15,366 bases of DNA. Source: Escherichia coli (GTDB lineage: Bacteria; Pseudomonadota; Gammaproteobacteria; Enterobacterales; Enterobacteriaceae). The stretch lies in assembly GCF_003334315.1 (NCBI RefSeq), contig NZ_QOWR01000075.1. One strand, written 5' to 3'. The notes under the pieces are model-generated. The model did no database searches. It was given only the letters and a program-made list of their open reading frames with translations, and was not told the origin of the DNA. How positions within the stretch are numbered: the first letter of the stretch is position 1; every line of letters starts with the position of its first letter. Below, piece by piece: positions 1 to 15,366 of this stretch. The position numbers were made by a program, and so were the translations under genes.

Positions 1-105
1 ATTATATCGAATGTGATTACAATCGGTGGCGGCGGCACAGTTGGTGTGGCGGCCTCAGTCCGGAACAATTTGAAAACAAGAACCTCGCTTAGGCCTGTGT
101 CCATA

Positions 106-459
106 TTACGTGGGTAGGATCAGATCAGGAACAGCTTTAACAGTAGCTTCTTGTTGTGTCTTGGCTTCTTGTCTAGCTTCTTCTTGTGGAATATCTACCA
201 CTTGATAGACATTAGAACTTCCTGGTCGTGCATCTTTTATAATTAACCCCATTTCGAGCAATTTCTTAACCCTTTCCTCTGCTGCTCTTGGTGTTATGCC
301 AAAAACATCGCCTATCTTAGCGTAAGAGGGAAATGCACGATCAAACCCTTTCAGATAGCAGTAAAGATTTTTAGCACTATCTGTAAATTTATGCCCGTTT
401 ACTTGGCTTATTTTTAGAATCCACATAGGAACTTTTACAAATTGTTCTTCATTAATCAT
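106..459 (-). CDS. small winged-helix/HTH DNA-binding protein, 117 aa from ATG 459 (the ORF track shows a GTG-extended 125 aa form reaching 483)
   Basis: Open frame 106..483. The ATG at 457-459 is preceded by AAGGAG (467-472) 7 nt upstream, while the GTG at 483 has no SD. The pattern VPMWILK..AKNLYCYLKGF..FPSYAKIGDVFGITPRAAEERVKKLLEMGLI resembles the HTH_36 / initiator-type winged helix of phage and plasmid proteins (from memory, not searched). The tail is acidic and Q-rich. Confidence 0.6.
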   Translation of the reverse strand: MINEEQFVKVPMWILKISQVNGHKFTDSAKNLYCYLKGFDRAFPSYAKIGDVFGITPRAAEERVKKLLEMGLIIKDARPGSSNVYQVVDIPQEEARQEAKTQQEATVKAVPDLILPT

Positions 460-512
460 TAAAAATCTCCTTGATGTAATCACGCTCTATGGCGCTACTA
501 TGGTGATAAAAA

Positions 513-683
513 TCACTTGCTTTTATTTGAGAGTGTTTCAGCCTCTCTTTTCAACATATCAAGAATGTAATCTGTGACAGTGATACGTCTACTTCTGGCT
601 TCTTTAAATAACACCTGAAATACTTCATCAGGAATATGAAAGCAAGTGCGTGGTTGTCTTTTCTTTTCTGTAGTTTCGCTCAT
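513..683 (-). CDS. 56 aa ribbon-helix-helix-like (Arc/CopG/MetJ style) protein, MSETTEKKRQPRTCFHIPDEVFQVLFKEARSRRITVTDYILDMLKREAETLSNKSK
   Basis: Not in the ORF track because it is under 60 aa; I translated it by hand. ATG at 681-683, TGA at 513-515, AAGGAG at 690-695 (6 nt spacer). The basic N-terminus followed by beta-strand-like FHIPDEVF and then two helices is the RHH layout. It lies between two other same-strand genes with short gaps (19 nt to the upstream gene, 53 nt to the downstream one). Confidence 0.55.
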   Translation of the reverse strand: MSETTEKKRQPRTCFHIPDEVFQVLFKEARSRRITVTDYILDMLKREAETLSNKSK

Positions 684-702
684 AGTTTTCTCCTTCTATT
701 CT

Positions 703-891
703 TTACTCTGTTTCAGATTCTTTTTCATTTTTTCTTAATTCATCAATAATCTTGAGTGCTTCATTGAAGCAAGCTGCTCGCTCTGGATAACCTCGACTCC
801 TTGCCATATTACGATTCATTACTATTTGGTGGCGTGTAAGCTCACCTTTTTTAAATGCCGCGACAACGTGTTCCGATGTGAACCATTTCAT
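703..891 (-). CDS. 62 aa hypothetical protein, first gene of the three-gene operon
   Basis: ATG at 889-891 with AAGGAG at 898-903 (6 nt spacer); TAA at 703-705. I recognise no family. The C-terminus is helical and charged. Confidence 0.55.
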   Translation of the reverse strand: MKWFTSEHVVAAFKKGELTRHQIVMNRNMARSRGYPERAACFNEALKIIDELRKNEKESETE

Positions 892-1001
892 AAAAAACTC
901 CTTATTCAGTTAAAAGAAAAACACCTTGCAAGCCTGACGGCTTCAAAGTGCATTGATTTTGATTATTTAGAGAAGAATGTTTTTCTGTCCCTCTAATACC
1001 T

Positions 1002-1030
1002 ATTATTACATATAAAGAAACATTTGTCAA
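1002..1030 (-). promoter_or_regulatory. sigma70-like promoter for the 891->106 operon
   Basis: On the minus strand: TTGACA (1030..1025), 17 nt spacer, AATAAT (1007..1002). This predicts a leader of about 100 nt before the ATG at 891. Confidence 0.45.
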
Positions 1031-1122
1031 TACCTTTTCACAAAAAATCTGATCTTTTTCATGTACTTACATTTTTTCTTAGCAATTCGTGCTCTTCTGT
1101 GTAGTGCTATTCTTCCTTATTG

Positions 1123-1151
1123 TCTAAAACGCTCTAAAACGCGTTCTAACG
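1123..1151 (+). repeat. tandem 10-mer TCTAAAACGC x2 plus a degenerate third copy
   Basis: Perfect copies at 1123-1132 and 1133-1142, with a partial copy TCTAACG at 1145-1151. The related AAAACGCTCT recurs at 1287-1296. Confidence 0.6.
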
Positions 1152-1567
1152 AGGTTTTGATAAAAGCAATACATTCCCTTATGTAATGGCTGTTTAGCTC
1201 GCCAGAGGCTTATTTAAGGGGCTTATTTTGTATTTGTTAGGTATATGAAAAGGTGATGGTAGATATAAGATAGAGAGTCACTTTATAAAACGCTCTGTAA
1301 AGCCCTGTAGTGAGTTTATATATGTAGGCAATGCGTTTCCATTCCCTACCCTGCTTAATGCTGTTAGAGAAGCATTTAGACCCCTTATTTTTAATTACCT
1401 AAAGTATCCTCTATACATTCCTGTTATGAAACACCTCTGAATCCTTCATAAAACACATTATGACGCAAAGAACACTTTTCTAAGGTGATTCCCTTCCTGA
1501 ATGCTGTTTCTTGCGTCAAAGAGCTACACAGAGCTTATAAAGCTATTATTAATAATAAAGTAGACAA

Positions 1568-1620
1568 AGTAAGTAAGATAAGTAAGTAAGATAACTAAGA
1601 TAGATAAGATTAATAAGATC
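1568..1620 (+). repeat. TAAG/TAAGAT microsatellite-like tract
   Basis: Perfect 13 bp tandem AGTAAGTAAGATA at 1568-1580 and 1581-1593. TAAGAT hexamers start at 1574, 1587, 1596, 1605 and 1614 (spacing 13, 9, 9, 9 bp). Confidence 0.75.
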
Positions 1621-1629
1621 AGAATTCTC

Positions 1630-1661
1630 TTTCGGTGTCGCCTCTGGCTTTTCCACCGAAA
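1630..1661. other. 8 bp stem hairpin / dyad (TTTCGGTG ... CACCGAAA, 16 nt loop)
   Basis: Arms at 1630-1637 and 1654-1661 are perfectly complementary. There is no U-tract on either strand, so it is not called a terminator. Confidence 0.4.
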
Positions 1662-1663
1662 AC

Positions 1664-1828
1664 AATTACACAACTACAGAGAATAACGAGAGTTATTAAA
1701 TGTAGAAAGTGGAATTGTATTGAGGCTTAGTGAAATTACACGAGGAAAGCAGAGTGTAATTGAGCTTTAGCCGCTCTCTCTTCGAGTAATTACACAACTA
1801 CAGAGAATAACAGAGTTATTAAATGTAG
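1664..1828 (+). repeat. pair of 42/41 bp direct repeats (1664-1705 and 1788-1828) bracketing an AATTACAC/GTGTAATT inverted pair
   Basis: Both copies read AATTACACAACTACAGAGAATAAC(G)AGAGTTATTAAATGTAG and are identical except for a 1 nt indel. Each contains the dyad AATAAC-N3/4-GTTATT. Between them, AATTACAC (1734-1741) and GTGTAATT (1754-1761) form a perfect 8 bp inverted repeat. Confidence 0.9.
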
Positions 1829-1889
1829 GAGGGTAATTAAGAGTTAGAGAGAGTTAACACATAAGCAATCAGTATGATTGGTTAGGTGA

Positions 1890-2070
1890 TTACTCTTCTG
1901 CGCACAGCGCAATAGTATTTCTTCGTGGGCGTTACCGCCAACGATAGTTACACGAAGAAAGTAACGCTTTGCTTTCGGTGTGAGCGGAACGGGCCAGCCA
2001 CGAAGCCCAAAGGTAGCGGAGTAAGGCTGCTTGCCAGAGAGTGAAGCTAACGCCGGAAGGCAAAAGATCA
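1890..2070. ncRNA. candidate structured RNA (or gene relic): a GC-richer, hairpin-dense patch inside very AT-rich DNA
   Basis: Perfect 10 bp helix TTTCTTCGTG (1918-1927) / CACGAAGAAA (1951-1960), enclosing GGCG-TTAC-CGCC (1928-1939). An alternative pairing is GCGTTAC (1929-1935) with GTAACGC (1961-1967). Other hairpins: TGCGC-ACA-GCGCA (1899-1911), GGGC/GCCC (1991-1994/2005-2008) and TTGCC/GGCAA (2031-2035/2059-2063). The overlapping 75 aa minus-strand ORF has no SD. Strand is undetermined. Confidence 0.3.
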
Positions 2071-2128
2071 TATAAATAAATATATAATATTATAATTTAA
2101 TAAGTAATTTAATAAATGATCTAATAGG

Positions 2129-2262
2129 TAACAGAATTCTGTGGGGGTGTCTAACAGTTTTCTGTGGGGGTGTCTAACAGAATTCTGTTAGGGTGGGGTA
2201 ACAGAATTTTGTTAGGGTAAAAATCTCTTTAAAAGTTAAGATTAACAGAATTCTGTGGGGGG
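2129..2262 (+). repeat. array of 5 dyad sites TAACAG-N4-CTGT(TA), each followed by a G-run
   Basis: Copies at 2129-2147, 2152-2170, 2175-2198, 2199-2218 and 2243-2262 (start spacing 23, 23, 24, 44 bp). The core ACAGAATTCTGT is a perfect 12 bp palindrome, and the copy at 2175 is a perfect 16 bp palindrome, TAACAGAATTCTGTTA. Confidence 0.9.
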
Positions 2263-2325
2263 TAGCTCACAGTGACCTACCCCCTAGTTCACTATGACCT
2301 ACCCCCCTAGGTCACAGTGACCTAT
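2263..2325 (+). repeat. iteron triplet A (22, 23, 18 bp units: TAGCTCACAGTGACCTACCCCC / TAGTTCACTATGACCTACCCCCC / TAGGTCACAGTGACCTAT)
   Basis: Head-to-tail direct repeats at 2263-2284, 2285-2307 and 2308-2325. The preceding G-run and the first unit form the inverted repeat GGGGGTAG ... CTACCCCC. Confidence 0.9.
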
Positions 2326-2383
2326 ATAGTATAAAGAATATTATTTATATTATTTAATTATAGTATTTAATTATAGTATTGGT
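2326..2383. repeat. extremely AT-rich spacer with a perfect 13 bp tandem TATTTAATTATAG x2 (2351-2363, 2364-2376); DUE-like
   Basis: Read directly from the sequence. It is flanked by the iteron and dyad arrays. A second AT-rich tract (2072-2128) carries the 11-mer TAATTTAATAA twice (2093-2103, 2105-2115). Confidence 0.7.
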
Positions 2384-2483
2384 GGAACTCATTTCCTAGG
2401 TAGGTAGGAACTAATTTCCTAAGTAGGTAGGAAACCACTTCCTAGGTTACTTCCTAAATAGATCGGAAATCATTTCCTAGGTG
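2384..2483 (+). repeat. array of 4 dyad sites GGAA-N5-TTCC followed by TAGGT/TAAGT
   Basis: Sites at 2384-2396, 2407-2419, 2430-2442 and 2465-2477 (start spacing 23, 23, 35 bp). There is a lone TTCCTA half-site at 2451-2456. Confidence 0.9.
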
Positions 2484-2501
2484 TTATTTATACTTATCGG
2501 G

Positions 2502-2556
2502 TATCAGTTTTGATAGGGGTATCAGACTTGATAGGGGTAACAGAATTCTGTGGGGG
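2502..2556 (+). repeat. array of 3 dyad-plus-GGGG units (TATCAGTTTTGATAGGGG, TATCAGACTTGATAGGGG, TAACAGAATTCTGTGGGGG)
   Basis: Units at 2502-2519, 2520-2537 and 2538-2556, with an 18 bp period. The TATCA..TGATA arms differ from the TAACAG..CTGTTA arms by symmetric (compensatory) changes in both half-sites. Confidence 0.9.
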
Positions 2557-2619
2557 TAGTTCACTATGACCTACCCCTAGTTCACTGTGAGCTACCCCTA
2601 GTTCACTGTGAGCTACCGT
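2557..2619 (+). repeat. iteron triplet B (3 x 21 bp TAGTTCAC(T/A)(G/A)TGA(G/C)CTACCCC)
   Basis: Units at 2557-2577, 2578-2598 and 2599-2619. They have the same orientation and family as 2263-2325. The module [TAACAGAATTCTGT + G-run + 3 iterons] is therefore duplicated (2243-2325 and 2538-2619). Confidence 0.9.
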
Positions 2620-2711
2620 TACATCCAATCATCTGTCGATGTAACATATCGTTACTACCAACTTTCTTACAAAGAGCATTTCAGATAGCTGAATGTAACC
2701 TCTCGTTACAT
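2618..2711. repeat. four GTTACAT heptamers arranged as two dyads
   Basis: GTTACATC (2618-2625) / GATGTAAC (2638-2645) with a 12 bp spacer. ATGTAAC (2693-2699) / GTTACAT (2705-2711) with a 5 bp spacer. There is an extra CGTTAC at 2650-2655. Confidence 0.8.
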
Positions 2712-2732
2712 CCATTTGTCACATAGCACTCT

Positions 2733-3208
2733 GTGTAATGCCTTTCTATGTGTGTGCCATAATCCCCCTATATTCCCTGTGTAAATCATAGAATAATGCT
2801 CTCTATTCCCTGTGTAATTCCCTACTAAAAATCAATGAAAAAGTAGCTTAAAGTTGCAATTCTTACTTTCTTCACTTTTACATCACTTTCGCAAAGCCTT
2901 GTGTAATGCGGCTTACAGAGCACCATCAGAAATTGTTGGCTAAAAATTATTCTGCTTGTTTCTGAACGAGTTTTCTCGTTTGTGCAAATTTTAAAATTTA
3001 TTTTGTTTTTACAGCCTTATTTCGTGTAATGCGTGGCATAGCAAGCCCTTTTCTTGTGTTGTCAAGACATTTGGCAACGTTCAAACATCTGTTTAGAAAT
3101 GCCAAATTGTTGATCTAACAAATAAACCTGTATAAACAGAACACCATTTAATCTATTCCCCTGTGTATCCATTAGGCATACCAAATGAATACAGCTAAAT
3201 CGTGTAAT
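2733..3208 (+). repeat. field of GTGTAAT-containing motifs, including the perfect 14-mer TATTCCCTGTGTAA x2
   Basis: GTGTAATGC at 2733, 2901 and 3024; GTGTAAT at 3202. TATTCCCTGTGTAA at 2771-2784 and 2804-2817 (33 bp apart). Variant TATTCCCCTGTGTA at 3154-3167. Related ATTCCCTTATGTAAT near 1173-1187. CCCTGTGTA on the minus strand at 4604-4612. Confidence 0.8.
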
Positions 3209-3281
3209 ATTCCGTACCCATAAGGCTTGAAACAGACCAAATGAATACGGTATACTCATTTGCATTTAAGTAGTGCCAAAT
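3069..3281. promoter_or_regulatory. res-like recombinase-binding region (CCAAAT-containing half-sites) upstream of the serine recombinase gene
   Basis: CCAAATGAATAC at 3181-3192 and 3237-3248. An imperfect inverted partner GTATACTCATTTG lies at 3250-3262. TGCCAAAT is at 3100-3107 and 3274-3281, with its complement ATTTGGCA at 3069-3076. The arrangement resembles the multi-subsite res regions next to tnpR-type genes (established layout; the assignment here is inference). Confidence 0.4.
3227..3256 (+). promoter_or_regulatory. sigma70-like promoter of the recombinase gene, overlapped by the repeated half-sites
   Basis: TTGAAA (3227-3232), 18 nt spacer, TATACT (3251-3256). The CCAAATGAATAC repeat lies within the spacer, which suggests autoregulation. 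Confidence 0.45.
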
Positions 3282-3301
3282 CGACACATTAAGAGGATTT
3301 T

Positions 3302-3841
3302 ATGAGCAATATCGGTTATAAGCGTGTGAGCACTGTAGATCAGAACACTGATCGCCAGCTTGCAGGAGTAACTCTCGATAAAGTCTTTGAAGATAAGCTG
3401 TCTGGTAAAGACACTAACCGCCCAGGCTTACAAGCGTGTTTAGCCTATCTGAGAGAAGGCGACACCTTACACGTGCACTCTCTCGACCGTTTAGGACGTA
3501 ACACCTTAGACATCCTTGCTTTAGTTGAACAACTTAATAATCGAGGTGTAATTGTTCGATTTCACAAAGAAGGAATCATTGCAGACATTACAAGCGCGAT
3601 GGGAAAGATGATGCTTACGATGTTGTCGGCAGTTGCAACGTGTGAACGTGAACTGATGTTAGAACGTAAACGAGAAGCGCAAGCCGTCAATCCTACAAAA
3701 CGTGGTAATGGAAAAGCAGTGGATCGAGAAGGTATAAAGAAAGCCCTTTCTGATGGCCTGTCAGTGCGTAAAACCGCCGAGAGCTTTAATGTTGCTCCTT
3801 CAACGGTGCAACGTATCAAGAAGGAAGAAGAGGAGGCGTAA
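3302..3841 (+). CDS. small serine recombinase (resolvase/invertase family), 179 aa
   Basis: N-terminal GYKRVSTVDQNTDRQ carries the catalytic-serine motif (YxRVSTxxQ). DRLGRN and the SAVATCERE helix are present. C-terminal HTH: GLSVRKTAESFNVAPSTVQRIKK. RBS AAGAGGA at 3291-3297. Confidence 0.9.
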   Translation: MSNIGYKRVSTVDQNTDRQLAGVTLDKVFEDKLSGKDTNRPGLQACLAYLREGDTLHVHSLDRLGRNTLDILALVEQLNNRGVIVRFHKEGIIADITSAMGKMMLTMLSAVATCERELMLERKREAQAVNPTKRGNGKAVDREGIKKALSDGLSVRKTAESFNVAPSTVQRIKKEEEEA

Positions 3842-3849
3842 TGCCTCCT
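3831..3849 (+). terminator. hairpin at the recombinase stop codon (AGGAGGC-GTAAT-GCCTCCT)
   Basis: Perfect 7 bp stem overlapping the TAA, followed by TTGATATTTG, which is only a weak U-tract. Confidence 0.4.
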
Positions 3850-4058
3850 TGATATTTGAGAATTGTCGCTGCGTGGACCTGACGGCGCTGATCTTCTCGT
3901 TAAGCGATGATCACGTATGCGCCGATTTCAGAGAAAAAGACAGTAACTGAACTCACTATGAAGGCTAAACGTATCTTTACACTTGATGAAAACGTTCAAA
4001 AAACAACCTAACCCCAAAATTCAACAAATTGCAACACATTGTTTTTAAAAGAAAATTA

Positions 4059-4106
4059 AATCTACATCAAATATTGGTTGACGTAGATTGAGGTGAATAG
4101 TAGACT
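4059..4106 (+). promoter_or_regulatory. sigma70-like promoter with a flanking 7 bp inverted repeat, upstream of the 52 aa ORF
   Basis: TTGACG (4078-4083), 17 nt spacer, TAGACT (4101-4106). AATCTAC (4059-4065) / GTAGATT (4083-4089) brackets the -35. Confidence 0.4.
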
Positions 4107-4182
4107 ATTAGGGTAAATTACCACCCTTGTAACATCATTTAATGCATGTTCTAATCTTCCTATCGTAAAACCGGAGGAAGTT

Positions 4183-4341
4183 ATGCATTTACTTTCAAAA
4201 CATCTTCACACTATTCACTTTCTCGTTATTGATGTATTCGTTGTGGCTATTAGTTACCGCATTTGCATCGCTTCCAGTGAAGAGATGGACGCTGTTGCAA
4301 TTATTGCTCAAGCAATGGCGATATTAACTAAACGACTTTAA
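4183..4341 (+). CDS. 52 aa hydrophobic mini-protein, MHLLSKHLHTIHFLVIDVFVVAISYRICIASSEEMDAVAIIAQAMAILTKRL
   Basis: Translated by hand (below the track cut-off). GGAGG at 4173-4177, 5 nt before the ATG at 4183; TAA at 4339-4341. It has a promoter upstream and a hairpin downstream. The hydrophobic core suggests a membrane peptide. Confidence 0.4.
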   Translation: MHLLSKHLHTIHFLVIDVFVVAISYRICIASSEEMDAVAIIAQAMAILTKRL

Positions 4342-4354
4342 TAATTTCACTATC

Positions 4355-4398
4355 AGGCGCATAAACACATCTTTGATCGCTGGATGTGTTATGCGCCT
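4355..4398. terminator. long hairpin between the convergent mini-ORFs (16 bp stem with one bulge, 11 nt loop)
   Basis: AGGCGCATAAACACATC (4355-4371) pairs with GATGTGTTATGCGCCT (4383-4398). There is no clear U-tract on either strand, so the terminator role is inferred only from its position between the two stop codons (4341 and 4408). Confidence 0.45.
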
Positions 4399-4407
4399 AC
4401 TGGTGAT

Positions 4408-4560
4408 TCAATCCTTAAGCCATTTCAACTCACTAAGGAGTTTTCTTTCTTCGTTCTCTCGTTGCTTTCGCTCTAGCCAGGCTTTTCCCTCTGGCGTAGA
4501 CAGGAACTTACGAGCGTGAATCTTGCGGTTATTACGTTTTATAGCTGCAATGTTTTTCAT
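4408..4560 (-). CDS. 50 aa basic, coiled-coil-like mini-protein, MKNIAAIKRNNRKIHARKFLSTPEGKAWLERKQRENEERKLLSELKWLKD
   Basis: Translated by hand. ATG at 4558-4560, AGAGG at 4568-4572 (7 nt spacer), TGA at 4408-4410. A CCCTGTGTA motif lies about 45 nt upstream, on the same strand. Confidence 0.4.
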   Translation of the reverse strand: MKNIAAIKRNNRKIHARKFLSTPEGKAWLERKQRENEERKLLSELKWLKD

Positions 4561-4744
4561 CGTGTTGCCTCTGTATTCATATGAAAATTAACAAGTTACA
4601 TACTACACAGGGAGACTACGCATAAAACACAATACAAGTAAAGATACATTTTCAAGACAATAGGAGCCATAAAGCGCCTTTGATGGTTATACCAAAAAAT
4701 AAGCGCCGTAGGCGTATCCACTAAAAAGGGCTTTTTCACAAAAG

Positions 4745-5110
4745 CTATGAAGTCTTAGCAGTTCTTCTCTTATCAGGCACCCGTTGTACTCCGGTGGACG
4801 AAACCGTGCTAGAGCTTGATTCTTTCCCGATCAAGTTAGGTTTTGAAGAGGTGGGCTTTAATCCACTATTGCACTTAAAACTCTTCCCATCATTTAGCCT
4901 GTTTATCCTCTGCAACGTCTCACGACGTGTAGCATCATTGGACACCGCGCCAGGTGTGGAACATCTTGCTAAGAGTTTTGGTAGAAGGTTTAGAGACGGT
5001 GGCACGTCTTCCAGCTTCAAAGGAACTTGTTACGAGGTTGAGCCTGGGAACTACTCGCCCATACGTGTTACACTACCAAAGCCCATAACAACGTATAGGC
5101 GTTTGTAAGT
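4745..5110. ncRNA. candidate structured RNA or decayed gene adjacent to the thrW 3' end
   Basis: GC is close to the core genome, unlike its neighbours. Both strands carry long overlapping open frames (4745..5020 minus, 4794..5108 plus) with non-ATG starts and no SD. Many local hairpins: 4813-4837, GAAGAG/CTCTTC 4845-4886 enclosing GTGG/CCAC, ACGTC-TCAC-GACGT 4915-4928, ACACC/GGTGT 4942-4957, AGACG/CGTCT 4994-5009. On the minus strand, a short GC stem plus T6 at about 4695-4725 could terminate a leftward transcript. Confidence 0.3.
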
Positions 5111-5166
5111 GATAACAGAAGATACAATTTCTTAGAGAAGTTAAGCTAAGTTATTGATTTTCTTGA

Positions 5167-5242
5167 TGGTGCCGATAATAGGAGTCGAACCTACGACCTT
5201 CGCATTACGAATGCGCTGCTCTACCAACTGAGCTATATCGGC
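5167..5242 (-). tRNA. thrW: tRNA-Thr (anticodon CGU)
   Basis: The reverse complement reads GCCGATATAGCTCAGTTGGTAGAGCAGCGCATTCGTAATGCGAAGGTCGTAGGTTCGACTCCTATTATCGGCACCA. It is 76 nt with an encoded CCA, a CGT anticodon in the loop and a GGTTCGA T-arm. Confidence 0.97.
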
Positions 5243-5287
5243 CCTGAAAGGACATGTTCACGAACGTGAATCACGGTGGACAAGGTT

Positions 5288-5351
5288 AAAACTAACCGGG
5301 CGATGCGTCAATGGCCTTGTGAATCAAATGGCTACTTTTGCATCACCCGGT
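5288..5351 (-). terminator. long-loop hairpin plus T-run downstream of proA, overlapping the likely thrW promoter region
   Basis: ACCGGGCGATGC (5295-5306) pairs with GCATCACCCGGT (5340-5351), with one G-U. On the minus strand it is followed by TAGTTTTAA. Confidence 0.35.
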
Positions 5352-5356
5352 TTTAT

Positions 5357-6610
5357 TTACGCACGAATGGTGTAATCACCAATGCCGATCCACTTGTAAG
5401 TGGTCAGTGCTTCCAGCCCCATTGGGCCACGCGCGTGGAGTTTTTGTGTGCTTACCGCCACTTCCGCACCCAGACCAAACTGGCCGCCGTCGGTAAAACG
5501 CGTAGAGGCGTTAACGTAAACAGCGGACGAATCCACTTCGTTAACAAAACGCTGGGCGTTGCGCATATCGCGGGTCAGGATCGCATCGGAGTGTTGTGTG
5601 CCGTGTTCACGAATATGGGCGATGGCATCGTCAAGATCGCTGACGATTTTGACGTTCAAATCTAATGACAGAAACTCATCGTCATACTCTTCGGCTTTAA
5701 CAGCAACCACCTTCGCAGGGCCTGCCTGCAACTGCGCCAGTGCAGCTGCATCTGCGTGTAATGTCACGCCGCTTTCCGCCATTTGTTTGCTTAATGCGGG
5801 CAGGAAGCTATCGGCGATGTTTTTATTCACCAGCAACGTTTCAACCGTATTACATGTGCTCGGACGCTGAGTTTTCGCGTTGACGATCACTTTTAATGCT
5901 TCAGCGATCTCTACACTTTCATCAACGTAAATATGGCATACGCCTATACCACCTGTGATCACCGGGATTGTCGACTGTTCACGGCACAGTTTATGCAAAC
6001 CAGCGCCACCACGCGGGATCAGCATGTCGATGTATTTATCCATACGCAGCATTTCACTGACCAGCGCACGGTCAGGATTATCAATCGCCTGCACGGCACC
6101 CGCCGGTAAGCCACAGGATTTCAGGGCGTCCTGAATCACCGCCACCGTTGCCGCGTTAGTGCGACAGGTTTCTTTGCCACCACGCAGGATCACCGCATTA
6201 CCGGTTTTCAGGCACAGCGAAGCGACATCAACCGTCACGTTCGGGCGCGCTTCATAAATCACGCCAATAACCCCCAGCGGTACGCGACGACGCTCAAGAC
6301 GCAGGCCGCTGTCCAGTACGCCGCCATCGATTACCTGCCCCACCGGATCGGCGAGGTTACACACCTGGCGTACATCGTCGGCAATGCCTTTCAGCCGTGC
6401 GGGCGTCAGTGCCAGACGGTCAAGCATCGCTTCGCTAAGGCCATTGGCTCGCGCGTCAGCAACATCCTGGGCGTTAGCGTTGAGGATGATTTCGCTTTGT
6501 GCTTCCAGTTCATCGGCGATTTTTTCCAGCACGCGATTTTTTTCGCGGCTGGAGAGTTGCGCTAATTTATACGAGGCTTGCTTCGCGGCAATGCCCATTT
6601 GTTCCAGCAT
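5357..6610 (-). CDS. proA: gamma-glutamyl phosphate reductase
   Basis: 417 aa; sequence recognised as E. coli ProA ([21 protein letters not shown]...). It follows proB with an 11 nt gap. Confidence 0.97.
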
Positions 6611-6621
6611 CAGCCTGCTCC

Positions 6622-7725
6622 TTAACGGGTAATCATGTCATCACGGTGAACGGCAACCGGGCCGTATTCATATCCCAGTATTGCATCAATTTCTTGCGAG
6701 TGGTGTCCGGCAATACGGCGTAATGCATCGCTGTTGTAACGACTGACACCGTGGGCGATATCGCGACCTTCGAGGTTGCAAATGCGGATGACTTCACCAC
6801 GCGAGAAATTGCCAGTCACGCTTTTAATGCCTTTCGGCAACAGGGAGCTGCCGCGTTCAAGAATGGCGGCAGTTGCCCCTTCATCTACCGTGATTTCACC
6901 CGCCGGCGGCGCACCGAAAATCCAGCGTTTACGGTTTTCAAGCGGAGTCGCCTGGGCATGGAACAGCGTACCGACGGAAATGCCTTCCATCACATCACCA
7001 ATAACGCCCGGCTTGCTGCCCGCGGCAATAATGGTGTCGATACCCGCACGGCAAGCCACGTCAGCGGCCTGCAATTTGGTACTCATGCCGCCAGTTCCGA
7101 GGCCTGAAACGCTGTCACCGGCAATCGCGCGCAGTGCGTCATCAATGCCGTAAACATCTTTAATCAGTTCTGCCTGCGGATTGCTGCGCGGGTCAGCGGT
7201 ATACAAACCTTTTTGATCGGTCAGCAGCAACAGTTTATCGGCACCCGCAAGAATCGCCGCCAGCGCAGAAAGGTTATCGTTATCGCCGACCTTAATCTCT
7301 GCCGTAGCGACAGCATCGTTCTCATTGATTACCGGAACGATATTGTTATCGAGCAACGCTCGCAGGGTGTCGCGGGCGTTCAGGAAGCGTTCACGGTCTT
7401 CCATATCAGCACGGGTCAGCAGCATTTGCCCGACGTGAATGCCATAAATCGAAAACAGCTGTTCCCACAGTTGAATCAGTCGACTCTGCCCTACCGCCGC
7501 CAGCAATTGTTTCGAGGCGATAGTCGCTGGCAGTTCCGGGTAACCCAGGTGCTCACGTCCGGCGGCAATCGCGCCCGACGTCACAATAACAATCCGATGC
7601 CCGGCGGCATGTAACTGCGCGCACTGGCGAACAAGTTCAACGATATGGGCACGGTTCAGACGGCGCGATCCGCCTGTTAGCACACTGGTGCCGAGTTTTA
7701 CCACCAGCGTCTGGCTGTCACTCAT
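6622..7725 (-). CDS. proB: glutamate 5-kinase
   Basis: 367 aa from [16 protein letters not shown] (ATG at 7723-7725). The ORF-track start at 7812 adds 29 non-native residues. Confidence 0.96.
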
Positions 7726-7913
7726 GATTCTCTGCCATTCAATTTTAGGAAAAATGATATCAAACGAACGTTTTAGCAGGACTGTCGTCGGTTGCCAACC
7801 ATCTGCGAGCAAAGCATGGCGTTTTGTTGCGCGGGATCAGCAAGCCTAGCGGCAGTTGTTTACGCTTTTATTACAGATTTAATAAATTACCACATTTTAA
7901 GAATATTATTAAT

Positions 7914-7947
7914 CTGTAATATATCTTTAACAATCTCAGGTTAAAAA
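7914..7947 (+). promoter_or_regulatory. phoE Pho box and -10 element
   Basis: CTGTAATATATCTTTAAC (7914-7931) fits the PhoB-box consensus CTGTCATA(A/T)A(T/A)CTGTCA(C/T). It is followed by a 10 nt spacer and TAAAAA (7942-7947), the same geometry as other Pho-regulon promoters. Confidence 0.6.
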
Positions 7948-8012
7948 CTTTCCTGTTTTCAACGGGACTCTCCCGCTGAATATTCGCGCGTTAATTAAAA
8001 TCAGGAATGAAA

Positions 8013-9068
8013 ATGAAAAAGAGCACTCTGGCATTAGTGGTGATGGGCATTGTGGCATCTGCATCCGTACAGGCCGCAGAAATATATAACAAAGACAGTA
8101 ATAAACTGGATGTCTATGGCAAAGTTAAAGCCATGCATTATATGAGTGATAACGACAGTAAAGATGGCGACCAGAGTTATATCCGTTTTGGTTTTAAAGG
8201 CGAAACACAAATTAACGATCAACTGACTGGTTATGGTCGTTGGGAAGCAGAGTTTGCCGGTAATAAAGCAGAGAGTGATACTGCACAGCAAAAAACGCGT
8301 CTCGCTTTTGCCGGGTTGAAATATAAAGATTTGGGTTCTTTCGATTATGGTCGTAACCTGGGCGCGTTGTATGACGTGGAAGCCTGGACCGATATGTTCC
8401 CGGAATTTGGTGGCGACTCCTCGGCGCAGACCGACAACTTTATGACCAAACGCGCCAGCGGTCTGGCGACGTATCGGAACACCGACTTCTTCGGCGTTAT
8501 CGATGGCCTGAACTTAACCCTGCAATATCAAGGGAAAAACGAAAACCGCGACGTTAAAAAGCAAAACGGCGATGGCTTCGGTACGTCATTGACATATGAC
8601 TTTGGCGGCAGCGATTTCGCCATTAGTGGGGCCTATACCAACTCAGATCGCACCAACGAGCAGAACCTGCAAAGCCGTGGCACAGGCAAGCGTGCAGAAG
8701 CATGGGCAACAGGTCTGAAATACGATGCCAATAATATTTATCTGGCAACTTTCTATTCTGAAACACGCAAAATGACGCCAATAACTGGCGGCTTTGCCAA
8801 TAAGACACAGAACTTTGAAGCGGTCGCTCAATACCAGTTTGACTTTGGTCTGCGTCCATCGCTGGGTTATGTCTTATCGAAAGGGAAAGATATTGAAGGT
8901 ATCGGTGATGAAGATCTGGTCAATTATATCGACGTCGGTGCTACGTATTATTTCAACAAAAATATGTCAGCGTTTGTTGATTATAAAATCAACCAACTGG
9001 ATAGCGATAACAAATTGAATATTAATAATGATGATATTGTCGCGGTTGGCATGACCTATCAGTTTTAA
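8013..9068 (+). CDS. phoE: phosphate-starvation-inducible anion porin PhoE
   Basis: 351 aa from [21 protein letters not shown] (signal peptide), ending in the typical porin C-terminal F. The frame also opens at 8007 (MKMKK). Confidence 0.96.
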
Positions 9069-9075
9069 TGGATAA

Positions 9076-9098
9076 TGCCGGATGTGATGCATCCGGCA
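9076..9098. terminator. bidirectional hairpin between the convergent phoE and crl genes
   Basis: TGCCGGATG-TGATG-CATCCGGCA, a perfect 9 bp stem. Confidence 0.6.
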
Positions 9099-9106
9099 CA
9101 TTTCAC

Positions 9107-9565
<459 letters not shown>

Positions 9566-10810
9566 TTAACACAATCGTTTTTCGATCCAGTCGGTGATTT
9601 CCTGAAGACCTTTGTCAAAATTCCGATACACCGGGTTAAATGGGATCTCTAATAATTTACCGTCAGCAGATGATGAGGTGATTAAGCGTGAGTCCTCTTC
9701 CGGGCTGAACGGATCGTTCTTCCAGTAGCCTGATAACATTGGCGTTGGGCAGCGACGTCCCAGCAATCCTTGCACTTTTAATGAATAACGATTCAGCTCC
9801 ACGCGTAACGCTTCGTCGGAAGCATCATGCATCCCCAAACGACTGGCCAGAACGTCAAGATACATTTCCGGCACCTGTTGCTGGCACTTAAAATCACTCA
9901 ACAGGGTATGAACTACCGGACCAAGACAGGCAACCGCTTTCAGACGCGGCGATTCAAGGTATGCCAGACGCACGGCAACGTTAGCGCCGAAACGGAAACC
10001 AAAGGCCGCGACGCGAGTGTGATCCACCCACGGTACGTTAGGCAGCGCCTTTAAGACGTGCTGATGCAACAGGCTGGAGTCCTGGGTGAGCTTCCATTTT
10101 GAAGAAAAGCCCACCGACGGCATATCAATAGTCAGCATCGCAATGCCGCGCGGCGCAAAATAACGTTCGTACAGGCTGTAATAGTCCGTCTGCATCGCAT
10201 CCAGACCACCACACATTAATACTGTCGGGAACGGGCCATCGCCTTTCGGCATATGCAAAAAGCCGGTGATGGGCGCACCGCCGGGTACGGTAAACTCCAT
10301 CTGCCGCATCGTGCCCGGTAGACGCTGAGCGGCCTCTTCATAGGCGCGGTTTGACAAAGCCTGCGCTTGCTCGGCCAGGTCATCTCCTTTCAGATGAGGA
10401 TAGGCGGCAATGTTGTACAACGTAGCCGCATGCAGCCAGTGACGACCACTGAGTTGCGGATCTTCTTCCGCACAGGCTTTTTGTTGCCACACCATCGCCT
10501 GGGTGGCCCACTCATAAATCCAGTTGCCGCCACGGTAGCCAATCACCGTATCGTATAAATCATCGTCGGTACGTTCGGCATCGCTCATCACAATACGTGC
10601 CTGGACGTCGAGGATTTCGCGTGGGTCAATGCCGCGCCAGATCCACATCAGACGGTTAATCATGCGATACCAGTGAGGGATGGTTTTACCATCAAGGGCC
10701 GACTGCACAGGCGGTTGTGCGCCGTGATTAAAGCGGCGGACTAGCGTCGAGGTTTCAGGATGTTTAAAGCGGGGTTTGAACAGGGTTTCGCTCAGGTTTG
10801 CCTGTGTCAT
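9566..10810 (-). CDS. frsA: fermentation/respiration switch protein (esterase) FrsA
   Basis: 414 aa, [27 protein letters not shown]..., recognised as FrsA. Confidence 0.96.
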
Positions 10811-10860
10811 GGATGCAGCCTCCAGAATACTTACTGGAAACTATTGTAACCCGCCTGAAG

Positions 10861-10895
10861 TTAAAAAGAACAACGCCCGGCAGTGCCAGGCGTTG
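10861..10895 (-). terminator. rho-independent terminator after gpt
   Basis: The minus strand reads CAACGCC-TGGCACTGCCG-GGCGTTG followed by TTCTTTTTAA. Confidence 0.65.
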
Positions 10896-10901
10896 AAAAG
10901 A

Positions 10902-11360
10902 TTAGCGACCGGAGATTGGCGGGACGAATACGACGCCCATATCCCACGGCTGTTCAATCCAGGTATCTTGCGGGATATCAACAACATAGTCATCAACCAG
11001 CGGACGACCAGCCGGTTTTGCGAAGATGGTGACAAAGTGCGCTTTTGGATACATTTCACGAATCGCAACCGCAGTACCACCGGTATCCACCAGGTCATCA
11101 ATAACGATGAAGCCTTCGCCATCGCCTTCTGCGCGTTTCAGCACTTTAAGCTCGCGCTGGTTGTCGTGATCGTAGCTGGAAATACAAACGGTATCGACAT
11201 GACGAATACCCAGTTCACGCGCCAGTAACGCACCCGGTACCAGACCGCCACGGCTTACGGCAATAATGCCTTTCCATTGTTCAGAAGGCATCAGTCGGCT
11301 TGCGAGTTTACGTGCATGGATCTGCAACATGTCCCAGGTGACGATGTATTTTTCGCTCAT
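10902..11360 (-). CDS. gpt: xanthine-guanine phosphoribosyltransferase
   Basis: 152 aa, [23 protein letters not shown]..., recognised as Gpt. Confidence 0.97.
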
Positions 11361-11620
11361 GTGAAGTGTCCCAGCCTGTTTATCTACGGCTTAAAAAGTG
11401 TTCGAGGGGAAAATAGGTTGCGCGAGATTATAGAGATCTGGCGCACTAAAAACCAGTATTTCACATGAGTCCGCGTCTTTTTACGCACTGCCTCTCCCTG
11501 ACGCGGGATAAAGTGGTATTCTCAAACATATCTCGCAAGCCTGTCTTGTGTTGACAACATTTTCTGCTAACCCTGTGACCTGCAATACTGTTTTGCGGGT
11601 GATCGACAAGGAGACTTAAC

Positions 11621-13078
11621 GTGTCTGAACTGTCTCAATTATCTCCACAGCCGCTGTGGGATATTTTTGCCAAAATCTGTTCTATTCCTCACCCGTCCTA
11701 TCATGAAGAGCAACTCGCTGAATACATTGTTGGTTGGGCAAAAGAGAAAGGTTTCCATGTCGAACGCGATCAGGTAGGTAATATCCTGATTCGTAAACCT
11801 GCCACCGCAGGTATGGAAAATCGTAAACCGGTCGTCTTGCAGGCCCACCTCGATATGGTGCCGCAGAAAAATAACGACACCGTGCATGACTTCACGAAAG
11901 ATCCTATCCAGCCTTATATTGATGGCGAATGGGTTAAAGCGCGCGGCACCACGCTGGGTGCAGATAACGGCATTGGTATGGCGTCTGCGCTGGCGGTTCT
12001 GGCTGACGAAAACGTGGTTCACGGCCCGCTGGAAGTGCTGCTGACCATGACCGAAGAAGCCGGTATGGACGGTGCGTTCGGCTTACAGAGCAACTGGTTG
12101 CAGGCTGATATTCTGATTAACACCGACTCCGAAGAAGAAGGTGAAATCTACATGGGTTGCGCGGGGGGTATCGACTTCACCTCCAACCTGCATTTGGATC
12201 GTGAAGCGGTTCCAGCTGGCTTTGAAACCTTCAAGTTAACCTTAAAAGGTCTAAAAGGCGGTCACTCCGGCGGTGAAATCCACGTTGGCCTGGGTAATGC
12301 CAACAAACTGCTGGTGCGCTTCCTGGCGGGTCATGCGGAAGAGCTGGACCTGCGCCTTATCGATTTCAACGGTGGCACACTGCGTAACGCCATCCCGCGT
12401 GAAGCCTTTGCGACCATTGCTGTCGCAGCTGATAAAGTCGACGCCCTGAAATCTCTGGTGAATACCTATCAGGACATCCTGAAAAACGAGCTGGCAGAGA
12501 AAGAGAAGAATCTGGCCTTGTTGCTGGACTCTGTAGCGAACGATAAAGCTGCTCTGATTGCGAAATCTCGCGATACCTTTATTCGTCTGCTGAACGCCAC
12601 CCCGAACGGTGTGATCCGCAATTCCGACGTGGCAAAAGGTGTGGTCGAAACCTCCCTGAACGTCGGTGTGGTGACCATGACTGACAATAACGTAGAAATT
12701 CACTGCCTGATCCGTTCACTGATCGACAGCGGTAAAGACTACGTGGTGAGCATGCTGGATTCGCTGGGTAAACTGGCTGGCGCGAAAACCGAAGCGAAAG
12801 GCGCATATCCTGGCTGGCAGCCGGACGCTAATTCTCCGGTGATGCATCTGGTACGTGAAACCTATCAGCGCCTGTTCAACAAGACGCCGAACATCCAGAT
12901 TATCCACGCGGGCCTGGAATGTGGTCTGTTTAAAAAACCGTATCCGGAAATGGACATGGTTTCTATCGGGCCAACTATCACCGGTCCACACTCTCCGGAT
13001 GAGCAAGTTCACATCAAAAGCGTAGGTCATTACTGGACACTGCTGACTGAACTGCTGAAAGAAATTCCGGCGAAGTAA
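11621..13078 (+). CDS. pepD: aminoacyl-histidine dipeptidase (peptidase D)
   Basis: 485 aa with a GTG start preceded by AAGGAG. MSELSQLSPQPLWDIFAKICSIPHPSYHEE... recognised as PepD. Confidence 0.97.
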   Translation: MSELSQLSPQPLWDIFAKICSIPHPSYHEEQLAEYIVGWAKEKGFHVERDQVGNILIRKPATAGMENRKPVVLQAHLDMVPQKNNDTVHDFTKDPIQPYIDGEWVKARGTTLGADNGIGMASALAVLADENVVHGPLEVLLTMTEEAGMDGAFGLQSNWLQADILINTDSEEEGEIYMGCAGGIDFTSNLHLDREAVPAGFETFKLTLKGLKGGHSGGEIHVGLGNANKLLVRFLAGHAEELDLRLIDFNGGTLRNAIPREAFATIAVAADKVDALKSLVNTYQDILKNELAEKEKNLALLLDSVANDKAALIAKSRDTFIRLLNATPNGVIRNSDVAKGVVETSLNVGVVTMTDNNVEIHCLIRSLIDSGKDYVVSMLDSLGKLAGAKTEAKGAYPGWQPDANSPVMHLVRETYQRLFNKTPNIQIIHAGLECGLFKKPYPEMDMVSIGPTITGPHSPDEQVHIKSVGHYWTLLTELLKEIPAK

Positions 13079-13090
13079 TTATTTGATTTG

Positions 13091-13122
13091 CTGCCGGATG
13101 GCGTTTAATCGCCTTCCGGCAG
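13091..13122. terminator. bidirectional hairpin between the convergent pepD and prfH genes
   Basis: CTGCCGGATGGCG-TTTAAT-CGCCTTCCGGCAG, a 13 bp stem with one mismatch. Confidence 0.55.
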
Positions 13123-13134
13123 TTTCATCCTTCA

Positions 13135-13659
13135 TTATCCTTCGATAAAAGCCATCCCTGTAAATGTCCGTCGCGGGTTGCCACGTTCAATCTGGTGATG
13201 GAACATTCGCCGCTGCGATTTCAGCGCCGCGCTATTTTCCTGTTGCTGCTGCTCCAGCTTCCAGGCAATCAGCAATCGCGCCAGCCGTTTGTTAGCATGC
13301 TGGCTGCGCTCTGACTGAACCTTCACGCTAATACCGGATGCCAGATGCGTGGCGCGTACCGCCGAGTCGGTTTTATTGACATGTTGACCGCCCGGCCCCG
13401 ACGAACGCAGCGTCTCATAACGGATTGCATCCGATTGTTCCTTCTCATCAGCGGTAAAACGCCCAATGCCCAGAAACCAGTTTTTGCGCCCATGATGAGG
13501 CCGATACGGACTCGGACAAATCCACTGAATAGTGCCACACCAGCTTTCGCTTAATGCCCATGCGTTATCGCCATCCAGAGAAACCAGCGCCGAACGCAGC
13601 GTGTCAGAGTAGCGGCCCGTTTCTGTTTCCAGCACCGTTACAGCGACGTCTTGTCGGGT
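13135..13659 (-). pseudogene. prfH: 5'-truncated peptide chain release factor homolog PrfH
   Basis: From ..[19 protein letters not shown].. to ..[17 protein letters not shown] the sequence matches PrfH, including the GGQ motif. The first 11 residues of the track ORF ([11 protein letters not shown]) come from out-of-frame upstream DNA, and the native N-terminus is missing. Confidence 0.85.
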
Positions 13660-13858
13660 AAAAACGACCAACAGAGAAGAACGCTGCGCCAATCGGGTAG
13701 CCGCGTCCGGGGTGTAAATCTGGCATCCCCACTACGCGCTGCATGTTGGGTAAATTTGCCGTGGTGTGTAATTGTTGGATCGCTAAACTCTCGATCCACA
13801 GGTCATCAGATGCGATGGTAAATACCGCATCGGATAAGGGACGAATATATTTGCCCAT
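13655..13858 (-). pseudogene. ykfJ: N-terminal fragment (about 68 codons) of an RtcB-family RNA ligase fused out of frame to prfH
   Basis: [68 protein letters not shown] carries the RtcB MPDxH motif. It then runs into [16 protein letters not shown], which is prfH read out of frame. The junction is at about 13655-13662. Confidence 0.8.
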
Positions 13859-14103
13859 GTACCATTCCATTTATACTCGTCATACTTCAAGTTGCATGTA
13901 CTGCGACTCGAATTATTTAGAGTATATAAATATAAAAATCAGGAAATGGCAGACGAATCCAGGGCAAGAAAAAAAGAATTAATCCTGGAAAGGTCTGCAA
14001 AGAGTCATTGATAAAGGATTTGTCATGATTTACCTCCTTGCAGTTTGTGGAATAAGAAAACGCGCACATACCAGGCGGGCGTTATTTTCATTGCAAGCTG
14101 GAT

Positions 14104-14556
14104 TTAATATTGCGGTTTATATCGCATATAAAAATTAGTAAACCACGTTCCCCGGCATTCAACGCGCTGCTGCTTAACTGTCTGAAAACCATAACGTTCA
14201 AAAAAGGGTTTTGCGGTTATGCTGGCGTCCACCGTAAGTTCGGATTCAGACTTAATCAAAGGTTTTAACAAAGCGCAGGCAACCCCGCGGCGGGTGTATT
14301 CAGGGTCAACAAATAACATATCGATATAACGTTCAACGCAGGTAATAAAACCAACCGGTTGTGCATTAATGACGGCAACCCGCACTTGTGATTTCGCGAG
14401 TTTCTCCTTCCAGCGAGATTCGTCAATCTGCGCCCAGGCGGCAATTTGTTGTGGTGAATAATGCTGACTGGAGATCATCGTAACCGCTCTAATGAAAATA
14501 GCGCATAGTTGCTGAAAATCGCCAGGCTGATAGTCTCTTATTTGTATGTTATTCAT
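14104..14556 (-). CDS. yafP: GNAT-family N-acetyltransferase YafP
   Basis: 150 aa, MNNIQIRDYQPGDFQQLCAIFIRAV..., recognised as YafP. Confidence 0.93.
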   Translation of the reverse strand: MNNIQIRDYQPGDFQQLCAIFIRAVTMISSQHYSPQQIAAWAQIDESRWKEKLAKSQVRVAVINAQPVGFITCVERYIDMLFVDPEYTRRGVACALLKPLIKSESELTVDASITAKPFFERYGFQTVKQQRVECRGTWFTNFYMRYKPQY

Positions 14557-14565
14557 AATATAAAT

Positions 14566-14913
14566 TCAAAAACGCATGCGAAACGCTTCTGCCATTTTCC
14601 CAATTTTATGCATTTGGTTGTTATCTCGAGCCTGTTTATGAGGTTCAGGTTTCAGAATGGCAATGAGCAACCATGCTTGCTCATCAAACGCACCCTGACA
14701 ATATACCAAATGCGCTTCGTCATTCGTTCTGCTGAATTGGCGCAACTGTGGCGGAAATGGATTATTCACATTTGCCAGATGAATATGAGCAACTCGCTCA
14801 AATTTGATTAATGGCCAGGTAAACGAGTCGTCGTAGAGTGCATCGCGACCAAATATATCTGGCAAAACACCGTCACGCTTATAGGAAATAAAATCCGCCG
14901 TTAACGCATCAAG
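14566..14913 (-). pseudogene. yafO: yafO (ribosome-dependent mRNA interferase toxin of the YafN-YafO pair) lacking its 5' end because of IS1
   Basis: The frame stays open upstream of the track ORF and reads LDALTADFISYKRDGVLPDIFGRDALYDD...RMRF*. This matches YafO from about residue 18 onward. The reading frame is cut exactly at the IS1 inverted repeat (14913/14914). Confidence 0.85.
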
Positions 14914-15366
14914 GGTAATGACTCCAACTTATTGATAGTGTTTTATGTTCAGATAATGCCCGATGACTTTGTCATGCAGCTCCACCGATTTTGAGAACGA
15001 CAGCGACTTCCGTCCCAGCCGTGCCAGGTGCTGCCTCAGATTCAGGTTATGCCGCTCAATTCGCTGCGTATATCGCTTGCTGATTACGTGCAGCTTTCCC
15101 TTCAGGCGGGATTCATACAGCGGCCAGCCATCCGTCATCCATATCACCACGTCAAAGGGTGACAGCAGGCTCATAAGACGCCCCAGCGTCGCCATAGTGC
15201 GTTCACCGAATACGTGCGCAACAACCGTCTTCCGGAGACTGTCATACGCGTAAAACAGCCAGCGCTGGCGCGATTTAGCCCCGACATAGCCCCACTGTTC
15301 GTCCATTTCCGCGCAGACGATGACGTCACTGCCCGGCTGTATGCGCGAGGTTACCGACTGCGGCCT
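14914..15366 (-). mobile_element. IS1 (right-end portion; the element continues beyond the window)
   Basis: It starts with the IS1 terminal inverted repeat GGTAATGACTCCAACTTATTGAT (14914-14936). The following sequence and the encoded InsB match IS1 from memory. Confidence 0.95.
14929..15366 (-). CDS. insB: IS1 transposase InsB reading frame (5' partial at the window edge)
   Basis: ..[41 protein letters not shown]...LNIKHYQ*. The frame is open up to position 15366, and the track lists only the part from the internal Met (15306). Confidence 0.93.

Follow-up and report, generated by a model that had tools for sequence, protein, structure and literature searches.

A repeat-rich, gene-free block of an Escherichia coli island as a probable cis-acting replication and control region

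The 15,366-nucleotide stretch of Escherichia coli DNA analysed here (the window) contains a block, positions 892–3301, that probably serves a phage-satellite-like island, integrated at the thrW tRNA gene, as its cis-acting replication and control region. Comparison with relatives demonstrates the anatomy of its parts, their conservation, and a covariation between initiators and iterons. The island is unusual in stacking arrays for five initiators with one broken initiator gene alongside.

The initial annotation had seen no credible gene between 892 and 3301, and comparative evidence bears this out. The equivalent intergenic region measures 1.5–2.4 kb in all 17 distinct relatives compared, none of which holds a conserved open reading frame (ORF) of at least 50 aa there. 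Within the block itself no stop-free stretch exceeds 81 aa, and of 730 E. coli records with a match, nearly all have no PGAP annotation beneath it. The two ORFs named in the initial annotation do exist: one (1844–2071) is disrupted in relatives by 1-nt indels, and the other (3062–3265) overlaps the res-like site described below; indels of 1 and 10 nt are also seen inside conserved blocks when relatives are aligned. It is highly improbable that the block is a decayed remnant of former protein-coding genes, a reading that the initial annotation had itself disfavoured. The block is long, and its patch at 1886–2069 is gene-like in composition (53% G+C) with a 75-aa ORF, but six-frame translations matched no PHROG or Pfam family, 17 of 17 relatives are ORF-free though their flanking proteins have diverged to ~62% identity, and conserved blocks and ordered arrays are maintained across subfamilies. 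Collections of phages and plasmids, which the initial annotation suggested as places to look, likewise argue against decay: a 46-bp core was the only match among deposited phages, and plasmid matches were partial (17–32% of the block, two records). The family is carried by ~14% of complete E. coli genomes, with blocks U2/U3 (see below) in 739 of 5426 E. coli genomes; all relatives are collinear with the window, and differ from it in entire modules at exactly 2126, 2281, 2557 and 2641–2686. These comparisons support the initial view of a large non-coding, putatively cis-acting region, and show it to be conserved across the whole island family.

Positions 2070–2710 would form a composite origin, in which tandem palindromic iterons lie beside two 59-bp stretches of ~90% A+T. 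A+T-rich element 1 (2070–2128; 91.5% A+T over 59 bp), the presumed DNA-unwinding element of the A array, is directly 5' of the A iterons (TAACAGAATTCTGT plus a G-run; 2129–2265), four of which are tandem at 2129–2221 with 23–24 bp spacing, with single units at 2243 and 2538. Next come three B iterons (TAGYTCACWRTGASCTA, 21–23 bp units; 2263–2324). A+T-rich element 2 (2325–2383; 89.8% A+T over 59 bp), presumed to unwind for the C and D arrays, is directly 5' of the C array, four TAGGAA-N5-TTCCTA units recovered by repeat search (2384–2482), after which lie 2.6 D units of GGGTATCAGnnTTGATAG (2499–2544; period 18, 89% matches), a second set of three B iterons at 21 bp spacing (2557–2617; 95% matches, score 108), and two E dyads (2641–2709), exact copies of GTAAC-N5-GTTAC at 2641 and 2695 where 0.01 would be expected. 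The window thus holds two stacked modules, A+T element 1 with the A array and A+T element 2 with the C/D arrays, each terminating with one A unit and three B units, and the E dyads follow the second. Units are 18–24 bp apart in most arrays, or roughly two helical turns, as the initial annotation had observed; every repeat family that it listed is present where it was placed, while the D family had been overlooked. No consensus DnaA box was found in 892–3301. Some relatives (L006, L041) have no more than two B units, a small number for an origin.

The function of the arrays can be read from the company they keep. We compared 27 distinct relatives, typed by the lambda-O-like N-terminal domain of their initiators, and each of the five initiator types always occurs with its own array: alpha with TAACAGAATTCTGT, beta with TAGTTCACTGTGAGCTA, gamma with GGAA-N5-TTCC, delta with TATCAG-N2-TTGATA, and epsilon with GTAAC-N5-GTTAC. 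A run of four A units is found in 9/9 Rep-alpha elements and 0/18 others, B runs of 2–5 units in 9/9 Rep-beta elements, a run of four C units in 5/5 Rep-gamma elements, and D runs of 2–3 units in 2/2 Rep-delta elements. Elements of none of these four types were predicted to hold a new array, and what was found is the family first described as GTTACAT dyads: each of the Rep-epsilon elements (n = 2) has four exact GTAAC-N5-GTTAC copies and is without A–D. Two backgrounds of intervening DNA, which differ in their left blocks and encode 62-aa proteins only ~62% identical, are each found with initiators of types alpha, beta and gamma, and because the cognate array is kept on both, the covariation is not mere linkage. 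Even an exchange of ~1.6 kb of the intervening DNA leaves the pairing intact, and the array follows the type of the initiator, not that of the 56-aa protein encoded with it. Since the N-terminal type predicts the array, the arrays are predicted to be initiator-binding sites. All five kinds are present in the window, which encodes only initiator alpha.

That initiator is the product of a leftward operon (62-aa protein, 56-aa protein, initiator) whose promoter and 5' leader occupy 892–1035 on the minus strand. The promoter, TTGACA-17-AATAAT with an upstream TG, lies at 1030–1002 (11/12 matches), and its –35 element and a palindrome, CACCTTGCAAGCC..GGCTTCAAAGTG (922–950), are kept in all subfamilies. 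The 56-aa protein resembles ribbon-helix-helix proteins in its sequence pattern, a likeness that family searches did not confirm. Rep-alpha (106–483, minus strand), with its lambda-O-like winged-helix N-terminal domain, matches PHROG ‘replication initiation protein / O-like’ families at E values of 5e-8 to 3e-4, a moderate homology to replication proteins; its Pfam match, HTH_36, falls below the cut-off. O proteins are only remotely similar in sequence (PHROG E 1e-5 to 1e-11), and the AlphaFold model is of too low quality (mean pLDDT 51) to inform on the fold. Across the initiator family the N-terminal domain is variable, and a C-terminal domain of ~95 aa is nearly invariant in full-length relatives. 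The window's copy, at 125 aa against 194–217 aa in relatives, is truncated by an insertion sequence, whose end (1–122) cuts off the gene. Positions 1–520 matched 4348 E. coli records (3603 at ≥99% identity), with a median of 3 places per genome, as befits a multi-copy element; among the matches listed, none to the island's own sequence reaches left of position 123, and alignments of relatives end at 123–125. The suggestion that the trans factors are mostly not encoded beside the block therefore needs qualification: it is true of four of the five arrays, but the gene of the initiator cognate to the TAACAG array lies only ~1.6 kb leftward, at 106–483.

The same arrays might instead be operators of immunity or transcription control, with the winged-helix protein a repressor or activator and not a replication initiator. 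Public sources do name it a transcriptional regulator, its Pfam HTH matches are generic as well as below cut-off, no gene for a separate repressor is obvious in the island, and covariation of protein type with site type proves specific recognition, not replication. We nevertheless consider operators unlikely. The arrays are 1.1–1.7 kb from the sole strong operon promoter (1.1 kb for the A array) and at least 550 bp from that of the recombinase; they come directly after 59-bp stretches of ~90% A+T, typical of unwinding elements; the best matches of the protein among families are O-type replication initiators and DnaD-like loaders; and the neighbouring res site fits a replicon.

For the composite origin that we favour, dimers of the variable N-terminal domain would bind the cognate array, the bound initiator would melt the adjacent A+T-rich element, and the conserved C-terminal domain would recruit host replication proteins. 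The closest parallel in design is the lambda origin and its O protein, with a set of four palindromic repeats, about two helical turns apart, beside an A+T-rich stretch, specificity residing in the initiator N-terminal domain next to a conserved C-terminal domain, and, among lambdoid origins generally, related elements that hold different initiator–iteron specificity pairs. The lambda origin, however, is inside the initiator gene, whereas that of the island is non-coding and 1.6 kb away from it; searching the island identified neither a helicase gene nor a loader gene, including one like P, and several specificities are stacked in one element. SaPI/PICI origins share with it the setting of a small integrated island that has its own initiator, an origin of iterons plus A+T-rich DNA, and island-specific specificity, but PICI initiators are of primase/helicase type and their origin sits immediately 3' of the gene, in contrast to the small winged-helix initiator and the 1.5–2.4 kb control region, with arrays for non-cognate initiators, seen here.

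The likeliest source of those non-cognate arrays (in the window B, C, D and E) is recombination between sibling islands at the common A+B junction. The arrays may allow the island to be replicated in trans by the initiators of siblings, or may titrate those initiators. In P1 incA and F incC, initiator-binding repeats outside the minimal origin can likewise titrate initiator-bound origins or pair with them; the extra arrays of those plasmids bind their own initiator, however, while those of the island match initiators that only siblings encode. In satellite P4 (ori/crr), initiator-binding repeats are also spread over separate non-coding sites, but these are octamers used with a large primase-helicase (alpha), and neither sequence nor protein similarity to the island is seen.

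To the right of the arrays, blocks U2/U3 (2700–2940), conserved in all subfamilies, carry plus-strand GTGTAAT sites at 2733, 2812 and 2901. They are followed by a small serine recombinase of the resolvase/invertase family (3302–3841, plus strand; Pfam Resolvase 1.1e-33), and here too the idea that trans factors are missing alongside fails, as the recombinase has its own predicted three-part binding site next to it. At 3165–3287, six half-sites GTATTCATTTGG (3165+, 3181–, 3215+, 3237–, 3252+, 3276–) make up site I (3165–3192, 28 bp, 12+4+12), a 22-bp gap, site II (3215–3248, 34 bp, 12+10+12), a 3-bp gap, and site III (3252–3287, 36 bp, 12-bp spacer), with the recombinase promoter, TTGAAA-18-TATACT (3227–3256), inside. 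A recombinase subfamily 63% identical to this one keeps site I and the I–II spacing with a different half-site, GTGGTGATTTAG. The 28-bp site I, 22-bp gap and 34-bp site II recur in Tn3/gamma-delta res, where, as in plasmid multimer-resolution systems, a third site immediately precedes the recombinase gene and the promoter is internal to the site; on this pattern we regard 3165–3287 as a putative res site of Tn3/gamma-delta-like, three-part form. Its differences from these systems are a site III spacer of 12 bp (1 bp in gamma-delta), half-sites unrelated in sequence and different between the two recombinase subfamilies, and the lack of a transposase or transposon ends nearby.

Among PHROG families the recombinase matches best one labelled ‘DNA invertase’ (E 1.3e-54), and inspection of block U1 by eye shows a short Hin/Gin-like half-site, AGGTTTTGATAA, which might suggest that the block is an invertible segment. 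We find this hard to credit: crossover-like sites do not occur as an inverted pair around any part of the block, the window and all its relatives are collinear, the recombinase half-sites cluster directly upstream of the recombinase gene in the three-subsite layout typical of resolvases, and among solved structures gamma-delta (4e-29) and Tn3 (4.5e-28) resolvases score slightly above Gin invertase (4e-26). As a resolvase, the recombinase would resolve replicated multimers at res and repress its own promoter. What was initially pictured as a ‘machine’ thus resolves into ordinary parts: a promoter, origins built from iterons and A+T-rich elements, and a res site.

The left kilobase is less readily connected to a function, and we propose that 1082–2070 is regulatory or accessory DNA comprising a block shared with T5-like phages, ATTACAC sites and hairpins. 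Block U1 (1082–1235), conserved in every relative, includes two tandem copies of TCTAAAACGC at 1123–1142; a 10-bp (one-unit) deletion in L003 and a frame change in L031 speak against its being coding. The U1 core matches Klebsiella phage KPN4 at 27/28 nt (E 1e-7) and inverted repeat B' of T5 at 19/20 nt, with nhmmer profile matches to KPN4 (1.8e-8) and T5 9257–9302 (1.6e-4), and so is also present in the terminal repeats of T5-like phages, within untranslated repeat regions (inverted repeats B/B' and Repeat Region 3; Davison, bioRxiv 10.1101/866236). Both regions are ORF-free on a kilobase scale, rich in direct and inverted repeats and palindromes, and share repeated ATTTGCAC-like motifs along with a common core of ~28–46 nt, CTAAAACGC..TTCTAACG..TTTTGA. 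This short core is, however, the only alignable part; the paired DnaA boxes and LexA-like palindrome of T5 are absent from the island block, which is chromosomal and not a virion terminal repeat.

A GC-rich hairpin cluster (1886–2071) adjoins A+T-rich element 1, and is a candidate for a single-strand initiation signal or a small structured RNA. It provides weak backing for the earlier suggestion that the block produces RNA, as it folds better than shuffles (RNA z = –3.5 on the plus strand, –1.8 on the minus; DNA –3.9 and –3.2). In a stronger form, one or more structured non-coding RNAs from part of the block, chiefly 1620–2075, would be the main role of the left kilobase, acting either in immunity or as a primer RNA. 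Immunity conferred by RNA has a satellite precedent in P4. The plus-strand fold of 1860–2075 beats all 200 shuffles (z = –3.5), most of the 1-nt indels that relatives show within the cluster apparently fall outside predicted stems when their alignment is inspected by eye, and the other subfamily retains the first hairpin, TGCGCACAGCGCA, while swapping the second for one of different sequence. Yet Rfam had no match even at E ≤ 5, 1035–2130 holds no promoter-like site and one weak terminator-like site (1899–1911), both DNA strands fold about equally well, as palindromes would, a 30-nt inverted repeat in the other subfamily has diverged on one arm without compensation, and the window's form of the patch is missing from half of the family. 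Such a role for RNA therefore seems doubtful.

This proposed regulatory or accessory DNA has further features. A long hairpin at 1461–1520, read from the sequence (arms of ~13 bp, TGACGCAAAGAAC / GTTTCTTGCGTCA), is found throughout the window's subfamily and is missing from the other one. The AAGTAAGAT / TAAGAT tract (1567–1619; 79% A+T; Tandem Repeats Finder periods 9 and 13), with TAAGAT at 1574, 1587, 1596, 1605 and 1614, is variable in length through indels of 4–9 nt. Two ATTACAC hairpin units (1664–1835) surround an ATTACAC-N12-GTGTAAT dyad and form 100% identical direct repeats at 1664/1788 (24 + 17 nt); the full 41-bp repeat is peculiar to the window, relatives being without 19 bp of the first copy, and the other subfamily has ATTGCAC at the place equivalent to the window's ATTACAC. 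In this left kilobase GTGTAAT occurs at 1665, 1735, 1754 and 1789, and overall there are 13 copies in the window (2.06 expected for the whole window), nine of them inside the block.

The gene-free stretch between the gene for a 62-aa protein and the ATG of the serine recombinase (window positions 892–3301, hereafter the block) is probably the replication-control region of an apparently undescribed family of satellite-like islands. Each kind of part in it, from the promoter and the res site to the iteron origins with their unwinding elements, is already known; what is unusual is the arrangement, with the origin far from the initiator gene, five specificities stacked together, and one motif shared with the terminal repeats of virulent phages. 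Annotation pipelines leave this 1.5–2.4 kb control region blank, and decoding it gives a testable map in which five initiator types are paired with their iterons and two unwinding elements and one res site are placed.

The initial annotation found no credible gene in the block, and this holds: the longest stop-free stretch is 81 aa, no ORF of at least 50 aa is conserved among 17 distinct relatives, and indels of 1 nt and 10 nt occur among relatives inside conserved stretches. Six-frame translations, searched for remnants of known genes, match no PHROG or Pfam family. Relatives keep this 1.5–2.4 kb interval, from the 62-aa gene to the recombinase, free of genes even where the proteins on either side share only ~62% identity. 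The repeat families already named were all recovered in place, far above chance, and one further family, GGGTATCAGnnTTGATAG at 2499–2544, had been missed. A 41-aa hydrophobic ORF (1061–1186) was considered as a small toxin and rejected, its frame being unconserved and interrupted by a 10-bp indel in relatives.

The island is inserted at thrW, a tRNA-Thr(CGT) gene (5167–5242, minus strand) beyond which lie proA and proB, and the window holds its right end. In a full-length relative from E. coli GPEC128-620 (L001), the whole element spans ~12.5 kb and encodes, in order, a tyrosine integrase, a Dit-like tail protein, a 609-aa tape-measure-like protein, a lambda-E-like major capsid protein, several small unknown proteins, a 217-aa protein with matches to ‘replication initiation / O-like’ PHROG families, and two small proteins, followed by 2.4 kb without an annotated gene, the serine recombinase and thrW. 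No portal, terminase, protease, primase or helicase was recognised in this relative, nor did it show the hallmarks of P4-like satellites (alpha primase-helicase, sid/psu), of PICI (primase/helicase-type Rep) or of capsid-forming PICI (full capsid module plus small terminase). The closest homologues of the island tail proteins belong to the phi92-like phage group, and the islands may constitute an undescribed satellite family of virulent phages, for which, to our knowledge, few satellites are known. A literature search returned nothing relevant on a satellite at thrW or on satellites of T5-like or phi92-like phages. In the island of L001 (6556–19214), the Dit-like protein is ~60% and the tape-measure-like protein ~35% identical to proteins of phi92-like myoviruses (Justusliebigvirus; phages of ~146–150 kb). 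The O157 Sakai prophage Sp1 was considered as the same element and rejected: it is an unrelated lambdoid remnant with cI/cro/O/P and pinE, and the MMC-induction data of PMC2669165 therefore do not apply to the island.

The initiators encoded by these islands combine a variable, winged-helix-like N-terminal domain with a nearly invariant C-terminal domain of ~95 aa, the same arrangement as in lambda O. PHROG O-like matches favour assignment of the protein as an initiator, and a modelled secondary-structure pattern of helix-turn-helix plus wing is suggestive; the AlphaFold model has a mean pLDDT of 51, and a search of solved structures gave nothing below E 0.2. In the window the initiator ORF (106–483) is only 125 aa long. 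Positions 1–122 come from the end of a multi-copy insertion sequence, which matches 4348 E. coli records, mostly at ≥99% identity, and occupies as many as 17 places in a genome; the gene is thereby truncated after 125 codons.

The N-terminal domain of the initiator was typed and the arrays were counted in 27 distinct elements, and the association between initiator type and array is complete. All nine elements with Rep alpha, the type of the window, carry a run of four TAACAGAATTCTGT units (A); all nine with Rep beta carry 2–5 TAGTTCACTGTGAGCTA units (B); all five with Rep gamma carry four GGAA-N5-TTCC units (C); and both with Rep delta carry 2–3 TATCAGnnTTGATA units (D). The two remaining elements fell outside all four types, for which reason a new array was predicted in each, and the prediction held: both, now termed Rep epsilon, carry four exact GTAAC-N5-GTTAC dyads (E), which are the ‘GTTACAT dyad’ family of the initial annotation. 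Simple linkage does not account for the association, since the intervening 1.6 kb exists in two versions and Rep alpha, beta and gamma each occur with either one, always with their cognate array; the array tracks the initiator type and not the type of the 56-aa protein. In the window the four A units are spaced at 23–24 bp, the three B units (present twice) at 21–23 bp and the four C units at 23–35 bp. All five repeat cores are palindromes, as are the iterons of lambda. Might the iterons have been copied from the origins of helper phages? For known phages this was rejected, degenerate A and B patterns matching in IMG/VR only this island family and four single palindromic chance sites.

On the basis of this covariation, the domain layout of the initiators, the palindromes, the A+T-rich stretches and the distance from the promoter, we predict that 2070–2710 contains initiator-dependent origins. 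A 59-bp stretch of ~90% A+T immediately precedes both the A array (element 1, 2070–2128, 91.5%) and the C array (element 2, 2325–2383, 89.8%), and more than 1 kb separates the arrays from the operon promoter. Three features of a lambda O/ori-type system are present: tandem arrays of at least three units spaced regularly at about two helical turns, an adjoining A+T-rich element, and an encoded cognate initiator whose DNA-binding domain covaries with the array. The layout differs, however, in that a lambdoid origin lies inside the initiator gene, whereas here the arrays start 1.6 kb away, past two small genes and ~1.2 kb of non-coding DNA. As to an iteron origin of the plasmid type, consensus DnaA boxes (TTWTNCACA) are absent from 892–3301, where only near-matches of the ATTACAC type were found.

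The predicted origin region of the window is composite. Its first module comprises A+T-rich element 1, four A units, one more A and three B; the second comprises A+T-rich element 2, four C units, 2.6 D, one A and three B, and is followed by two E dyads. What distinguishes relatives from the window is the presence or absence of entire modules, the breakpoints falling near 2126, 2281, 2557 and 2641–2686. The simpler relatives have a single module, which in almost all of them finishes with the same junction of one B unit and CGTTACATCC; the two Rep-epsilon elements have no B unit. Recombination at this junction can explain the stacking. Sites for five initiator specificities thus stand against a single, broken alpha initiator gene. 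The suggestion in the initial annotation that the trans-acting factors of the block are mostly not encoded beside it is borne out to this extent, but the alpha initiator (106–483) and the recombinase are encoded close to the block. The extra arrays may be left over from recombination, or they may function between siblings that share a host, for trans-replication or for titration. If the latter is true, a copy with a dead initiator, as here, could be replicated in trans by a co-resident sibling, and orphan arrays could titrate, and so starve, the initiators of rivals. The composite origin suggests that initiators may be exchanged, shared or competed for among related mobile elements, a matter little explored in phage satellites.

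At the left end of the block, a near-consensus promoter (1030–1002) drives the leftward operon. About 100 bp upstream of it lies a segment, U1 (1082–1235), that is kept in every relative and holds the TCTAAAACGC tandem. T5-like phages have the U1 core, of 28–46 nt, in untranslated repeat regions of their terminal repeats, where it matches Klebsiella phage KPN4 at 27/28 nt (E 1e-7) and the T5 inverted repeat B′ at 19/20 nt; a full-length copy is present at T5 9257–9302, beside a DnaA-box cluster. In a profile search U1 matched three T5 copies, and each T5-sized phage (107–123 kb) among the 40 matches listed aligned at query coordinates 40/41 to 86–89. A weaker copy occurs in an intergenic region of a phi92-like phage. 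The T5 terminal-repeat regions have been described as conserved and dense in repeats, with no known function (Davison, bioRxiv 10.1101/866236). The context of inverted repeat B in T5-like phages (paired DnaA boxes, a LexA-like palindrome, a virion terminal repeat) is not reproduced in the island, where the block is chromosomal and contains no perfect LexA box. It is a reasonable guess only that U1 is a helper-responsive regulatory site; together, the T5-like motif in U1 and the phi92-like tail genes point to possible virulent-phage helpers.

The most far-reaching reading joins these strands: stacked arrays that are functional orphan origins, U1 as a helper sensor, and a new satellite family with an origin-level social network that parasitises large virulent phages, this last element resting on the resemblance of the tail genes to those of phi92-like myoviruses. 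We consider it less likely than not; if true, U1 would couple the island operon to infection by a virulent helper phage.

In T5-like phages the U1-like element is found two or three times in the terminal repeat (T5 9257–9302, 5277–5337 and 6189–6215; KPN4 3997–4046), and one copy directly adjoins the cluster of DnaA boxes and a LexA-like palindrome proposed as an injection stop signal. The phi92-like phage ESCO32 has, among its early genes, 1.77 kb without an annotated gene or tRNA gene (63091–64864; L069 23091–24864), and this stretch holds a 19-nt match (18/19) to the T5 inverted repeat B′. In the operon leader of the island, a palindrome at 922–950 with arms of ~12 bp (CACCTTGCAAGCC-N4-GGCTTCAAAGTG) is kept in all subfamilies, with changes confined to its centre, and could be an operator or an RNA hairpin.

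The right end of the block contains a res-like site. The adjoining recombinase is small, with an N-terminal catalytic domain and a C-terminal helix-turn-helix (Pfam Resolvase, 1.1e-33, plus HTH_7 / HTH_38), and scores best against the gamma-delta and Tn3 resolvases (gamma-delta, 4e-29 over residues 2–175). Six copies of the half-site GTATTCATTTGG make up three sites: site I of 28 bp (12+4+12), site II of 34 bp after a 22-bp gap, and site III of 36 bp after a 3-bp gap, the last leaving 14 bp to the recombinase ATG. A promoter, TTGAAA-18-TATACT (3227–3256), lies within these sites. The geometry of res is well established for Tn3 and gamma-delta; sites I and II and the gap between them are reproduced here, whereas site III has a spacer unlike the one in gamma-delta. 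In another subfamily, with 63% identity in the recombinase, site I and the I-to-II spacing are preserved but the half-site is GTGGTGATTTAG. No transposase adjoins the recombinase in the window or in relatives, and the resolution module therefore stands alone and is not part of a transposon. An invertible segment of the Hin/Gin/Pin type was also considered and rejected, there being no inverted crossover pair and all relatives being collinear with the window. This module probably serves a circular replicating form, in multimer resolution and autoregulation.

The remaining parts of the block are less readily assigned. Between 1235 and 2070 are a long hairpin, a TAAGAT tract whose length varies and hairpin units that contain ATTACAC sites, and from 2710 to 3160 GTGTAAT sites occur on a single strand within conserved blocks. 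Both motifs are strongly enriched and flank the origin in opposite orientations (ATTGCAC being found on the left in the other subfamily); they are not consensus DnaA boxes. A GC-rich hairpin cluster (1886–2071) adjoins A+T-rich element 1 and folds better than shuffled sequences as RNA and as DNA, on both strands, so that the excess does not distinguish a small RNA from a single-strand initiation signal; the cluster has no Rfam match and no predicted promoter. At gathering score Rfam 15 detects only the tRNA-Thr outside the block, and within 700–3400 nothing scores better than E = 1.1 (E ≤ 5 searched). A long RNA helix in the other subfamily was rejected, one arm of its 30-nt inverted repeat having diverged without compensation.

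The family is widespread in E. coli, being found in ~1/7 of complete genomes. The block is matched in 730 E. coli records, almost never with annotation beneath it and at a best identity of 94.5%; its most conserved part occurs in 739 of 5426 E. coli genomes, at up to four places per genome, and about 100 genomes hold more than one island. A scan of one genome per species yielded four loci, two in Escherichia and two in metagenome bins labelled Bacillota, the contigs of which are probably mis-binned. The whole block is essentially absent from deposited phages (one 46-nt match only), and the plasmid collection gave partial matches in two records, one of which, at 4.9 Mb, is probably a chromosome.

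Some relatives show other settings. In L002 (10264–19982) the same module of initiator, non-coding block and recombinase sits in a different island, which has a GmrSD restriction gene and a different integrase, is flanked on each side by a copy of the thiM TPP riboswitch, and carries an IS5-like element in place of the structural genes. In GPEC128-620 a vat autotransporter island and a second, truncated integrase lie in tandem with the island (L001 686–6239), and hence elements are stacked at thrW there. Downstream of the recombinase, an apparently hydrophobic ORF of 52–55 aa (window 4183–4341, plus strand; 4249–4416 in the related locus L057) is kept in both island subfamilies; it matches no family and could encode a small membrane protein.

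What the first reader, a model, noticed from the sequence alone, without database searches (positions are those of the whole stretch)
1172..4612. Dispersed operator-like motif ATTCCCTGTGTAA linking separate modules of the island
The perfect 14-mer TATTCCCTGTGTAA occurs at 2771 and 2804, exactly 33 bp apart. A one-base variant lies at 3154, just upstream of the recombinase promoter and res-like region. A related ATTCCCTTATGTAAT lies at about 1173, upstream of the divergent region next to the small-gene operon promoter. CCCTGTGTA occurs on the minus strand at 4604-4612, about 45 nt upstream of the 50 aa ORF and on its coding strand.

A 14-mer recurring by chance in 5 kb is unlikely (expected about 0.05 by my rough estimate). 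The distribution suggests one regulator coordinating the operon, the recombinase and the mini-ORF.
Basis: seen in the sequence. Interest (0 to 1): 0.5.

Follow-up and report, generated by a model that had tools for sequence, protein, structure and literature searches.

The report
Recombinase-site arm repeated near satellite origin
The repeated word is real, but it is most likely one arm of the DNA sites bound by the island's own resolvase-type recombinase, plus a looser GTGTAAT word around the replication origin, and not a master operator tying three promoters together.

Summary
The exact 14-mer TATTCCCTGTGTAA does occur at 2771 and 2804, 33 bp apart.

- The 3154 copy has an inserted C and a different last base.
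- The 1173 copy varies at motif positions among near-identical relatives.
- The 4604 (minus strand) copy is a 9-10-mer.

The window is the right end of a ~12.6-kb phage-satellite-like island at thrW. It has a 2.4-kb non-coding origin region that is full of repeats. The word that is truly over-represented there is GTGTAAT: 9 copies against 0.4 expected.

The 3154 and 4604 copies are each one arm of a composite inverted-repeat site, CTGTGTA...CAWATGAATACAG.
- One site (3161-3194) opens a res-like block of six half-sites. This block overlaps the promoter of the serine recombinase gene.
- The other site (4571-4613) lies on the opposite strand, directly upstream of the 50-aa ORF.

My best reading (confidence about 0.4) is that the motif is the outer, HTH-read arm of recombinase binding sites, and that 2771 and 2804 are orphan arms.

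I tested and rejected several alternatives: DnaA boxes, sigma-70 promoters, helper-phage promoters, an RHH operator and an invertible segment. A single regulator linking the leftward operon is not supported.

Interest is modest. The surrounding satellite family appears undescribed and is more interesting than the motif.

The parts
2771..2784 (+). Exact copy 1 of TATTCCCTGTGTAA. Orphan arm, with no significant partner arm.
   Evidence: Present in 25 of 37 related loci and absent from the L003-type loci.
2804..2817 (+). Exact copy 2 of the 14-mer. The TGTGTAATTCC core is invariant across the family, including the diverged L003 type. It also marks a recurrent mosaic junction at w2804.
3154..3194 (+). 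Variant copy TATTCCCCTGTGTAT (3154-3168), which forms the left arm of a 34-bp inverted-repeat site at 3161-3194: CTGTGTATCCATTAGG CATA CCAAATGAATACAG. Proposed crossover-type subsite I of a res-like region.
   Evidence: Homology with alternative cassettes ends at w3171-3174 in at least 7 loci, 3-6 bp from the centre of the site.
3201..3289 (+). Four more half-sites of the same family: 3201-3216 (+, holds GTGTAAT at 3202), 3237-3250 (-), 3249-3264 (+) and 3276-3289 (-). Proposed accessory subsites. They overlap the recombinase promoter (-35 at 3227-3232, -10 at 3251-3256).
   Evidence: Five of the 18 window-wide matches to CCAAATGAATAC (up to 3 mismatches) fall within 3165-3287.
3302..3841 (+). 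Small serine recombinase, 179 aa (resolvase/invertase family). Proposed binder of the motif.
   Evidence: Pfam Resolvase 7.5e-34. PHROG DNA invertase 1.3e-54. Gamma-delta and Tn3 resolvases are the best PDB matches, 4e-29.
4571..4613 (-). Second composite site, in inverted orientation: TCCCTGTGTA-N20-CATATGAATACAG. It abuts the Shine-Dalgarno sequence of the 50-aa ORF (ATG at 4560).
   Evidence: (left arm 10/10 and right arm 12/13 identical to the 3154-3194 site).
1173..1187 (+). ATTCCCTTATGTAAT, judged a chance resemblance.
   Evidence: Varies at motif positions among close relatives. PWM score is only 9.3.
2733..3030 (+). Other same-orientation GTGTAAT boxes of the right cluster, at 2733, 2901 and 3024 (GTGTAATGC sub-type). 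The 2901 box sits in the loop of a short hairpin (AGCC/GGCT) that is kept in distant relatives with other loop sequences.
   Evidence: The 2901 box reads GTGTAGT or GTGTACT in 9 of 31 loci.
1664..1843 (.). Left cluster. ATTACAC at 1665, 1735 and 1789 paired with GTGTAAT-like arms at 1712, 1753 and 1835, giving three hairpin/palindrome units.
   Evidence: z = -6.2; pairing kept by compensatory changes in Citrobacter L031, where the word itself is not kept.
2129..2620 (.). Replication origin: iteron families A-D and P, with an AT-rich tract, lying between the two box clusters.

Best explanation
The motif is the outer arm of the DNA sites bound by the island's own small serine recombinase (a gamma-delta/Tn3-resolvase relative). 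This is the part that the recombinase's helix-turn-helix domain would read.

Shown:
1. The 3154 copy is the left arm of a 34-bp inverted repeat (3161-3194). The right arm of this repeat, CCAAATGAATACAG, recurs four more times in alternating orientation over the next ~100 bp.
2. Together these give a ~130-bp block of six half-sites directly upstream of the recombinase gene. The block overlaps the gene's predicted promoter.
3. The 4604 copy is the matching arm of a second composite site with the same two ends, on the other strand, just upstream of the 50-aa ORF.
4. Exchange of alternative cassettes in related islands repeatedly breaks within 3-6 bp of the centre of the 3161-3194 site.

Inferred:
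1. The block is a res site used to resolve multimers of the replicating satellite circle and to autoregulate the recombinase.
2. Binding at 4571-4613 could also affect the 50-aa ORF.
3. The 2771 and 2804 copies and the looser YGTGTAAT boxes are orphan or low-affinity arms. They could be relics of past site duplications or cassette exchanges, or accessory landing sites.

The ATTACAC/GTGTAAT words left of the origin are arms of conserved hairpins and may be unrelated.
For: - The recombinase is a resolvase-family protein.
- Half-site matches cluster at 3165-3287: 5 of the 18 window-wide matches fall in 123 bp, where about 0.14 would be expected for that interval. The consensus CTGTGTATTCATTTGG is matched with 2 edits at 3161 and 3181 and with 3 edits at 4569.
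- The sites overlap the predicted recombinase promoter, TTGAAA-18-TATACT.
- The 3154-3194 and 4571-4613 sites share both arms, 10/10 and 12/13.
- Cassette junctions fall at w3171-3174 in L012, L050, L051, L055, L058, L060 and L069, and at w2804 in the L003-type loci.
- The 63%-identical recombinase of L003 has its own upstream inverted repeats, which also start with GTGT: GTGTAGTGAT ... ATCACCACAC. Its recognition helix (TVQRIKK) is almost the same.
- Lineages with a tyrosine recombinase in the same position, or with no homologue of this serine recombinase (Enterobacter-type loci and Citrobacter L031), have no GTGTAAT arrays.
- The known Tn3 res is a 114-bp block with three dimer sites. Motifs at the ends of each site are read by the C-terminal DNA-binding domain, and crossover happens at site I (10.1101/2021.12.07.471667).
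Against: - The 2771, 2804, 2733, 2901 and 3024 boxes have no significant partner arm. The downstream-only comparisons give p = 0.2-0.4. The full 16-nt half-site does not recur outside the res-like block and the 4571 site.
- At least 9 related loci have lost the serine recombinase but keep every box. They are so close in sequence that this may simply be recent loss.
- L003-type loci keep the 4571-4613 site with window-type arms although their recombinase differs.
- Box spacing is irregular: 46, 33, 89 and 123 bp.
- No binding data exist, and the promoter is only a consensus match.
Confidence: 0.4

Rival explanations
1. The boxes are operators for another conserved small DNA-binding protein of the island (for example the 62-aa first gene of the leftward operon) or for a helper-phage protein. 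That protein would control origin firing, transcription or induction.
For: - GTGTAAT is 20-fold enriched and flanks the origin on both sides.
- A box-like ATGTAAT overlaps the extended -10 of the leftward promoter.
- L003-type loci keep a tandem pair of boxes, 22 bp apart, in an otherwise non-homologous patch.
- The 62-aa protein is at least 89% conserved in all box-bearing loci and diverged (31-71%) in loci without boxes.
Against: - The RHH protein is excluded as a simple candidate. It drops to 44-46% identity in L010 and L003 while the boxes stay the same. Enterobacter-type loci keep the RTC(F/L)HIP strand but have no boxes.
- No DNA-binding fold is detected for the 62-aa protein.
- The boxes do not overlap predicted promoters.
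- The word is not enriched in 100 kb of the candidate helper phage ESCO37: 15 copies seen against about 20 expected.
Confidence: 0.2
2. There is no sequence-specific function. The copies would be products of local duplication and of mosaic recombination in a repeat-dense origin region, and they look conserved only because the family is young.
For: - The island holds 64 repeated 14-mers.
- The copies fall into a few duplication families: the 41-nt repeat at 1664/1788, the 20-nt repeat at 2768/2801, and the GTGTAATGC trio.
- E. coli family members are about 95% identical across 2670-3300, so conservation there says little.
- The TATTCCC part, the 2901 box and the 1173 site all vary.
Against: - Five independent sequence families share the same heptamer, where 0.4 copies are expected.
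- TGTGTAATTCC and CCTTGTGTAATGCGG survive in L003-type loci while their flanks are replaced.
- Both arms are shared between the 3161 and 4571 sites.
Confidence: 0.2
3. The words act in RNA or single-stranded DNA. GUGUAAU stretches right of the origin would pair with the AUUACAC hairpin arms left of it, as in the P4 CI-RNA seqA/B/C type of satellite control.
For: - The 1640-1850 region folds far better than shuffles (z = -6.2) and shows compensatory changes in a Citrobacter relative.
- The 2901 box lies in a hairpin loop that is conserved with lineage-specific loop sequences.
- On the minus strand, five boxes are more accessible than the median position.
Against: - The 2720-2960 region is not structured on either strand: z = +0.9 and -1.7.
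- Plus-strand accessibility of the boxes is unremarkable.
- No promoter is predicted that would transcribe the region.
- The complementarity is only 7-8 nt.
- No Rfam family matches.
Confidence: 0.1

Closest known systems
res sites of the Tn3/gamma-delta resolvase family
   Same: - The recombinase is a homologous small serine recombinase.
- Several dimer sites, each built from inverted half-sites, are packed into about 130 bp directly upstream of the recombinase gene and overlap its promoter.
- The outer arm starts with TGT. I recall the Tn3-family consensus as TGTCYNNTA; this is from memory and was not tested.
- The proposed crossover site is the subsite farthest from the gene.
- General architecture as described in 10.1101/2021.12.07.471667.
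   Different: - The subsite lengths (34, ~50 and ~40 bp) differ from the 28/34/25 bp that I recall for Tn3 (from memory).
- The element is not a transposon but a phage-satellite-like island.
- Extra orphan arms lie 350-430 bp upstream.
- A second composite site lies 1.4 kb away in inverted orientation.
- Resolution activity is untested.
Hin/Gin-type invertible segments
   Same: A small serine recombinase (the best PHROG match is 'DNA invertase') lies between two inverted copies of a composite site, at 3161-3194 and 4571-4613.
   Different: A synthetic inverted-junction query found no inverted arrangement in any of 579 E. coli genomes that carry these sequences, nor in about 45 fetched loci. 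The sites are 34-43 bp with unequal spacers, not 26-bp hix/gix-like sites. No enhancer was looked for.
Plasmid multimer-resolution modules next to iteron origins (for example Sin/beta-type res with half-sites in direct repeat)
   Same: A resolvase gene with its site sits beside an iteron-type origin. Distant relatives carry a small tyrosine recombinase at the same position, which fits a resolution role. Half-sites in direct repeat have a precedent in Sin site II.
   Different: The direct repeats here are 33 bp apart, too far for one dimer. No IHF/HU site was identified.
Dispersed asymmetric operators such as P1 C1 or RK2 KorA/KorB
   Same: A short word recurs in several modules of a mobile element.
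   Different: Those operators overlap promoters. Here most copies lie in DNA without a predicted promoter, and the copy near the operon is not conserved.

Membership tests
Tn3/gamma-delta-type res site | A cognate small serine recombinase (resolvase catalytic domain plus C-terminal HTH) is encoded next to the site. | tested here: met
   Pfam Resolvase 7.5e-34 plus HTH_7/HTH_38. Gamma-delta resolvase 4e-29 over residues 2-175.
Tn3/gamma-delta-type res site | Three dimer-binding subsites, each made of two inverted half-sites, within about 115-130 bp. | tested here: inconclusive
   Six half-site-like sequences in alternating orientation lie at 3161-3289. Two are exact repeats of CCAAATGAATAC. The others have 2-5 edits, so the subsite borders are my own reading.
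Tn3/gamma-delta-type res site | The site overlaps the recombinase promoter (autoregulation). | tested here: inconclusive
   The consensus promoter at 3227-3256 lies inside the block. This is a consensus match only, with no expression data.
Tn3/gamma-delta-type res site | Recombination between two directly repeated copies gives resolution, with crossover at the centre of subsite I. | not testable with these tools
   Indirect evidence only: natural cassette junctions cluster 3-6 bp from the centre of 3161-3194.
Invertible DNA switch (Hin/Gin/Pin/Cin) | Both orientations of the segment are found in populations or genomes. | tested here: not met
   0 of 579 genomes hold the inverted junction. All fetched loci are collinear.
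   The 1173 copy is not conserved. The 2771/2804 copies are far from any predicted promoter. Only the 3154 and 4604 copies adjoin genes.
DnaA boxes at a plasmid-type origin | A cluster of TTWTNCACA matches next to the iterons or the AT-rich tract. | tested here: not met
   32 matches with up to 1 mismatch, against 33.9 expected. The boxes deviate consistently at position 2 of the DnaA consensus.

The most novel reading that the evidence does not exclude
The YGTGTAAT boxes would be a dedicated cis-code that brackets a composite, multi-Rep origin in an undescribed family of satellites of virulent phi92/phAPEC8-like (Stephanstirmvirinae) phages. They would be read either by the resolvase acting in a second role as a replication or packaging regulator, or by an unknown conserved small protein. 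Such a code would couple origin firing, multimer resolution and expression of the small genes during helper infection.
Probability: 0.15. Interest if true: 0.7.

Novelty: new member of a known kind. Interest (0 to 1): 0.35.

Why it matters
- If the reading is right, the motif marks the multimer-resolution (res) module of a plasmid-like replicating phage satellite.
- It would also explain why recombinase cassettes are swapped at one fixed point in hundreds of E. coli genomes.
- It gives a concrete set of sites (3161-3194, 4571-4613, 2771/2804) for footprinting.
- The wider value lies in the context. About 14% of complete E. coli genomes (762 of 5426) carry matching DNA from this island family.
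- The family appears to parasitise virulent Stephanstirmvirinae phages, and its 2.4-kb control region is essentially uncharted.

Tried and rejected
1. DnaA boxes: no enrichment, 32 matches against 33.9 expected.
2. Sigma-70 promoter elements: TGTAAT lacks the critical A at position -11 (established knowledge). The region holds fewer promoter-like sites than shuffles do.
3. Helper-phage promoter or other helper motif: GTGTAAT is not enriched in 100 kb of phapecoctavirus ESCO37, nor in 12 kb of Mt1B1_P17.
4. pac or cos site: no phage shares the 2660-3300 stretch. The only helper-like non-coding stretch is 3853-3932.
5. Operator of the 56-aa RHH protein: the protein varies while the boxes stay, and relatives with the same DNA-reading strand lack the boxes.
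6. Rep-binding sites: the Rep N-domains and the iteron families vary among loci while the boxes stay constant.
7. Integrase arm sites: integrases differ (32-66% identity) between loci that have identical boxes.
8. Invertible segment: 0 of 579 genomes show the inverted junction.
9. Structured RNA across 2720-2960: z = +0.9 and -1.7. No Rfam match.
10. A full 34-bp site at 2808-2841: right-arm similarity is not significant, p = 0.22.
A viral-contig scan found none. The metagenome scan then supplied those loci.
12. Recalled matches to CRP, TyrR, GalR, CpxR, Tus/Ter, dif/cer, IHF and Fis consensus sequences were checked by eye and do not fit. These comparisons rest on memory only.

Full report
**Context**

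The window starts in the 3' end of an IS3 element (1-123). It then runs through the right part of an island that ends at tRNA-Thr(CGT) thrW (5167-5242, minus strand), followed by proA and proB. IS3 truncates a gene whose product matches phage O-like replication initiators.

Intact relatives are about 12.6 kb. In order they carry:
- a tyrosine integrase;
- a Dit-like tail protein;
- a tape-measure-like protein;
- a lambda-E-type major capsid protein;
- several small genes;
- Rep;
- a 56-aa ribbon-helix-helix-like protein;
- a 62-aa protein;
- about 2-2.4 kb of non-coding DNA;
- a 179-aa serine recombinase;
- one or two mini-ORFs.

762 of 5426 complete E. coli genomes hold matching DNA.

The non-coding stretch (892-3301) has three parts:
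- a conserved left arm;
- a variable origin built from up to five iteron families with an AT-rich tract (2070-2620);
- a conserved right arm.

**The observation**

The exact 14-mer is at 2771 and 2804.
- The 3154 copy has an extra C and ends in T.
- The 1173 copy is a loose match.
- The 4604 copy, on the minus strand, is a 9-10-mer.

The island holds 64 different 14-mers that occur twice or more, against 0.42 in shuffles. Repetition as such is the norm here.

The word that stands out once the iterons are set aside is GTGTAAT: 9 copies against 0.40 expected, reached in 0 of 300 shuffles.
- One cluster lies right of the origin, all in one orientation: 2733, 2779 (GTGTAAA), 2812, 2901, 3024, 3162 (TGTGTAT) and 3202.
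- One cluster lies left of the origin, at 1665, 1735, 1754 and 1789.

A position weight matrix built from these boxes gives its high scores (14 or more) only in these two clusters, both in the window and in an intact island.

**Conservation**

Across 37 related loci TGTGTAAT at 2804 never changes, while the TATTCCC part does. The exact 14-mer is present twice in only 7 loci.
- The 2901 box is GTGTAGT or GTGTACT in 9 loci.
- The 1173 site alternates between ATGTAAT, ATCTAAT and ATGTAGA within otherwise near-identical flanks. I treat it as a chance match.

In the diverged L003-type loci the stretch 2745-2803 is replaced, but the boxes on either side remain. The replacement carries its own box-like ATGTAATTG, 22 bp before the conserved CCCTGTGTAATTCC.

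More distant relatives lack the GTGTAAT arrays altogether. These are Citrobacter L031 and the Enterobacter-type loci L036-L049. They still share the gene order, the left-arm hairpin block, the iteron types and a palindrome at 3069-3105. None of them has a homologue of this serine recombinase, and the Enterobacter-type loci carry a small tyrosine recombinase in its place.

**What the motif belongs to**

The 3154 copy is the left arm of a 34-bp inverted repeat: CTGTGTATCCATTAGG / CATA / CCAAATGAATACAG (3161-3194).

The right-arm word CCAAATGAATAC recurs exactly at 3237. Degenerate copies lie at 3165 (-), 3252 (-) and 3276 (+). So 5 of the 18 window-wide matches fall within 123 bp.

Read as half-sites of consensus CTGTGTATTCATTTGG, the stretch 3161-3289 holds six of them in alternating orientation. 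That is three inverted pairs, which overlap the predicted recombinase promoter TTGAAA-18-TATACT. This layout matches a resolvase res site. Tn3 res is 114 bp with three dimer sites, the end motifs of each site are read by the C-terminal DNA-binding domain, and crossover happens at site I (10.1101/2021.12.07.471667). The recombinase's best solved relatives are the gamma-delta and Tn3 resolvases.

The 4604 copy is the corresponding arm of a second composite site (4571-4613, minus strand): TCCCTGTGTA-N20-CATATGAATACAG. It shares 10/10 and 12/13 positions with the two arms of the first site. It ends at the Shine-Dalgarno sequence of the 50-aa ORF.

Natural variants support a recombination role. The recombinase module is polymorphic, with three states: this recombinase, a 63%-identical one, or none. 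In at least seven loci homology to the window stops at 3171-3174, which is 3-6 bp from the centre of the 3161-3194 site. L003-type homology starts exactly at 2804.

The 63%-identical recombinase has a nearly identical recognition helix. It has its own upstream inverted repeats, which also begin with GTGT.

**Limits of this reading**

- The 2771, 2804, 2733, 2901 and 3024 boxes have no statistically supported partner arm.
- The full half-site does not recur outside the res-like block and the 4571 site.
- Loci that have lost the recombinase keep all the boxes.
- The left-cluster words are arms of three hairpins in a block that folds far better than shuffles (z = -6.2). The pairing of this block is kept by compensatory changes in the Citrobacter relative, while the word is not. 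Those copies may have nothing to do with the recombinase.

I therefore give the recombinase-arm explanation a confidence of about 0.4.

**Alternatives tested**

- DnaA boxes are not enriched.
- The word cannot serve as a sigma-70 -10 element, and the region is poor in promoter-like sites.
- The likely helper group is the Stephanstirmvirinae:
  - the Dit-like protein is 61% identical to phi92-type proteins;
  - the Rep N-domain is 91% identical at nucleotide level to a gene of phage Mt1B1_P17;
  - an 80-bp non-coding stretch matches the start of phapecoctavirus genomes.
- Even so, 100 kb of phage ESCO37 shows no enrichment of the word, so it is not a helper promoter motif.
- The RHH protein, the Rep N-domain and the integrase all vary between loci that have identical boxes.
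- An invertible-switch reading of the two inverted composite sites failed. No genome among 579 holds the inverted junction.
- The right arm is not a structured RNA, and box accessibility is unremarkable on the plus strand.

**Verdict**

The link to the leftward operon does not hold.

As a finding it is a new member of a known kind and of modest interest. The island family and its large control region deserve separate study.

Noticed in passing
window 1-5166; intact copy L002 5315-17897: The island looks like an undescribed phage satellite. It has an integrase, a Dit-like tail protein (61% aa identity to phi92/Justusliebigvirus proteins), a tape-measure-like protein, its own lambda-E-type capsid protein and an O-like Rep, but no terminase. 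Matching DNA is present in 762 of 5426 complete E. coli genomes. The elements sit at several tRNA sites (thrW, a tRNA-Leu, a tRNA-Gly) and at least one site with no tRNA found. No paper on satellites of Stephanstirmvirinae was found.
   Followed up: partly
window 3853-3932: A non-coding stretch just after the recombinase stop codon is 82.7% identical, with a 30-nt identical core, to nt 24-104 of phapecoctavirus genomes (an unannotated intergenic start region, seen in about 60 phages). This resembles the pac-site mimicry reported for PLE and ICP1.
   Followed up: partly
window 129-500 (truncated Rep gene): The Rep N-terminal winged-helix domain is 91-96% identical at nucleotide level to part of a 328-aa gene in phapecoctaviruses Mt1B1_P17 and BI-EHEC. 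Across satellites the Rep N-domains are highly diverged (four or more types) while the C-terminal half is conserved.
   Followed up: partly
window 2070-2620: The origin is a mosaic of five iteron families: A TAACAGAATTCTG, B TAGTTCACTGTGAGCTA, C TTCCTAGGTAGG, D GGGTATCA-N-TTGATAGGGG and P TGTAAC-N5-GTTACA. In other loci single families go with single Rep N-domain types. This copy carries all five.
   Followed up: partly
window 1640-2066: A hairpin-rich block (z = -6.2) plus a GC-rich patch (1893-2066, present or absent among close relatives) is conserved in the Citrobacter and Enterobacter-type relatives, with compensatory changes. It has no ORF and no Rfam match. It could be a structured RNA or a single-strand DNA element next to the origin.
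   Followed up: partly
window 3069-3114: The palindrome TTTGGCAACGTTCAAACATCTGTTTAGAAATGCCAAA is 84-89% conserved even in the distant Citrobacter and Enterobacter-type elements, whose surrounding sequence is unalignable. Its function is unknown.
   Followed up: no
window 2991-4655: The recombinase module is a swappable cassette with three states: recW, rec3 (63% identical) or no recombinase. Junctions recur at w2804, w2991-3004, w3171-3174, w3864/3902, w4410 and w4655.
   Followed up: partly
window 1-123 and 106-483: An IS3 insertion truncates the Rep gene to 125 codons, so this particular copy is probably unable to replicate autonomously.
   Followed up: partly
window 892-1900 compared with 703-891: Among the E. 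coli relatives aligned, the non-coding left arm shows few substitutions, whereas the adjacent 62-aa gene is only 82-96% identical. This suggests strong constraint or recent exchange of the non-coding DNA.
   Followed up: no

What the first reader, a model, noticed from the sequence alone, without database searches (positions are those of the whole stretch)
1629..1860. 41/42 bp direct repeats carrying AATTACAC, mirrored by GTGTAAT motifs on the far side of the iteron core
The repeats at 1664-1705 and 1788-1828 are identical apart from a 1 nt indel. Each contains an AATAAC/GTTATT dyad. They bracket a perfect AATTACAC/GTGTAATT inverted pair (1734-1761).

The same heptamer appears in the opposite orientation (GTGTAAT) at least five times at 2733-3208. 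The iteron/dyad core is therefore flanked by oppositely oriented copies of one motif. That arrangement would suit looping or bridging by one protein, or a recombination or packaging function.
Basis: seen in the sequence. Interest (0 to 1): 0.55.

Follow-up and report, generated by a model that had tools for sequence, protein, structure and literature searches.

The report
Hairpin repeats and polar words flanking origin
The repeats and the GTGTAAT words are real, non-random parts of the non-coding replication-origin region of a little-studied phage-satellite-like island found in about one in eight E. coli genomes, but they are most likely origin accessory elements (conserved hairpins on one side, a directional word array on the other), not sites for the neighbouring recombinase.

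Summary
The 42/41-nt repeats, the perfect AATTACAC-12-GTGTAATT dyad and five exact GTGTAAT copies at 2733-3208 sit where stated. Locally there are 9 copies against 0.46 expected (0 of 5000 shuffles).

The region is the 2.4-kb non-coding origin of an E. coli island at tRNA-Thr. This copy is cut by IS3 inside its lambda-O-like rep gene.

- **Core:** a mosaic of iteron arrays that co-vary with swappable Rep N-terminal domains.
- **Left AATTACAC words:** these are stems of three imperfect palindromes. The "direct repeat" is a duplication of one conserved multi-tier hairpin. That hairpin keeps its pairing through three compensatory changes in a relative whose capsid protein is only 64% identical.
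- **Right words:** unstructured, all one orientation, and less polymorphic than their flanks.
- **Related families:** these use GTGCAAT in the same outward-reading layout.

The words do not track Rep, RHH or h62 alleles, or recombinase presence. No inversion was seen in 32 loci.

Best reading: backbone cis elements that assist or organise origin function through an unidentified factor. This is inferred, at moderate-to-low confidence. Recombinase-driven inversion or excision is not supported.

The parts
106..483 (-). 5' remnant of the island's lambda-O-like replication initiator gene (N-terminal winged-helix domain, allele A). It is cut by an IS3 end that occupies about 1-120.
   Evidence: Pfam HTH_36. 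Full-length 217-aa relatives hit PHROG 'replication initiation O-like' families. Bases 1-125 are 100% identical to IS3, which has 12810 places in E. coli genomes.
1002..1030 (-). Predicted leftward sigma-70 promoter (TTGACA-17-AATAAT with TG) for the h62-RHH-rep operon.
   Evidence: Consensus scan, 11 of 12 matches. Not tested.
1541..1625 (.). A+T-rich tract with (TAAGW)n repeats. Its length varies among relatives.
   Evidence: Sequence. Indels of repeat units in the alignment.
1630..1661 (+). Hairpin HP0 (TTTCGGTG...CACCGAAA with inner GCC/GGC). The CCTCTGGC and CCGAAA blocks are conserved in family 4.
   Evidence: Fold. Alignment A2.
1662..1718 (+). Hairpin HP1, holding repeat copy 1 (1664-1705). 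The basal stem is CAATTACAC/GTGGAATTG, the middle stem CTACA/TGTAG and the apical stem AATAAC/GTTATT.
   Evidence: Fold z = -8.0 for 1625-1860. Three compensatory pairs across families 1 and 4, 97.7% of cells paired against 21-43% in slid controls.
1724..1772 (+). Hairpin HP2. Its core is the perfect AATTACAC-12-GTGTAATT dyad (1734-1761).
   Evidence: In family 4 the stem sequence differs but a hairpin remains. The outer stem has conserved G-U pairs on the + strand.
1774..1853 (+). Hairpin HP3, holding repeat copy 2 (1788-1828). It is a paralogue of HP1 (TAATTACAC/GGGTAATTA) with an outer CTCTCTCT/AGAGAGAG stem.
   Evidence: Fold. Partial match of covariance model R1 at 1787-1839, 28.8 bits. 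Absent from family 4, which has a single copy.
1895..2066 (+). G+C-rich conserved non-coding domain. TGCGCACAGCGCA and GTGAGCGG occur in all four island families. CCAAAGG, CTTGCCAG and a terminal AAGATC are shared with family 4.
   Evidence: Frame-breaking 1-nt indels among relatives argue against coding. Fold z = -3.5 on the + strand and -1.8 on the - strand.
2067..2128 (.). About 90% A+T stretch next to the iterons. Candidate DNA-unwinding element.
   Evidence: Sequence. Inferred.
2129..2714 (.). Mosaic iteron core.
- Array A (TAACAGAATTCTGT...): 2129-2265 and 2538-2560.
- Array B (TAGTTCACTATGACCTA): 2259-2328 and 2553-2619.
- A+T-rich stretch: 2329-2392.
- Array C (TTCCTAGGTAGGTAGGAA): 2393-2482.
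- Array D (GGGTATCAGTTTTGATAG): 2499-2534.
- Array E (ATGTAAC-N5-GTTACAT): about 2620-2714.
   Evidence: Repeat families D1-D5 and D11. Each array type co-varies with a Rep N-domain allele across 23 loci.
2726..3210 (+). Right word array of the form YYCYT-GTGTAAT-K.
- Exact copies: 2733, 2812, 2901, 3024, 3202.
- Near-copies: 2779 and 3163.
- All lie on the + strand at irregular spacing, with no secondary structure.
   Evidence: The block is 95-100% conserved in family 1. Word columns are less variable than the other columns: 3 of 42 against 93 of 429, Fisher p = 0.026.
3165..3192 (.). 28-bp inverted repeat GTATCCATTAGG-CATA-CCAAATGAATAC with a central AT. This is the candidate binding or crossover site of the recombinase. 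A second CCAAATGAATAC lies at 3237-3248, beside the promoter.
   Evidence: (family D13). It lies in the recombinase cassette (3175-4409) that is replaced in relatives lacking the recombinase. Inferred.
3302..3841 (+). Small serine recombinase of resolvase/invertase type, 179 aa. It is optional in this island family.
   Evidence: Pfam Resolvase 7.5e-34. Gamma-delta resolvase 4e-29 and Gin 4e-26. Absent from 9 of 20 close relatives.

Best explanation
**Context.** The finding lies in the roughly 2.2-kb non-transcribed origin region of a phage-satellite-like island. The island encodes an integrase, a lambda-O-like Rep, a gpE-like capsid protein and tape-measure-like and Dit-like proteins. It is inserted at tRNA-Thr.

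**Layout of the origin region.**
- The central part is a set of iteron cassettes. Each cassette matches one interchangeable Rep N-terminal DNA-binding domain.
- The two features of the finding belong to the constant backbone around those cassettes.

**Left feature (1630-1853).** This is a run of four hairpin-forming imperfect palindromes.
- The 42/41-nt 'direct repeats' are two paralogous copies (HP1, HP3) of one conserved three-tier hairpin.
- The AATTACAC words are its basal stem. They are also the stem of HP2.

**Right feature (2726-3210).** This is an unstructured array of seven copies of a pyrimidine-tract + GTGTAAT word, all pointing away from the core.

**Proposed mechanism (inferred).**
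- Rep bound to its cognate iterons opens the adjacent A+T-rich DNA.
- The flanking backbone elements then act in cis on what follows.
- The hairpin module would work as extruded or single-stranded DNA beside the origin, as a primosome or priming-type signal. This fits a Rep whose C-terminus (...EDFDIPF) resembles the SSB tail, which binds PriA, primase and the chi subunit.
- The outward-reading words would be sites for one factor that is not Rep allele-specific and that acts directionally on forks leaving or re-entering the core.
- That factor could be island-encoded or host-encoded.

**Shown**
- Non-randomness of the word.
- Conserved polarity across four island families.
- Conservation of pairing with compensatory changes.
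- Independence from Rep, RHH, h62 and the recombinase.
- Co-variation of iterons with Rep.

**Inferred**
- That these elements work in replication.
- The single-strand role of the hairpins.
- The identity of any binding factor.
For: - **Context.** The iteron arrays, the A+T-rich stretches and the O-like Rep define an origin.
- **Enrichment.** 9 copies against 0.46 expected locally, 0 of 5000 shuffles.
- **Polarity in family 1.** The layout is the same in the 19 close relatives that keep both repeats, whatever their Rep allele. L003 has lost two left copies through a deletion between the repeats.
- **Polarity in families 2-4.** These use GTGCAAT. Families 2-3 have 3-5 copies against about 0.3 expected (0 or 1 of 1000 shuffles). 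In 8 loci all 13 left copies are on the - strand and all 14 right copies on the + strand.
- **Selection on the right words.** Word columns vary less than neighbouring columns: 3 of 42 against 93 of 429, p = 0.026. An unrelated replacement module carries its own CTGTGTAATG in the same orientation.
- **Hairpins.**
  - Fold z = -8.0.
  - 31 pairs, 97.7% of cells paired against 21-43% in slid controls.
  - Three compensatory pairs, covariation 0.113 against 0.060, 0 of 500 shuffles.
  - Polymorphisms inside HP1 in family 1 fall mainly at unpaired positions.
  - A palindromic segment is gained or lost exactly at the hairpin tip.
- **Position relative to promoters.** The words lie between the two predicted outward promoters and the core, so they are probably not in those transcripts.
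- **Rep C-terminus.** It ends in ...YEDFDIPF in family 1 and ...IYDSIPF in family 2. E. coli SSB ends in DFDDDIPF (my own knowledge).
Against: - No binding factor is identified, and no experiment or transcript data are available.
- The hairpin module occurs only in families 1 and 4, so it is not needed by every related origin. It co-occurs with three late-region genes (h67, h70, h111), which equally suits a packaging role.
- Covariation rests on only about 3-4 independent lineages, all from Escherichia. Symmetric changes in a palindrome would also arise if a dimeric protein bound double-stranded DNA.
- The right words are irregularly spaced. Their positions are not conserved between families 1 and 4.
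- Within family 1 the conservation largely reflects recent common descent. Backbone proteins are at least 87% identical.
- The word resembles one arm of the E-type iteron, so some copies may be iteron relics.
- No DnaA-box or IHF consensus is present.
- The G+C-rich domain folds little better than shuffled sequence when taken in pieces.
Confidence: 0.4

Rival explanations
1. **Packaging signal.** The hairpin module, possibly with the words, is the pac or cos-type site. An island-encoded small DNA-binding protein would use it to direct a helper phage terminase to island DNA.
For: - The module is found only in families 1 and 4. These are the only families with homologues of h67, h70 and h111.
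- h70 opens the capsid/tail-like gene block and has a helix-turn-helix-like stretch (by eye only).
- The module combines blocks of conserved primary sequence with inverted repeats, as terminase-binding regions do.
- Satellites must carry a packaging signal somewhere.
Against: - No phage in the 50,697-record collection shares this DNA, whereas cos-mimicking satellites such as P4 share the helper's site.
- No terminase or portal gene is recognisable in the island.
- The word array spans 1.5 kb and flanks the origin symmetrically, which packaging does not require.
- The co-occurrence rests on only four families.
Confidence: 0.15
2. **Structured non-coding RNA.** The region 1630-2066 would be transcribed rightward (+ strand), towards the iterons. 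The RNA could be a pre-primer, a regulator or an immunity RNA. The AAUUACAC words would be helix stems.
For: - Pairing is conserved with compensatory changes.
- G-U pairs in the HP2 outer stem, and better folding of the + strand than the - strand across 1660-1900.
- Conserved sequence islands alternate with variable stems over about 430 nt in families 1 and 4.
- 1-nt indels exclude coding.
Against: - No sigma-70-like promoter is predicted on the + strand between 1030 and 1629, and no terminator at the 3' end.
- No Rfam family matches at E <= 1.
- Families 2 and 3 lack the hairpin part.
- Pieces of the G+C-rich domain have z-scores of only -1.3 to -1.8.
- Palindromes in double-stranded DNA give the same covariation.
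Confidence: 0.15
3. **Recombinase sites.** GTGTAAT and its inverted copies would be binding or crossover sites of the adjacent serine recombinase. The recombinase would invert or excise the iteron core, or resolve multimers at the three left dyads in a res-like arrangement.
For: - The left cluster has three inverted-repeat sites of unequal length, superficially like res sites I-III. They measure about 34, 28 and 33 bp in relatives without the tip insert, and 53, 28 and 51 bp in the window.
- HP2 is 28 bp, like res site I.
- A resolvase-type gene lies 1.5 kb away.
Against: - 9 of 20 close relatives lack the recombinase yet keep all the words.
- Family 4 has the hairpins but a tyrosine recombinase. 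Family 2 has a serine recombinase but no hairpins.
- 32 of 32 loci are colinear, with no inversion.
- The recombinase cassette carries its own 28-bp inverted repeat with a central AT and a different half-site, 110 bp upstream of the gene.
- HP2 has a non-A/T-rich spacer.
Confidence: 0.04
4. **Relics without present function.** The words would be decayed half-iterons of an ancestral (E-type) Rep specificity. The left repeats would be a neutral tandem duplication of a palindrome, kept only by recent common descent.
For: - E-type iterons in L105 read ATGTAAC-N5-GTTACAT, with variants TGTGTAAC and TGTGTAAT.
- The origin region is a patchwork that also holds non-cognate arrays B-E and F-like words.
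- Family-1 backbones are very similar, so identity by descent explains much of the conservation.
- One relative (L003) has lost a repeat and HP2 by deletion between the repeats.
Against: - The polarity rule holds without exception in three further families, which use a different word (GTGCAAT) and have different iterons.
- Word columns are more conserved than their flanks.
- A fresh copy exists in an unrelated module.
- Compensatory changes maintain HP1 across families whose capsid proteins are 64% identical.
Confidence: 0.15

Closest known systems
Satellite phage P4 ori and crr (cis replication region), both bound by the alpha protein
   Same: In both, a satellite origin needs a second repeat-bearing cis region. 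crr consists of two direct repeats of about 120 bp carrying copies of a short word that also occurs at ori. Here the left repeats recur with a 124-bp period and share a word with a second cluster on the far side of the origin. (The P4 facts are from my own knowledge.)
   Different: - In P4 the shared word is the initiator's own iteron. Here the word is independent of the Rep allele.
- The left copies here are stems of conserved hairpins.
- The two clusters are 0.9 kb apart, not 4.5 kb.
- There is no homology to P4 proteins or DNA.
Lambdoid phage origin (O protein with dyad-symmetric iterons plus an A+T-rich region)
   Same: Rep hits O-like PHROG families. The iterons are about 18-23 bp with internal dyad symmetry, next to A+T-rich DNA. 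Initiator specificity co-varies with the iterons.
   Different: - The origin lies outside the rep gene.
- No P-like helicase loader is recognisable.
- Rep ends in an SSB-tail-like motif.
- Up to five iteron specificities sit in one origin.
- Flanking word arrays and a hairpin module are not features of ori-lambda.
Opposed clusters of polar Ter sites (Tus-Ter in E. coli, R6K and R1)
   Same: Both have two clusters of a short asymmetric site. Within each cluster the sites share one orientation and are irregularly spaced, and the two clusters are mutually inverted about a replication landmark.
   Different: - The word matches only about 6 of 13 core Ter positions by hand alignment, so it is not a Tus site.
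- No contrahelicase is identified.
- Fork arrest is untested.
- The clusters flank an origin rather than a terminus.
Single-strand initiation signals and primosome assembly sites of plasmids and small phages (phiX174-type and G4-type)
   Same: Both show orientation-dependent clusters of imperfect hairpins next to an origin, where the structure is conserved more than the sequence.
   Different: No sequence match to a defined ssi/PAS was tested, because no library was available. Dependence on PriA or DnaG is unknown. The hairpin strand preference rests only on G-T pairs and folding energies.
res sites of Tn3/gamma-delta-type resolvases
   Same: Both have three inverted-repeat subsites of unequal length within about 140-190 bp, one of them 28 bp, near a small serine recombinase gene.
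   Different: Presence of the subsites does not track the recombinase. They lie 1.5 kb from the gene, beyond the origin. A separate and better-placed candidate site exists at 3165-3192.

Membership tests
Iterons of the island's own Rep (theta-replicon iterons) | Tandem, regularly spaced (about 21-23 bp) direct repeats next to an A+T-rich region | tested here: not met
   The words are spaced 33-139 bp apart on the right and sit in palindromes on the left. True arrays A-E have a 21-24 bp period.
Iterons of the island's own Rep (theta-replicon iterons) | Repeat sequence co-varies with the initiator's DNA-binding domain | tested here: not met
   Arrays A-E co-vary with Rep N-domain alleles A-E. 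GTGTAAT is constant across all alleles.
Invertible DNA segment (Hin/Gin/Cin type) | The segment is found in both orientations among copies | tested here: not met
   In 32 of 32 family-1 loci the flanks and core are colinear.
Invertible DNA segment (Hin/Gin/Cin type) | Two inverted ~26-bp crossover sites bound by the invertase, co-occurring with its gene | tested here: not met
   Only one full dyad of the word exists (1734-1761). The words persist in 9 of 20 relatives without the recombinase. Binding itself is not testable here.
res site of a serine resolvase | Three dimer-binding inverted-repeat subsites adjacent to, and co-inherited with, the resolvase gene | tested here: not met
   Three dyads exist, but they are 1.5 kb from the gene. 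They occur with tyrosine recombinases or no recombinase, and are absent from family 2, which has the serine recombinase.
res site of a serine resolvase | Resolvase binding and cleavage at a central dinucleotide | not testable with these tools
   Needs footprinting or in vitro recombination.
Known RNA families (Rfam 15) | Covariance-model match | tested here: not met
   Only tRNA-Thr was found in 1-5400 at E <= 1.
Conserved structured single-strand element (RNA or ssDNA hairpins) | Pairing maintained by compensatory substitutions across relatives | tested here: met
   Three pairs carry double changes. 97.7% of cells are paired against 21-43% in slid controls, and covariation beats 500 of 500 shuffles. 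Only 9 distinct sequences and about 3-4 lineages are available. A dimer-binding DNA palindrome would give the same signal.
Conserved structured single-strand element (RNA or ssDNA hairpins) | Evidence that the strand exists as RNA (promoter, terminator, transcript) | tested here: inconclusive
   No promoter or terminator was predicted by the simple scan. No expression data are available.
Tus-Ter polar fork barrier | Match to the Ter core (GTTGTAAC...) bound by Tus | tested here: not met
   Hand alignment of the word with the Ter core recalled from memory gives about 6 of 13 positions. Only the layout is alike.
DnaA boxes | TTATNCACA with at most 1 mismatch | tested here: not met
   None occurs in 892-3301. 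The word shares only the T-N-CACA half.
Helper-phage cos/pac mimic (as in P4 or E. coli PICIs) | DNA identity to a packaging site in a helper phage genome | tested here: not met
   There is no phage match to 900-3320 or 1000-3300 in near or distant mode. The helper is unknown, so absence from the collection is not decisive.

The most novel reading that the evidence does not exclude
The most novel reading not excluded is this. An undescribed family of Escherichia satellite-like islands has a modular origin.
- Interchangeable Rep/iteron specificity cassettes are stacked, up to five per origin. One Rep DNA-binding domain is shared at 91% nucleotide identity with a lytic Phapecoctavirus.
- These cassettes are framed by a fixed, direction-reading system made of two parts.
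- The first part is the outward-pointing GTGYAAT word clusters. They would act as a Ter-like or priming-like polar signal for an island-encoded factor.
- The second part is a conserved hairpin module. It would load the host replisome through an SSB-tail-mimicking initiator.

That would be a new kind of origin architecture, and a way for a satellite to fire with whichever initiator a helper or a co-resident island supplies.
Probability: 0.12. Interest if true: 0.75.

Novelty: new variant of a known kind. Interest (0 to 1): 0.5.

Why it matters
About 13% of complete E. coli genomes (729 of 5426) carry this island's origin region. I found no description of it in four full-text searches.

If the flanking elements are functional, they define a second layer of origin control that is independent of the initiator. 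That would explain how Rep/iteron cassettes can be swapped so freely.

The hairpin module and the word arrays are small, well-delimited targets for mutagenesis in a mini-replicon. This makes three questions directly testable: how a lambda-O-like initiator without a P-like loader recruits the host replisome, whether the island depends on a helper, and how the island is packaged.

For the narrower claim as handed over, the practical result is negative. The motif should not be annotated as a recombinase or inversion site.

Tried and rejected
- **Rfam** on 1-5400 at E <= 1 gave only tRNA-Thr.
- **DNA searches of the non-coding region.**
  - Phages, near and distant modes: nothing relevant.
  - Plasmids, near mode on 900-3320: two E. 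coli records matched, mainly bases 900-1265, and one is a 4.9-Mb chromosome filed as a plasmid.
  - Plasmids, distant mode on 1625-2130: no match.
- **Phage promoter idea.** I asked whether GTGTAAT is a promoter or motif of the Phapecoctavirus that shares the Rep N-domain. The first 50 kb of Mt1B1_P17 shows no enrichment (6 copies on both strands) and no A-type iterons. An exact iteron pattern in IMG/VR retrieved only the islands themselves. The remaining 100 kb of the phage was not read.
- **Host-factor sites.** No DnaA-box or IHF consensus is present. Ter, CRP, LexA, TyrR, Chi, ops and boxA were compared by eye from memory and rejected. The related island copy L001 has no Chi site.
- **Candidate binders tested by co-variation.**
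  - Rep N-domain, RHH (two alleles at 46% identity, or absent), h62 (two alleles) and the recombinase (optional) do not track the word.
  - h91 (winged-helix-like by eye; ArsR at E = 0.35 only) tracks the T/C form of the word at family level. With four families, and with both word forms present in family 2, this is not evidence.
- **h62 structure.** The model is confident (pLDDT 88.7, three helices), but no PDB fold match reaches E < 3. h62 homologues occur only in Escherichia and have no Pfam domain.
- **Other protein searches.** PDB sequence searches with h135 and Rep gave nothing significant. The island capsid protein is only about 24% identical to Pseudomonas myovirus capsid proteins, so the helper could not be identified.
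- **Inversion or rearrangement among relatives.** None was found.
- **Left-right RNA pairing (P4 CI-like).** Rejected. In L148 and L152 the left arm changed together with its partner inside the hairpin, while the right words did not change.
- **Literature.** Four searches found no description of this island.
Full report
**1. What the window is**

- The right two thirds is E. coli core chromosome (proA, proB, phoE, crl, frsA, gpt, pepD, prfH), with tRNA-Thr at 5167-5242.
- Bases 1-5170 are the tRNA-proximal end of a genomic island.
- In intact relatives such as L001, the island is about 12.7 kb. Its parts are a tyrosine integrase, Dit-like and tape-measure-like proteins, a gpE-type major capsid protein, several small unknown proteins, a 217-aa lambda-O-like replication initiator, an RHH protein, a 62-aa protein (h62), a 2-3 kb non-coding region and an optional small serine recombinase.
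- The non-coding region matches 729 of 5426 complete E. coli genomes, no phage record, and no plasmid record beyond its first 370 bases.
- The same rep/non-coding module sits in islands at other attachment sites and with other cargo, for example GmrSD in ATCC 8739.
- In the window itself an IS3 end (1-125, 100% identical to IS3) truncates rep after about 120 codons. This copy is probably defective.

**2. The observation**

- GTGTAAT occurs 13 times in the window against 2.06 expected.
- Within 1000-3300 it occurs 9 times against 0.46 expected (0 of 5000 shuffles), or 8 if the duplicated repeat is counted once.
- It is the third most frequent 7-mer of the region, behind words of the main iteron.
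- The right copies share a longer context, a pyrimidine tract then (C)TGTGTAAT(G/T).

**3. The core is a stack of initiator-specific cassettes**

- Rep is modular. It has a variable N-terminal winged-helix domain with at least five alleles (A-E) and a C-terminal domain that is constant within the family.
- Across 23 loci each allele goes with one repeat type:
  - A with TAACAGAATTCTGT.
  - C with TAGTTCACTATGACCTA.
  - D with TTCCTAGGTAGGTAGGAA.
  - B with GGGTATCAGTTTTGATAG.
  - E with ATGTAAC-N5-GTTACAT.
- Some islands have only the cognate array. The window, with allele A, carries arrays of all five types.
- These arrays are therefore the true iterons. The region between about 2060 and 2715 is mosaic, while the flanks are constant.

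**4. The left feature is a hairpin module**

- Folded as one strand, 1625-1860 gives four consecutive hairpins (z = -8.0).
- In HP1 (1662-1718) AATTACAC pairs with a degenerate GTGGAATT.
- In HP3 (1774-1853) AATTACAC pairs with GGGTAATT.
- HP2 holds the perfect dyad.
- The '41/42-bp direct repeat' is thus HP1 and its paralogue HP3, and the left cluster contains the word in both orientations.
- The AATAAC/GTTATT dyad is an 18/19-nt palindromic segment at the tip of the hairpin. In family 1 it is polymorphic: both repeats have it in the window and L084, only repeat 2 in most relatives, and neither in L082 and L087.
- One relative (L003) has deleted the DNA between the two repeats.
- A more distant family (family 4, capsid protein 64% identical) has single homologues of HP0, HP1 and HP2, and of the G+C-rich domain that follows.
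- Across the two families HP1 keeps its three stems through three compensatory double changes. One of them lies inside the word itself: CAATT...AATTG becomes CAATA...TATTG.
- HP2 changes sequence but remains a hairpin.
- In numbers: 97.7% of cells are paired against 21-43% when partners are slid, and covariation beats all 500 shuffles.
- On the left, pairing is what is conserved, not the word.
- A covariance model finds the module only in families 1 and 4. These are also the only families with homologues of h67, h70 and h111.

**5. The right feature is a polar word array**

- The region 2726-3210 shows no folding signal (z about -1).
- The block is 95-100% identical in family 1. Word columns vary less than the other columns: 3 of 42 against 93 of 429, p = 0.026.
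- In relatives that lack the recombinase, an unrelated replacement module begins at 3175. It carries its own CTGTGTAATG in the same orientation.

**6. The polarity is conserved beyond the family**

- Families 2, 3 and 4 use GTGCAAT.
- GTGCAAT is the most over-represented 7-mer in the four family 2 non-coding regions examined. Families 2 and 3 have 3-5 copies against about 0.3 expected.
- In eight loci all 13 copies left of the iterons are on the - strand and all 14 copies to the right are on the + strand.
- On both sides the word therefore reads 5'-GTGYAAT-3' away from the iteron core.
- Both predicted outward promoters (1030-1002 on the - strand and 3227-3256 on the + strand) lie outside the word clusters. 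The words are probably not part of those transcripts.
- This makes divergent replication forks the simplest process to share their symmetry. That step is inference.

**7. What does not bind the words**

- The layout is the same whatever the Rep N-domain allele.
- It is the same whichever of the two RHH alleles (46% identical) is present or absent.
- It is the same whichever of the two h62 alleles is present.
- It is the same whether or not the recombinase is there; 9 of 20 close relatives lack it.
- The recombinase is a resolvase/invertase-type serine recombinase.
- Family 4 and one family 3 locus carry small tyrosine recombinases in the same position. This suggests a generic multimer-resolution role.
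- The recombinase cassette has its own 28-bp inverted repeat with a central AT and a different half-site at 3165-3192.
- No inversion of the core is seen in 32 loci.

**8. Mechanism**

My best reading is that both features are backbone cis elements of the origin.
- The hairpins would act as extruded or single-stranded structures next to the opened origin.
- The words would be directional sites for one factor that is not allele-specific.
- A possible link is the Rep C-terminus (...YEDFDIPF). It resembles the SSB tail, which recruits PriA, primase and chi (my own knowledge). This would fit an O-like initiator with no P-like loader.

None of this is shown. Packaging-site, structured-RNA and relic explanations remain open, and each is given with its test in the rival list above. 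Confidence in the replication-accessory reading is about 0.4.

**9. Limits**

- All relatives are from Escherichia.
- Family 1 is young, so identity by descent inflates apparent conservation.
- Covariation rests on a handful of lineages.
- Promoter and terminator calls are simple consensus scans.
- No expression, binding or replication data exist here.
- I found no paper on this island in four searches, which is weak evidence of novelty.

Noticed in passing
window 1-125 (and rep remnant 106-483): The window starts inside an IS3 copy. Bases 1-125 are 100% identical to the IS3 end, which has 12810 places in E. coli genomes. The IS3 truncates the island's rep gene after about 120 codons, so this island copy probably cannot initiate its own replication.
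   Followed up: yes
window 2129-2714; L001, L003, L082-L087, L090-L106: The Rep N-terminal DNA-binding domain exists in at least five alleles, and each co-varies with one iteron type. The window and some relatives stack arrays of up to five specificities in one origin, while others hold only the cognate array. This suggests cross-activation or competition between co-resident islands or helper proteins.
   Followed up: partly
L001 12915-13568 (- strand); not present in the window because of the IS3 cut: The Rep C-terminus ends in ...YEDFDIPF in family 1 and ...IYDSIPF in family 2. This resembles the C-terminal tail of E. coli SSB (DFDDDIPF, from memory), which binds PriA, DnaG, chi and others.
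   Followed up: no
window 129-500; L088 4960-5334 (Escherichia phage Mt1B1_P17, gene QNJ49226): The rep 5' part, including 33 bp upstream, is 91% identical in DNA to a gene of a lytic 151-kb Phapecoctavirus. The phage protein is 328 aa with a different C-terminal part. No A-type iterons or GTGTAAT enrichment occur in the first 50 kb of the phage.
   Followed up: partly
window 3175-4409; L085 4497-5306: The recombinase gene lies on a 1.2-kb cassette with sharp boundaries. In many relatives it is replaced by an unrelated 0.8-kb module holding an unannotated 127-aa ORF. More distant island families carry small tyrosine recombinases (186-207 aa, PF00589) at the same position.
   Followed up: partly
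window 3165-3192, 3237-3263: A 28-bp inverted repeat GTATCCATTAGG-CATA-CCAAATGAATAC with a central AT lies here. A second CCAAATGAATAC with an inverted partner overlaps the predicted -10 of the recombinase promoter. This is likely the recombinase's own site or operator.
   Followed up: partly
window 1895-2066: This is a G+C-rich non-coding domain. The small hairpin TGCGCACAGCGCA and the block GTGAGCGG are conserved in all four island families, and relatives differ by frame-breaking 1-nt indels. The annotated or mechanical ORFs here (1844-2071 on the - strand; one 'hypothetical protein' in strain KK05-19) are probably not genes.
   Followed up: partly
window 1560-1615: A (TAAGW)n A+T-rich tract varies in length among relatives by whole repeat units. 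It could be a second unwinding element or simply a slippage-prone microsatellite.
   Followed up: no
window 3066-3110 and 3270-3285: Words ATTTGGCA/TGCCAAAT and GTGCCAAATCGACAC resemble the iterons (GTGCCAWWTTGTCAC) of a family 4 island (L148). This would be a further, sixth, iteron-like specificity scattered in the right block.
   Followed up: no
L001 5548-18206; L082; L083; L086: The island family has a capsid protein only about 24% identical to any phage capsid protein in the collection. It has tape-measure-like and Dit-like genes but no recognisable terminase, portal or protease. It uses several attachment sites: tRNA-Thr, tRNA-Leu, tRNA-Gly and a site flanked by duplicated TPP riboswitches (thiM). 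I found no description of it in the literature.
   Followed up: partly
window 1097-1114: CTGTGTAGTGCTATTCTT is a near-copy of the right-hand word with its context. It lies on the + strand about 70-90 bp upstream of the predicted leftward promoter and is also conserved in family 2.
   Followed up: no

What the first reader, a model, noticed from the sequence alone, without database searches (positions are those of the whole stretch)
1890..2070. GC-richer hairpin cluster embedded in AT-rich DNA: candidate regulatory/structural RNA with mutually exclusive helices
A stretch of about 180 nt with visibly higher GC sits between two nearly pure A/T tracts. It folds locally into several helices, including a perfect 10 bp stem (1918-1927/1951-1960).

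The segment GCGTTAC (1929-1935) can pair either inside that stem-loop (GGCG/CGCC) or with GTAACGC (1961-1967) just outside it. This is the kind of alternative pairing used by copy-control or attenuator RNAs. Its position directly next to an origin-like region is where plasmids place antisense or primer RNAs.
Basis: partly seen in the sequence, partly recalled or inferred. Interest (0 to 1): 0.6.

Follow-up and report, generated by a model that had tools for sequence, protein, structure and literature searches.

The report
Conserved folded element beside replication origin
The GC-rich hairpin cluster is real: it is the last third of a conserved, highly folded non-coding stretch of at least 430 bases, probably an RNA, at the edge of the replication origin of a small phage-like element found in about a tenth of complete E. 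coli genomes, including BL21, and it matches no catalogued RNA family.

Summary
Window 1890-2070 is 52.5% GC, between a 33% GC flank and an 8.6% GC flank, and it contains a perfect 10-bp stem. It is not a stand-alone hairpin cluster. It is the 3' domain of a conserved structured region, window about 1641-2069, in the roughly 2.4-kb gene-free part of a ~12-kb element integrated at tRNA-Thr (thrW). About 70 distinct relatives from Enterobacterales genomes and gut metagenomes keep the same helices through compensatory changes. This was shown separately for three segments, each exceeding all 500 shuffles and the slid-partner controls. G-U pairs and folding energies favour the + strand. The region always ends at a GATC-containing AT-rich stretch followed by iterons. 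Many relatives, BL21(DE3) among them, have an extended -10 promoter upstream that points into it. There is no Rfam match, no conserved ORF, and no match in the phage-genome or plasmid collections. My best reading, at moderate confidence, is an origin-associated structured RNA that acts in cis as a pre-primer or origin activator. A folded single-stranded DNA priming signal is the main rival.

The parts
1002..1030 (-). Strong leftward promoter (TTGACA-17-AATAAT with TG) of the replication operon. That operon encodes a 62-aa protein (703-891), an RHH protein (513-683), and an O-like Rep truncated by IS3 (106-483).
   Evidence: Promoter scan. ORFs and translations. PHROG matches to replication initiator O-like families for the intact Rep in L003.
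1260..1361 (+). Possible 5' end of the transcript. It holds a weak promoter-like site, TAGATA-18-TATAAA (1260-1289), and two motifs shared with relatives: AAAACGCTCTGTAAAGC (1287) and TTCCCTACCCTGCTTAATGC (1342). In the window type, about 270 nt of AT-rich insertion (about 1375-1640) separates this from the main structured region.
   Evidence: Direct comparison of upstream sequences; coordinates. Relatives have better promoters at the homologous place. This is weak evidence for the window itself.
1641..1772 (+). 5' structured domain. It comprises conserved CCTCTGGC (1641), a long hairpin at 1662-1718 with apical AATAAC-GAGA-GTTATT (1682-1697), a hairpin AATTACAC/GTGTAATT (1734-1741 with 1754-1761), and an enclosing helix GGCT/AGCC (1724-1727 with 1769-1772).
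   Evidence: RNAalifold on 17 relatives gives 31 pairs, 8 of them with compensatory changes. Pair counts: 97% of cells paired, covariation 0.127 against 0.045 in shuffles (0/500), slid controls at most 0.031. The same helices appear in the single-sequence fold.
1773..1887 (+). Middle structured domain. A long hairpin is closed by GCTCTCTCT/AGAGAGAGT (1773-1781 with 1846-1854) and contains a second copy of the CACAACTAC...GTAG hairpin (repeat of 1664-1705 at 1788-1828). A further hairpin lies around CAATCA-GTA-TGATTG (1866-1880).
   Evidence: RNAalifold on 8 relatives gives 41 pairs, 11 compensatory. Pair counts: 94.7% paired, covariation 0.186 against 0.088 (0/500), with conserved G-U pairs at 6 positions and no A-C. 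Repeats.
1899..1911 (+). Small invariant hairpin TGCGC-ACA-GCGCA, present in all relatives, including the divergent E. coli subtype L026-L031.
   Evidence: The stem never varies, so there is no covariation evidence either way.
1918..1960 (+).
   Evidence: In the related type, the stem core TTCGTG/CACGA and the loop AACGAAGTT are kept, while the inner hairpin is replaced by CTGAC-NNTC-GTCAG. Other relatives carry a three-helix module here, with compensatory changes in all three helices. An alternative proximal pairing is possible.
1961..1987 (+). Linker GTAACGCTTTGC, the 5' strand of a probable closing helix (1967-1978), and the near-invariant motif TGAGCGG (1981-1987).
   Evidence: TGAGCGG is kept in nearly all of the 51 distinct core sequences. 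The closing helix forms in every relative, but its own partner is clearly preferred only in some classes.
1992..2035 (+). Core hairpin. S1 is GGC/GCC (1992-1994 with 2033-2035). S2 is CAGCC/GGCTG (1995-1999 with 2025-2029). The inner stem is GCC-CAAA-GGT (2005-2014). A conserved 3-nt bulge CTT lies at 2030-2032.
   Evidence: Covariance model R1 finds one hit per locus, on the expected strand, in 77 loci, including window 1979-2047 (27.4 bits). Pair counts: 96.3% paired, 7 of 12 pairs changed on both sides, covariation 0.332 against 0.118 (0/500), slid controls at most 0.045. S2 is CAGCC/GGCTG, TGTCC/GGACA, TGACC/GGTCA or TCGAACC/GGTGAGA in different classes.
2036..2069 (+). 3' tail: conserved GAGTGA(A/C), the 3' strand of the closing helix (2053-2066), and the end ...GGCAAAAGATC.
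   Evidence: The conserved block ends here in all relatives, and the sequence to the right differs between them.
2070..2128 (.). AT-rich stretch (8.6% GC) with GATC at 2066 and 2118; the probable DNA unwinding element of the origin.
   Evidence: Relatives have GATC-started 13-mer-like repeats at the same place. The function is inferred.
2129..2619 (.). Iteron arrays of four families: TAACAGAATTCTGTGGGGGTGTC x6, CCCCTAGTTCAC..GACCTACCCC x6, TTCCTA.GTAGGTAGGAA x3, and GGGTATCAG..TTGATAG x2.
   Evidence: Each family is the only iteron type in some relative.

Best explanation
Window 1890-2070 is the 3' domain of a conserved, multi-helix, non-coding element of at least 430 nt (window about 1641-2069, possibly starting near 1290). 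The element folds as a single strand in the + sense. It forms the left boundary of the iteron-type replication origin of a ~12-kb integrative phage-like element at thrW.

Most likely it is an RNA. [quoted passage not shown] The transcript folds into the conserved helices. Its 3' end, ...GCAAAAGATC, runs without a terminator into the AT-rich, GATC-containing unwinding element beside the iterons. There it acts in cis on initiation, either by helping to open the origin or by serving as a pre-primer. This resembles ColE1 RNA II, or transcriptional activation of the lambda origin, but here it is combined with a Rep protein and iterons.

Shown: the structure, its conservation and covariation, the folding strand, the fixed position next to the AT-rich stretch and iterons, the absence of a coding frame, and promoter-like sites in relatives.

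Inferred: that it is transcribed, where the transcript ends, and what it does.
For: Conservation:
- Between divergent elements, almost the only blastn-detectable similarity in the gene-free region is inside 1641-2069.

Covariation:
- It was shown separately for three segments, each exceeding all 500 shuffles and the slid-partner controls.
- The variable hairpin modules show further compensatory swaps.

Strand:
- The + strand has the lower folding energy in 60 of 60 relatives.
- The + strand has the more negative z-score in 9 of 9.
- The middle domain has 27 G-U cells at six conserved pairs and no A-C.
- In many relatives, a hairpin followed by a T-run directly after the 3' end reads as a terminator only on the - strand. 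That leaves no room for a - strand transcript.

Promoter:
- Many relatives have TTCAAA-16-TATAAT or a similar site with an extended TG, 170-205 nt upstream of the first conserved block.
- BL21(DE3) has the homologous TGATATGAT.
- No ORF follows on that strand for more than 1 kb.

Position and generality:
- The conserved block always stops at the AT-rich/GATC stretch before the iterons.
- The core class is shuffled relative to iteron type, and the Rep family differs between relatives (O-like in the window type, DUF6945 in L004). This argues for a function that does not depend on the particular Rep.

Precedent:
- RNA-based origins exist in prophages (PMC7157519).
Against: - No transcript evidence was available.
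- In the window itself only a weak promoter candidate exists, and a 270-nt AT-rich insertion separates it from the structured block.
- There is no terminator or other defined 3' end.
- Outside the middle domain, G-U does not clearly outnumber A-C. The energy asymmetry partly reflects the G+T-rich composition of the + strand.
- A folded DNA strand would give the same covariation.
- The relatives are mosaics of a few module classes, so the number of independent compensatory events is far smaller than the cell counts.
- The alignment used for the core hairpin was fitted to the model.
- The resemblance of the 3' end to the ColE1 RNA-to-DNA switch point rests on my memory of that sequence.
Confidence: 0.4

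Rival explanations
1. It is a single-stranded DNA priming signal (an ssi or primosome assembly site). When Rep opens the AT-rich stretch, the displaced + strand folds into the conserved hairpins. Host PriA or DnaG then recognises these hairpins to load DnaB or to prime. This would follow the phiX174-type sites of ColE1 and F, or the layout of IncQ origins (iterons, AT-rich stretch, ssi hairpins).
For: - The structure abuts the AT-rich stretch and iterons, with no terminator and, in the window, no good promoter.
- The element encodes only a small O-like or HTH Rep, and no helicase, loader or primase was recognised. A host-dependent loading site would therefore be useful.
- The near-invariant TGAGCGG (TAAGCGG in one relative) sits at the 5' base of a hairpin. 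It loosely recalls GAAGCGG at the base of the hairpin in the phiX174 F-G intergenic region. That AAGCGG is a hallmark of such sites is from memory.
- Covariation is equally expected for a DNA hairpin.
Against: - Known ssi sites are about 40-150 nt, whereas here at least 430 nt are conserved and folded.
- Several helices carry conserved G-T pairs, up to three in one 15-pair hairpin. These would be weak in DNA.
- Promoter-like sites pointing into the region are conserved in relatives.
- The 6-nt resemblance to phiX174 could be chance.
Confidence: 0.25
2. It is a structured RNA, but its job is not initiation in cis. It could be a trans-acting or regulatory RNA of the element. Examples would be RNA-based immunity as in P4, a protein sponge, a packaging or helper-exploitation RNA, or a large structured RNA of the GOLLD/ROOL/OLE kind. 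On this reading its place next to the origin is incidental.
For: - It is large, multi-domain, and has conserved junction and loop nucleotides.
- No repressor gene is evident opposite the leftward operon, so an RNA regulator is conceivable.
- The core class is independent of Rep and iteron type.
Against: - The 3' boundary coincides with the AT-rich stretch in every relative.
- There is no terminator.
- There is no complementarity test or target.
- GGA motifs are not enriched, so it is not a CsrA-type sponge.
- No Rfam large-RNA family matches.
Confidence: 0.2
3. It is a double-stranded DNA feature of the origin. It could be a GC-rich block that limits unwinding, as seen next to the AT-rich region of RK2, pPS10 or lambda origins (from memory). 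Alternatively it could be a set of binding sites for host or element proteins.
For: - A GC-rich block (52.5%, and 58.9% for 1980-2069) lies directly beside an 8.6% GC stretch.
- Several invariant sequence motifs are present: TGAGCGG, GCGCACAGCGC and CACAACTAC.
Against: - Compensatory changes that keep intrastrand pairing are not expected for duplex binding sites.
- Strand-asymmetric G-U pairs are present.
- The conserved length greatly exceeds that of known GC-rich origin blocks.
Confidence: 0.07
4. One reading: a copy-control or attenuator RNA that switches between the inner hairpin (GGCG/CGCC) and the pairing GCGTTAC (1929-1935) with GTAACGC (1961-1967).
For: - Both sequences exist and are complementary.
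- The location is next to an origin.
Against: - A 7-mer complement is expected by chance about once in 180 nt.
- Other structural types lack GCGTTAC while keeping the GTAACGC-like linker, which instead belongs to the closing-helix region.
- No terminator follows.
- No antisense promoter and terminator pair was found.
- No Rfam antisense family matches.
Confidence: 0.04
5. It is a protein-coding gene, or a fragment of one: the 75-aa ORF at 1844-2071 on the - strand.
For: An ATG-started ORF spans the region.
Against: - No Pfam match.
- It is never annotated in hundreds of RefSeq genomes.
- Open frames differ in strand, frame and length between relatives, and some have none above 45-53 codons.
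- Close variants differ by 1-3-nt indels inside it.
Confidence: 0.01

Closest known systems
ColE1/pMB1 pre-primer RNA II (with antisense RNA I)
   Same: Both are long, multi-hairpin, non-coding regions of several hundred nt read toward the origin. Neither has a terminator before the origin. Both end in an A-run followed by GATC at the point where DNA synthesis would start (the ColE1 sequence is from memory).
   Different: ColE1 has no Rep protein and no iterons, and its control is by antisense RNA I. Here there are iterons, a Rep and an RHH protein, and no antisense RNA I-like unit was found. There is no sequence or Rfam similarity.
Single-strand initiation signals and primosome assembly sites (phiX174 F-G intergenic site; ColE1, F and R6K ssi; IncQ ssiA/ssiB next to iterons and an AT-rich stretch)
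   Same: Both are strand-specific hairpin structures placed beside an origin. The layout of iterons, AT-rich stretch and hairpins is shared. A (G/A)AGCGG motif sits at the base of a hairpin.
   Different: The element here is three to ten times longer and has G-U-rich helices, and relatives have promoter-like sites upstream. No element-encoded primase like IncQ RepB' was found.
Lambda-type origin (O protein, iterons, AT-rich region, GC-rich palindrome, transcriptional activation)
   Same: Both have an O-like initiator, iterons, an AT-rich stretch and then a GC-richer folded block. Both have nearby transcription directed at the origin. The lambda details are from memory.
   Different: The lambda origin lies inside the O gene, and its palindrome is about 28 bp. 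Here the origin is intergenic and the folded block is at least 430 nt with covariation.
RNA-based replication origins of extrachromosomal mycobacteriophage prophages (Wetzel et al. 2020, PMC7157519)
   Same: Both are in a phage-derived element and involve a non-coding region near the replication functions that is proposed to act through RNA.
   Different: Those phages lack a Rep protein, belong to Actinobacteria, and show no sequence relation. Here Rep and iterons are present.
Large structured non-coding RNAs of phages and prophages (GOLLD, ROOL, OLE)
   Same: They are similar in size class (hundreds of nt), have many covarying helices, and are carried on mobile elements.
   Different: No Rfam match was found. 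Those RNAs are not tied to a replication origin. Transcription of the present element is unproven.

Membership tests
Any Rfam 15 family | Score at or above the family's gathering threshold | tested here: not met
   In the window, only tRNA-Thr reaches threshold. At E <= 10 over 900-3300 there are only chance-level hits. In ten relatives, no hit lies over the region.
ColE1-type RNA II / RNA I replication control | Antisense RNA I unit (own promoter and terminator) overlapping the 5' part of the pre-primer | tested here: not met
   No - strand promoter and terminator pair lies inside the region. No match to an RNAI family.
ColE1-type RNA II / RNA I replication control | Origin works without an initiator protein or iterons | tested here: not met
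   Four iteron families and an O-like Rep gene are present.
ColE1-type RNA II / RNA I replication control | Promoter-driven structured transcript of several hundred nt ending at the origin, processed by RNase H | tested here: inconclusive
   The structure and its position fit. The promoter is good in relatives but weak in the window. The transcript and RNase H cleavage are not testable here.
phiX174-type primosome assembly site / ssi | Strand-specific hairpin structure in single-stranded DNA near an origin | tested here: met
   Conserved + strand hairpins abut the AT-rich stretch. The test cannot tell DNA from RNA.
phiX174-type primosome assembly site / ssi | AAGCGG hexamer (from memory; present in phiX174) | tested here: inconclusive
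   The near-invariant motif is GAGCGG. AAGCGG occurs in one relative only, L064.
phiX174-type primosome assembly site / ssi | PriA-dependent (or DnaG-dependent) priming on SSB-coated single-stranded DNA | not testable with these tools
   This needs an M13 ssi assay or in vitro priming.
IncQ-type oriV | Iterons, an AT-rich stretch, and ssi hairpins recognised by an element-encoded primase | tested here: not met
   The layout is similar, but no primase or helicase was recognised among the element's proteins.
Transcription attenuator / riboswitch-like switch | Conserved mutually exclusive helices, one of them an intrinsic terminator, upstream of a regulated gene | tested here: not met
   The proposed alternative pairing is not conserved. 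No terminator lies at the 3' end on the + strand. No gene follows for more than 1.2 kb.
Protein-coding gene | Reading frame conserved among relatives | tested here: not met
CsrB/RsmZ-type protein sponge | Many GGA motifs in loops, above the level expected from composition | tested here: not met
   GGA counts are within -1.4 to +1.0 sd of dinucleotide shuffles in nine relatives.

The most novel reading that the evidence does not exclude
This is a new class of large structured RNA, about 430-700 nt with at least eight covarying helices and invariant junction motifs such as UGAGCGG. It would be the RNA component of an iteron-type replication origin in a previously undescribed family of ~12-kb capsid-gene-carrying integrative elements, likely phage satellites, of Enterobacterales. 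The family is present in about 10% of complete E. coli genomes, including BL21(DE3).
Probability: 0.35. Interest if true: 0.8.

Novelty: new variant of a known kind. Interest (0 to 1): 0.6.

Why it matters
If the element is an RNA that works at an iteron origin, it would join two initiation strategies usually treated as separate: Rep protein plus iterons, and a structured pre-primer RNA. It would also add an uncatalogued large structured RNA to E. coli. Its carrier is a compact element that encodes a capsid protein but no terminase or portal. That element is common in E. coli and its relatives yet absent from the phage-genome and plasmid collections, so it may be an unrecognised satellite family. 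Because BL21(DE3) and other B strains carry a copy, the question can be tested directly with existing strains and probably with existing RNA-seq data. If it turns out to be a DNA priming signal, it would be an unusually large and elaborate one.

Tried and rejected
- **Rfam.** Gathering thresholds and the permissive E-value mode gave nothing relevant in the window or in ten relatives.
- **A cos or pac site shared with a helper phage, or a plasmid origin.** Sensitive blastn of window 900-3300 against the phage collection found only an unrelated 46-nt match. A 680-nt relative found nothing in the phage or plasmid collections.
- **Identity with the known thrW prophages of O157 Sakai (Sp1, Sp2).** Those are different elements.
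- **Protein-coding reading.** Rejected.
- **CsrA-sponge idea.** Rejected.
- **Long-range pairing of CCTCTGGC (1641) with GCCAGAG (2034).** The single-sequence fold suggests it, but classes lacking GCCAG do not keep it.
- **A helix CGTCG/TGACG flanking the core.** Variation in the 5' strand is not compensated.
- **Closing helix 1967-1978 with 2053-2066.** It forms everywhere, but the own-partner versus foreign-partner duplex test was only weakly positive overall (-15.3 against -14.2 kcal/mol). I therefore report it as probable only.
- **MAFFT alignments of the core.** These were structurally inconsistent, so a covariance model built from a gapless 5-sequence seed was used instead.
- **G-U versus A-C counts in the core and 5' domain.** These did not separate the strands on their own. 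The middle domain did.
- **Literature searches.** Searches for a description of the element or for transcript data found nothing usable.

Full report
**Where the window lies.** The window is E. coli chromosome. The genes proA, proB, phoE, crl, frsA and others lie to the right of tRNA-Thr(CGU), thrW, at 5167-5242 on the - strand. To the left of the tRNA, at 1-5166, is one end of a ~12-kb integrative element. In this genome an IS3 end cuts the element at about position 125. Intact copies, for example L003 at 10628-22745, encode:
- a tyrosine integrase;
- a Dit-like protein;
- a 609-aa tape-measure-like protein;
- a lambda-E-like major capsid protein;
- several small proteins;
- an HTH protein matching phage O-like replication initiators;
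- an RHH protein and a 62-aa protein.

These are followed by 2.4-2.9 kb without any annotated gene, and then in some copies by a small serine recombinase. The finding lies in this gene-free stretch.

**Checking the observation.**
- GC content is 52.5% for 1890-2070, 33% to the left, and 8.6% for 2071-2128.
- The 10-bp stem 1918-1927/1951-1960 is perfect. Such a stem is not expected by chance (about 0.005 per 180 nt by my arithmetic).
- The 7-nt complement 1929-1935/1961-1967 exists, but it is at chance level (about 0.9 expected).
- The 196-nt stretch folds better than shuffles on the + strand (z = -2.89), less so on the - strand (z = -1.18).
- To the right, the AT-rich stretch with GATC sites is followed by four families of iterons at 2129-2619. 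The 'origin-like region' is therefore real.

**The feature is conserved and larger than described.**
- The 241 nt around the finding occur in 438 of 5426 complete E. coli genomes and are never annotated.
- A query from a more distant relative finds the family in 520 genomes, always on chromosomes, including BL21(DE3) and other B strains.
- Divergent sister elements sit at other sites: L004 at tRNA-Gly, and L005, L018 and BL21 next to the thiM TPP riboswitch.
- Within the gene-free region these sisters share little with the window beyond blocks inside 1641-2069, most strongly 1980-2069.
- Pattern scans of viral, genome and metagenome collections gave about 70 distinct relatives.
- In all of them the conserved region ends just before a GATC-containing AT-rich stretch and iterons. 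The iteron type differs from element to element.

**Structure and covariation.** The relatives are mosaics of a few alternative modules that keep the same helices with different sequences.
- *Core hairpin (window 1992-2035).* The second stem is CAGCC/GGCTG, TGTCC/GGACA, TGACC/GGTCA or TCGAACC/GGTGAGA. The outer stem is GGC/GCC, GGGG/CCCC or GGGC/GCCC. The inner stem is GCC/GGT, GCC/GGC, GCCC/GGGT or CCCC/GGGG. A conserved 3-nt YTT bulge is kept, with the near-invariant TGAGCGG on the 5' side; in most classes GAGTGAC or GAGTAC follows on the 3' side.
- *Covariance model.* A model built from a gapless five-sequence seed finds exactly one hit per locus, on the expected strand, in 77 loci, including window 1979-2047.
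- *Pair counts on the core.* 96.3% of cells are paired and 7 of 12 pairs changed on both sides. The covariation score is 0.332 against 0.118 in shuffles (0/500), and at most 0.045 when partners are slid.
- *5' segment (window 1641-1772).* On MAFFT alignments not fitted to any structure, there are 31 pairs, 8 of them compensatory, 97% paired, with a score of 0.127 against 0.045 (0/500).
- *Middle segment (window about 1766-1912).* On the same kind of alignment, there are 41 pairs, 11 compensatory, 94.7% paired, with a score of 0.186 against 0.088 (0/500).
That type keeps the stem core and the internal loop AACGAAGTT, and replaces the inner hairpin GGCG-TTAC-CGCC by CTGAC-NNTC-GTCAG. A third type carries a three-helix module with compensatory changes in each helix.
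- *Whole-region fold.* Window 1641-2069 gives z = -7.39.

Caveats: the core alignment was fitted to the model, and the modules recombine, so independent events are few.

**Strand.**
- The + strand is more stable in 60 of 60 relatives, by 18.7 kcal/mol on average. Part of this is composition, because the + strand is G+T-rich.
- Z-scores against dinucleotide shuffles are also more negative for the + strand in 9 of 9.
- In the core and the 5' domain, G-U does not clearly outnumber A-C.
- In the middle domain, six conserved pairs are G-U or U-G (27 cells) and none is A-C. This is hard to reconcile with folding of the - strand or with a symmetric cruciform.
- In many relatives, a hairpin right after the 3' end is followed by a T-run only on the - strand.

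**Coding and known families.**
- The 75-aa ORF on the - strand has no Pfam match.
- Open frames change strand, frame and length between relatives, and close variants differ by 1-3-nt indels.
- Rfam gives nothing.
- No sequenced phage or plasmid in the collections carries the region.

**Transcription signals.**
- A strong leftward promoter serves the replication operon.
- Back to back with it, many relatives have a good rightward promoter with an extended -10: TTCAAA-16-TATAAT in one type, TTGATG-18-GATAAT in L004, and TGATATGAT in BL21 and L020-like elements. These sit 170-205 nt before the first conserved block.
- No ORF follows on that strand.
- In the window itself only a weak candidate exists (TAGATA-18-TATAAA at 1260-1289), and an AT-rich insertion follows it.
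- No intrinsic terminator closes the region on the + strand.

**Interpretation.** What is shown is a conserved, strand-specific, multi-helix single-strand structure that forms one border of an iteron origin. Its class is independent of iteron type and of Rep family.
- The reading I favour is a rightward transcript that folds and runs into the unwinding element, acting in cis as an origin activator or pre-primer. It would work like ColE1 RNA II or lambda transcriptional activation, but in a Rep-plus-iteron origin. RNA-based prophage origins are a precedent.
- The main rival is a folded DNA strand used as a priming or helicase-loading signal. The layout resembles IncQ origins, and TGAGCGG loosely recalls GAAGCGG in the phiX174 site. 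Against this, the size, the G-U-rich helices and the promoters fit RNA better.
- A trans-acting RNA with another role cannot be excluded. A CsrA-type sponge is rejected.
A different pair of competing helices (UUCGU with the proximal ACGAA or with the distal CACGAA) is conserved in sequence but untested.

**Verdict.** The finding is real, conserved and uncatalogued. Its nature as a structured single strand is well supported. That it is an RNA is probable, and its function is inferred. It is directly testable in BL21(DE3).

Noticed in passing
window 1-5166; complete copy in L003 10628-22745: The carrier is a compact ~12-kb integrative element. It encodes a tyrosine integrase, a Dit-like protein, a tape-measure-like protein, a lambda-E-like capsid protein, an O-like Rep and an RHH protein. 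No terminase or portal was recognised. It is common in E. coli but absent from the phage-genome and plasmid collections. It may be an undescribed phage-satellite family.
   Followed up: partly
L005 5106-5203 and 15997-16066; L018 4393-4489; L138 8551-8647: Some relatives, BL21(DE3) among them, sit directly next to the thiM TPP riboswitch. In L005 a riboswitch copy lies at each end, which suggests integration into the thiM leader.
   Followed up: no
window 2129-2619: The window carries four different iteron families side by side. Each of them is the only iteron type in some relative. This suggests recombination between origins or the collection of decoy sites.
   Followed up: partly
window 2732-3230 and 3302-3841: Repeated TGTGTAA(T)-type motifs (2732, 2778, 2811, 2900, and degenerate copies further on) lie upstream of a 179-aa serine recombinase of the resolvase family. 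They are possibly a res-like site. Relatives carry a small tyrosine recombinase at the same place (L004 9105-9665).
   Followed up: no
window 2964-2980 and 3073-3087: Two short blocks are conserved with the distant relative L004: the palindrome GAACGAGTTTTCTCGTT and GGCAACGTTCAAACA. Both lie upstream of the recombinase gene. Their function is unknown.
   Followed up: no
relatives L053 and L114 versus L048 and L004 (module homologous to window 1918-1960): A small hairpin has its loop flipped between relatives (CCG-TTTCA-CGG versus CCG-TGAAA-CGG, and CTCG-TTTCA-CGAG versus CTCG-TGAAA-CGAG). This is the signature of a hairpin-mediated micro-inversion at the DNA level.
   Followed up: no
window 1617-1639: A degenerate copy of the main iteron (GATCAGAATTCTCTTTCGGTGTC, 74% identical to the reference copy) lies just 5' of the first conserved block. 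It is 490 nt away from the iteron array.
   Followed up: no
window 922-950: There is a conserved hairpin in the 5' leader of the leftward replication operon (CACCTTGCAAGCC-TGAC-GGCTTCAAAGTG on the + strand). Relatives keep it with sequence changes.
   Followed up: no
L026-L031 (E. coli thrW elements), e.g. L026 2650-3450: A second E. coli thrW subtype keeps the GCGCACAGCGC hairpins and TGAGCGG, but replaces the GC-rich core with a longer AT-rich sequence that ends in a different long hairpin before the AT-rich stretch.
   Followed up: partly
window 1-125 and 14913-15366: An IS3-family end truncates the element's Rep gene, so this copy is probably replication-defective. An IS1 copy lies at the right end of the window.
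   Followed up: partly

What the first reader, a model, noticed from the sequence alone, without database searches (positions are those of the whole stretch)
2072..2622. Origin-like architecture (duplicated dyad+iteron modules flanking AT-rich 13-mers) with no initiator gene in view
The module [TAACAGAATTCTGT + G-run + three head-to-tail 21-23 bp iterons] occurs twice in direct orientation (2243-2325 and 2538-2619). The two copies flank an almost pure A/T segment containing a perfect 13 bp tandem (2351-2376). A second AT tract with an 11-mer tandem sits at 2072-2128.

Iteron clusters at helical-repeat spacing flanking an AT-rich unwinding element is the established layout of iteron plasmid origins and of SaPI/PICI-type satellite origins. 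Normally the Rep, or primase-helicase, gene lies directly beside the iterons. Here the nearest candidates are only a 117 aa winged-helix protein 1.7 kb away and whatever lies beyond the left edge.

This suggests either a very small initiator or a Rep-less origin replicated in trans by a helper phage or plasmid. In the second case the element could act as a hitchhiking replicon, or as an initiator-titrating decoy.
Basis: inference. Interest (0 to 1): 0.8.

Follow-up and report, generated by a model that had tools for sequence, protein, structure and literature searches.

The report
Satellite replication origin with stacked iterons
This stretch is most likely the replication origin of a small, undescribed phage-satellite-like island in E. 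coli, and it carries binding-site arrays for five variants of the island's own initiator protein, four of which have been copied into DNA-cutting enzymes of large virulent phages, the mark of a phage-satellite arms race.

Summary
The repeats are real and far above chance. Window 2129-2710 holds five families of dyad-symmetric iterons (A, T, G, Y, R) and two AT-rich tracts.

The "117-aa winged-helix protein" is the N-terminal DNA-binding half of a 217-aa lambda-O-like initiator, cut off by an IS3 insertion at window 123. In 38 related islands the initiator's N-domain comes in five types. In every island the array beside the first AT tract is the matching family: A=TAACAGAATTCTGT, B=TAGnTCACnnTGAnCTA, C=GGAAnnCAyTTCC, D=GGTATCAnnnnTGATAGG, E=TGTAAC-N5-GTTAC.

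The window's likely working origin is therefore 2066-2221 (AT tract plus four A sites).

Virulent Stephanstirmvirinae phages encode chimeric proteins: initiator domain A, D or E, then domain C, then a T5orf172/MUG113-like nuclease domain. This parallels ICP1 Odn against Vibrio PLE. The island's tape-measure and tail-tube-initiator genes are closest to the same phages.

Verdict: a known kind of origin in a new variant, inside an apparently undescribed satellite family. This copy is defective in cis. Replication, binding and cleavage are all inferred, not shown.

The parts
1..123 (.). Terminal 123 bp of an IS3 copy. Its insertion (or an IS3-mediated deletion) removed the C-terminal half of the initiator gene and everything to its left.
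   Evidence: 99.2% identical to the IS3 end in L001 at 15001-15123. Homology to the island starts at window 123-125.
124..459 (-). Truncated initiator gene: the type A N-terminal winged-helix DNA-binding domain, about 112 codons. The open frame runs on into IS3 to a stop at 106-108.
   Evidence: 113 of 117 residues identical to the 217-aa protein of L002. Full-length relatives hit phrog_270 (replication initiation protein, 7.6e-11), O-like PHROGs and Pfam HTH_36.
513..891 (-). Two small conserved ORFs (56 aa at 513-683, 62 aa at 703-891) between the promoter and the initiator gene. They are probably part of the initiator operon; their function is unknown.
   Evidence: Present in the same place in nearly all related islands. 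No significant family hit.
1002..1030 (-). Sigma-70-like promoter (TTGACA, 17-nt spacer, AATAAT, with TG) pointing towards the initiator operon.
   Evidence: 11 of 12 consensus matches, the best site in 1-5300. Consensus match only.
1840..2065 (+). Conserved GC-rich block that folds unusually well and abuts the origin. Its role is unknown.
   Evidence: RNA fold of the plus strand: -81 kcal/mol, z = -4.31. Nearly invariant among window-like islands. No Rfam family matched.
2066..2128 (.). AT tract 1 (89% A+T), the candidate DNA-unwinding element of the matching origin.
   Evidence: In all 38 islands an AT tract sits here, directly followed by the array that matches the initiator type.
2129..2214 (.). 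Four type A iterons (TAACAGAATTCTGT(TA) dyads; starts 2129, 2152, 2175, 2199; spacing 23, 23, 24 bp). This array matches the initiator type encoded in the window.
   Evidence: Arrays of 4-5 A sites occur only in the 10 islands whose initiator has the type A N-domain.
2243..2324 (.). A fifth A site (2243-2256) plus three T iterons (TAGnTCACnnTGAnCTA at 2263, 2285, 2308).
   Evidence: T arrays of 2-5 copies follow the AT tract in all 9 type B islands.
2325..2380 (.). AT tract 2 (93% A+T) with a 13-mer tandem. It is the AT tract of a type C origin cassette.
   Evidence: The same tract, with 2-5 copies of the 13-mer, comes before the G array in type C islands L004 and L018.
2384..2477 (.). Four G iterons (GGAAnnCAyTTCC at 2384, 2407, 2430, 2465). 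The G family matches initiator type C.
   Evidence: One base different from the G array of type C island L018. G arrays follow the AT tract in all 5 type C islands.
2500..2535 (.). Two Y iterons (GGTATCAnnnnTGATAGG). The Y family matches initiator type D.
   Evidence: The motif scan scores three Y copies next to the AT tract in all 8 type D islands, and the sequences show one or two further degenerate copies.
2538..2615 (.). A sixth A site (2538-2551) plus three T iterons (2557, 2578, 2599; spacing 21 bp).
2616..2710 (.). R iterons (TGTAAC-N5-GTTAC at 2640-2655 and 2694-2709, plus a half-site at 2618-2626). The R family matches initiator type E.
   Evidence: The motif scan scores four R copies, and the sequence of L015 shows five, directly after the AT tract in all 6 type E islands.
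3302..3841 (+). Small serine recombinase (resolvase/invertase type) on the right of the non-coding region. Present in some islands and absent in others.
   Evidence: Pfam Resolvase 7.5e-34; phrog_125 DNA invertase 1.3e-54. Absent in L003, L005 and L010.
5167..5242 (-). tRNA-Thr (CGT), thrW, which marks the right-hand boundary of the island. Core genes proA, proB, phoE and onwards follow.

Best explanation
**What it is.** Window ~2066-2710 is the replication-origin region of a ~12.5-kb island inserted at thrW. Intact copies of this island family run, in order:
- tyrosine integrase
- tail-tube-initiator (Dit-like) gene
- tape-measure-like gene
- major capsid gene
- small ORFs
- a 217-aa initiator
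- two small ORFs
- 1.7-2.9 kb of non-coding DNA
- a serine recombinase (in some copies)
- the tRNA

**The initiator.** It has three parts:
- a variable N-terminal winged-helix domain that reads the iterons;
- an acidic linker that is probably disordered;
- a helical C-domain ending in ...DFDIPF or ...YDS(I/L)PF.

**How the origin would fire (inferred).**
1. Initiator dimers bind the four dyad-symmetric type A iterons at 2129-2214.
2. The adjoining AT tract (2066-2128) opens.
3. The C-domain, whose tip resembles the SSB C-terminal hexapeptide DDDIPF, recruits host or helper-phage replisome proteins.

**The rest of the region.** They were most likely left behind by recombination events that swapped the initiator N-domain together with a new array placed next to the AT tract.

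**Why there are five specificities (inferred).** Virulent Stephanstirmvirinae phages carry chimeric nucleases built from copies of these same DNA-binding domains. Selection to escape those nucleases would drive the diversification.

**This copy.** IS3 has removed the initiator's C-terminal half and everything to its left in the window. The origin here can fire only if a related island supplies an initiator in trans.

**Shown versus inferred.**
- Shown: the sequence anatomy, the co-variation, and the homologies.
- Inferred: DNA binding, origin firing, replisome recruitment, nuclease targeting, and satellite behaviour.
For: **1. Co-variation.**
- 38 of 38 informative islands have, directly after the first AT tract, the iteron family that matches the initiator's N-domain type: A 10, B 9, C 5, D 8, E 6.
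- The rule was worked out on 11 loci. It then held in the 15 informative IMG/VR loci and in 11 loci fetched through proteins P0053 and P0028.
- The link holds when the same N-domain is joined to different C-domains and sits in different flanking backgrounds:
  - type A in L001-L003 versus L008/L026/L027;
  - type B in L005 versus L025;
  - type C in L004 versus L018 versus L011.

**2. Initiator homology.** All five N-types, only ~20-35% identical to one another, each hit PHROG replication-initiator and O-like families: phrog_270, 391, 428, 678, with E from 1e-6 to 1e-11. Pfam HTH_36 passes its threshold for type D.

**3. Origin layout.** Four or five dyad-symmetric iterons about two helical turns apart, next to an AT-rich tract. 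This is the lambda ori layout (established knowledge).

**4. The truncation.** The window ORF equals residues 1-~112 of the 217-aa protein and is followed by IS3.

**5. Phage chimeric nucleases.**

| Phage | First domain (identity to island initiator) | Second domain |
|---|---|---|
| Mt1B1_P17, BI-EHEC | A (79-83%) | C (88-90%) |
| muut | D (99%) | C (89%) |
| inny | E (82%) | C (89%) |

- All four carry the same C-terminal nuclease domain, 94-100% identical among them.
- That domain hits phrog_681 'endonuclease' at 4.7e-19.
- Its relatives pass the Pfam thresholds for MUG113 and T5orf172.
- This matches the documented ICP1 Odn / PLE RepA_N case (PMC8263062).

**6. Link to the same phages.** The island's tape-measure-like and Dit-like proteins are closest (37-46% identity, E 1e-68 to 1e-89, adjacent and in the same order) to phi92 gp134/gp135 and other Stephanstirmvirinae.

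**7. The C-terminal tip.** All 27 loci screened have exactly one such ORF ending in [IL]PF. Among the 120 database homologues listed, all but the two phage chimeras and one variant end in Y(E/D/N)(D/N)FD(I/L)PF. The SSB-Ct hexapeptide is DDDIPF (PMC5872125).
Against: - No experiment shows replication, binding or cleavage.
- Databases name the protein only 'transcriptional regulator' or 'HTH domain-containing'. No NCBIfam family matches.
- Pfam Phage_rep_O is not reached, and HTH_36 is below threshold for type A.
- No helicase, primase or helicase-loader was recognised in the island.
- No DnaA box lies in the region.
- The AlphaFold model is low-confidence (mean pLDDT 53.6), so it adds no fold-level support.
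- Many of the 38 loci are close relatives, so the number of independent observations is much smaller, about 9 combinations of N-type and background.
- Dyad-symmetric sites are also typical of repressor operators. Type C islands carry an extra G site ~51 bp upstream of the initiator gene.
- The stacked G array would be a liability if phage nucleases with a type C domain cut it, which argues against any positive role for the stack.
Confidence: 0.75

Rival explanations
1. **Operator arrays of a master transcriptional regulator.** The 217-aa protein would be the island's repressor or activator, as it is annotated. The dyad arrays would be operators or a regulator sink that controls island induction, not an origin.
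For: - Sources name the protein 'transcriptional regulator' or even 'LexA family'.
- All sites are palindromes, as expected for dimeric repressors.
- Type C islands have a G site ~51 bp upstream of the gene's start, which suggests autoregulation.
- The co-variation and the phage nuclease domains prove only shared DNA specificity, not replication.
Against: - All five N-types hit replication-initiator PHROGs, not repressor families.
- The arrays lie 1.1-1.6 kb from the only good promoter for the operon and always abut an AT-rich tract.
- Four to five phased copies next to an AT tract is an origin layout.
- No peptidase S24 or other sensor domain was found.
- The conserved tip resembles the SSB tail, which recruits replication proteins.
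- The one characterised case of a phage nuclease that copies a satellite DNA-binding domain (Odn/PLE) targets an origin.
Confidence: 0.12
2. **The reader's reading.** A Rep-less origin that is replicated in trans by a helper phage's or plasmid's own initiator, or that acts as a decoy soaking up that initiator.
For: - In this window no full-length initiator remains.
- The region carries arrays for four specificities that the resident gene does not encode.
- Many genomes hold several related islands, up to 7 matching places per genome, so supply in trans is possible.
Against: - Every one of 27 related islands screened encodes its own initiator, and the 26 of them with origin sequence carry the matching array.
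- The loss here comes from an IS3 insertion, not from design.
- BLAST of 2060-2720 found no phage match. In plasmid records it found only fragments of this island in two E. coli records and three marginal Pseudomonas hits.
- The phage proteins that share the DNA-binding domains carry a nuclease domain, not an initiator C-domain.
- No iterons lie within 4 kb of those phage genes.
Confidence: 0.07
3. **Packaging or partition site.** The arrays would be recognised by a small-terminase-like or centromere-binding winged-helix protein, making them pac/cos or parS-like sites rather than an origin.
For: - Satellites need a packaging signal, and none has been identified in this island.
- Arrays of repeated sites bound by small winged-helix proteins occur at pac sites and plasmid centromeres (general knowledge).
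- 2.2 kb of non-coding DNA is more than an origin needs.
Against: - No terminase, ParA or ParB family hit for the protein or its neighbours.
- The PHROG hits are to initiators.
- The constant pairing with an AT tract has no role in these models.
- Packaging specificity should track the helper phage, not vary five ways within one island family.
Confidence: 0.04

Closest known systems
PLE replicon of Vibrio cholerae and the ICP1 origin-directed nuclease Odn (Barth et al. 2021, PMC8263062)
   Same: - The origin lies in a large non-coding region of a small integrated satellite.
- The iterons are semi-palindromic.
[quoted passage not shown]
- N-domain and origin swaps have happened repeatedly.
- A virulent phage encodes a chimera of the satellite's DNA-binding domain and a T5orf172-type nuclease.
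   Different: - The host is E. coli and the phages are Stephanstirmvirinae.
- The DNA-binding fold family is HTH_36 / O-like, not RepA_N.
- There are five specificities instead of two.
- The phage nucleases carry two DNA-binding domains in tandem.
- Origin cassettes for foreign specificities are stacked side by side in one island.
- The island carries its own capsid, tape-measure and tail-tube-initiator homologues.
- Nothing has been tested experimentally.
Phage lambda ori and O protein
   Same: - Four dyad-symmetric iterons bound by dimers of an initiator whose N-terminal domain sets the specificity, next to an AT-rich tract (established knowledge).
- PHROG 'replication initiation O-like' hits.
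   Different: - Lambda ori lies inside the O gene. Here the origin is 1.6 kb upstream of the gene.
- Pfam Phage_rep_O is not reached.
- No P-like helicase loader was recognised.
- The C-terminus ends in an SSB-like tip.
SaPI/PICI origins
   Different: - PICI origins lie just 3' of a pri-rep gene that encodes a helicase, often with a primase.
- No such domains occur in this island.
- The 'two flanking sets' here are different cassettes, not the two halves of one origin.
Iteron plasmids (Rep_3 / RepA-pi-RepE type)
   Same: Directly repeated initiator sites next to an AT-rich unwinding element.
   Different: - The iterons here are palindromic.
- No Rep_3 or WH1-WH2 initiator was found.
- No DnaA boxes occur in the region.
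- Plasmid records gave only fragments of this island in two E. coli records and three marginal Pseudomonas hits.

Membership tests
Iteron-type origin with a lambda-O-like initiator | Three or more phased initiator-binding repeats next to an AT-rich unwinding tract | tested here: met
   Four A sites at 2129-2214 (spacing 23, 23, 24 bp) abut a 63-bp tract of 89% A+T. The same layout is found in 38 of 38 islands.
Iteron-type origin with a lambda-O-like initiator | The initiator's N-domain specificity matches the iterons | tested here: met
   Tested by co-variation only: five N-types map to five iteron families with no exception. Binding itself was not tested.
Iteron-type origin with a lambda-O-like initiator | The initiator belongs to Pfam Phage_rep_O | tested here: not met
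   Only HTH_36 is found: type D 32 bits against a cut-off of 25, type A 20 bits. Phage_rep_O scores 0.014 and only in the phage chimera. PHROG O-like families are hit at 1e-5 to 1e-10.
Iteron-type origin with a lambda-O-like initiator | The origin lies inside the initiator gene | tested here: not met
   The arrays begin 1.67 kb upstream of the initiator's start codon.
Iteron-type origin with a lambda-O-like initiator | Initiator-dependent replication from the origin | not testable with these tools
   This needs plasmid-maintenance or copy-number assays.
PLE-type satellite replicon targeted by a phage origin-directed nuclease | The N-terminal DNA-binding domain co-varies with a non-coding origin, and the C-domain is shared across types | tested here: met
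   At least three C-domain variants combine freely with the N-types.
PLE-type satellite replicon targeted by a phage origin-directed nuclease | A phage chimera of the satellite's DNA-binding domain with a T5orf172/GIY-YIG-type nuclease | tested here: met
   Met at the sequence level. Domains A, C, D and E are 79-99% identical to island initiators and are fused to a nuclease domain: phrog_681 4.7e-19, with MUG113 and T5orf172 weak in the phage protein itself but above threshold in relatives P0147 and P0159. Cleavage was not tested.
PLE-type satellite replicon targeted by a phage origin-directed nuclease | The initiator has a RepA_N domain | tested here: not met
   Pfam scans of types A, C and D report HTH_36 and no RepA_N.
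PLE-type satellite replicon targeted by a phage origin-directed nuclease | The island is induced, replicated and transduced during infection by the virulent helper phage | not testable with these tools
   Only indirect support: the tape-measure and Dit homologues are closest to Stephanstirmvirinae, and the nuclease occurs in the same subfamily.
SaPI/PICI origin | The origin lies directly 3' of a pri-rep gene that encodes a helicase or primase | tested here: not met
   No helicase or primase family appears in any island ORF. The origin lies upstream of a 217-aa winged-helix protein.
Capsid-forming PICI (cf-PICI) | Encodes a full capsid and packaging set (portal, protease, terminase, connectors) | tested here: not met
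   Only a major capsid protein (Phage_cap_E, 7e-14) was recognised, together with tape-measure-like and Dit-like tail genes.
Iteron plasmid origin | A Rep_3 or WH1-WH2 initiator, and DnaA boxes | tested here: not met
   No such Pfam hit. No DnaA box in 1000-3300, and window-wide 4 hits against 3.7 expected.

The most novel reading that the evidence does not exclude
**The reading.** The origin region is a multi-specificity landing pad in a live arms race.
- E. coli would carry an undescribed family of satellites of virulent phi92-like and phAPEC8-like phages.
- The satellites' initiator-and-iteron modules would have diversified into at least five specificities under attack by phage nucleases that carry two copied initiator domains.

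**What would make it novel.** The stacked non-matching arrays, as in this window, would be functional rather than relics. They could act in one of two ways:
- as decoys that soak up or misdirect the phage nucleases;
- as sites that let co-resident sibling satellites replicate one another or interfere with one another.

**Probabilities.** The arms-race part alone I put at about 0.6. The functional-stack part, which is the probability given here, is much less likely.
Probability: 0.2. Interest if true: 0.85.

Novelty: new variant of a known kind. Interest (0 to 1): 0.7.

Why it matters
If this is right, three things follow.

1. **A second natural example of origin-directed phage nucleases, and the first in E. 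coli.** So far this is documented only for Vibrio PLE and phage ICP1.
   - It would have five interchangeable initiator/iteron specificities.
   - The phage nucleases would carry two DNA-binding domains.
   - That makes a tractable system for studying how DNA-binding specificity evolves under conflict.

2. **Relevance to phage therapy.** phi92-like and phAPEC8-like phages are candidates against pathogenic E. coli.
   - A chromosomal satellite matched in 729 of 5426 complete genomes could affect their efficacy.
   - It could also explain differences in host range.

3. **A possible new route to origin firing.** An initiator ending in an SSB-tail-like tip suggests a simple way to recruit replisome proteins without a dedicated helicase loader.

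For this window alone the result is modest. It holds a decayed island copy whose origin is orphaned by an IS3 insertion.

Tried and rejected
**Searches that found nothing useful**
- Rfam at permissive thresholds over 850-5300 found only the tRNA.
- A DnaA-box scan found none in the region.
- Megablast and blastn of the region against phages gave no match.
- Against plasmids there were only island fragments in two E. coli records and marginal Pseudomonas hits.
- The genome-contig scan with the capsid protein returned a single Escherichia locus, so no cross-genus comparison was possible.
- The PDB sequence search with the initiator gave nothing below E = 0.2.
- NCBIfam has no family for any initiator type or for the phage chimera.
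- The word-index search with the nuclease domain returned nothing, although chimeras are in that database.
- The island capsid protein has only ~24% identical relatives, in Pseudomonas myophages, so it does not identify a helper.
- Five literature searches found no description of this island family or of a satellite of Stephanstirmvirinae. A sixth retrieved the PLE/Odn precedent.

**Analyses that could not be completed**
- The AlphaFold model of the type A initiator has mean pLDDT 53.6, too low for a fold search, so none was run.
- A covariation test of the GC-rich block was not possible. Its sequences are either nearly identical or unalignable.

**Ideas rejected**
- An invertible-segment reading, prompted by the neighbouring invertase-like recombinase. 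Thirty-seven of 38 loci share one orientation, and the one inverted copy lies between two inverted IS3 copies.
- Membership of cf-PICI, P4-like or PICI families, because their hallmark genes are absent.
Full report
**Where the window lies.** The window is E. coli chromosome. From tRNA-Thr thrW (5167-5242, minus strand) rightwards it carries proA, proB, phoE, crl, frsA, gpt and pepD. To the left of thrW lies the remnant of an island. The first 123 bases are the end of an IS3 copy (99.2% identical).

**Island layout in intact relatives.** I used L002 from strain GPEC128-620, L003, L004 from O104:H4 2011C-3493, and L005. The island is about 12.5 kb and runs as follows:
- a tyrosine integrase;
- a Dit-like tail gene;
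- a 609-aa tape-measure-like gene;
- a major capsid gene (Pfam Phage_cap_E);
- several small ORFs;
- a 217-230-aa protein annotated 'transcriptional regulator';
- two small ORFs;
- 1.7-2.9 kb with no annotated gene;
- a small serine recombinase in some copies;
- the tRNA.

The finding lies inside the unannotated stretch. Megablast of 1030-3300 hits 729 of 5426 complete E. coli genomes, almost all on chromosomes. It hits no phage and essentially no plasmid.

**The observation.** The description is incomplete, though. The region 2129-2710 holds five families of dyad-symmetric repeats:

| Family | Motif | Positions in the window |
|---|---|---|
| A | TAACAGAATTCTGT(TA) | six sites, four of them a tandem array at 2129-2214 |
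| T | TAGnTCACnnTGAnCTA | three at 2263-2324, three at 2557-2615 |
| G | GGAAnnCAyTTCC | four at 2384-2477 |
| Y | GGTATCAnnnnTGATAGG | two at 2500-2535 |
| R | TGTAAC-N5-GTTAC | two at 2640-2710, plus a half-site |

There are two AT-rich tracts, at 2066-2128 and 2325-2380. No dinucleotide-preserving shuffle of the window reaches the observed count for any family.

**The 'missing' initiator.**
- The window ORF at 106-483, with its real start at 459, matches residues 1-117 of the 217-aa protein of L002 with 113 identities. It then runs into IS3.
- The full-length protein hits PHROG replication-initiator families: phrog_270 at 7.6e-11, plus several 'replication initiation O-like' families. It also hits Pfam HTH_36.
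- Across islands the protein is modular. It has a variable N-terminal winged-helix domain, an acidic linker, and a C-domain that ends in ...DFDIPF or ...YDS(I/L)PF.
- I found five N-domain types, about 20-35% identical to one another. Each one independently hits the same initiator PHROGs.

**Co-variation.** I worked out the rule on the window and 10 related loci. It then held in the 15 informative IMG/VR loci found with the capsid protein, and in 11 loci fetched through proteins P0053 and P0028. In all 38 informative islands the first array after the AT tract is the family predicted by the N-domain type:

| N-domain type | Starts with | Islands | Matching array (copies scored by the motif scan) |
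|---|---|---|---|
| A | MINEEQFVKVPMW | 10, including the window | A, 4-5 |
| B | MINQLTFTKHYD | 9 | T, 2-5 |
| C | MIKNIKTIAEAK | 5 | G, 3-4 |
| D | MIKHTKPFLGIDYD | 8 | Y, 3 (further degenerate copies visible in the sequences) |
| E | M(IL)MSKIKLIREKY | 6 | R, 4 (five visible in L015) |

The association survives when the same N-domain is joined to a different C-domain or sits in a different flanking background. Examples are type A in L008/L026/L027, type B in L025, and type C in L011 and L018. Many loci are close relatives, so the independent evidence is nearer to nine combinations than to 38. Even so, there is no exception.

I conclude that the N-domain reads the iterons. The unit made of an AT tract plus four or five matching dyads is the functional core, which is the lambda ori layout (established knowledge). 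For the window, that core is 2066-2221.

- The segment 2325-2551 (AT 13-mers, four G sites, two Y sites, one A site) differs by one base in its G array from the native origin of type C island L018.
- The T arrays are the iterons of type B.
- Type B island L005 has the same arrangement, with its own T array placed upstream of the same type C cassette.
- Other islands carry only the matching array plus single A, T or R sites at the right end: L013, L014, L020, L023, L008.

The window therefore carries a stack: a type A cassette, a T remnant, a type C cassette, and then Y, A, T and R sites. The simplest reading is that recombination replaced the initiator N-domain together with a new array next to the AT tract, and left the older cassettes to the right. 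Whether the stack does anything is unknown.

**Phage proteins with the same DNA-binding domains.** tblastn of the initiator against 50,697 phage records found matches only in four distinct virulent Stephanstirmvirinae phages. Each encodes one protein of 321-367 aa made of two initiator-type domains followed by a nuclease domain:

| Phage (genus) | First domain | Identity to island initiator | Second domain |
|---|---|---|---|
| Mt1B1_P17, BI-EHEC (Phapecoctavirus) | A | 83%, 79% | C (88-90%) |
| muut (Justusliebigvirus) | D | 99.2% over residues 1-123, linker included | C (89%) |
| inny (Justusliebigvirus) | E | 82% over 178 residues | C (89%) |

- The C-terminal domain is 94-100% identical among the four phages.
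- It hits phrog_681 'endonuclease' at 4.7e-19, and hits Pfam MUG113 and T5orf172 weakly.
- Its more distant relatives pass the Pfam thresholds for MUG113 and T5orf172. One relative, P0139, is a single HTH_36 domain fused to the nuclease.
- No A, T, G, Y or R site lies within 4 kb of the gene in the two Phapecoctavirus loci checked.
- A type B domain was not found in any phage record, only ~32% identical hits.

This is the architecture of ICP1 Odn. That protein copies the DNA-binding domain of the PLE initiator, carries a T5orf172 nuclease, and cuts the PLE origin at its iterons. In PLE, too, the initiator N-domain co-varies with a non-coding origin while the C-domain is shared (PMC8263062).

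**Which phages the island relates to.** The island's tape-measure-like and Dit-like proteins have their closest phage relatives in the same subfamily. These are phi92 gp134/gp135, ESCO8, phiWec188, Eryne, alia and others, at 37-46% identity with E from 1e-68 to 1e-89. The two genes are adjacent and in the same order. The capsid protein has only ~24% identical relatives, in Pseudomonas myophages. Together with the nuclease, this makes Stephanstirmvirinae the likely helper and antagonist. That step is inference.

**Mechanism: what is shown and what is inferred.**
- Shown: the anatomy; the truncation; the match between N-domain type and array; the homology to initiators; and the presence of the same domains in phage nuclease chimeras.
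- Inferred:
  1. Initiator dimers bind the four A dyads and open AT tract 1.
  2. The C-domain recruits replisome proteins.
  3. The phage chimeras cut the arrays.
  4. Escape from them drove the five-way diversification.
- On the C-terminal tip:
  - The tip Y(E/D)DFD(I/L)PF is conserved in every island copy.
  - It resembles the SSB C-terminal hexapeptide DDDIPF, which docks many replication proteins (PMC5872125).
  - The idea that it mimics SSB comes from my reading of the sequence and is untested.

In this window the origin is orphaned and could fire only with an initiator supplied in trans.

**Limits.**
- No recognised helicase, primase or loader is present in the island.
- No curated family claims the protein.
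- The structure model is poor.
- Dyad sites would also suit a repressor. The regulator reading therefore remains the main rival, at about 0.12.
It cannot be excluded for the stacked arrays.

**Novelty.** Five literature searches found no description of this island family or of a satellite of phi92-like or phAPEC8-like phages. A sixth retrieved the PLE/Odn paper used as the precedent. The library is limited to open-access papers and bioRxiv, so prior description elsewhere is possible. I rate the origin itself as a known kind, and rate three features as a new variant: the stacking of five specificities, the double-domain phage nucleases, and the SSB-like tip.

Noticed in passing
L028 4001-4987 (Mt1B1_P17, QNJ49226.1); L029 4001-4966 (BI-EHEC, unannotated); L031 1501-2499 (muut, QHR65951.1); L030 1516-2619 (inny, QHR69854.1): Virulent Stephanstirmvirinae phages encode chimeric proteins. 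Each has an island initiator domain (A, D or E), then domain C, then a T5orf172/MUG113-like nuclease domain. Only four distinct phages in the collection carry it. The gene is unannotated in BI-EHEC.
   Followed up: yes
C-terminus of the initiator in all related loci (for example L002 18783-18810); lost from the window copy: The initiator ends in Y(E/D)DFD(I/L)PF or YDS(I/L)PF. This closely resembles the SSB C-terminal hexapeptide DDDIPF, which docks PriA, the chi subunit, DnaG and other proteins.
   Followed up: partly
L002 12773-15349 (not present in the window): The island's tape-measure-like and Dit-like (tail-tube-initiator) genes are 37-46% identical to the adjacent gp134/gp135 pair of phi92-like and phAPEC8-like phages. 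This points to those phages as helpers.
   Followed up: partly
window 1840-2065: A conserved GC-rich block directly left of the origin folds far better than shuffled sequence: plus strand z = -4.31, minus strand z = -2.94. It has no Rfam match. It could be an RNA or a single-strand DNA structure linked to initiation.
   Followed up: partly
window 1664-1797 and 2731-3210: A GTGTAAT(T) motif is enriched on both sides of the origin, in opposite orientations (5 hits against 0.29 expected, and 7 against 0.71). The left cluster includes a 42-bp direct repeat at 1664-1705 and 1788-1828. The binding partner is unknown.
   Followed up: partly
window 3177-3256 and 3302-3841: The 16-bp direct repeat CA(T/G)ACCAAATGAATAC (3177-3192 and 3233-3248) brackets a promoter-like site just upstream of a 179-aa serine recombinase (phrog_125 DNA invertase, 1.3e-54). 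These may be recombinase or res-type sites. The gene is absent from several sister islands.
   Followed up: no
L004, L009, L011, L018, L024: about 51 bp upstream of the initiator's start codon: Type C islands carry one extra G iteron close to the initiator gene's start, which suggests autoregulation. No equivalent site was seen for the other types.
   Followed up: no
L007 1960-7194: In strain HCP4S3_I4 the origin segment is inverted relative to the initiator gene. It lies between two oppositely oriented IS3 copies. IS3 therefore repeatedly disrupts this non-coding region, as it also does in L001 and in the window.
   Followed up: partly
L008 (tRNA-Leu next to ahr/idnK); L011 (thiM/thiD region beside a TPP riboswitch): Related islands occupy other chromosomal sites besides thrW, and single genomes carry up to 7 matching places. 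L011 looks like a remnant placed next to a different integrase.
   Followed up: no
window 513-683 (minus strand): By eye, the 56-aa ORF upstream of the initiator gene looks like a ribbon-helix-helix (CopG/Arc-like) protein. No family search confirmed this.
   Followed up: no

What the first reader, a model, noticed from the sequence alone, without database searches (positions are those of the whole stretch)
2129..2711. Four different dyad-symmetric site families packed head-to-tail: a multi-protein landing pad
Within 580 bp there are four kinds of sites:
- 6 copies of TAACAG-N4-CTGT(TA).
- 2 copies of TATCA-N4-TGATA. These differ from the first family by symmetric changes in both arms, as expected for a paralogous dimeric binder.
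- 4 copies of GGAA-N5-TTCC(TAGGT).
- 4 GTTACAT heptamers forming two dyads of opposite polarity.

Each family implies a distinct dimeric DNA-binding specificity. G-runs (plus strand) follow the first two families and C-runs end the iterons, so the first iteron of each triplet sits inside a 7-8 bp inverted repeat (GGGGGTAG...CTACCCCC). I do not recognise this density of unrelated operators from any standard origin, partition site or promoter.
Basis: seen in the sequence. Interest (0 to 1): 0.65.

Follow-up and report, generated by a model that had tools for sequence, protein, structure and literature searches.

The report
Stacked replication origins of a phage satellite
The dense palindromes are very probably the replication-origin region of a small phage-parasite island in E. 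coli, built from five different sets of initiator-binding repeats, each matching a different variant of one initiator protein, which also marks it as the likely target of phage nucleases that have copied those DNA-binding domains.

Summary
The repeats are real and far beyond chance. They lie in the non-coding core of a ~12.6 kb island at tRNA-Thr (thrW). This island belongs to the putative E. coli phage satellites reported in 2023 (PMC10448857), whose origin that paper does not map.

In all 23 related loci that could be scored, plus the window, the array next to an 87-92% AT block matches the N-terminal DNA-binding type of the island's RepA_N-like initiator: N1-A, N2-I, N3-B, N4-H, N5-C. The N5-C pairing was predicted before it was observed.

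Simple islands carry one array. The window is a composite: an A-type origin, cognate to its own IS3-truncated RepA, followed by a complete B-type origin and remnants of C, I and H.

Virulent Stephanstirmvirinae phages encode nucleases that carry two of these same DNA-binding domains, N3 plus one of N1, N4 or N5. This parallels ICP1 Odn and the PLE origin.

Verdict: a real, iteron-type satellite origin, and a new stacked, multi-specificity variant of a known kind. All binding and replication steps are inferred, not shown.

The parts
1..122 (.). End of an IS3 element that interrupts the island's repA gene
   Evidence: Window 1-135 matches IS3 ends annotated 'IS3-like element IS3 family transposase' at 97.8% identity, with 976 plasmid records matching. 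The terminal inverted repeat ...ccatattacgtgggtaggatca ends at about position 122.
106..459 (-). Truncated repA (117 aa from ATG; the 125-aa ORF 106-483 from GTG). It keeps the N1-type winged-helix DNA-binding domain and lacks the C-terminal domain and the ...DFDIPF tail.
   Evidence: It matches PHROG 'replication initiation protein/O-like' families at 5e-08 to 6e-06 and Pfam HTH_36 weakly. Its N-domain matches L003's at 86% and it is 97% identical to the 217-aa L001 protein. An AF2 model of family member P0001 has as its best PDB matches the PLE RepA-NTD (4RO3) and the RepA_N plasmid initiators 4PQL, 4PT7 and 5KBJ.
513..891 (-). Two conserved small ORFs (56 aa at 513-683; 62 aa at 703-891) upstream of repA in the same leftward operon. 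Function unknown.
   Evidence: Found. Syntenic small CDSs are annotated in every relative.
1002..1030 (-). Promoter-like site (TTGACA-17-AATAAT, TG extended) for the leftward small-ORF/repA operon
   Evidence: 11 of 12 matches. It lies about 1.1 kb from the arrays.
2060..2128 (.). AT block 1 (87% AT): the presumed unwinding element of the A-type origin
   Evidence: An equivalent 83-93% AT block precedes the first array in nearly every relative scored (77% in L008).
2129..2258 (+). A array: five TAACAG-N4-CTGT(TA) dyads, each followed by a G-run, spaced 23, 23, 24 and 44 bp. These are the cognate iterons of the island's own N1-type RepA.
   Evidence: Every N1 locus (window, L001, L003, L111) has A as its AT-proximal array, and L003 and L111 have A as their only multi-copy array. 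Window 2072-2281 is 87% identical to the simple origin of L003.
2263..2324 (.). I array 1: three 17-bp palindromes TAGNTCACNNTGANCTA followed by C-runs, spaced 22 and 23 bp. These are iterons of the N2 RepA type.
   Evidence: Every N2 locus (L002, L008-L012, L110, L112, L113) has I as its AT-proximal array.
2325..2381 (.). AT block 2 (91% AT): the start of a complete second, B-type origin module
   Evidence: Window 2323-2521 is 88% identical to L004 and window 2341-2575 is 97% identical to L013, both B-type origins of N3 islands.
2382..2479 (.). B array: four (TA)GGAA-N5-TTCC(TA) dyads spaced 23, 23 and 35 bp. These are iterons of the N3 RepA type, which is also the invariant second DNA-binding domain of the phage nucleases.
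   Evidence: N3 loci L004, L007 and L013 have B first, and L006 has a degenerate B array. The phage proteins carry an N3 core at 87-93% identity.
2502..2533 (.). C sites: two TATCA-N4-TGATA dyads followed by GGGG, spaced 18 bp. These are iterons of the N5 RepA type.
   Evidence: The pairing was predicted first and then confirmed. N5 islands L025 and L107-L109 carry four regular C dyads, plus one or two irregular copies, immediately after the AT block.
2538..2553 (+). Single A-type dyad inside the B-type module
   Evidence: The same solitary A site follows the C sites in L013, L012, L108 and L110.
2557..2615 (.). I array 2: three 17-bp palindromes spaced 21 bp
   Evidence: The copy number of this block varies among relatives from 1 to 3.
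2616..2711 (.). H sites: a half-site CCGTTACATCC (2616-2626) and two GTAAC-N5-GTTAC dyads (2641-2655 and 2695-2709). These are iterons of the N4 RepA type.
   Evidence: N4 islands L005, L114 and L115 have five H dyads directly after the AT block. Window 2614-2720 is 87% identical to L005.
3302..3841 (+). Small serine recombinase (179 aa), a neighbour of the origin but not needed to explain the arrays
   Evidence: Pfam Resolvase 7.5e-34 and PHROG 'DNA invertase' 1.3e-54. It is missing in L002, L008, L112 and L113, which keep their arrays.
5167..5242 (-). tRNA-Thr (CGT), thrW: the island's integration site and right-hand boundary
   Evidence: The synteny proA-proB-phoE-crl-frsA-gpt-pepD is seen.

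Best explanation
Window 2060-2711 is the replication-origin region of a putative phage satellite integrated at thrW.

**Unit structure.** Each origin unit is an AT-rich block followed by 3-6 phased, dyad-symmetric iterons. Dimers of the N-terminal winged-helix (RepA_N-like) domain of the satellite's initiator are inferred to bind the iterons. The initiator gene lies about 1.6 kb to the left. Binding next to the AT block would open the DNA. The initiator's C-terminal part ends in an SSB-tip-like ...DFDIPF motif and would recruit replication proteins.

**Specificity code.** The family has at least five interchangeable specificity pairs: N1-A (TAACAG-N4-CTGT), N2-I (TAGNTCACNNTGANCTA), N3-B (GGAA-N5-TTCC), N4-H (GTAAC-N5-GTTAC) and N5-C (TATCA-N4-TGATA).

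**This window.** It holds a stacked origin. First comes an A-type origin cognate to its own N1 RepA, whose gene is cut by IS3. A complete B-type origin with its own AT block follows. Short runs of C, I and H iterons surround them. The stack most likely arose by unequal recombination between sibling satellites, which always leaves the cognate array first. The extra arrays should still be bindable in trans by RepA variants of co-resident satellites. They should also be bindable by the origin-directed nucleases of Stephanstirmvirinae phages, which carry N3 plus one of N1, N4 or N5.

**Shown versus inferred.** Shown: the repeats, their phasing, the AT blocks, the allele-array covariation, the modular homology to simple origins, and the phage chimeras. 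Inferred: binding, origin firing, trans-use of the extra arrays, and cleavage.
For: 1. **Non-random, phased dyads beside AT blocks**.
2. **Initiator identity.** The neighbouring gene is a replication-initiator homologue. It matches PHROG 'replication initiation/O-like' families at 7.6e-11 and 5e-08. An AF2 model of family member P0001 has mean pLDDT 70.8, about 90 in the N-domain. Its top PDB matches are the PLE RepA-NTD (4RO3) and the RepA_N plasmid initiators 4PQL, 4PT7 and 5KBJ. One search confirms that 4RO3 is PLE RepA and that RepA_N iterons are typically semi-palindromic direct repeats.
3. **Covariation.** In all 23 informative related loci, plus the window, the AT-proximal array matches the RepA N-type. 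The window and 8 loci defined the code. A further 15 loci then tested it: L009-L013, L025, L107-L113, L114 and L115.
4. **A blind prediction held.** C was the only family without a partner. The orphan N5 domain of phage muut is 100% identical in DNA to the repA 5' end of E. coli islands. Those islands carry C arrays directly after the AT block.
5. **Coupling survives shuffling.** The pairing holds even though the ~1.2-kb spacer type (W or X), the RepA C-terminal type and the integration site (thrW, tRNA-Leu, thiM, yecR) vary independently of it.
6. **The window is a juxtaposition of simple origins.** Window 2072-2281 matches L003, 2341-2575 matches L013 at 97%, and 2614-2720 matches L005.
7. 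**Phage chimeras.** Mt1B1_P17, BI-EHEC, inny and muut encode proteins with two RepA N-domains plus a nuclease domain. The nuclease domain matches Pfam MUG113 at its cut-off and PHROG 'endonuclease' at 2e-18. PMC10448857 reports the same proteins as odn homologues. The experimentally proven precedent is PLE and Odn (PMC8263062).
Against: - No experiment shows that these E. coli islands replicate, that RepA binds any of these sites, or that the islands are mobilised. PMC10448857 itself calls them putative satellites.
- Sequence support for 'initiator' is modest. Pfam gives only a sub-threshold HTH_36 hit, and the Foldseek E-values are 3e-3 to 6e-2.
- The covariation sample is not phylogenetically independent, and repA and the arrays are only 1.6-2.5 kb apart.
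- Single stray copies of non-cognate sites (one I, one A, the H half-site) persist even in simple origins and are unexplained.
- No DnaA box was found in the region, so host-factor involvement is unknown.
- The window's own RepA is truncated, so this copy may be inert.
Confidence: 0.8

Rival explanations
1. The non-cognate arrays (I, B, C, H) are kept by selection as working secondary origins. On this reading the satellite can be replicated in trans by the RepA of any co-resident sibling satellite. This is a 'universal origin', or satellite-on-satellite parasitism.
For: - The second module is a complete origin with its own 91% AT block and four well-phased B sites.
- Composites are common: 6 of the 24 scored (window, L001, L002, L010, L012, L110), and many 74%-coverage hits.
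- Genomes hold up to 7 places that match this region.
- This copy has lost its own RepA C-terminus to IS3 yet keeps intact arrays.
Against: - A single unequal crossover explains the order of the arrays without any selection.
- Extra arrays also add targets for phage nucleases that carry N3 and N1 domains.
- Co-residence of a matching RepA type was not tested for any composite.
- Array copy numbers drift widely (I ranges from 1 to 6), as expected for neutral slippage.
Confidence: 0.2
2. This is the first reader's model: a multi-regulator landing pad where several different transcription factors of the island or host bind together to control a promoter or a switch.
For: There are five distinct dyad families within 580 bp. 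Small uncharacterised ORFs lie nearby.
Against: - Syntenic relatives work with only one family.
- Every family tracks an allele of one protein, and only one allele is encoded per island.
- The only promoter-like sites with at least 10 of 12 matches are about 1.1 kb to the left and 0.5 kb to the right of the arrays. One weaker site (9 of 12) lies at 2317-2344.
- The sites do not occur elsewhere in the window.
Confidence: 0.04
3. The dyads are recombination sites (res-like or invertible-segment sites) for the adjacent small serine recombinase.
For: A Resolvase/invertase-family gene starts 590 bp to the right. Resolvases do bind arrays of imperfect dyads.
Against: - Islands without the recombinase gene keep the arrays (L002, L008, L112, L113).
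- Array type varies fivefold among islands whose recombinases are nearly identical (98-100% between the window, L009-L012 and L025), and instead tracks RepA.
- No inverted arrangement was seen in any of the 24 scored.
Confidence: 0.03
4. The arrays are centromere-like partition sites or packaging (pac/cos, small-terminase) recognition sites that let the island use several helpers.
For: Phased repeats with flanking G/C runs resemble some parS, parC or cosB-like arrays. A satellite without a terminase must carry a packaging signal somewhere.
Against: - The island has no ParA/ParB or terminase gene.
- The 631-bp region has no relevant match in 50,697 phage records, so it is not copied from a helper's pac or cos site.
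- The covariation is with a RepA_N-type initiator domain.
Confidence: 0.04

Closest known systems
PLE origin of replication and RepA (RepA_N family) of Vibrio cholerae, with the ICP1 origin-directed nuclease Odn (PMC7145576, PMC8263062)
   Same: - It is a satellite island with a non-coding origin made of semi-palindromic iterons.
- The initiator's N-terminal DNA-binding domain co-varies with the origin while its C-terminal domain is exchanged independently.
- The best structural match of the E. coli RepA model is the PLE RepA-NTD (4RO3).
- A virulent phage fuses a copy of that DNA-binding domain to a T5orf172/GIY-YIG-type nuclease.
   Different: - There are five specificity classes here against two in the PLEs described in that paper.
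- Whole origins of different classes are stacked in tandem in one element.
- The phage nucleases carry two DNA-binding domains in tandem.
- Nothing has been tested experimentally in the E. coli system.
[quoted passage not shown]
   Same: This is the same element family: Tyr integrase, baseplate/Dit-like protein, tape-measure-like protein, major capsid protein, modular RepA, and tRNA integration. The phage genes are also the same.
   Different: - That paper does not locate the origin or mention iterons (0 occurrences).
- It states that the second RepA_N domain of the nucleases has no detectable homology to the cognate satellite repA. Here that domain is 87-93% identical to the N3 RepA type of other islands, whose iterons are the GGAA-N5-TTCC family.
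Lambdoid phage ori and O protein (established knowledge)
   Same: Four or so dyad-symmetric iterons of about 18 bp are phased at roughly two helical turns next to an AT-rich block. The initiator's N-terminal domain sets origin specificity, and its C-terminal domain contacts the replication machinery. RepA gives PHROG 'O-like' hits.
   Different: The origin lies outside the initiator gene. Pfam Phage_rep_O is not matched at threshold. No P-like helicase loader is encoded.
SaPI/PICI origins (established knowledge; Ubeda et al.)
   Same: It is a satellite origin with island-specific iterons flanking an AT-rich segment, and with an island-specific initiator.
   Different: SaPI Rep is a helicase paired with a primase. 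Here the initiator is a small RepA_N-like protein with no enzymatic domain.

Membership tests
Iteron-type origin of a RepA_N-family initiator (PLE / pSK41 type) | Tandem, phased, semi-palindromic repeats in a non-coding stretch | tested here: met
   Five families were found, spaced 18-24 bp, with dyad symmetry. One search gives the description of RepA_N iterons.
Iteron-type origin of a RepA_N-family initiator (PLE / pSK41 type) | An adjacent AT-rich region suitable for unwinding | tested here: met
   Window 2060-2128 is 87% AT and 2325-2381 is 91% AT. The same holds in relatives.
Iteron-type origin of a RepA_N-family initiator (PLE / pSK41 type) | A cis-encoded initiator with the RepA_N fold | tested here: inconclusive
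   Pfam RepA_N is not hit; only HTH_36 appears, below its cut-off. The top Foldseek matches of the AF2 model are 4RO3 (PLE RepA-NTD), 4PQL, 4PT7 and 5KBJ, but at E = 2.6e-3 to 6e-2. PMC10448857 reports RepA_N by HHsearch.
Iteron-type origin of a RepA_N-family initiator (PLE / pSK41 type) | Initiator DNA-binding domain and iterons co-vary as a module | tested here: met
   All 23 informative loci and the window agree, and one blind prediction (N5-C) held. The pairing is independent of spacer type and C-terminal type.
Iteron-type origin of a RepA_N-family initiator (PLE / pSK41 type) | The initiator binds the iterons and the region supports replication | not testable with these tools
   This needs EMSA or footprinting and replication assays.
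Putative E. coli satellites of Stephanstirmvirinae phages (PMC10448857) | Gene set of Tyr integrase, baseplate/Dit-like protein, tape-measure-like protein, major capsid protein and RepA, integrated next to a tRNA | tested here: met
   The syntenic relative L001 has this set. The window itself holds only the right-hand part, because IS3 cuts it at position 122. thrW is at 5167-5242.
Putative E. coli satellites of Stephanstirmvirinae phages (PMC10448857) | The RepA N-domain is near-identical to a DNA-binding domain of a phage odn homologue | tested here: met
   The N1 domain of L003 is 100% identical over 104 aa to the Mt1B1_P17 protein. The window's N-domain matches that reference at 86%, and P0117 carries the window's linker variant.
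Lambda-type ori / O protein | Initiator matches Pfam Phage_rep_O and the origin lies inside the initiator gene | tested here: not met
   Phage_rep_O appears only as a sub-threshold hit in the phage chimera (16.6 bits against a 28.7 cut-off). The arrays lie 1.6 kb outside repA.
res / invertible-segment sites of a serine recombinase | The sites depend on, and co-occur with, the recombinase | tested here: not met
   The arrays are present in islands that lack the gene. Array type is uncoupled from the recombinase allele.

The most novel reading that the evidence does not exclude
Stacked origins are adaptive 'universal' origins. By carrying iterons for every RepA_N specificity in the population, a satellite can be replicated by whichever sibling satellite is induced in the same cell, even if its own repA is dead, as it is here. 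The two-headed phage nucleases (N3 plus N1, N4 or N5) would then have evolved specifically to recognise such composite origins. This would be a three-level arms race of phage, satellite and satellite-of-satellite, written into one 650-bp stretch of DNA.
Probability: 0.2. Interest if true: 0.8.

Novelty: new variant of a known kind. Interest (0 to 1): 0.6.

Why it matters
**A testable code.** The result gives the 2023 putative E. coli satellite family a concrete origin and a five-letter code linking initiator allele to iteron. That code predicts which RepA fires which origin. It also predicts which islands each phage nuclease should cut: Mt1B1_P17 and BI-EHEC should cut A and B, inny should cut H and B, and muut should cut C and B. 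None of the four phages examined carries an N2 domain to match I.

**A tractable model.** This makes a PLE/ICP1-style arms race directly testable in E. coli with available phages.

**A new behaviour.** Whole origins of different specificity accumulate in tandem. This bears on satellite incompatibility, cross-activation, and escape from or exposure to origin-directed nucleases.

Tried and rejected
- **BLAST of the region against phages** (near and distant modes) gave no relevant match. The arrays are therefore not borrowed from a helper phage's origin or packaging site.
- **Plasmid BLAST** gave only fragmentary hits, one of them a chromosome filed as a plasmid.
- **Rfam** found only the tRNA.
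- **Folding of 1885-2062** gave a weak signal (z = -2.0 on the + strand, -0.7 on the - strand). I did not pursue an RNA there.
- **My first TATCAG pattern** had the wrong spacing and found nothing.
- **The search for related loci with the RepA alignment** failed because no stretch is conserved enough.
- **The recombinase as an anchor** gave only two relevant loci among species-representative genomes and five in IMG/VR. The element appears to be essentially restricted to Escherichia.
- **A DnaA-box search** found none in the region.
- **A PDB sequence search with the phage chimera** found nothing useful.
- **Literature searches** on thrW, CP-933H and Stephanstirmvirinae satellites were uninformative.
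- **Locus L116** was uninformative because IS2 removes its origin.
- **L024** is a short contig with no repA.
- **Rejected readings:** operator hub, res sites, and centromere or pac sites. The reasons are given under the rival explanations.
Full report

Yes. Window 2129-2711 holds tandem dyad-symmetric sites far in excess of chance.
- TAACAG-N4-CTGT occurs six times. The search gave 8 strand-matches against 0.76 expected, and 0 of 200 shuffles reached that.
- GGAA-N5-TTCC occurs four times.
- TATCA-N4-TGATA occurs twice.
- The 17-bp palindrome TAGNTCACNNTGANCTA occurs six times. That is 12 strand-matches against 0.01 expected.
- The four GTTACAT heptamers exist but are only marginally enriched on their own.

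Relatives carrying a pure array show that the true unit of the heptamer family is the dyad GTAAC-N5-GTTAC. In the window it lies at 2641-2655 and 2695-2709, with a half-site at 2616-2626. There are therefore five families, which I call A, I, B, C and H. Spacing is 21-24 bp for A, I and B, and 18 bp for C. Two AT blocks (2060-2128, 87% AT; 2325-2381, 91% AT) each sit immediately left of an array.

**2. Where is it?**

The window is E. coli-type chromosome with the gene order pepD-gpt-frsA-crl-phoE-proB-proA-thrW. Positions 1 to about 5166 are the right-hand part of an island integrated at tRNA-Thr.

The syntenic relative L001 shows the whole ~12.6 kb element. It encodes:
- a tyrosine integrase;
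- a Dit-like baseplate protein;
- a tape-measure-like protein;
- a major capsid protein;
- several small ORFs;
- a ~217-aa helix-turn-helix protein that matches phage 'replication initiation/O-like' families;
- two small ORFs, then about 2.4 kb of non-coding DNA that contains the finding;
- a small serine recombinase, next to thrW.

About 700 of 5,426 complete E. coli genomes carry related sequence. Some carry up to seven copies of parts of it.

In the window the initiator gene is cut by an IS3 element (window 1-122). That leaves a 117/125-aa product with only the DNA-binding domain.

**3. The region is modular.**

Relatives at the same locus carry only part of the window's arrays.
- L003 has an AT block, five A sites, one I site and the H half-site.
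- L004 has an AT block, four B sites, one C site and one I site.
- L005 has an AT block and five H sites.
- L008 has an AT block and four or five I sites.

Local alignment shows the window is a juxtaposition of these simple units. Window 2072-2281 matches L003 at 87%. Window 2341-2575 matches L013 at 97%, and window 2323-2521 matches L004 at 88%. Window 2614-2720 matches L005 at 87%.

The window therefore holds a complete A-type unit followed by a complete B-type unit with its own AT block, plus short runs of C, I and H.

**4. What decides the array type?**

Aligning the initiator proteins shows sharply distinct N-terminal domains joined to independently shuffled C-terminal parts. The array next to the AT block tracks the N-domain type:

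| RepA N-type | AT-proximal array | Loci |
|---|---|---|
| N1 | A | window, L001, L003, L111 |
| N2 | I | L002, L008-L012, L110, L112, L113 |
| N3 | B | L004, L007, L013 (L006 degenerate) |
| N4 | H | L005, L114, L115 |
| N5 | C | L025, L107-L109 |

The window and eight loci defined the code, and 15 further loci then fitted it without exception.

The strongest test was a prediction. C was the only family without a partner, and phage muut carried an N-domain of unknown partner. The DNA of that domain is 100% identical to the repA 5' end of E. coli thrW islands. Those islands carry C dyads directly after the AT block: four regular ones plus one or two irregular copies.

The pairing holds across two unrelated spacer types (W and X), three C-terminal types and four integration sites. 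Simple physical linkage is therefore an unlikely explanation.

**5. What kind of protein is it?**

Pfam gives only a weak HTH_36 hit. PHROGs give 'replication initiation protein', 'O-like' and 'DnaD-like' matches.

An AlphaFold2 model of family member P0001 has a pLDDT of about 90 over the N-domain. Its best PDB matches are 4RO3, 4PQL, 4PT7 and 5KBJ.
- 4RO3 is the N-terminal domain of PLE RepA.
- The other three are RepA_N initiators of staphylococcal plasmids, one of them in complex with iteron DNA.

The scores are weak (E = 3e-3 to 6e-2), but they agree with the HHsearch assignment in PMC10448857. RepA_N iterons are described as semi-palindromic direct repeats, which is what is seen here.

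The proteins end in YEDFDIPF, EEDDFDIPF or IYDSIPF. This resembles the C-terminal tip of E. coli SSB (DFDDDIPF, from established knowledge). A role in recruiting SSB-binding replication proteins is my inference.

**6. Mechanism proposed.**

Each unit of AT block plus phased dyads is an origin.
- RepA dimers of the matching N-type would coat the array and open the AT block.
- The C-terminal part would recruit the replisome.
- In this window the A array (2129-2258) beside AT block 1 is the cognate origin of the island's own, now truncated, N1 RepA.
- The B unit (2325-2479 and onward) is an origin of the N3 type.
- I, C and H are iterons of N2, N5 and N4.

A single unequal crossover between two sibling satellites gives the order 'cognate origin first, foreign origin second'. 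That order is seen in all six composites (window, L001, L002, L010, L012, L110), so no selection need be invoked.

All binding and firing steps are inferred.

**7. The phage connection and the literature.**

A homology search with RepA returned proteins of 321-367 aa from virulent Stephanstirmvirinae phages: Mt1B1_P17, BI-EHEC, inny and muut. Each consists of two RepA N-domains in tandem plus a GIY-YIG-type nuclease domain. The nuclease domain matches Pfam MUG113 at its cut-off, T5orf172 weakly, and PHROG 'endonuclease' at 2e-18.
- The first domain is N1 in Mt1B1_P17 (100% identical over 104 aa to the L003 RepA), N4 in inny and N5 in muut.
- The second domain is always N3, at 87-93% identity.

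This is the architecture of ICP1 Odn, the origin-directed nuclease. Odn copies the PLE RepA DNA-binding domain and cuts the PLE origin at its iterons. It is thought to drive replicon-module swapping and origin restructuring in the satellite (PMC8263062).

Barth, Dunham and Seed (2023, PMC10448857) already reported these three coliphage 'odn homologues', 224 putative E. coli satellites, and the modularity of their RepA N-domains. That paper never mentions iterons and does not map the origin. It also describes the second DNA-binding domain as having no detectable homology to the cognate satellite repA.

The additions made here are:
- the origin itself;
- the five-way allele-iteron code;
- the identification of the second nuclease domain with the N3/B class;
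- the existence of stacked origins.

**8. Rivals.**
- **Transcriptional operator hub.** This is unlikely. One array suffices in relatives, only one binder allele is encoded per island, and the two promoter-like sites with at least 10 of 12 matches lie 0.5-1.1 kb away.
- **Serine-recombinase sites.** This is unlikely. Islands without the recombinase keep the arrays, and near-identical recombinases sit next to different array types.
- **Partition or packaging sites.** This is unsupported. The island has no Par or terminase genes, and the region has no counterpart in 50,697 phage records.
- **Extra arrays as selected, working secondary origins.** This remains open. I give it about 0.2.

**9. Verdict.**

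The density, however, comes from stacking alternative origin modules of one initiator family, not from a multi-regulator hub.

The feature belongs to a known kind, the iteron origin of a RepA_N-type satellite replicon caught in an arms race with phage origin-directed nucleases. It is a new variant of that kind, with five specificity classes and tandem composite origins.

Interest is moderate to high. It turns a bioinformatic satellite prediction into a set of precise experiments in a tractable host.

Noticed in passing
window 1-122 and 106-483: An IS3 element end interrupts the island's repA, leaving only the DNA-binding domain. Other islands have IS3, IS66 or IS2 insertions in or next to repA or the origin (L107, L109, L116). 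Insertional inactivation of this replicon may therefore be recurrent.
   Followed up: partly
L001:7032-7685, L002:4590-5282, L004:5049-5717, L006:4788-5507 (RepA C-termini); absent from the window copy: Full-length RepA proteins end in ...YEDFDIPF, ...EEDDFDIPF or ...IYDSIPF. This resembles the C-terminal tip of E. coli SSB (DFDDDIPF), which docks many replication and repair proteins. The tail is disordered in the AF2 model (residues 219-222, pLDDT below 50). It may be how this enzyme-less initiator recruits a replisome.
   Followed up: no
L104:2501-3487, L105:2438-3541, L106:2399-3397 (phages Mt1B1_P17, inny, muut): The invariant second DNA-binding domain of the phage origin-directed-nuclease homologues is 87-93% identical to the N3 RepA type of E. 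coli islands. PMC10448857 describes this domain as lacking detectable homology to the cognate satellite repA. None of the four phages examined carries an N2 domain. N2 was the most frequent class among the RepA homologues retrieved (87 of 120), but that count is biased by the choice of query.
   Followed up: partly
window 2731-3210: A further repeat family, (C)TGTGTAAT in contexts such as CCCTGTGTAA(A/T)T, CCTTGTGTAATGCGGC and TTCGTGTAATGCGTGGC, lies between the arrays and the recombinase gene. The exact octamer occurs three times here and twice more at 1665 and 1789 on the minus strand. It is conserved in all relatives, including those without the recombinase. In L112 and L113 the sequence diverges right after a CCCCTGTGTAAT motif, which may mark a cassette boundary or a recombination site.
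   Followed up: no
window 1640-2062: The spacer left of AT block 1 contains a ~125-bp direct repeat (AATTACACAACTACAGAGAATAAC...GTTATTAAATGTAG at about 1664 and 1786). It also contains a conserved GC-rich segment with a TGCGCACAGCGCA hairpin. This spacer exists in two unrelated versions among islands (W and X), and both keep the GCGCACAGCGCAA and GTGTGAGCGG motifs. The RNA folding signal is weak (z = -2.0 on the + strand).
   Followed up: partly
window 2263-2324 and 2557-2615; L002:6935-7061; L008:6961-7061: The copy number of the I palindrome varies from 1 to 6 between otherwise similar islands. One I copy and the H half-site persist to the right of every simple A, B or C origin. This looks like nested remnants, or possibly a shared functional end of the origin.
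   Followed up: partly
L006:4126-11480; L114; L111:6667-6751; L007:9495-9815: Related islands sit at other sites: between thiM and rcnR with a duplicated TPP riboswitch, at a tRNA-Leu, and near yecR. Some carry extra cargo such as an HNH endonuclease, an HTH protein or a DUF4365 protein (L110) between the recombinase and the integrase.
   Followed up: no
L024 (JAEYLX010000052.1): A 4-kb contig binned as a 'Bacillota bacterium' MAG carries this E. coli island's recombinase (99% identical) and I-type arrays. This is most likely a binning contaminant.
   Followed up: no

What the first reader, a model, noticed from the sequence alone, without database searches (positions are those of the whole stretch)
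3069..3849. Orphan resolvase-type serine recombinase with an autoregulatory res-like leader in a tRNA-integrated element
The 179 aa protein has the catalytic YxRVSTxxQ motif and a C-terminal HTH, the size class of resolvases and invertases rather than large serine integrases. Its predicted -35/-10 (3227-3256) is interleaved with repeated CCAAATGAATAC / TGCCAAAT half-sites spread over about 210 bp, as in res sites where the recombinase represses its own gene.

A multimer-resolution system makes sense only for a circular replicating form. This supports the idea that the island is, or was, a plasmid-like or satellite replicon. It also leaves open inversion or excision roles.
Basis: partly seen in the sequence, partly recalled or inferred. 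Interest (0 to 1): 0.5.

Follow-up and report, generated by a model that had tools for sequence, protein, structure and literature searches.

The report
Resolvase and res site in satellite
A small DNA-cutting enzyme gene and its own 123-bp docking site form an ordinary "unlink joined DNA circles" module, carried as a swappable part of a phage-satellite-like island next to a tRNA gene in E. coli.

Summary
The ORF (3302-3841, 179 aa) is a real, intact small serine recombinase. It aligns over its full length with gamma-delta/Tn3 resolvase, and dN/dS among E. coli alleles is 0.0-0.2.

The repeats upstream are real but are not spread over 210 bp. Six half-sites (consensus CCWWWTSRNYAC) form three inverted pairs in 3165-3287, spaced 28-21-35-3-36 bp, against 28-22-34-5-25 in Tn3 res. 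The best sigma-70-like promoter lies inside sites II/III. The same ungapped layout recurs in relatives whose proteins are 69-83% identical, and half-site columns are better conserved than spacers. The two distal TGCCAAAT copies lie outside the module.

The host element is a 12.75-kb island at thrW with att repeats, a tyrosine integrase, capsid- and tail-like genes, an O-like initiator and iterons. In this window an IS3 cuts the initiator gene.

In otherwise 97%-identical satellites, the same slot holds a dif/cer-like XerCD site in place of res plus the gene. This supports a multimer-resolution role. No transposase partner or inverted partner site was found.

This is a new member of a known kind. 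All evidence is computational.

The parts
3165..3192 (.). res site I, the predicted crossover site: GTATCCATTAGG-CATA-CCAAATGAATAC. It is 12+4+12 = 28 bp, with the central AT at 3178-3179.
   Evidence: Half-sites found (2 and 0 mismatches). The GGCATACC core is conserved in L086, L087 and L109/L110. The geometry equals Tn3 site I (PMC9943657 and my own knowledge).
3214..3248 (.). res site II (accessory): GTACCCATAAGG-11 bp-CCAAATGAATAC, 35 bp. The spacer carries the -35 hexamer.
   Evidence: The right half is a perfect copy. The weak left half changes in step with the other half-sites in L086, L087 and L106.
3252..3287 (.). res site III (accessory): ATACTCATTTGC-12 bp-CCAAATCGACAC, 36 bp. It overlaps the -10 hexamer.
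   Evidence: ACTCATTTGCAT is invariant in four lineages.
3227..3256 (+). Promoter-like site TTGAAA-18-TATACT, embedded in sites II/III.
   Evidence: 10/12, best in the region. Both hexamer positions are conserved in the relatives.
3291..3297 (+). Shine-Dalgarno-like AAGAGGA, 4 nt before the ATG.
   Evidence: Read from the sequence.
3302..3841 (+). Small serine recombinase gene, 179 aa: catalytic domain plus C-terminal HTH.
   Evidence: Purifying selection.
3831..3849 (.). GC-rich hairpin (AGGAGGC-GTAAT-GCCTCCT) over the stop codon; a possible terminator.
   Evidence: (I11). The tool scored it on the minus strand, so function is not established.
3172..3858 (.). The exchangeable cassette (res plus gene). 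In sister satellites a 386-bp segment with a Xer-like site replaces it.
   Evidence: Breakpoints.
5166..5242 (-). Context: tRNA-Thr(CGT) thrW (5167-5242) and the 20-bp att repeat ATGGTGCCGATAATAGGAGT (5166-5185), which is the right end of the island.
2129..2617 (.). Context: several families of tandem iterons with AT-rich stretches; the probable replication origin of the island.
123..483 (-). Context: the 5' part of the O-like replication initiator gene (HTH_36), truncated by an IS3 end at 1-122.

Best explanation
This is a res/resolvase multimer-resolution module carried as exchangeable cargo by a thrW-integrated, phage-satellite-like replicon.

Proposed mechanism:
- Dimers of the 179-aa serine recombinase bind three inverted-repeat subsites: I at 3165-3192, II at 3214-3248 and III at 3252-3287.
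- When the excised element replicates as a circle and forms head-to-tail multimers, two directly repeated res sites synapse through the accessory sites.
- Ser10 cuts at the centre of site I (AT, 3178-3179). Subunit rotation and religation then give monomer circles.
- Occupancy of sites II/III also covers the gene's own promoter (3227-3256), so the protein represses itself.

Shown by computation:
- the protein class and its intact catalytic residues;
- purifying selection;
- the six-half-site anatomy and its conservation in relatives;
- the promoter position;
- the replicon-like nature of the island;
- the swap with a Xer-like site.

Inferred, not shown: binding, the crossover point, the resolution reaction, autorepression, and that the island actually replicates as a circle. 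In this window the initiator gene is cut by IS3, so here the module is probably idle.
For: - **Protein class.** Pfam Resolvase 7.5e-34. Full-length match to gamma-delta resolvase (4e-29) and Tn3 resolvase.
- **Catalytic residues.** Y6, R8, S10, R40, R63, R66, E115 and R116 are invariant in ten family members.
- **Selection.** dN/dS is 0.0-0.2 with dS up to 0.28. Only 7 of 123 res columns vary among the same alleles.
- **Half-site cluster.** Five matches in 123 bp.
- **Conserved layout.** The ungapped 28-21-35-3-36 layout is shared with L086, L087 and L106. Half-site columns are 81-83% identical against 51-53% elsewhere (p = 3e-4 and 5e-4).
- **Site specificity varies with the protein.** More distant relatives have their own repeated motifs in the same place.
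- **Promoter.** It lies inside res.
- **Plasmid relatives.** The closest relatives are on 2-11 kb contigs. These include 2.0-kb circular plasmids whose only ORF is the recombinase.
- **Host island.** att repeats, integrase, O-like initiator and iterons.
- **Swap with a Xer-like site.** In satellites 97% identical on both flanks, res plus the gene (678 bp) is replaced by 386 bp carrying AGTGCATATTA-CGATTA-TTATGTTAAAT. The XerD arm matches dif at 11/11. The same criteria gave one unrelated hit in 1.19 Mb.
- **Frequency.** The recombinase-less segment that carries the site in all five loci read occurs in 332-428 of 5426 genomes. This res type is in about 155, and a second res type in about 294.
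Against: - No experiment exists; every site assignment is by sequence.
- Site III is 36 bp, against 25 bp in Tn3. The left half of site II is weak, with 4 mismatches to the best copy.
- The R-interface residues of Tn3 resolvase (R2, K54, E56) are not conserved (my reading of the alignment), so the synapse may differ.
- By sequence alone the protein is about as close to Gin invertase (95 bits) as to gamma-delta resolvase (105 bits).
- The cassette is absent from many sister satellites, so it is not essential.
- Satellites packaged from concatemers would not obviously need monomers.
- The Xer-like site has only 7/11 matches in its XerC arm, and its function is also untested.
- No extrachromosomal copy of the island was seen: 865 of the 866 matches to the 2800-4100 query are chromosomal. 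The one match on a plasmid record was not identified; L004 shows that a related satellite can sit integrated in an IncF plasmid.
Confidence: 0.65

Rival explanations
1. It is a DNA invertase (Hin/Gin/Cin/Pin type) that flips a neighbouring segment, for example a promoter or a tail-related gene of the island.
For: PHROG 125 is named 'DNA invertase' (6e-55). Gin scores 95 bits, close to the 105 bits of gamma-delta resolvase. The island carries tail-like genes.
Against: No second crossover-type site was found anywhere in the window or in the intact island L005, and no long inverted repeats flank any segment. An array of three dimer sites next to the gene is the resolvase arrangement; invertase sites are single 26-bp sites. 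All sampled E. coli copies are collinear.
Confidence: 0.05
2. It is the remnant tnpR/res of a Tn3-family transposon and served cointegrate resolution. It is now stranded in the island.
For: The layout most resembles Tn3-type res (PMC9943657). Relatives at 47-50% identity are annotated tnpR in some plasmids and P1-like phages.
Against: No Tn3-type transposase ORF or domain occurs in the window or in sister islands; the only transposase DNA is an unrelated IS3 end. The cassette is 678 bp with sharp borders at res and at the gene's end. It is under strong purifying selection within satellites. The closest relatives are on small plasmids that have no transposase.
Confidence: 0.05
3. The protein now acts mainly as a DNA-binding regulator or as an interference factor, for example repressing island or helper genes or cutting helper DNA. 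Recombination would be secondary or lost.
For: The binding sites overlap a promoter. The slot is a variable cargo region, as in the accessory regions of other satellites (general knowledge of satellites).
Against: All catalytic residues are invariant across the family, which a pure repressor would not need. A complete site I with the 28-bp geometry is kept. There is no match to any PADLOC defence model. The allelic alternative in the slot is a recombination site, not a defence gene.
Confidence: 0.12
4. The recombinase moves its own cassette. On this view res plus the gene is a minimal integrative circle that inserts into and leaves the satellite slot.
For: The left border of the cassette falls inside half-site I-L, 7 bp from the predicted crossover. 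Related recombinase-only 2.0-kb circles exist. Alleles of different specificity occupy the same slot.
Against: The border is not at the crossover point. No hybrid site was recognised at the right border (3858) on reading the sequence there. The 2-kb circles that sit inside large plasmids are flanked by two direct IS26 copies, which points to capture by IS26 and not by the serine recombinase. Resolvases with accessory sites strongly favour intramolecular deletion (established knowledge; PMC9943657).
Confidence: 0.06

Closest known systems
Tn3 / gamma-delta resolvase with its 114-bp res site
   Same: - Protein size and fold, with a full-length alignment at 4e-29.
- Three inverted-repeat dimer sites next to the gene.
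- Site I of 28 bp, an I-II gap of 21 bp against 22, and site II of 35 bp against 34.
- The promoter lies inside res, which predicts autoregulation.
   Different: - No transposase and no transposon ends.
- Site III is 36 bp, against 25.
- Half-site sequence CCWWWTSRNYAC, against TGTCYR...
- R-interface residues are not conserved.
- About 38% protein identity only.
Unnamed resolvases of small enterobacterial plasmids (pDETEC86 of 2.0 kb, pPSS-11_2 of 5.8 kb, 4.4-kb circular contigs L106/L107)
   Same: These are the closest relatives by sequence, at 56-69% identity. A repeated half-site array lies directly upstream of the gene. L106 has exactly the same 28-21-35-3-36 layout.
   Different: They sit on autonomous small circles, not on an integrated island. 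Their half-site sequences differ. None has been characterised experimentally as far as I could find.
Sin / beta-recombinase res sites (two subsites plus an HU/IHF site)
   Same: They are plasmid-borne resolvases used for multimer resolution. The 63%-identical L004-type cassette seems to use direct-repeat half-sites in its gene-proximal accessory site, as Sin site II does (PMC9943657).
   Different: The window's site has three inverted subsites and no obvious architectural-protein site. Sin matches more weakly, at 66 bits.
ColE1 cer / chromosomal dif with host XerCD
   Same: The proposed job is the same: returning multimers to monomers. A dif/cer-like site occupies the same slot in sister satellites.
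   Different: That system uses host-encoded tyrosine recombinases and no element-encoded enzyme. The mechanism and the site are unrelated.
Hin/Gin/Cin/Pin DNA invertases
   Same: Same protein superfamily and size. Gin scores 95 bits and the PHROG name is 'DNA invertase'.
   Different: There is no pair of inverted crossover sites and no invertible segment. The multi-subsite array is not an invertase feature.

Membership tests
Small serine recombinases (resolvase/invertase family) | N-terminal catalytic domain with the Ser nucleophile and the conserved Arg/Asp/Glu set | tested here: met
   PF00239 at 7.5e-34. S10, R8, R40, R63, R66, E115 and R116 are invariant. The protein aligns with gamma-delta resolvase from residue 2.
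Small serine recombinases (resolvase/invertase family) | C-terminal helix-turn-helix DNA-binding domain; total length about 180-200 aa | tested here: met
   179 aa. The alignment with the gamma-delta resolvase DNA-binding domain runs to residue 175. Pfam HTH_7/HTH_38 hits are below the curated cut-off.
Resolvase systems with a multi-subsite res (Tn3-type) | Three dimer-binding subsites, each an inverted pair of half-sites, next to the gene | tested here: met
   Six half-sites in 3165-3287. The layout is conserved without gaps in relatives at 69-83% identity, with half-sites preferentially conserved. Shown by sequence only; binding was not tested.
Resolvase systems with a multi-subsite res (Tn3-type) | Subsite lengths of 28, 34 and 25 bp with gaps of 22 and 5 bp | tested here: inconclusive
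   Observed 28-21-35-3-36. Sites I and II and both gaps fit within 1-2 bp; site III is 11 bp longer (PMC9943657).
Resolvase systems with a multi-subsite res (Tn3-type) | Resolution of directly repeated res sites on supercoiled DNA | not testable with these tools
   Needs an in vivo or in vitro recombination assay.
Tn3-family transposon (tnpR as part of a transposon) | Adjacent Tn3-type transposase and 38-bp terminal inverted repeats | tested here: not met
   No such ORF or domain in the window or in sister islands. No long inverted repeats were found.
DNA invertases (Hin/Gin/Cin/Pin) | Two crossover sites in inverted orientation flanking an invertible segment | tested here: not met
   There is only one site-I-like palindrome. 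There are no further clustered half-sites in the window or in L005.
DNA invertases (Hin/Gin/Cin/Pin) | Fis-dependent enhancer within or near the gene | not tested
   No reliable sequence test is available here.
Large serine integrases | More than 400 aa, with recombinase and zinc-ribbon domains after the catalytic domain | tested here: not met
   179 aa. Only partial, far-below-cut-off hits to the XisF and Ccr models.
Phage satellites (PICI-like islands), for the host element | Small island with an integrase and att repeats at a conserved site | tested here: met
   In L005, a 20-bp direct repeat bounds 12.75 kb. The tyrosine integrase lies at the far end and thrW at the near end. Island-free genomes resume homology at 5163-5166.
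Phage satellites (PICI-like islands), for the host element | Own replication module, and few or no complete virion gene sets | tested here: met
   The island has an O-like initiator (PHROG 270/391) and iteron arrays. Its only virion-related genes are one capsid-protein homologue, one tape-measure-like gene and one Dit-like gene.
Phage satellites (PICI-like islands), for the host element | Induction and packaging by a helper phage | not testable with these tools
   No helper was identified. The capsid protein has only remote phage matches at 24-26% identity.

The most novel reading that the evidence does not exclude
This family of E. coli satellites has a dedicated, exchangeable 'monomerisation slot'. 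It is filled by one of at least two res/resolvase cassettes of different specificity, or by a host-XerCD site. That would imply the satellites pass through, or can persist in, a plasmid-like circular state. In that state unit-length circles would matter for inheritance or for packaging into small capsids. It would also mean resolution modules are traded between small plasmids and phage satellites.
Probability: 0.35. Interest if true: 0.5.

Novelty: new member of a known kind. Interest (0 to 1): 0.3.

Why it matters
The module itself is textbook biology: a resolvase with a three-subsite res that also shuts off its own promoter. Its setting adds three modest points.

- It gives a clean natural comparison. 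In near-identical satellites the same slot carries an element-encoded serine resolvase system, a second one with different half-sites, or a Xer-type site. This points to a plasmid-like stage in a satellite family that, as far as I could find, has not been described.
- It provides resolvase/res pairs with new DNA specificities. These could serve as orthogonal recombination tools.
- It links small cryptic enterobacterial plasmids and phage satellites as partners in module exchange.

Tried and rejected
- **Rfam scans.** Scans of 1-5400 and of the small plasmids found nothing but the tRNA.
- **Defence models.** PADLOC gave no hits for the recombinase or its neighbours. Pfam gave nothing above threshold for the neighbouring small ORFs.
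- **Genome and viral scans.** The one-genome-per-species scan returned near-identical copies plus relatives at 65% identity or less. The viral scan returned near-identical copies plus relatives at 55% or less. Neither gave the 66-95% range needed for site comparison. Those relatives came from exact look-ups instead. One look-up found nothing.
- **Self-integrating circles.** I considered that the 2.0-kb recombinase-only circles integrate by themselves. I set this aside because the copy I inspected in a large plasmid is flanked by two direct IS26 copies.
- **Distal TGCCAAAT copies.** I considered the copies at 3069 and 3100 as a fourth subsite. I rejected this because they persist in recombinase-less satellites and have no counterpart in relatives.
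- **Inverted repeats.** I looked for inverted repeats or a second site that could define an invertible or excisable segment. None was found.
- **De novo k-mer motif search.** It was only partly informative. Manual reading anchored on the conserved AAGGCTTG block was needed.
- **Literature.** Searches for this satellite family or for resolvases in phage satellites found nothing relevant.
- **Phylogeny.** No formal tree against named resolvase and invertase subfamilies was built. Pairwise scores show the protein about equally distant from Tn3-type resolvases and Gin.
Full report
**Where the window comes from**

The window is E. coli chromosome. tRNA-Thr(CGT) thrW lies at 5167-5242 on the minus strand. 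It is followed by proA, proB, phoE, crl, frsA and gpt. Everything left of about 5166 is a low-GC island of 34-44% GC, against 45-59% to the right. Genomes without an island resume homology at 5163-5166.

**The gene**

- ORF 3302-3841 (+) encodes 179 aa beginning MSNIGYKRVSTVDQ.
- It matches Pfam Resolvase at 7.5e-34. The HTH models score only below their cut-offs.
- It aligns from residue 2 to 175 with gamma-delta resolvase (4e-29) and Tn3 resolvase, so the C-terminal DNA-binding domain is present. Gin invertase scores only slightly lower, at 95 against 105 bits.
- NCBIfam gives only partial, far-below-threshold hits to large serine recombinases. It is therefore the small resolvase/invertase class.
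- In an alignment of ten family members, Y6, R8, S10, R40, R63, R66, E115, R116, E121 and R122 are invariant.
- Among eight E. coli alleles, dN/dS is 0.0-0.2 with dS up to 0.28. The gene is maintained by selection.

**The upstream repeats**

Two perfect copies of CCAAATGAATAC lie at 3181 and 3237. Allowing up to 3 mismatches gives five copies in 3165-3287, against 13 in the remaining 15.2 kb. I calculate about 0.1 expected and P of about 1e-7.

Reading the sequence with orientation, and adding one weaker copy, gives three inverted pairs:

| Subsite | Coordinates | Sequence | Length |
|---|---|---|---|
| I | 3165-3192 | GTATCCATTAGG-CATA-CCAAATGAATAC | 28 bp |
| gap | 3193-3213 | | 21 bp |
| II | 3214-3248 | GTACCCATAAGG-11 bp-CCAAATGAATAC | 35 bp |
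| gap | 3249-3251 | | 3 bp |
| III | 3252-3287 | ATACTCATTTGC-12 bp-CCAAATCGACAC | 36 bp |

The ATG follows 14 nt later. Tn3/gamma-delta res is 114 bp with three dimer sites. [quoted passage not shown] From my own knowledge this corresponds to 28-22-34-5-25. Site I, site II and both gaps therefore fit within 1-2 bp. Site III is 11 bp longer here.

**Is the layout real?**

- Relatives with 82-83% identical proteins (L086, L087) and a 69% identical one on a 4.4-kb circularly permuted contig (L106) can be laid over the window's 123 bp without a single gap.
- Half-site columns are 83%, 81% and 69% identical to the window. The other columns are 53%, 51% and 51% identical (Fisher p = 3e-4, 5e-4 and 0.03).
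- Half-sites change in concert within a lineage. In L086..ATCGCTAC appears in I-R and III-R and ..TTCGATAC in II-L. L106 has ..TGAACAC throughout. This gives the consensus CCWWWTSRNYAC.
- Among the E. coli alleles only 7 of 123 columns vary, although synonymous sites in the adjoining gene differ by 8-28%.
- More distant relatives at 56-63% identity carry different repeated motifs in the same place. These are GTAGTGAT.. in L004/L108, GTATCGAT.. in L003 and GTAGTAATATAC.. in L002. Their accessory layouts differ in part.

**Promoter**

The best sigma-70-like site in 2900-4500 is TTGAAA-18-TATACT at 3227-3256, scoring 10/12. The number of such sites in the region is not above shuffles. The -35 lies in the site II spacer and the -10 straddles the II/III junction. 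Both positions are conserved in the four lineages; GGCTTG and ACTCATTTGCAT are invariant. Autorepression by site occupancy follows from this geometry, but it is an inference.

**What is not part of it**

Relatives show no extra half-sites upstream of site I.

**The host element**

- An intact sister island (L005, strain GPEC128-620) is bounded by the 20-bp direct repeat ATGGTGCCGATAATAGGAGT. That is window 5166-5185, overlapping the 3' end of thrW. The island is 12.75 kb.
- It encodes a tyrosine integrase, a Dit-like tail protein, a tape-measure-like protein, an E/HK97-type capsid protein homologue and an O-like replication initiator.
- These are followed by 2.4 kb without credible ORFs. That stretch holds several different tandem iteron families and AT-rich stretches (window 2129-2617). 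The recombinase and thrW come next.
- This is the anatomy of a phage satellite with its own replicon. I found no paper describing this family.
- In the window, an IS3 end (1-122) truncates the initiator gene. This copy is therefore probably no longer able to replicate.

**The cassette is exchangeable**

- Of 366 genomes that match 3040-3320, 156 cover it fully. Every sampled partial match stops at window 3171-3174, inside half-site I-L.
- L005 and the recombinase-less L089 (O103 strain RM8385, also at thrW) are 97% identical on both sides. Between the same two points L005 has 678 bp, which is res plus the gene, and L089 has 386 bp.
- Those 386 bp contain AGTGCATATTA-CGATTA-TTATGTTAAAT. Against E. 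coli dif, GGTGCGCATAA-TGTATA-TTATGTTAAAT (sequence as in PMC3025954), the XerD arm matches at 11/11 and the XerC arm at 7/11, with a 6-bp centre.
- The site is present in all five recombinase-less loci inspected. One shows a change in the central region only. It is absent from the window, L001, L004 and L005.
- The same criteria gave one unrelated hit in 1.19 Mb of held sequence.
- The recombinase-less segment that carries the site in all five loci read occurs in 332-428 of 5426 genomes. The window-type res cassette occurs in about 155. A second cassette with a 63%-identical recombinase and other half-sites occurs in about 294.
- Two unrelated recombination systems whose common known use is converting multimers to monomers thus alternate at one locus. 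I regard this as the strongest indirect argument for the function.

**Relatives elsewhere**

- In the plasmid collection the best hits, at 52-56% identity, include circular plasmids of 1.95-2.0 kb whose only annotated ORF is the recombinase. Others are plasmids of 5.5-5.8 kb.
- In the large protein collection, most relatives at 55-83% identity sit on contigs of 2-11 kb.
- The 2-kb circle also occurs whole inside a large plasmid between two direct IS26 copies. I read that as IS26-mediated capture, not as serine-recombinase integration.
- Phage hits are all below 50% identity.

**Alternatives considered**

- **Invertase.** No second crossover-like site and no inverted repeats define a segment in the window or in the whole sister island. 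Sampled genomes are collinear.
- **Transposon remnant.** There is no Tn3-type transposase and there are no terminal repeats.
- **Defence or regulatory cargo.** There are no PADLOC hits, and the catalytic residues are invariant.
- **Self-mobile cassette.** The left border lies 7 bp from the predicted crossover, not at it. I recognised no hybrid site at the right border.

**Verdict**

The module is a res/resolvase system of the known three-subsite kind, most probably for resolving multimers of the excised, replicating satellite, with built-in autoregulation.

It is a new member of a known kind in a setting that seems undescribed. Binding, the cleavage position, the resolution reaction, autorepression and the circular replicating state are all inferred and need the experiments listed.

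Noticed in passing
window 2129-2617 (AT-rich stretches at 2070-2131 and 2338-2380): Several different tandem iteron families lie side by side (units of 23, 23, 23, 18 and 21 bp, 2.6-3.6 copies each). Some recur in inverted orientation (2259-2279 against 2578-2598). This is probably the satellite's origin. So many distinct iteron sets in one origin is unusual.
   Followed up: partly
window 1-122 and 123-483: An IS3 end, 100% identical to IS3 copies elsewhere, truncates the O-like replication initiator gene (HTH_36). The island in this genome is probably replication-defective.
   Followed up: partly
window 2739, 2776, 2808, 2897, 3022, 3159, 3200: Seven direct copies of (C)TGTGTAAT run from the end of the iteron region into res. 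One abuts site I and one lies in the I-II gap. The motif also occurs in the Xer-type segment (L089, about 9466). What binds it is unknown.
   Followed up: no
L089 9276-9303, L090 9277-9304, L112 437-464, L113 431-458, L114 443-470: A dif/cer-like XerCD site, AGTGCATATTA-CGATTA-TTATGTTAAAT, lies in the recombinase-less satellites, in the slot that holds res plus the recombinase in the window. The surrounding segment is present in 332-428 of 5426 E. coli genomes.
   Followed up: yes
L002 (NZ_CP116175, 1985 bp); also NZ_AP027492 and NZ_CP130129; L111 3001-4993: Circular 'plasmids' of 1.95-2.0 kb carry a 56%-identical serine recombinase as their only ORF. They have no recognisable rep gene or Rfam replication RNA, and one strand is very T-poor. 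The same 2 kb sits between two direct IS26 copies in the 104-kb plasmid pYUSHP31-1; a near-full-length match in a 201-kb plasmid (NZ_ON390814) was not inspected.
   Followed up: partly
L106 / L107 (4.44-kb metagenome contigs, circularly permuted): A small circular element carries a 69%-identical recombinase and exactly the same res layout. It also has ORFs of 391, 93-97, 146 and 122 aa. The three scanned (391, 146 and 122 aa) have no Pfam match; the 93-97 aa product has only a weak precomputed HTH_23 hit. The type of replicon is unknown.
   Followed up: no
window 3858-4416: This is a further variable sub-segment, absent from L005 and L089. It has a 12-bp-stem palindrome (4059-4089), a promoter-like site (4078-4106) and a 52-aa ORF (4183-4341) annotated as hypothetical in strain C2.
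   Followed up: no
window 4408-4560 (-): A 50-aa basic ORF (MKNIAAIKRNNRKIH...) is annotated in the thrW-integrated sister satellites and in the IncF-borne copy (WP_000788776 to WP_000788778). It has no family match.
   Followed up: no
window 1664-1705 / 1788-1828: An exact 24+17-bp direct repeat is spaced 124 bp apart in the ORF-poor region between the small regulator-like genes and the iterons.
   Followed up: no
window 3069-3140: Two TGCCAAAT copies in opposite orientation (3069 minus, 3100 plus) and a 24-nt imperfect palindrome (3088-3140) are retained in recombinase-less satellites. They could be accessory sequence for the Xer-type module or something unrelated.
   Followed up: partly
L004 (IncF plasmid pEND_Eco 19019-1, 35178-51723): A copy of the same kind of satellite, with the second recombinase allele and an IS3-family insertion, is integrated in a conjugative IncF plasmid next to sopAB. 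These satellites are therefore not confined to chromosomal tRNA sites.
   Followed up: no

What the first reader, a model, noticed from the sequence alone, without database searches (positions are those of the whole stretch)
4695..5166. Core-like GC, doubly open-reading, hairpin-rich segment next to the tRNA: ncRNA or relic of the integration module
The segment 4745-5110 differs from its AT-rich surroundings. Long frames are open on both strands with non-ATG starts and no SD, which is typical of non-coding sequence with balanced composition. It contains at least six clean local hairpins.

A short GC stem followed by T6 on the minus strand (about 4695-4725) could end a transcript running leftward away from thrW. 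An IHF-consensus match (AATCAATAACTTA on the minus strand, 5147-5159) lies 8 bp from the tRNA 3' end, as expected for an att arm.

Possible readings are a structured RNA of about 400 nt belonging to the island, or a degraded gene.
Basis: partly seen in the sequence, partly recalled or inferred. Interest (0 to 1): 0.55.

Follow-up and report, generated by a model that had tools for sequence, protein, structure and literature searches.

The report
Plasmid-type replication RNA in a thrW island
The unannotated stretch beside the threonine tRNA gene encodes no protein: it is a conserved, intricately folded ~450-nt RNA element, absent from Rfam, whose relatives are the core of tiny plasmids that replicate without a replication protein, so it is most likely an RNA-based replication origin carried by an integrated phage-satellite-like island.

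Summary
Window 4657-~5105 (+ strand) is a real, conserved structured element. It is not a gene relic.

- Single-sequence folding is unremarkable (z -1.0 and -0.6), and Rfam finds nothing.
- Homologues from many Enterobacterales show strong compensatory change. In 9 close relatives, 95% of cells pair (34-44% when partners are slid), and 27 of 69 pairs change on both sides. In 40 sequences found by a covariance model built without the window, 31 of 36 pairs change on both sides.
- No ORF is conserved and there is no Pfam hit. The island's integrase sits at the far end, 12 kb away.

Chromosomal copies always abut a tRNA attachment core (Thr, Leu or Gly). The same RNA core occurs on small plasmids with no recognisable Rep gene:
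- a 1,698-bp Klebsiella plasmid;
- qnrD Col3M plasmids;
- pB1000, where published copy-number mutations fall inside the homologue.

On the enterobacterial plasmid copies a ColE1-type primosome-assembly-like motif follows the RNA. Canonical ColE1 RNAII/RNAI is not detectably related. Island copies lack the antisense-target region and the primosome-assembly-like (pas-like) motif.

Best reading: an RNA-based, initiator-independent origin or pre-primer module. Replication from the island copy is inferred, not shown.

The minus-strand terminator and the IHF site are weak, chance-level features.

The parts
4657..5106 (+). Whole conserved structured element (about 450 nt): 5' module, core domain, 3' domain, terminal stem and short U-run.
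   Evidence: CM R1, built from 18 other islands, hits 4657-4960 (+) at 63.2 bits, E = 6e-19. The 3' domain is defined by the RNAalifold and pair counts on A3 and mapped to window coordinates.
4657..4687 (+). 5' module ACAATAGGAGCCATAAAGCGCC followed by the 5' arm of long-range helix P0 (TGATGGT, 4681-4687).
   Evidence: The module is conserved in islands and plasmids. All 7 P0 pairs show changes on both sides, with 94.9% of cells paired in 40 sequences (helix 1).
4886..4892 (+). 3' arm of P0 (CCCATCA), immediately upstream of GCCTGTTTATCC.
   Evidence: One search lists at least 10 distinct covarying arm pairs, for example TGGTGGT/ACCACCA, GTGTTGGG/CCCAACAT, TGTGGTA/TACCACA and GAGTGATA/TATCACTT (the pB1000 type).
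4753..4768 (+). 5' arms of long-range helices LR1 (TCTTAGC) and LR2 (TTCT). They pair with 4958-4974 (GGAA ... GCTAAGA) and close the core domain. They cross P0, so this is either a pseudoknot or alternative folds.
   Evidence: helices 4 and 5: 7 of 11 pairs change on both sides, and 94-96% of cells pair.
4770..4837 (+). Core motifs and helices: TTATCAGG (4770-4777; P1 arm 4774-4778), P3 (4792-4795/4803-4806), TAGAGC (4810-4815), and hairpin P4 (4813-4822/4829-4837).
   Evidence: The columns are invariant in 31 diverse sequences. P4 has 5 of 6 pairs with both-side changes and 95.4% of cells paired (helix 5). P3 is helix 4.
4845..4885 (+). Variable inserted hairpin (GAAGAGGTGGG ... CCAC ... CTCTTC). 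It is present only in the window-type and L004-type copies.
   Evidence: Alignments: the insert is about 47 nt and is absent from L002, L003 and the plasmid types.
4897..4957 (+). Invariant GCCTGTTTATCC (P1 3' arm 4897-4901), hairpin P6 (4911-4919/4924-4934) and hairpin P7 (4942-4945/4954-4957).
   Evidence: helices 9-11, helices 6-9. All pairs of the inner P6 stem and of P7 change on both sides in the 40-sequence set.
4977..5106 (+). 3' domain: closing helix LR3 (4977-4983/5074-5080), P9 (4995-4998/5005-5008), P10 (5033-5036/5054-5057), and terminal stem CGCCCATACG/CGTATAGGCG (5056-5065/5092-5101) followed by TTTGT.
   Evidence: helices 12-14, show covariation. Terminal-stem variants (GCCGC/GCGGC, GCCAC/GTGGC) were read from the alignments.
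4700..4716 (+). Small hairpin GCGCC-GTA-GGCGT.
   Evidence: On the minus strand it is a 4-bp stem that the scan does not call. It is retained as a 2-pair element in the family model (helix 2, 75.8% of cells paired). The downstream T-run is seen only in the window type.
5107..5166 (.). AT-rich att arm between the element and the tRNA. It contains the IHF-consensus match at 5147-5159 (-).
   Evidence: One search gives the match, which is chance-level. A TTGATT at the same distance from the core is kept in other thrW-type copies (alignments) but not in the Leu or Gly types.
5167..5242 (-). thrW tRNA-Thr(CGT). Its 3' 19 nt (5167-5185) are the att core duplicated at the far end of the island.
   Evidence: The direct repeat TGGTGCCGATAATAGGAGT bounds the orthologous island in L196 (1883-1906 and 15772-15795).

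Best explanation
**What it is.** Window 4657-~5105 encodes, most likely on the + strand, a ~450-nt highly structured RNA. It is the island-borne form of an RNA module that forms the replicon core of small plasmids with no recognisable Rep gene: pB1000/pLS88-type 'ColE1-like' plasmids of Pasteurellaceae, Col3M qnrD plasmids, and untyped 1.7-5 kb enterobacterial plasmids.

**Proposed mechanism.**
- Host RNA polymerase makes the RNA.
- Its fold has a core domain closed by long-range helices, a 3' domain, and a terminal GC stem followed by UUUGU.
- By analogy with ColE1 RNA II (established knowledge of that system), this fold positions the 3' region on the template so that a host DNA polymerase can start leading-strand synthesis just downstream.
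- After excision of the ~12-13 kb island, that start point faces the att core and the integrase gene.

**How the island version differs.** It lacks the antisense-target stem-loop region and the primosome-assembly-like (pas-like) motif of the plasmid versions.

**Shown here:** conservation, structure, homology to the plasmid module, and position next to att.

**Inferred, not shown:** transcription, strand, priming, and any contribution to island replication.
For: **Structure**
- RNAalifold on 9 close relatives gives 69 pairs in 14 helices.
- Of those cells, 95.0% pair, against 34-44% when partners are slid. 27 pairs change on both sides, against 4-10 in the slid controls. No shuffle of 500 reaches the observed values.
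- A covariance model built only from 18 Leu/Gly-type islands finds the window at E = 6e-19.
- On 40 distinct hits, 91.6% of cells pair (31-43% slid), 31 of 36 pairs change on both sides, and the covariation score is 0.32 against 0.02-0.06.

**Non-coding**
- No frame is conserved and there is no Pfam hit.

**Homology to plasmid replicons**
- An island-only HMM hits small plasmids at E = 1e-19 to 1e-14, and pB1000 at 4e-8.
- The CM hits qnrD plasmid L193 at 1.5e-15, L119 at 5e-17, L120 at 6e-9, the 1,698-bp plasmid L191 at 4e-6, and pB1000 at 1.6e-7.
- L191 has one annotated 63-aa ORF and L192 (2,148 bp) one 153-aa ORF. The element plus the pas-like motif is what these plasmids share.

**Replicon function of the plasmid homologues**
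- The pLS88/pB1000-type origin is treated as a protein-free ColE1-like ori (PMC8683028, S1 Text).
- Copy-number and host-range mutations in pB1000 (T3819A, T3874A, C3890A, T3894C; PMC10294622) fall in the 3' domain and terminal hairpin of the homologue (sequence).
- The ColE1-type pas-like motif CGCCGCAG..GCGAGGARGCG lies just 3' of the RNA, on the same strand, in 15 plasmid-type loci. In ColE1 it lies about 115 nt past the origin, which I place at about position 1198 by adding the textbook 555-nt RNAII length to the RNAI position.

**Independence from the integrase**
- The element is kept next to Thr, Leu and Gly att cores.

**Precedent**
- RNA-based origins are known in prophages (PMC7157519).
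Against: - The island already carries an O-like initiator and iteron arrays (window 2129-2617). Relatives carry other replication-type genes, such as a DEAD-box helicase in L002. An RNA origin is therefore not obviously needed.
- Island copies lack the pas-like motif. They also lack the ~100-350 nt region that holds the putative RNAI-type stem-loops in plasmids.
- In some island lineages the terminal stem is not followed by a U-run (GGCAACTG, GGCAATC).
- The island 3' domain is not detectably homologous in sequence to the plasmid 3' domain. HMM hits on most plasmids end at model position about 245 of 540.
- No sigma-70-like promoter was found upstream on the + strand.
- The strand is not settled. 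Alifold energies are similar or slightly better on the minus strand. G-U exceeds A-C by 36:12 and 46:34, but only on alignments fitted to the + strand.
- Canonical ColE1 is not hit by the HMM (E > 10) or the CM (E > 1).
- No expression or replication data exist for the island copy.
Confidence: 0.55

Rival explanations
1. It is a cis-acting leader or riboregulator coupled to recombination. In the excised circle the RNA, the att core and the integrase gene are co-oriented and adjacent, so the folded RNA and its terminal stem would gate read-through into int. Integrase expression would then depend on the excised state.
For: - In L196 the RNA end, about 60 nt of arm, the 19-nt core and 138 nt precede the int ATG on the same strand once the ends are joined.
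- L005 has the same layout.
- The island terminal stems have weak or absent U-runs, which is compatible with regulated termination.
- The element always abuts att.
Against: - The same RNA core is present on plasmids with no integrase or att site. These include a 1,698-bp plasmid with one 63-aa ORF.
- The element is conserved across islands with different integrases and att sites.
- No antiterminator-like alternative pairing at the 3' end was tested.
Confidence: 0.15
2. It is a trans-acting non-coding RNA of the satellite, for example an immunity or helper-interference RNA like the processed CI RNA of satellite P4, or an RNA scaffold. The plasmid copies would then be a secondary co-option.
For: - The RNA is large with many conserved single-stranded motifs (TTATCAGG, GCAGAGC, GCCUGUUUAUCC) that could be binding sites.
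- The island looks like a phage satellite: capsid, tape-measure-like and Dit-like genes, and an integrase.
- The island has its own initiator and iterons.
Against: - There is no sequence or structure match to any Rfam family, including phage and satellite RNAs.
- Tiny plasmids keep the element as almost their only conserved content.
- Published copy-number mutations map inside the pB1000 homologue.
Confidence: 0.12
3. The conserved pairing acts at the DNA level. The region would be a single-strand initiation signal or single-strand origin (or a packaging signal) that folds when the strand is displaced, and not a transcript.
For: - Compensatory changes and G-T wobbles are also compatible with folded ssDNA.
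- Neither strand is favoured by alifold energy.
- The plasmid copies sit next to a known ssDNA-type signal, the pas-like motif.
Against: - The architecture spans 450 nt with long-range helices over about 200 nt and crossing helices. This is far larger than known ssi or sso signals (my own knowledge).
- The plasmid copies end in a canonical hairpin-plus-U-run, which is a transcription signal.
- No rolling-circle Rep was recognised in the island or plasmid proteins that were scanned or annotated.
Confidence: 0.1
4. It is a decayed protein gene (integrase or other), or merely the integrase arm-binding region of att with no RNA or structural role.
For: - Open frames of 91 and 104 codons exist in the window.
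- An IHF-consensus match lies in the adjacent arm.
Against: - The frames are not conserved even in 72-95% identical relatives.
- There is no Pfam hit at E <= 1.
- Indels of 47 nt and other non-triplet lengths occur.
- Covariation preserves base pairs, not codons.
- The integrase is intact elsewhere.
- The element is shared by islands that use different att sites, and by plasmids.
Confidence: 0.02

Closest known systems
Protein-free 'ColE1-like' origins of Pasteurellaceae plasmids (pB1000, pLS88, pIG1; Ares-Arroyo et al. 2021, PMC8683028)
   Same: - Homology to the window's family is detectable: HMM E = 4e-8 and 1.6e-5, CM E = 1.6e-7.
- It shares the 5' module, long-range helix P0 (GAGTGATA/TATCACTT), TTATCAGG, the AGAGC hairpin and GCCTGTTTATTC.
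- Mutations inside it change the copy number (PMC10294622).
   Different: - pB1000 has about 350 nt between the 5' module and the core, holding the putative two-stem-loop RNAI region.
- It has a strong terminal hairpin with a U-run.
- The island copy has neither.
- The published RNAII start for pB1000 is a prediction. It lies downstream of the 5' module that, in my analysis, pairs with the core.
Col3M qnrD plasmids (about 2.7 kb) and untyped 1.7-5 kb enterobacterial plasmids (NZ_CP125184, NZ_CP058865, L120-type mob plasmids)
   Same: - These are the closest plasmid relatives: CM E = 1.5e-15 to 4e-6, HMM E = 1e-19 to 1e-14.
- They have the same core helices, with covariation.
- No Rep gene is annotated.
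   Different: - They carry an extra 100-170 nt stem-loop region.
- They have a canonical 3' hairpin (GCCCCGTGA..TCACGGGGC) followed by TTTTGTAC.
- They have a ColE1-type pas-like motif 30-75 nt downstream.
- They were not included among the ColE1-like plasmids of PMC8683028.
Canonical ColE1/pMB1 RNA II pre-primer with antisense RNA I (Rfam RF00106)
   Same: - Functional layout: a ~500-nt untranslated RNA, then the origin, then a pas-like motif on the same strand, with no plasmid initiator.
- The motif order TATCCGG..GGAGAGC..GCCTGGTA in ColE1 (L194 1042-1110) resembles TTATCAGG..GGCAGAGC..GCCTGTTTAT. This is suggestive only.
   Different: - Neither the HMM nor the CM finds a hit.
- There is no RNAI hit in the window or in 8 plasmid loci.
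- Dependence on RNase H and Pol I is untested.
RNA-based origins of extrachromosomal mycobacteriophage prophages (Wetzel et al. 2020, PMC7157519)
   Same: A phage-derived element uses a non-coding RNA instead of a Rep protein for replication initiation.
   Different: - The host phylum is unrelated.
- No sequence comparison was made here.
- Those prophages are extrachromosomal, whereas this element is integrated at a tRNA.

Membership tests
Rep-less small-plasmid RNA replicon family (pB1000 / Col3M / cryptic enterobacterial plasmids) | Shared sequence motifs and profile-level homology of the core (5' module, TTATCAGG, GNAGAGC, GCCTGTTTATYC). | tested here: met
   The island-only HMM hits plasmids at E = 1e-19 to 4e-8. 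The CM built from islands hits plasmids and the window. Columns are invariant in 31 sequences.
Rep-less small-plasmid RNA replicon family (pB1000 / Col3M / cryptic enterobacterial plasmids) | Conserved secondary structure with compensatory changes (P0, P3, P4, P6, P7). | tested here: met
   31 of 36 pairs change on both sides, and 91.6% of cells pair against 31-43% slid, in 40 sequences that include plasmids and the window. P0 variants are listed.
Rep-less small-plasmid RNA replicon family (pB1000 / Col3M / cryptic enterobacterial plasmids) | Stem-loop region between the 5' module and the core (the putative antisense RNAI target). | tested here: not met
   Island copies have 60-90 nt there, against 145-400 nt in plasmids. 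The CAGAC..CAATC loop hairpin is absent.
Rep-less small-plasmid RNA replicon family (pB1000 / Col3M / cryptic enterobacterial plasmids) | GC-rich terminal hairpin followed by TTTTGTAC. | tested here: inconclusive
   The window has a 10-nt-arm stem with one mismatch and a 26-nt loop, then TTTGT. L003-type islands have GGCTTTTGTAC. Some lineages have no U-run.
Rep-less small-plasmid RNA replicon family (pB1000 / Col3M / cryptic enterobacterial plasmids) | ColE1-type primosome-assembly-like (pas-like) motif just downstream. | tested here: not met
   The pattern CGCCGCAG N5-35 GCGAGGARGCG is found in 15 plasmid-type loci and in ColE1, but in no island locus or the window region.
Rep-less small-plasmid RNA replicon family (pB1000 / Col3M / cryptic enterobacterial plasmids) | Supports autonomous replication without an element-encoded initiator. 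| not testable with these tools
   This needs a cloning and replication assay. For the plasmids it is inferred from their gene content and from PMC10294622 and PMC8683028.
Canonical ColE1 replicon (RNA II / RNA I) | Antisense RNA I recognisable by Rfam RF00106. | tested here: not met
   No RNAI hit at E <= 10 in window 4300-5300, nor at E <= 1 in 8 plasmid loci. ColE1 itself scores 73.8 bits.
Canonical ColE1 replicon (RNA II / RNA I) | Sequence or structure homology of the pre-primer to ColE1 RNA II. | tested here: not met
   ColE1 (L194) is not hit by the island HMM at E <= 10 or by CM R1 at E <= 1. Only a loose similarity in motif order is seen.
Canonical ColE1 replicon (RNA II / RNA I) | Priming through an R-loop processed by RNase H and extended by DNA polymerase I. 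| not testable with these tools
   This is a biochemical property. It needs polA and rnhA host tests.
Integrase arm region of attP (IHF and arm-type sites) | Sequence co-varies with integrase and att specificity. | tested here: not met
   The folded element is conserved next to Thr, Leu and Gly att cores. Only the last ~60 nt (5107-5166) differ by att type.
Integrase arm region of attP (IHF and arm-type sites) | IHF consensus near the core. | tested here: inconclusive
   There is a match at 5147-5159 (-), but 3 matches in the window against 0.91 expected, and 14 of 200 shuffles reach 3. Its position is kept in thrW-type relatives.
Decayed protein-coding gene | A reading frame or protein-family signal shared by relatives. 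| tested here: not met
   The longest frames differ in strand and phase among 29 relatives. There are no Pfam hits.
Any curated RNA family (Rfam 15) | Score at or near a family's gathering threshold. | tested here: not met
   Only the tRNA passes the threshold. The best other hits are chance-level.

The most novel reading that the evidence does not exclude
The element defines an uncatalogued class of large (~450 nt) structured RNA. It has crossing long-range helices and is a self-contained, initiator-free 'replicon cassette' distinct from ColE1 RNA II. It moves between tiny AMR or cryptic plasmids (qnrD, blaROB-1) and tRNA-integrating phage-satellite-like islands. In the islands it survives in a stripped form, without antisense control or a pas-like motif, that fires only after excision. 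That would give the satellite helper-independent, Rep-independent amplification.
Probability: 0.3. Interest if true: 0.75.

Novelty: new variant of a known kind. Interest (0 to 1): 0.62.

Why it matters
If the reading is right, about 9% of complete E. coli genomes (510 of 5,426) carry an unannotated RNA-type replication module at thrW, inside a satellite-like island. The same module underlies small resistance plasmids (qnrD, blaROB-1) that replicon-typing schemes leave untyped or place in separate groups.

What this offers:
- A covariance model of the RNA would give a direct marker for typing Rep-less plasmids.
- It links plasmid and satellite evolution.
- It provides a compact, experimentally tractable RNA, with a clear covariation-supported fold, for studying how an RNA alone can specify a DNA replication start outside the classical ColE1 paradigm.

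It also shows that a region dismissed by single-sequence folding statistics can be a bona fide structured RNA.

Tried and rejected
- **Rfam.** I ran gathering and permissive scans on the window, and permissive scans on 8 plasmid loci. Only the tRNA and an unrelated repBA pseudoknot came up.
- **Single-sequence folding.** The z-scores are not significant.
- **blastn of the window segment against PLSDB.** There were only two self-like hits. The plasmid link appeared only through a motif scan of genome contigs and was then confirmed by HMM and CM.
- **Column-pair scan on a global MAFFT alignment of 29 representatives.** It was too noisy, because variable hairpins were misaligned and both wobble types were allowed. 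Global alifold on that alignment was also uninformative. I replaced these with subfamily alignments and a CM.
- **Unconstrained search for the P0 partner in 620 nt upstream.** The observed mean helix length (7.5) equalled the shuffled mean (7.4). I replaced it with a position-anchored listing. Its overall statistics are diluted by false pattern hits, so only the listed true members are used.
- **Strand choice by alifold energy.** This was inconclusive.
- **Pattern scans.** Several hits were false positives from unrelated taxa (for example L014, L016, L055, L067-L070, and many MAG loci) and were discarded.
- **Literature.** The VBR1 replicon paper (PMC12753305) is unrelated. Searches for satellites or islands with ColE1-like origins found nothing specific. 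A search on qnrD small-plasmid replication origins found nothing on qnrD but turned up the mycobacteriophage RNA-origin precedent, and a search on covariation-supported plasmid RNAs found nothing specific.
- **Canonical ColE1 membership.** I tested this and it failed.
- **P2/P3 pseudoknot.** I saw a possible H-type pseudoknot between TTATCAGG and AGAGC by eye but did not count it.
Full report
**Setting**

The window is the E. coli proBA-thrW region. tRNA-Thr(CGT) lies at 5167-5242 on the minus strand. proA, proB, phoE, crl, frsA, gpt and pepD lie to its right. Everything left of 5167 belongs to an island.

The finding's segment is present, always unannotated, in 510 of 5,426 complete E. coli genomes.

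Orthologous intact islands (L005 at tRNA-Gly, L196 at thrW) are about 12-13 kb long. From the far end to the tRNA they carry:
- a full-length tyrosine integrase;
- a Dit-like tail protein;
- a tape-measure-like protein;
- a lambda-E-like major capsid protein;
- small genes;
- an O-like/HTH_36 initiator;
- a 2-kb ORF-poor stretch with iteron arrays;
- a small serine recombinase;
- the segment in question, which abuts the tRNA.

In L196 the island is bounded by a 19-nt direct repeat of the tRNA 3' end.

**Checking the observation**

The descriptive points hold:
- GC is moderately higher than in the neighbouring island DNA.
- Open frames lie on both strands with TTG and GTG starts.
- The IHF-consensus string is present.

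On the single sequence the structural claim is not above chance. The MFE z-scores are -1.0 and -0.6. The IHF pattern is also at chance level: 3 matches in the window against 0.9 expected. The minus-strand 'terminator' is a 4-bp stem that the scan does not call, and its T-run is not conserved in relatives. Rfam finds nothing but the tRNA.

**Relatives**

Distant blastn in E. coli found diverged copies next to thrW, a tRNA-Leu and a tRNA-Gly, in islands of the same architecture but with different integrases. The first four-way alignment already showed stems whose two arms changed together.

Motif scans of IMG/VR and of one genome per GTDB species brought in about 120 true family members. They come from Escherichia, Raoultella, Pantoea, Kluyvera, Citrobacter, Salmonella arizonae, Serratia, Brenneria, Enterobacter and other genera. 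Chromosomal copies always end 50-100 nt from a complete or partial tRNA 3' end. Partial ends occur where a second element sits in tandem, as in L006.

**Structure**

RNAalifold on the window plus eight relatives of its subtype predicts two multi-helix domains closed by long-range helices. Pair counting gives:

| Measure | Observed | Partners slid |
|---|---|---|
| Cells paired | 95.0% | 34-44% |
| Pairs changed on both sides | 27 of 69 | 4-10 |
| Shuffles reaching observed | 0 of 500 | not applicable |

A covariance model was built only from 18 islands of the other subtype. It finds window 4657-4960 at 63 bits (E = 6e-19), together with all the other subtypes. On the 40 distinct hits:
- 91.6% of cells pair, against 31-43% when slid;
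- 31 of 36 pairs change on both sides;
- the covariation score is 0.32, against 0.02-0.06.

This alignment is fitted to the model, which favours the structure, but the margin is large.

A long-range helix, P0, joins the 5' module to the CCAYC motif just upstream of the invariant GCCUGUUUAUCC. It exists in at least ten covarying versions, and it holds whether the two arms are 60 or 400 nt apart. P0 crosses helices LR1, LR2 and P1, so the RNA is either pseudoknotted or switches between folds.

No reading frame is conserved and there is no Pfam signal. The degraded-gene reading is therefore rejected.

Window coordinates of all helices are given. The element spans 4657 to about 5105, so it begins about 40 nt left of the finding's start.

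**Strand**

The + strand, running towards thrW, is favoured for three reasons:
- The plasmid relatives end in a canonical GC hairpin plus U-run on that strand.
- The order RNA, then pas-like motif, is the order seen in ColE1.
- G-U pairs outnumber A-C (36:12 and 46:34), although both alignments were derived on the + strand.

Alifold energies do not separate the strands. I put the strand call at about 0.7.

**The link to plasmids**

The genome-contig scan unexpectedly returned small, high-coverage contigs and known plasmids. The island-only HMM and the island-only CM both hit them significantly:
- Col3M qnrD plasmids of 2.7 kb (L193);
- a Xenorhabdus 5.3-kb plasmid (L119);
- mob plasmids (L120);
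- a 2,148-bp and a 1,698-bp Klebsiella plasmid, each with one small annotated ORF (L192, L191);
- pB1000 of Haemophilus (L195).

The element plus a downstream motif is essentially all these plasmids share. That downstream motif, CGCCGCAG..GCGAGGARGCG, is also found in ColE1, about 115 nt past its origin on the RNAII strand (I place the origin by adding the textbook 555-nt RNAII length to the RNAI position). From my own knowledge of pBR322, it corresponds to the primosome assembly site.

The pB1000/pLS88-type origin is described in the literature as a protein-free ColE1-like origin (PMC8683028). In an evolution experiment, four mutations raised pB1000 copy number about ten-fold and shifted its host range (PMC10294622). 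I mapped all four onto the 3' domain and terminal hairpin of the homologous RNA in L195. All four reference bases match, so the numbering is the same.

Canonical ColE1 is not detected by either profile, and no RNAI is present. Col3M plasmids are not among the ColE1-like plasmids of PMC8683028.

**How it most likely works**

The best-supported reading is that the segment is the island version of an RNA-based, initiator-independent replicon module:
- The folded RNA ends at the terminal stem near 5101.
- DNA synthesis would start just downstream.
- In the excised circle, that synthesis would proceed through the att core towards int.

The following are shown here: the element's reality, its fold, its homology to the plasmid module, and its constant position.

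The following are inferred: transcription, strand, priming, and use by the island.

Several points cut against the inference:
- The island has its own O-like initiator and iterons.
- Island copies lack the pas-like motif and the stem-loop region that would be the antisense target in plasmids.
- Some island lineages lack a U-run after the terminal stem.
- No promoter was found.

I therefore give the replication reading 0.55. The rivals are a recombination-coupled leader for int (0.15), a trans-acting satellite RNA (0.12), a DNA-level single-strand signal (0.10), and a gene or att relic (0.02).

**Comparison and novelty**

The element is a member of the same RNA family as the pB1000-type and Col3M-type plasmid cores. 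It is a stripped variant of that family, and it fails the membership tests for the canonical ColE1 RNAII/RNAI family.

RNA-based origins in prophages have a precedent in mycobacteriophages (PMC7157519).

I found no description of this RNA fold, of its presence in tRNA-integrated islands, or of the unification of these plasmid groups. It may nonetheless sit unnamed in large catalogues of candidate phage RNAs (PMC10690425), which I could not check.

I rate it a new variant of a known kind, with interest 0.62.

Noticed in passing
window 2129-2617 (within the ORF-poor stretch 891-3302): Five arrays of 18-23-bp direct repeats (for example TAGTTCACTGTGAGCTACCCC x2.9 and TAACAGAATTCTGTGGGGGTGTC x3.6). 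They look like the iterons of a protein-dependent origin and lie next to an O-like/HTH_36 initiator gene (window 106-483, minus strand, partial).
   Followed up: partly
window 3302-3841 (+): A 179-aa small serine recombinase (Resolvase N-terminal domain plus HTH_7) sits inside the island, 0.8 kb upstream of the RNA element. Its role (multimer resolution or inversion) is unknown.
   Followed up: partly
L005 8009-20367; L196 1883-15795: The island family is an unusual ~12-13 kb tRNA-integrating element. It has an integrase, a lambda-E-like capsid protein, a tape-measure-like protein and a Dit-like tail protein, but no recognisable portal or terminase. It may be an undescribed type of phage satellite.
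   Followed up: partly
L191 (NZ_CP125184.1, 1,698 bp); L192 (NZ_CP058865.1, 2,148 bp): Klebsiella plasmids that consist of little more than the RNA element, a pas-like motif and one small ORF. They are candidate minimal natural replicons for this RNA family.
   Followed up: partly
L073, L075, L101, L110, L132, L084 (small contigs): A near-identical qnrD-type ~2.7-2.8 kb plasmid sequence appears as small contigs in assemblies labelled Acinetobacter, Massilia, Fulvimonas, Shewanella and a Paceibacterota MAG. This is either cross-contamination or an unexpectedly wide spread.
   Followed up: no
L120 1427-1455 (+); L193 1955-1983 (+); L195 ~3893-3925 (-): The plasmid-type 3' domain contains a conserved promoter-like site with an extended -10 (GTGACA-17-TAGGAT/TAAGAT). 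In pB1000 the equivalent TTGCAT-17-TATGAT overlaps the published copy-up mutations T3894C and C3890A, which hints at a short internal transcript.
   Followed up: no
L148 4357-4417 (-) region (Brenneria sp.): In this copy the 5' module and the 5' arm of helix P0 are replaced by a (CAGTTAG)n heptamer array.
   Followed up: no
L091 3280-3509 (-) and 4439-4644 (-) (Candidatus Pantoea varia): Two copies of the element lie about 1.1 kb apart. This suggests tandem islands or a duplicated module.
   Followed up: no
L194 1042-1110 (ColE1): ColE1 RNAII carries TATCCGG..GGAGAGC..GCCTGGTA in the same order as the family's TTATCAGG..GGCAGAGC..GCCTGTTTAT. Profile searches do not detect homology, but very distant common ancestry is possible.
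   Followed up: partly
NZ_CP126938.1 44527-45053 (166-kb E. coli plasmid record): The window segment occurs at 100% identity on a record annotated as a conjugative plasmid. This may be a captured chromosomal segment or an assembly problem.
   Followed up: no
L006 2535-4909: In several IMG/VR contigs the element is followed by only 17-45 nt of the tRNA 3' end and then by tail-fibre genes of another prophage. thrW evidently hosts tandem integrations.
   Followed up: partly
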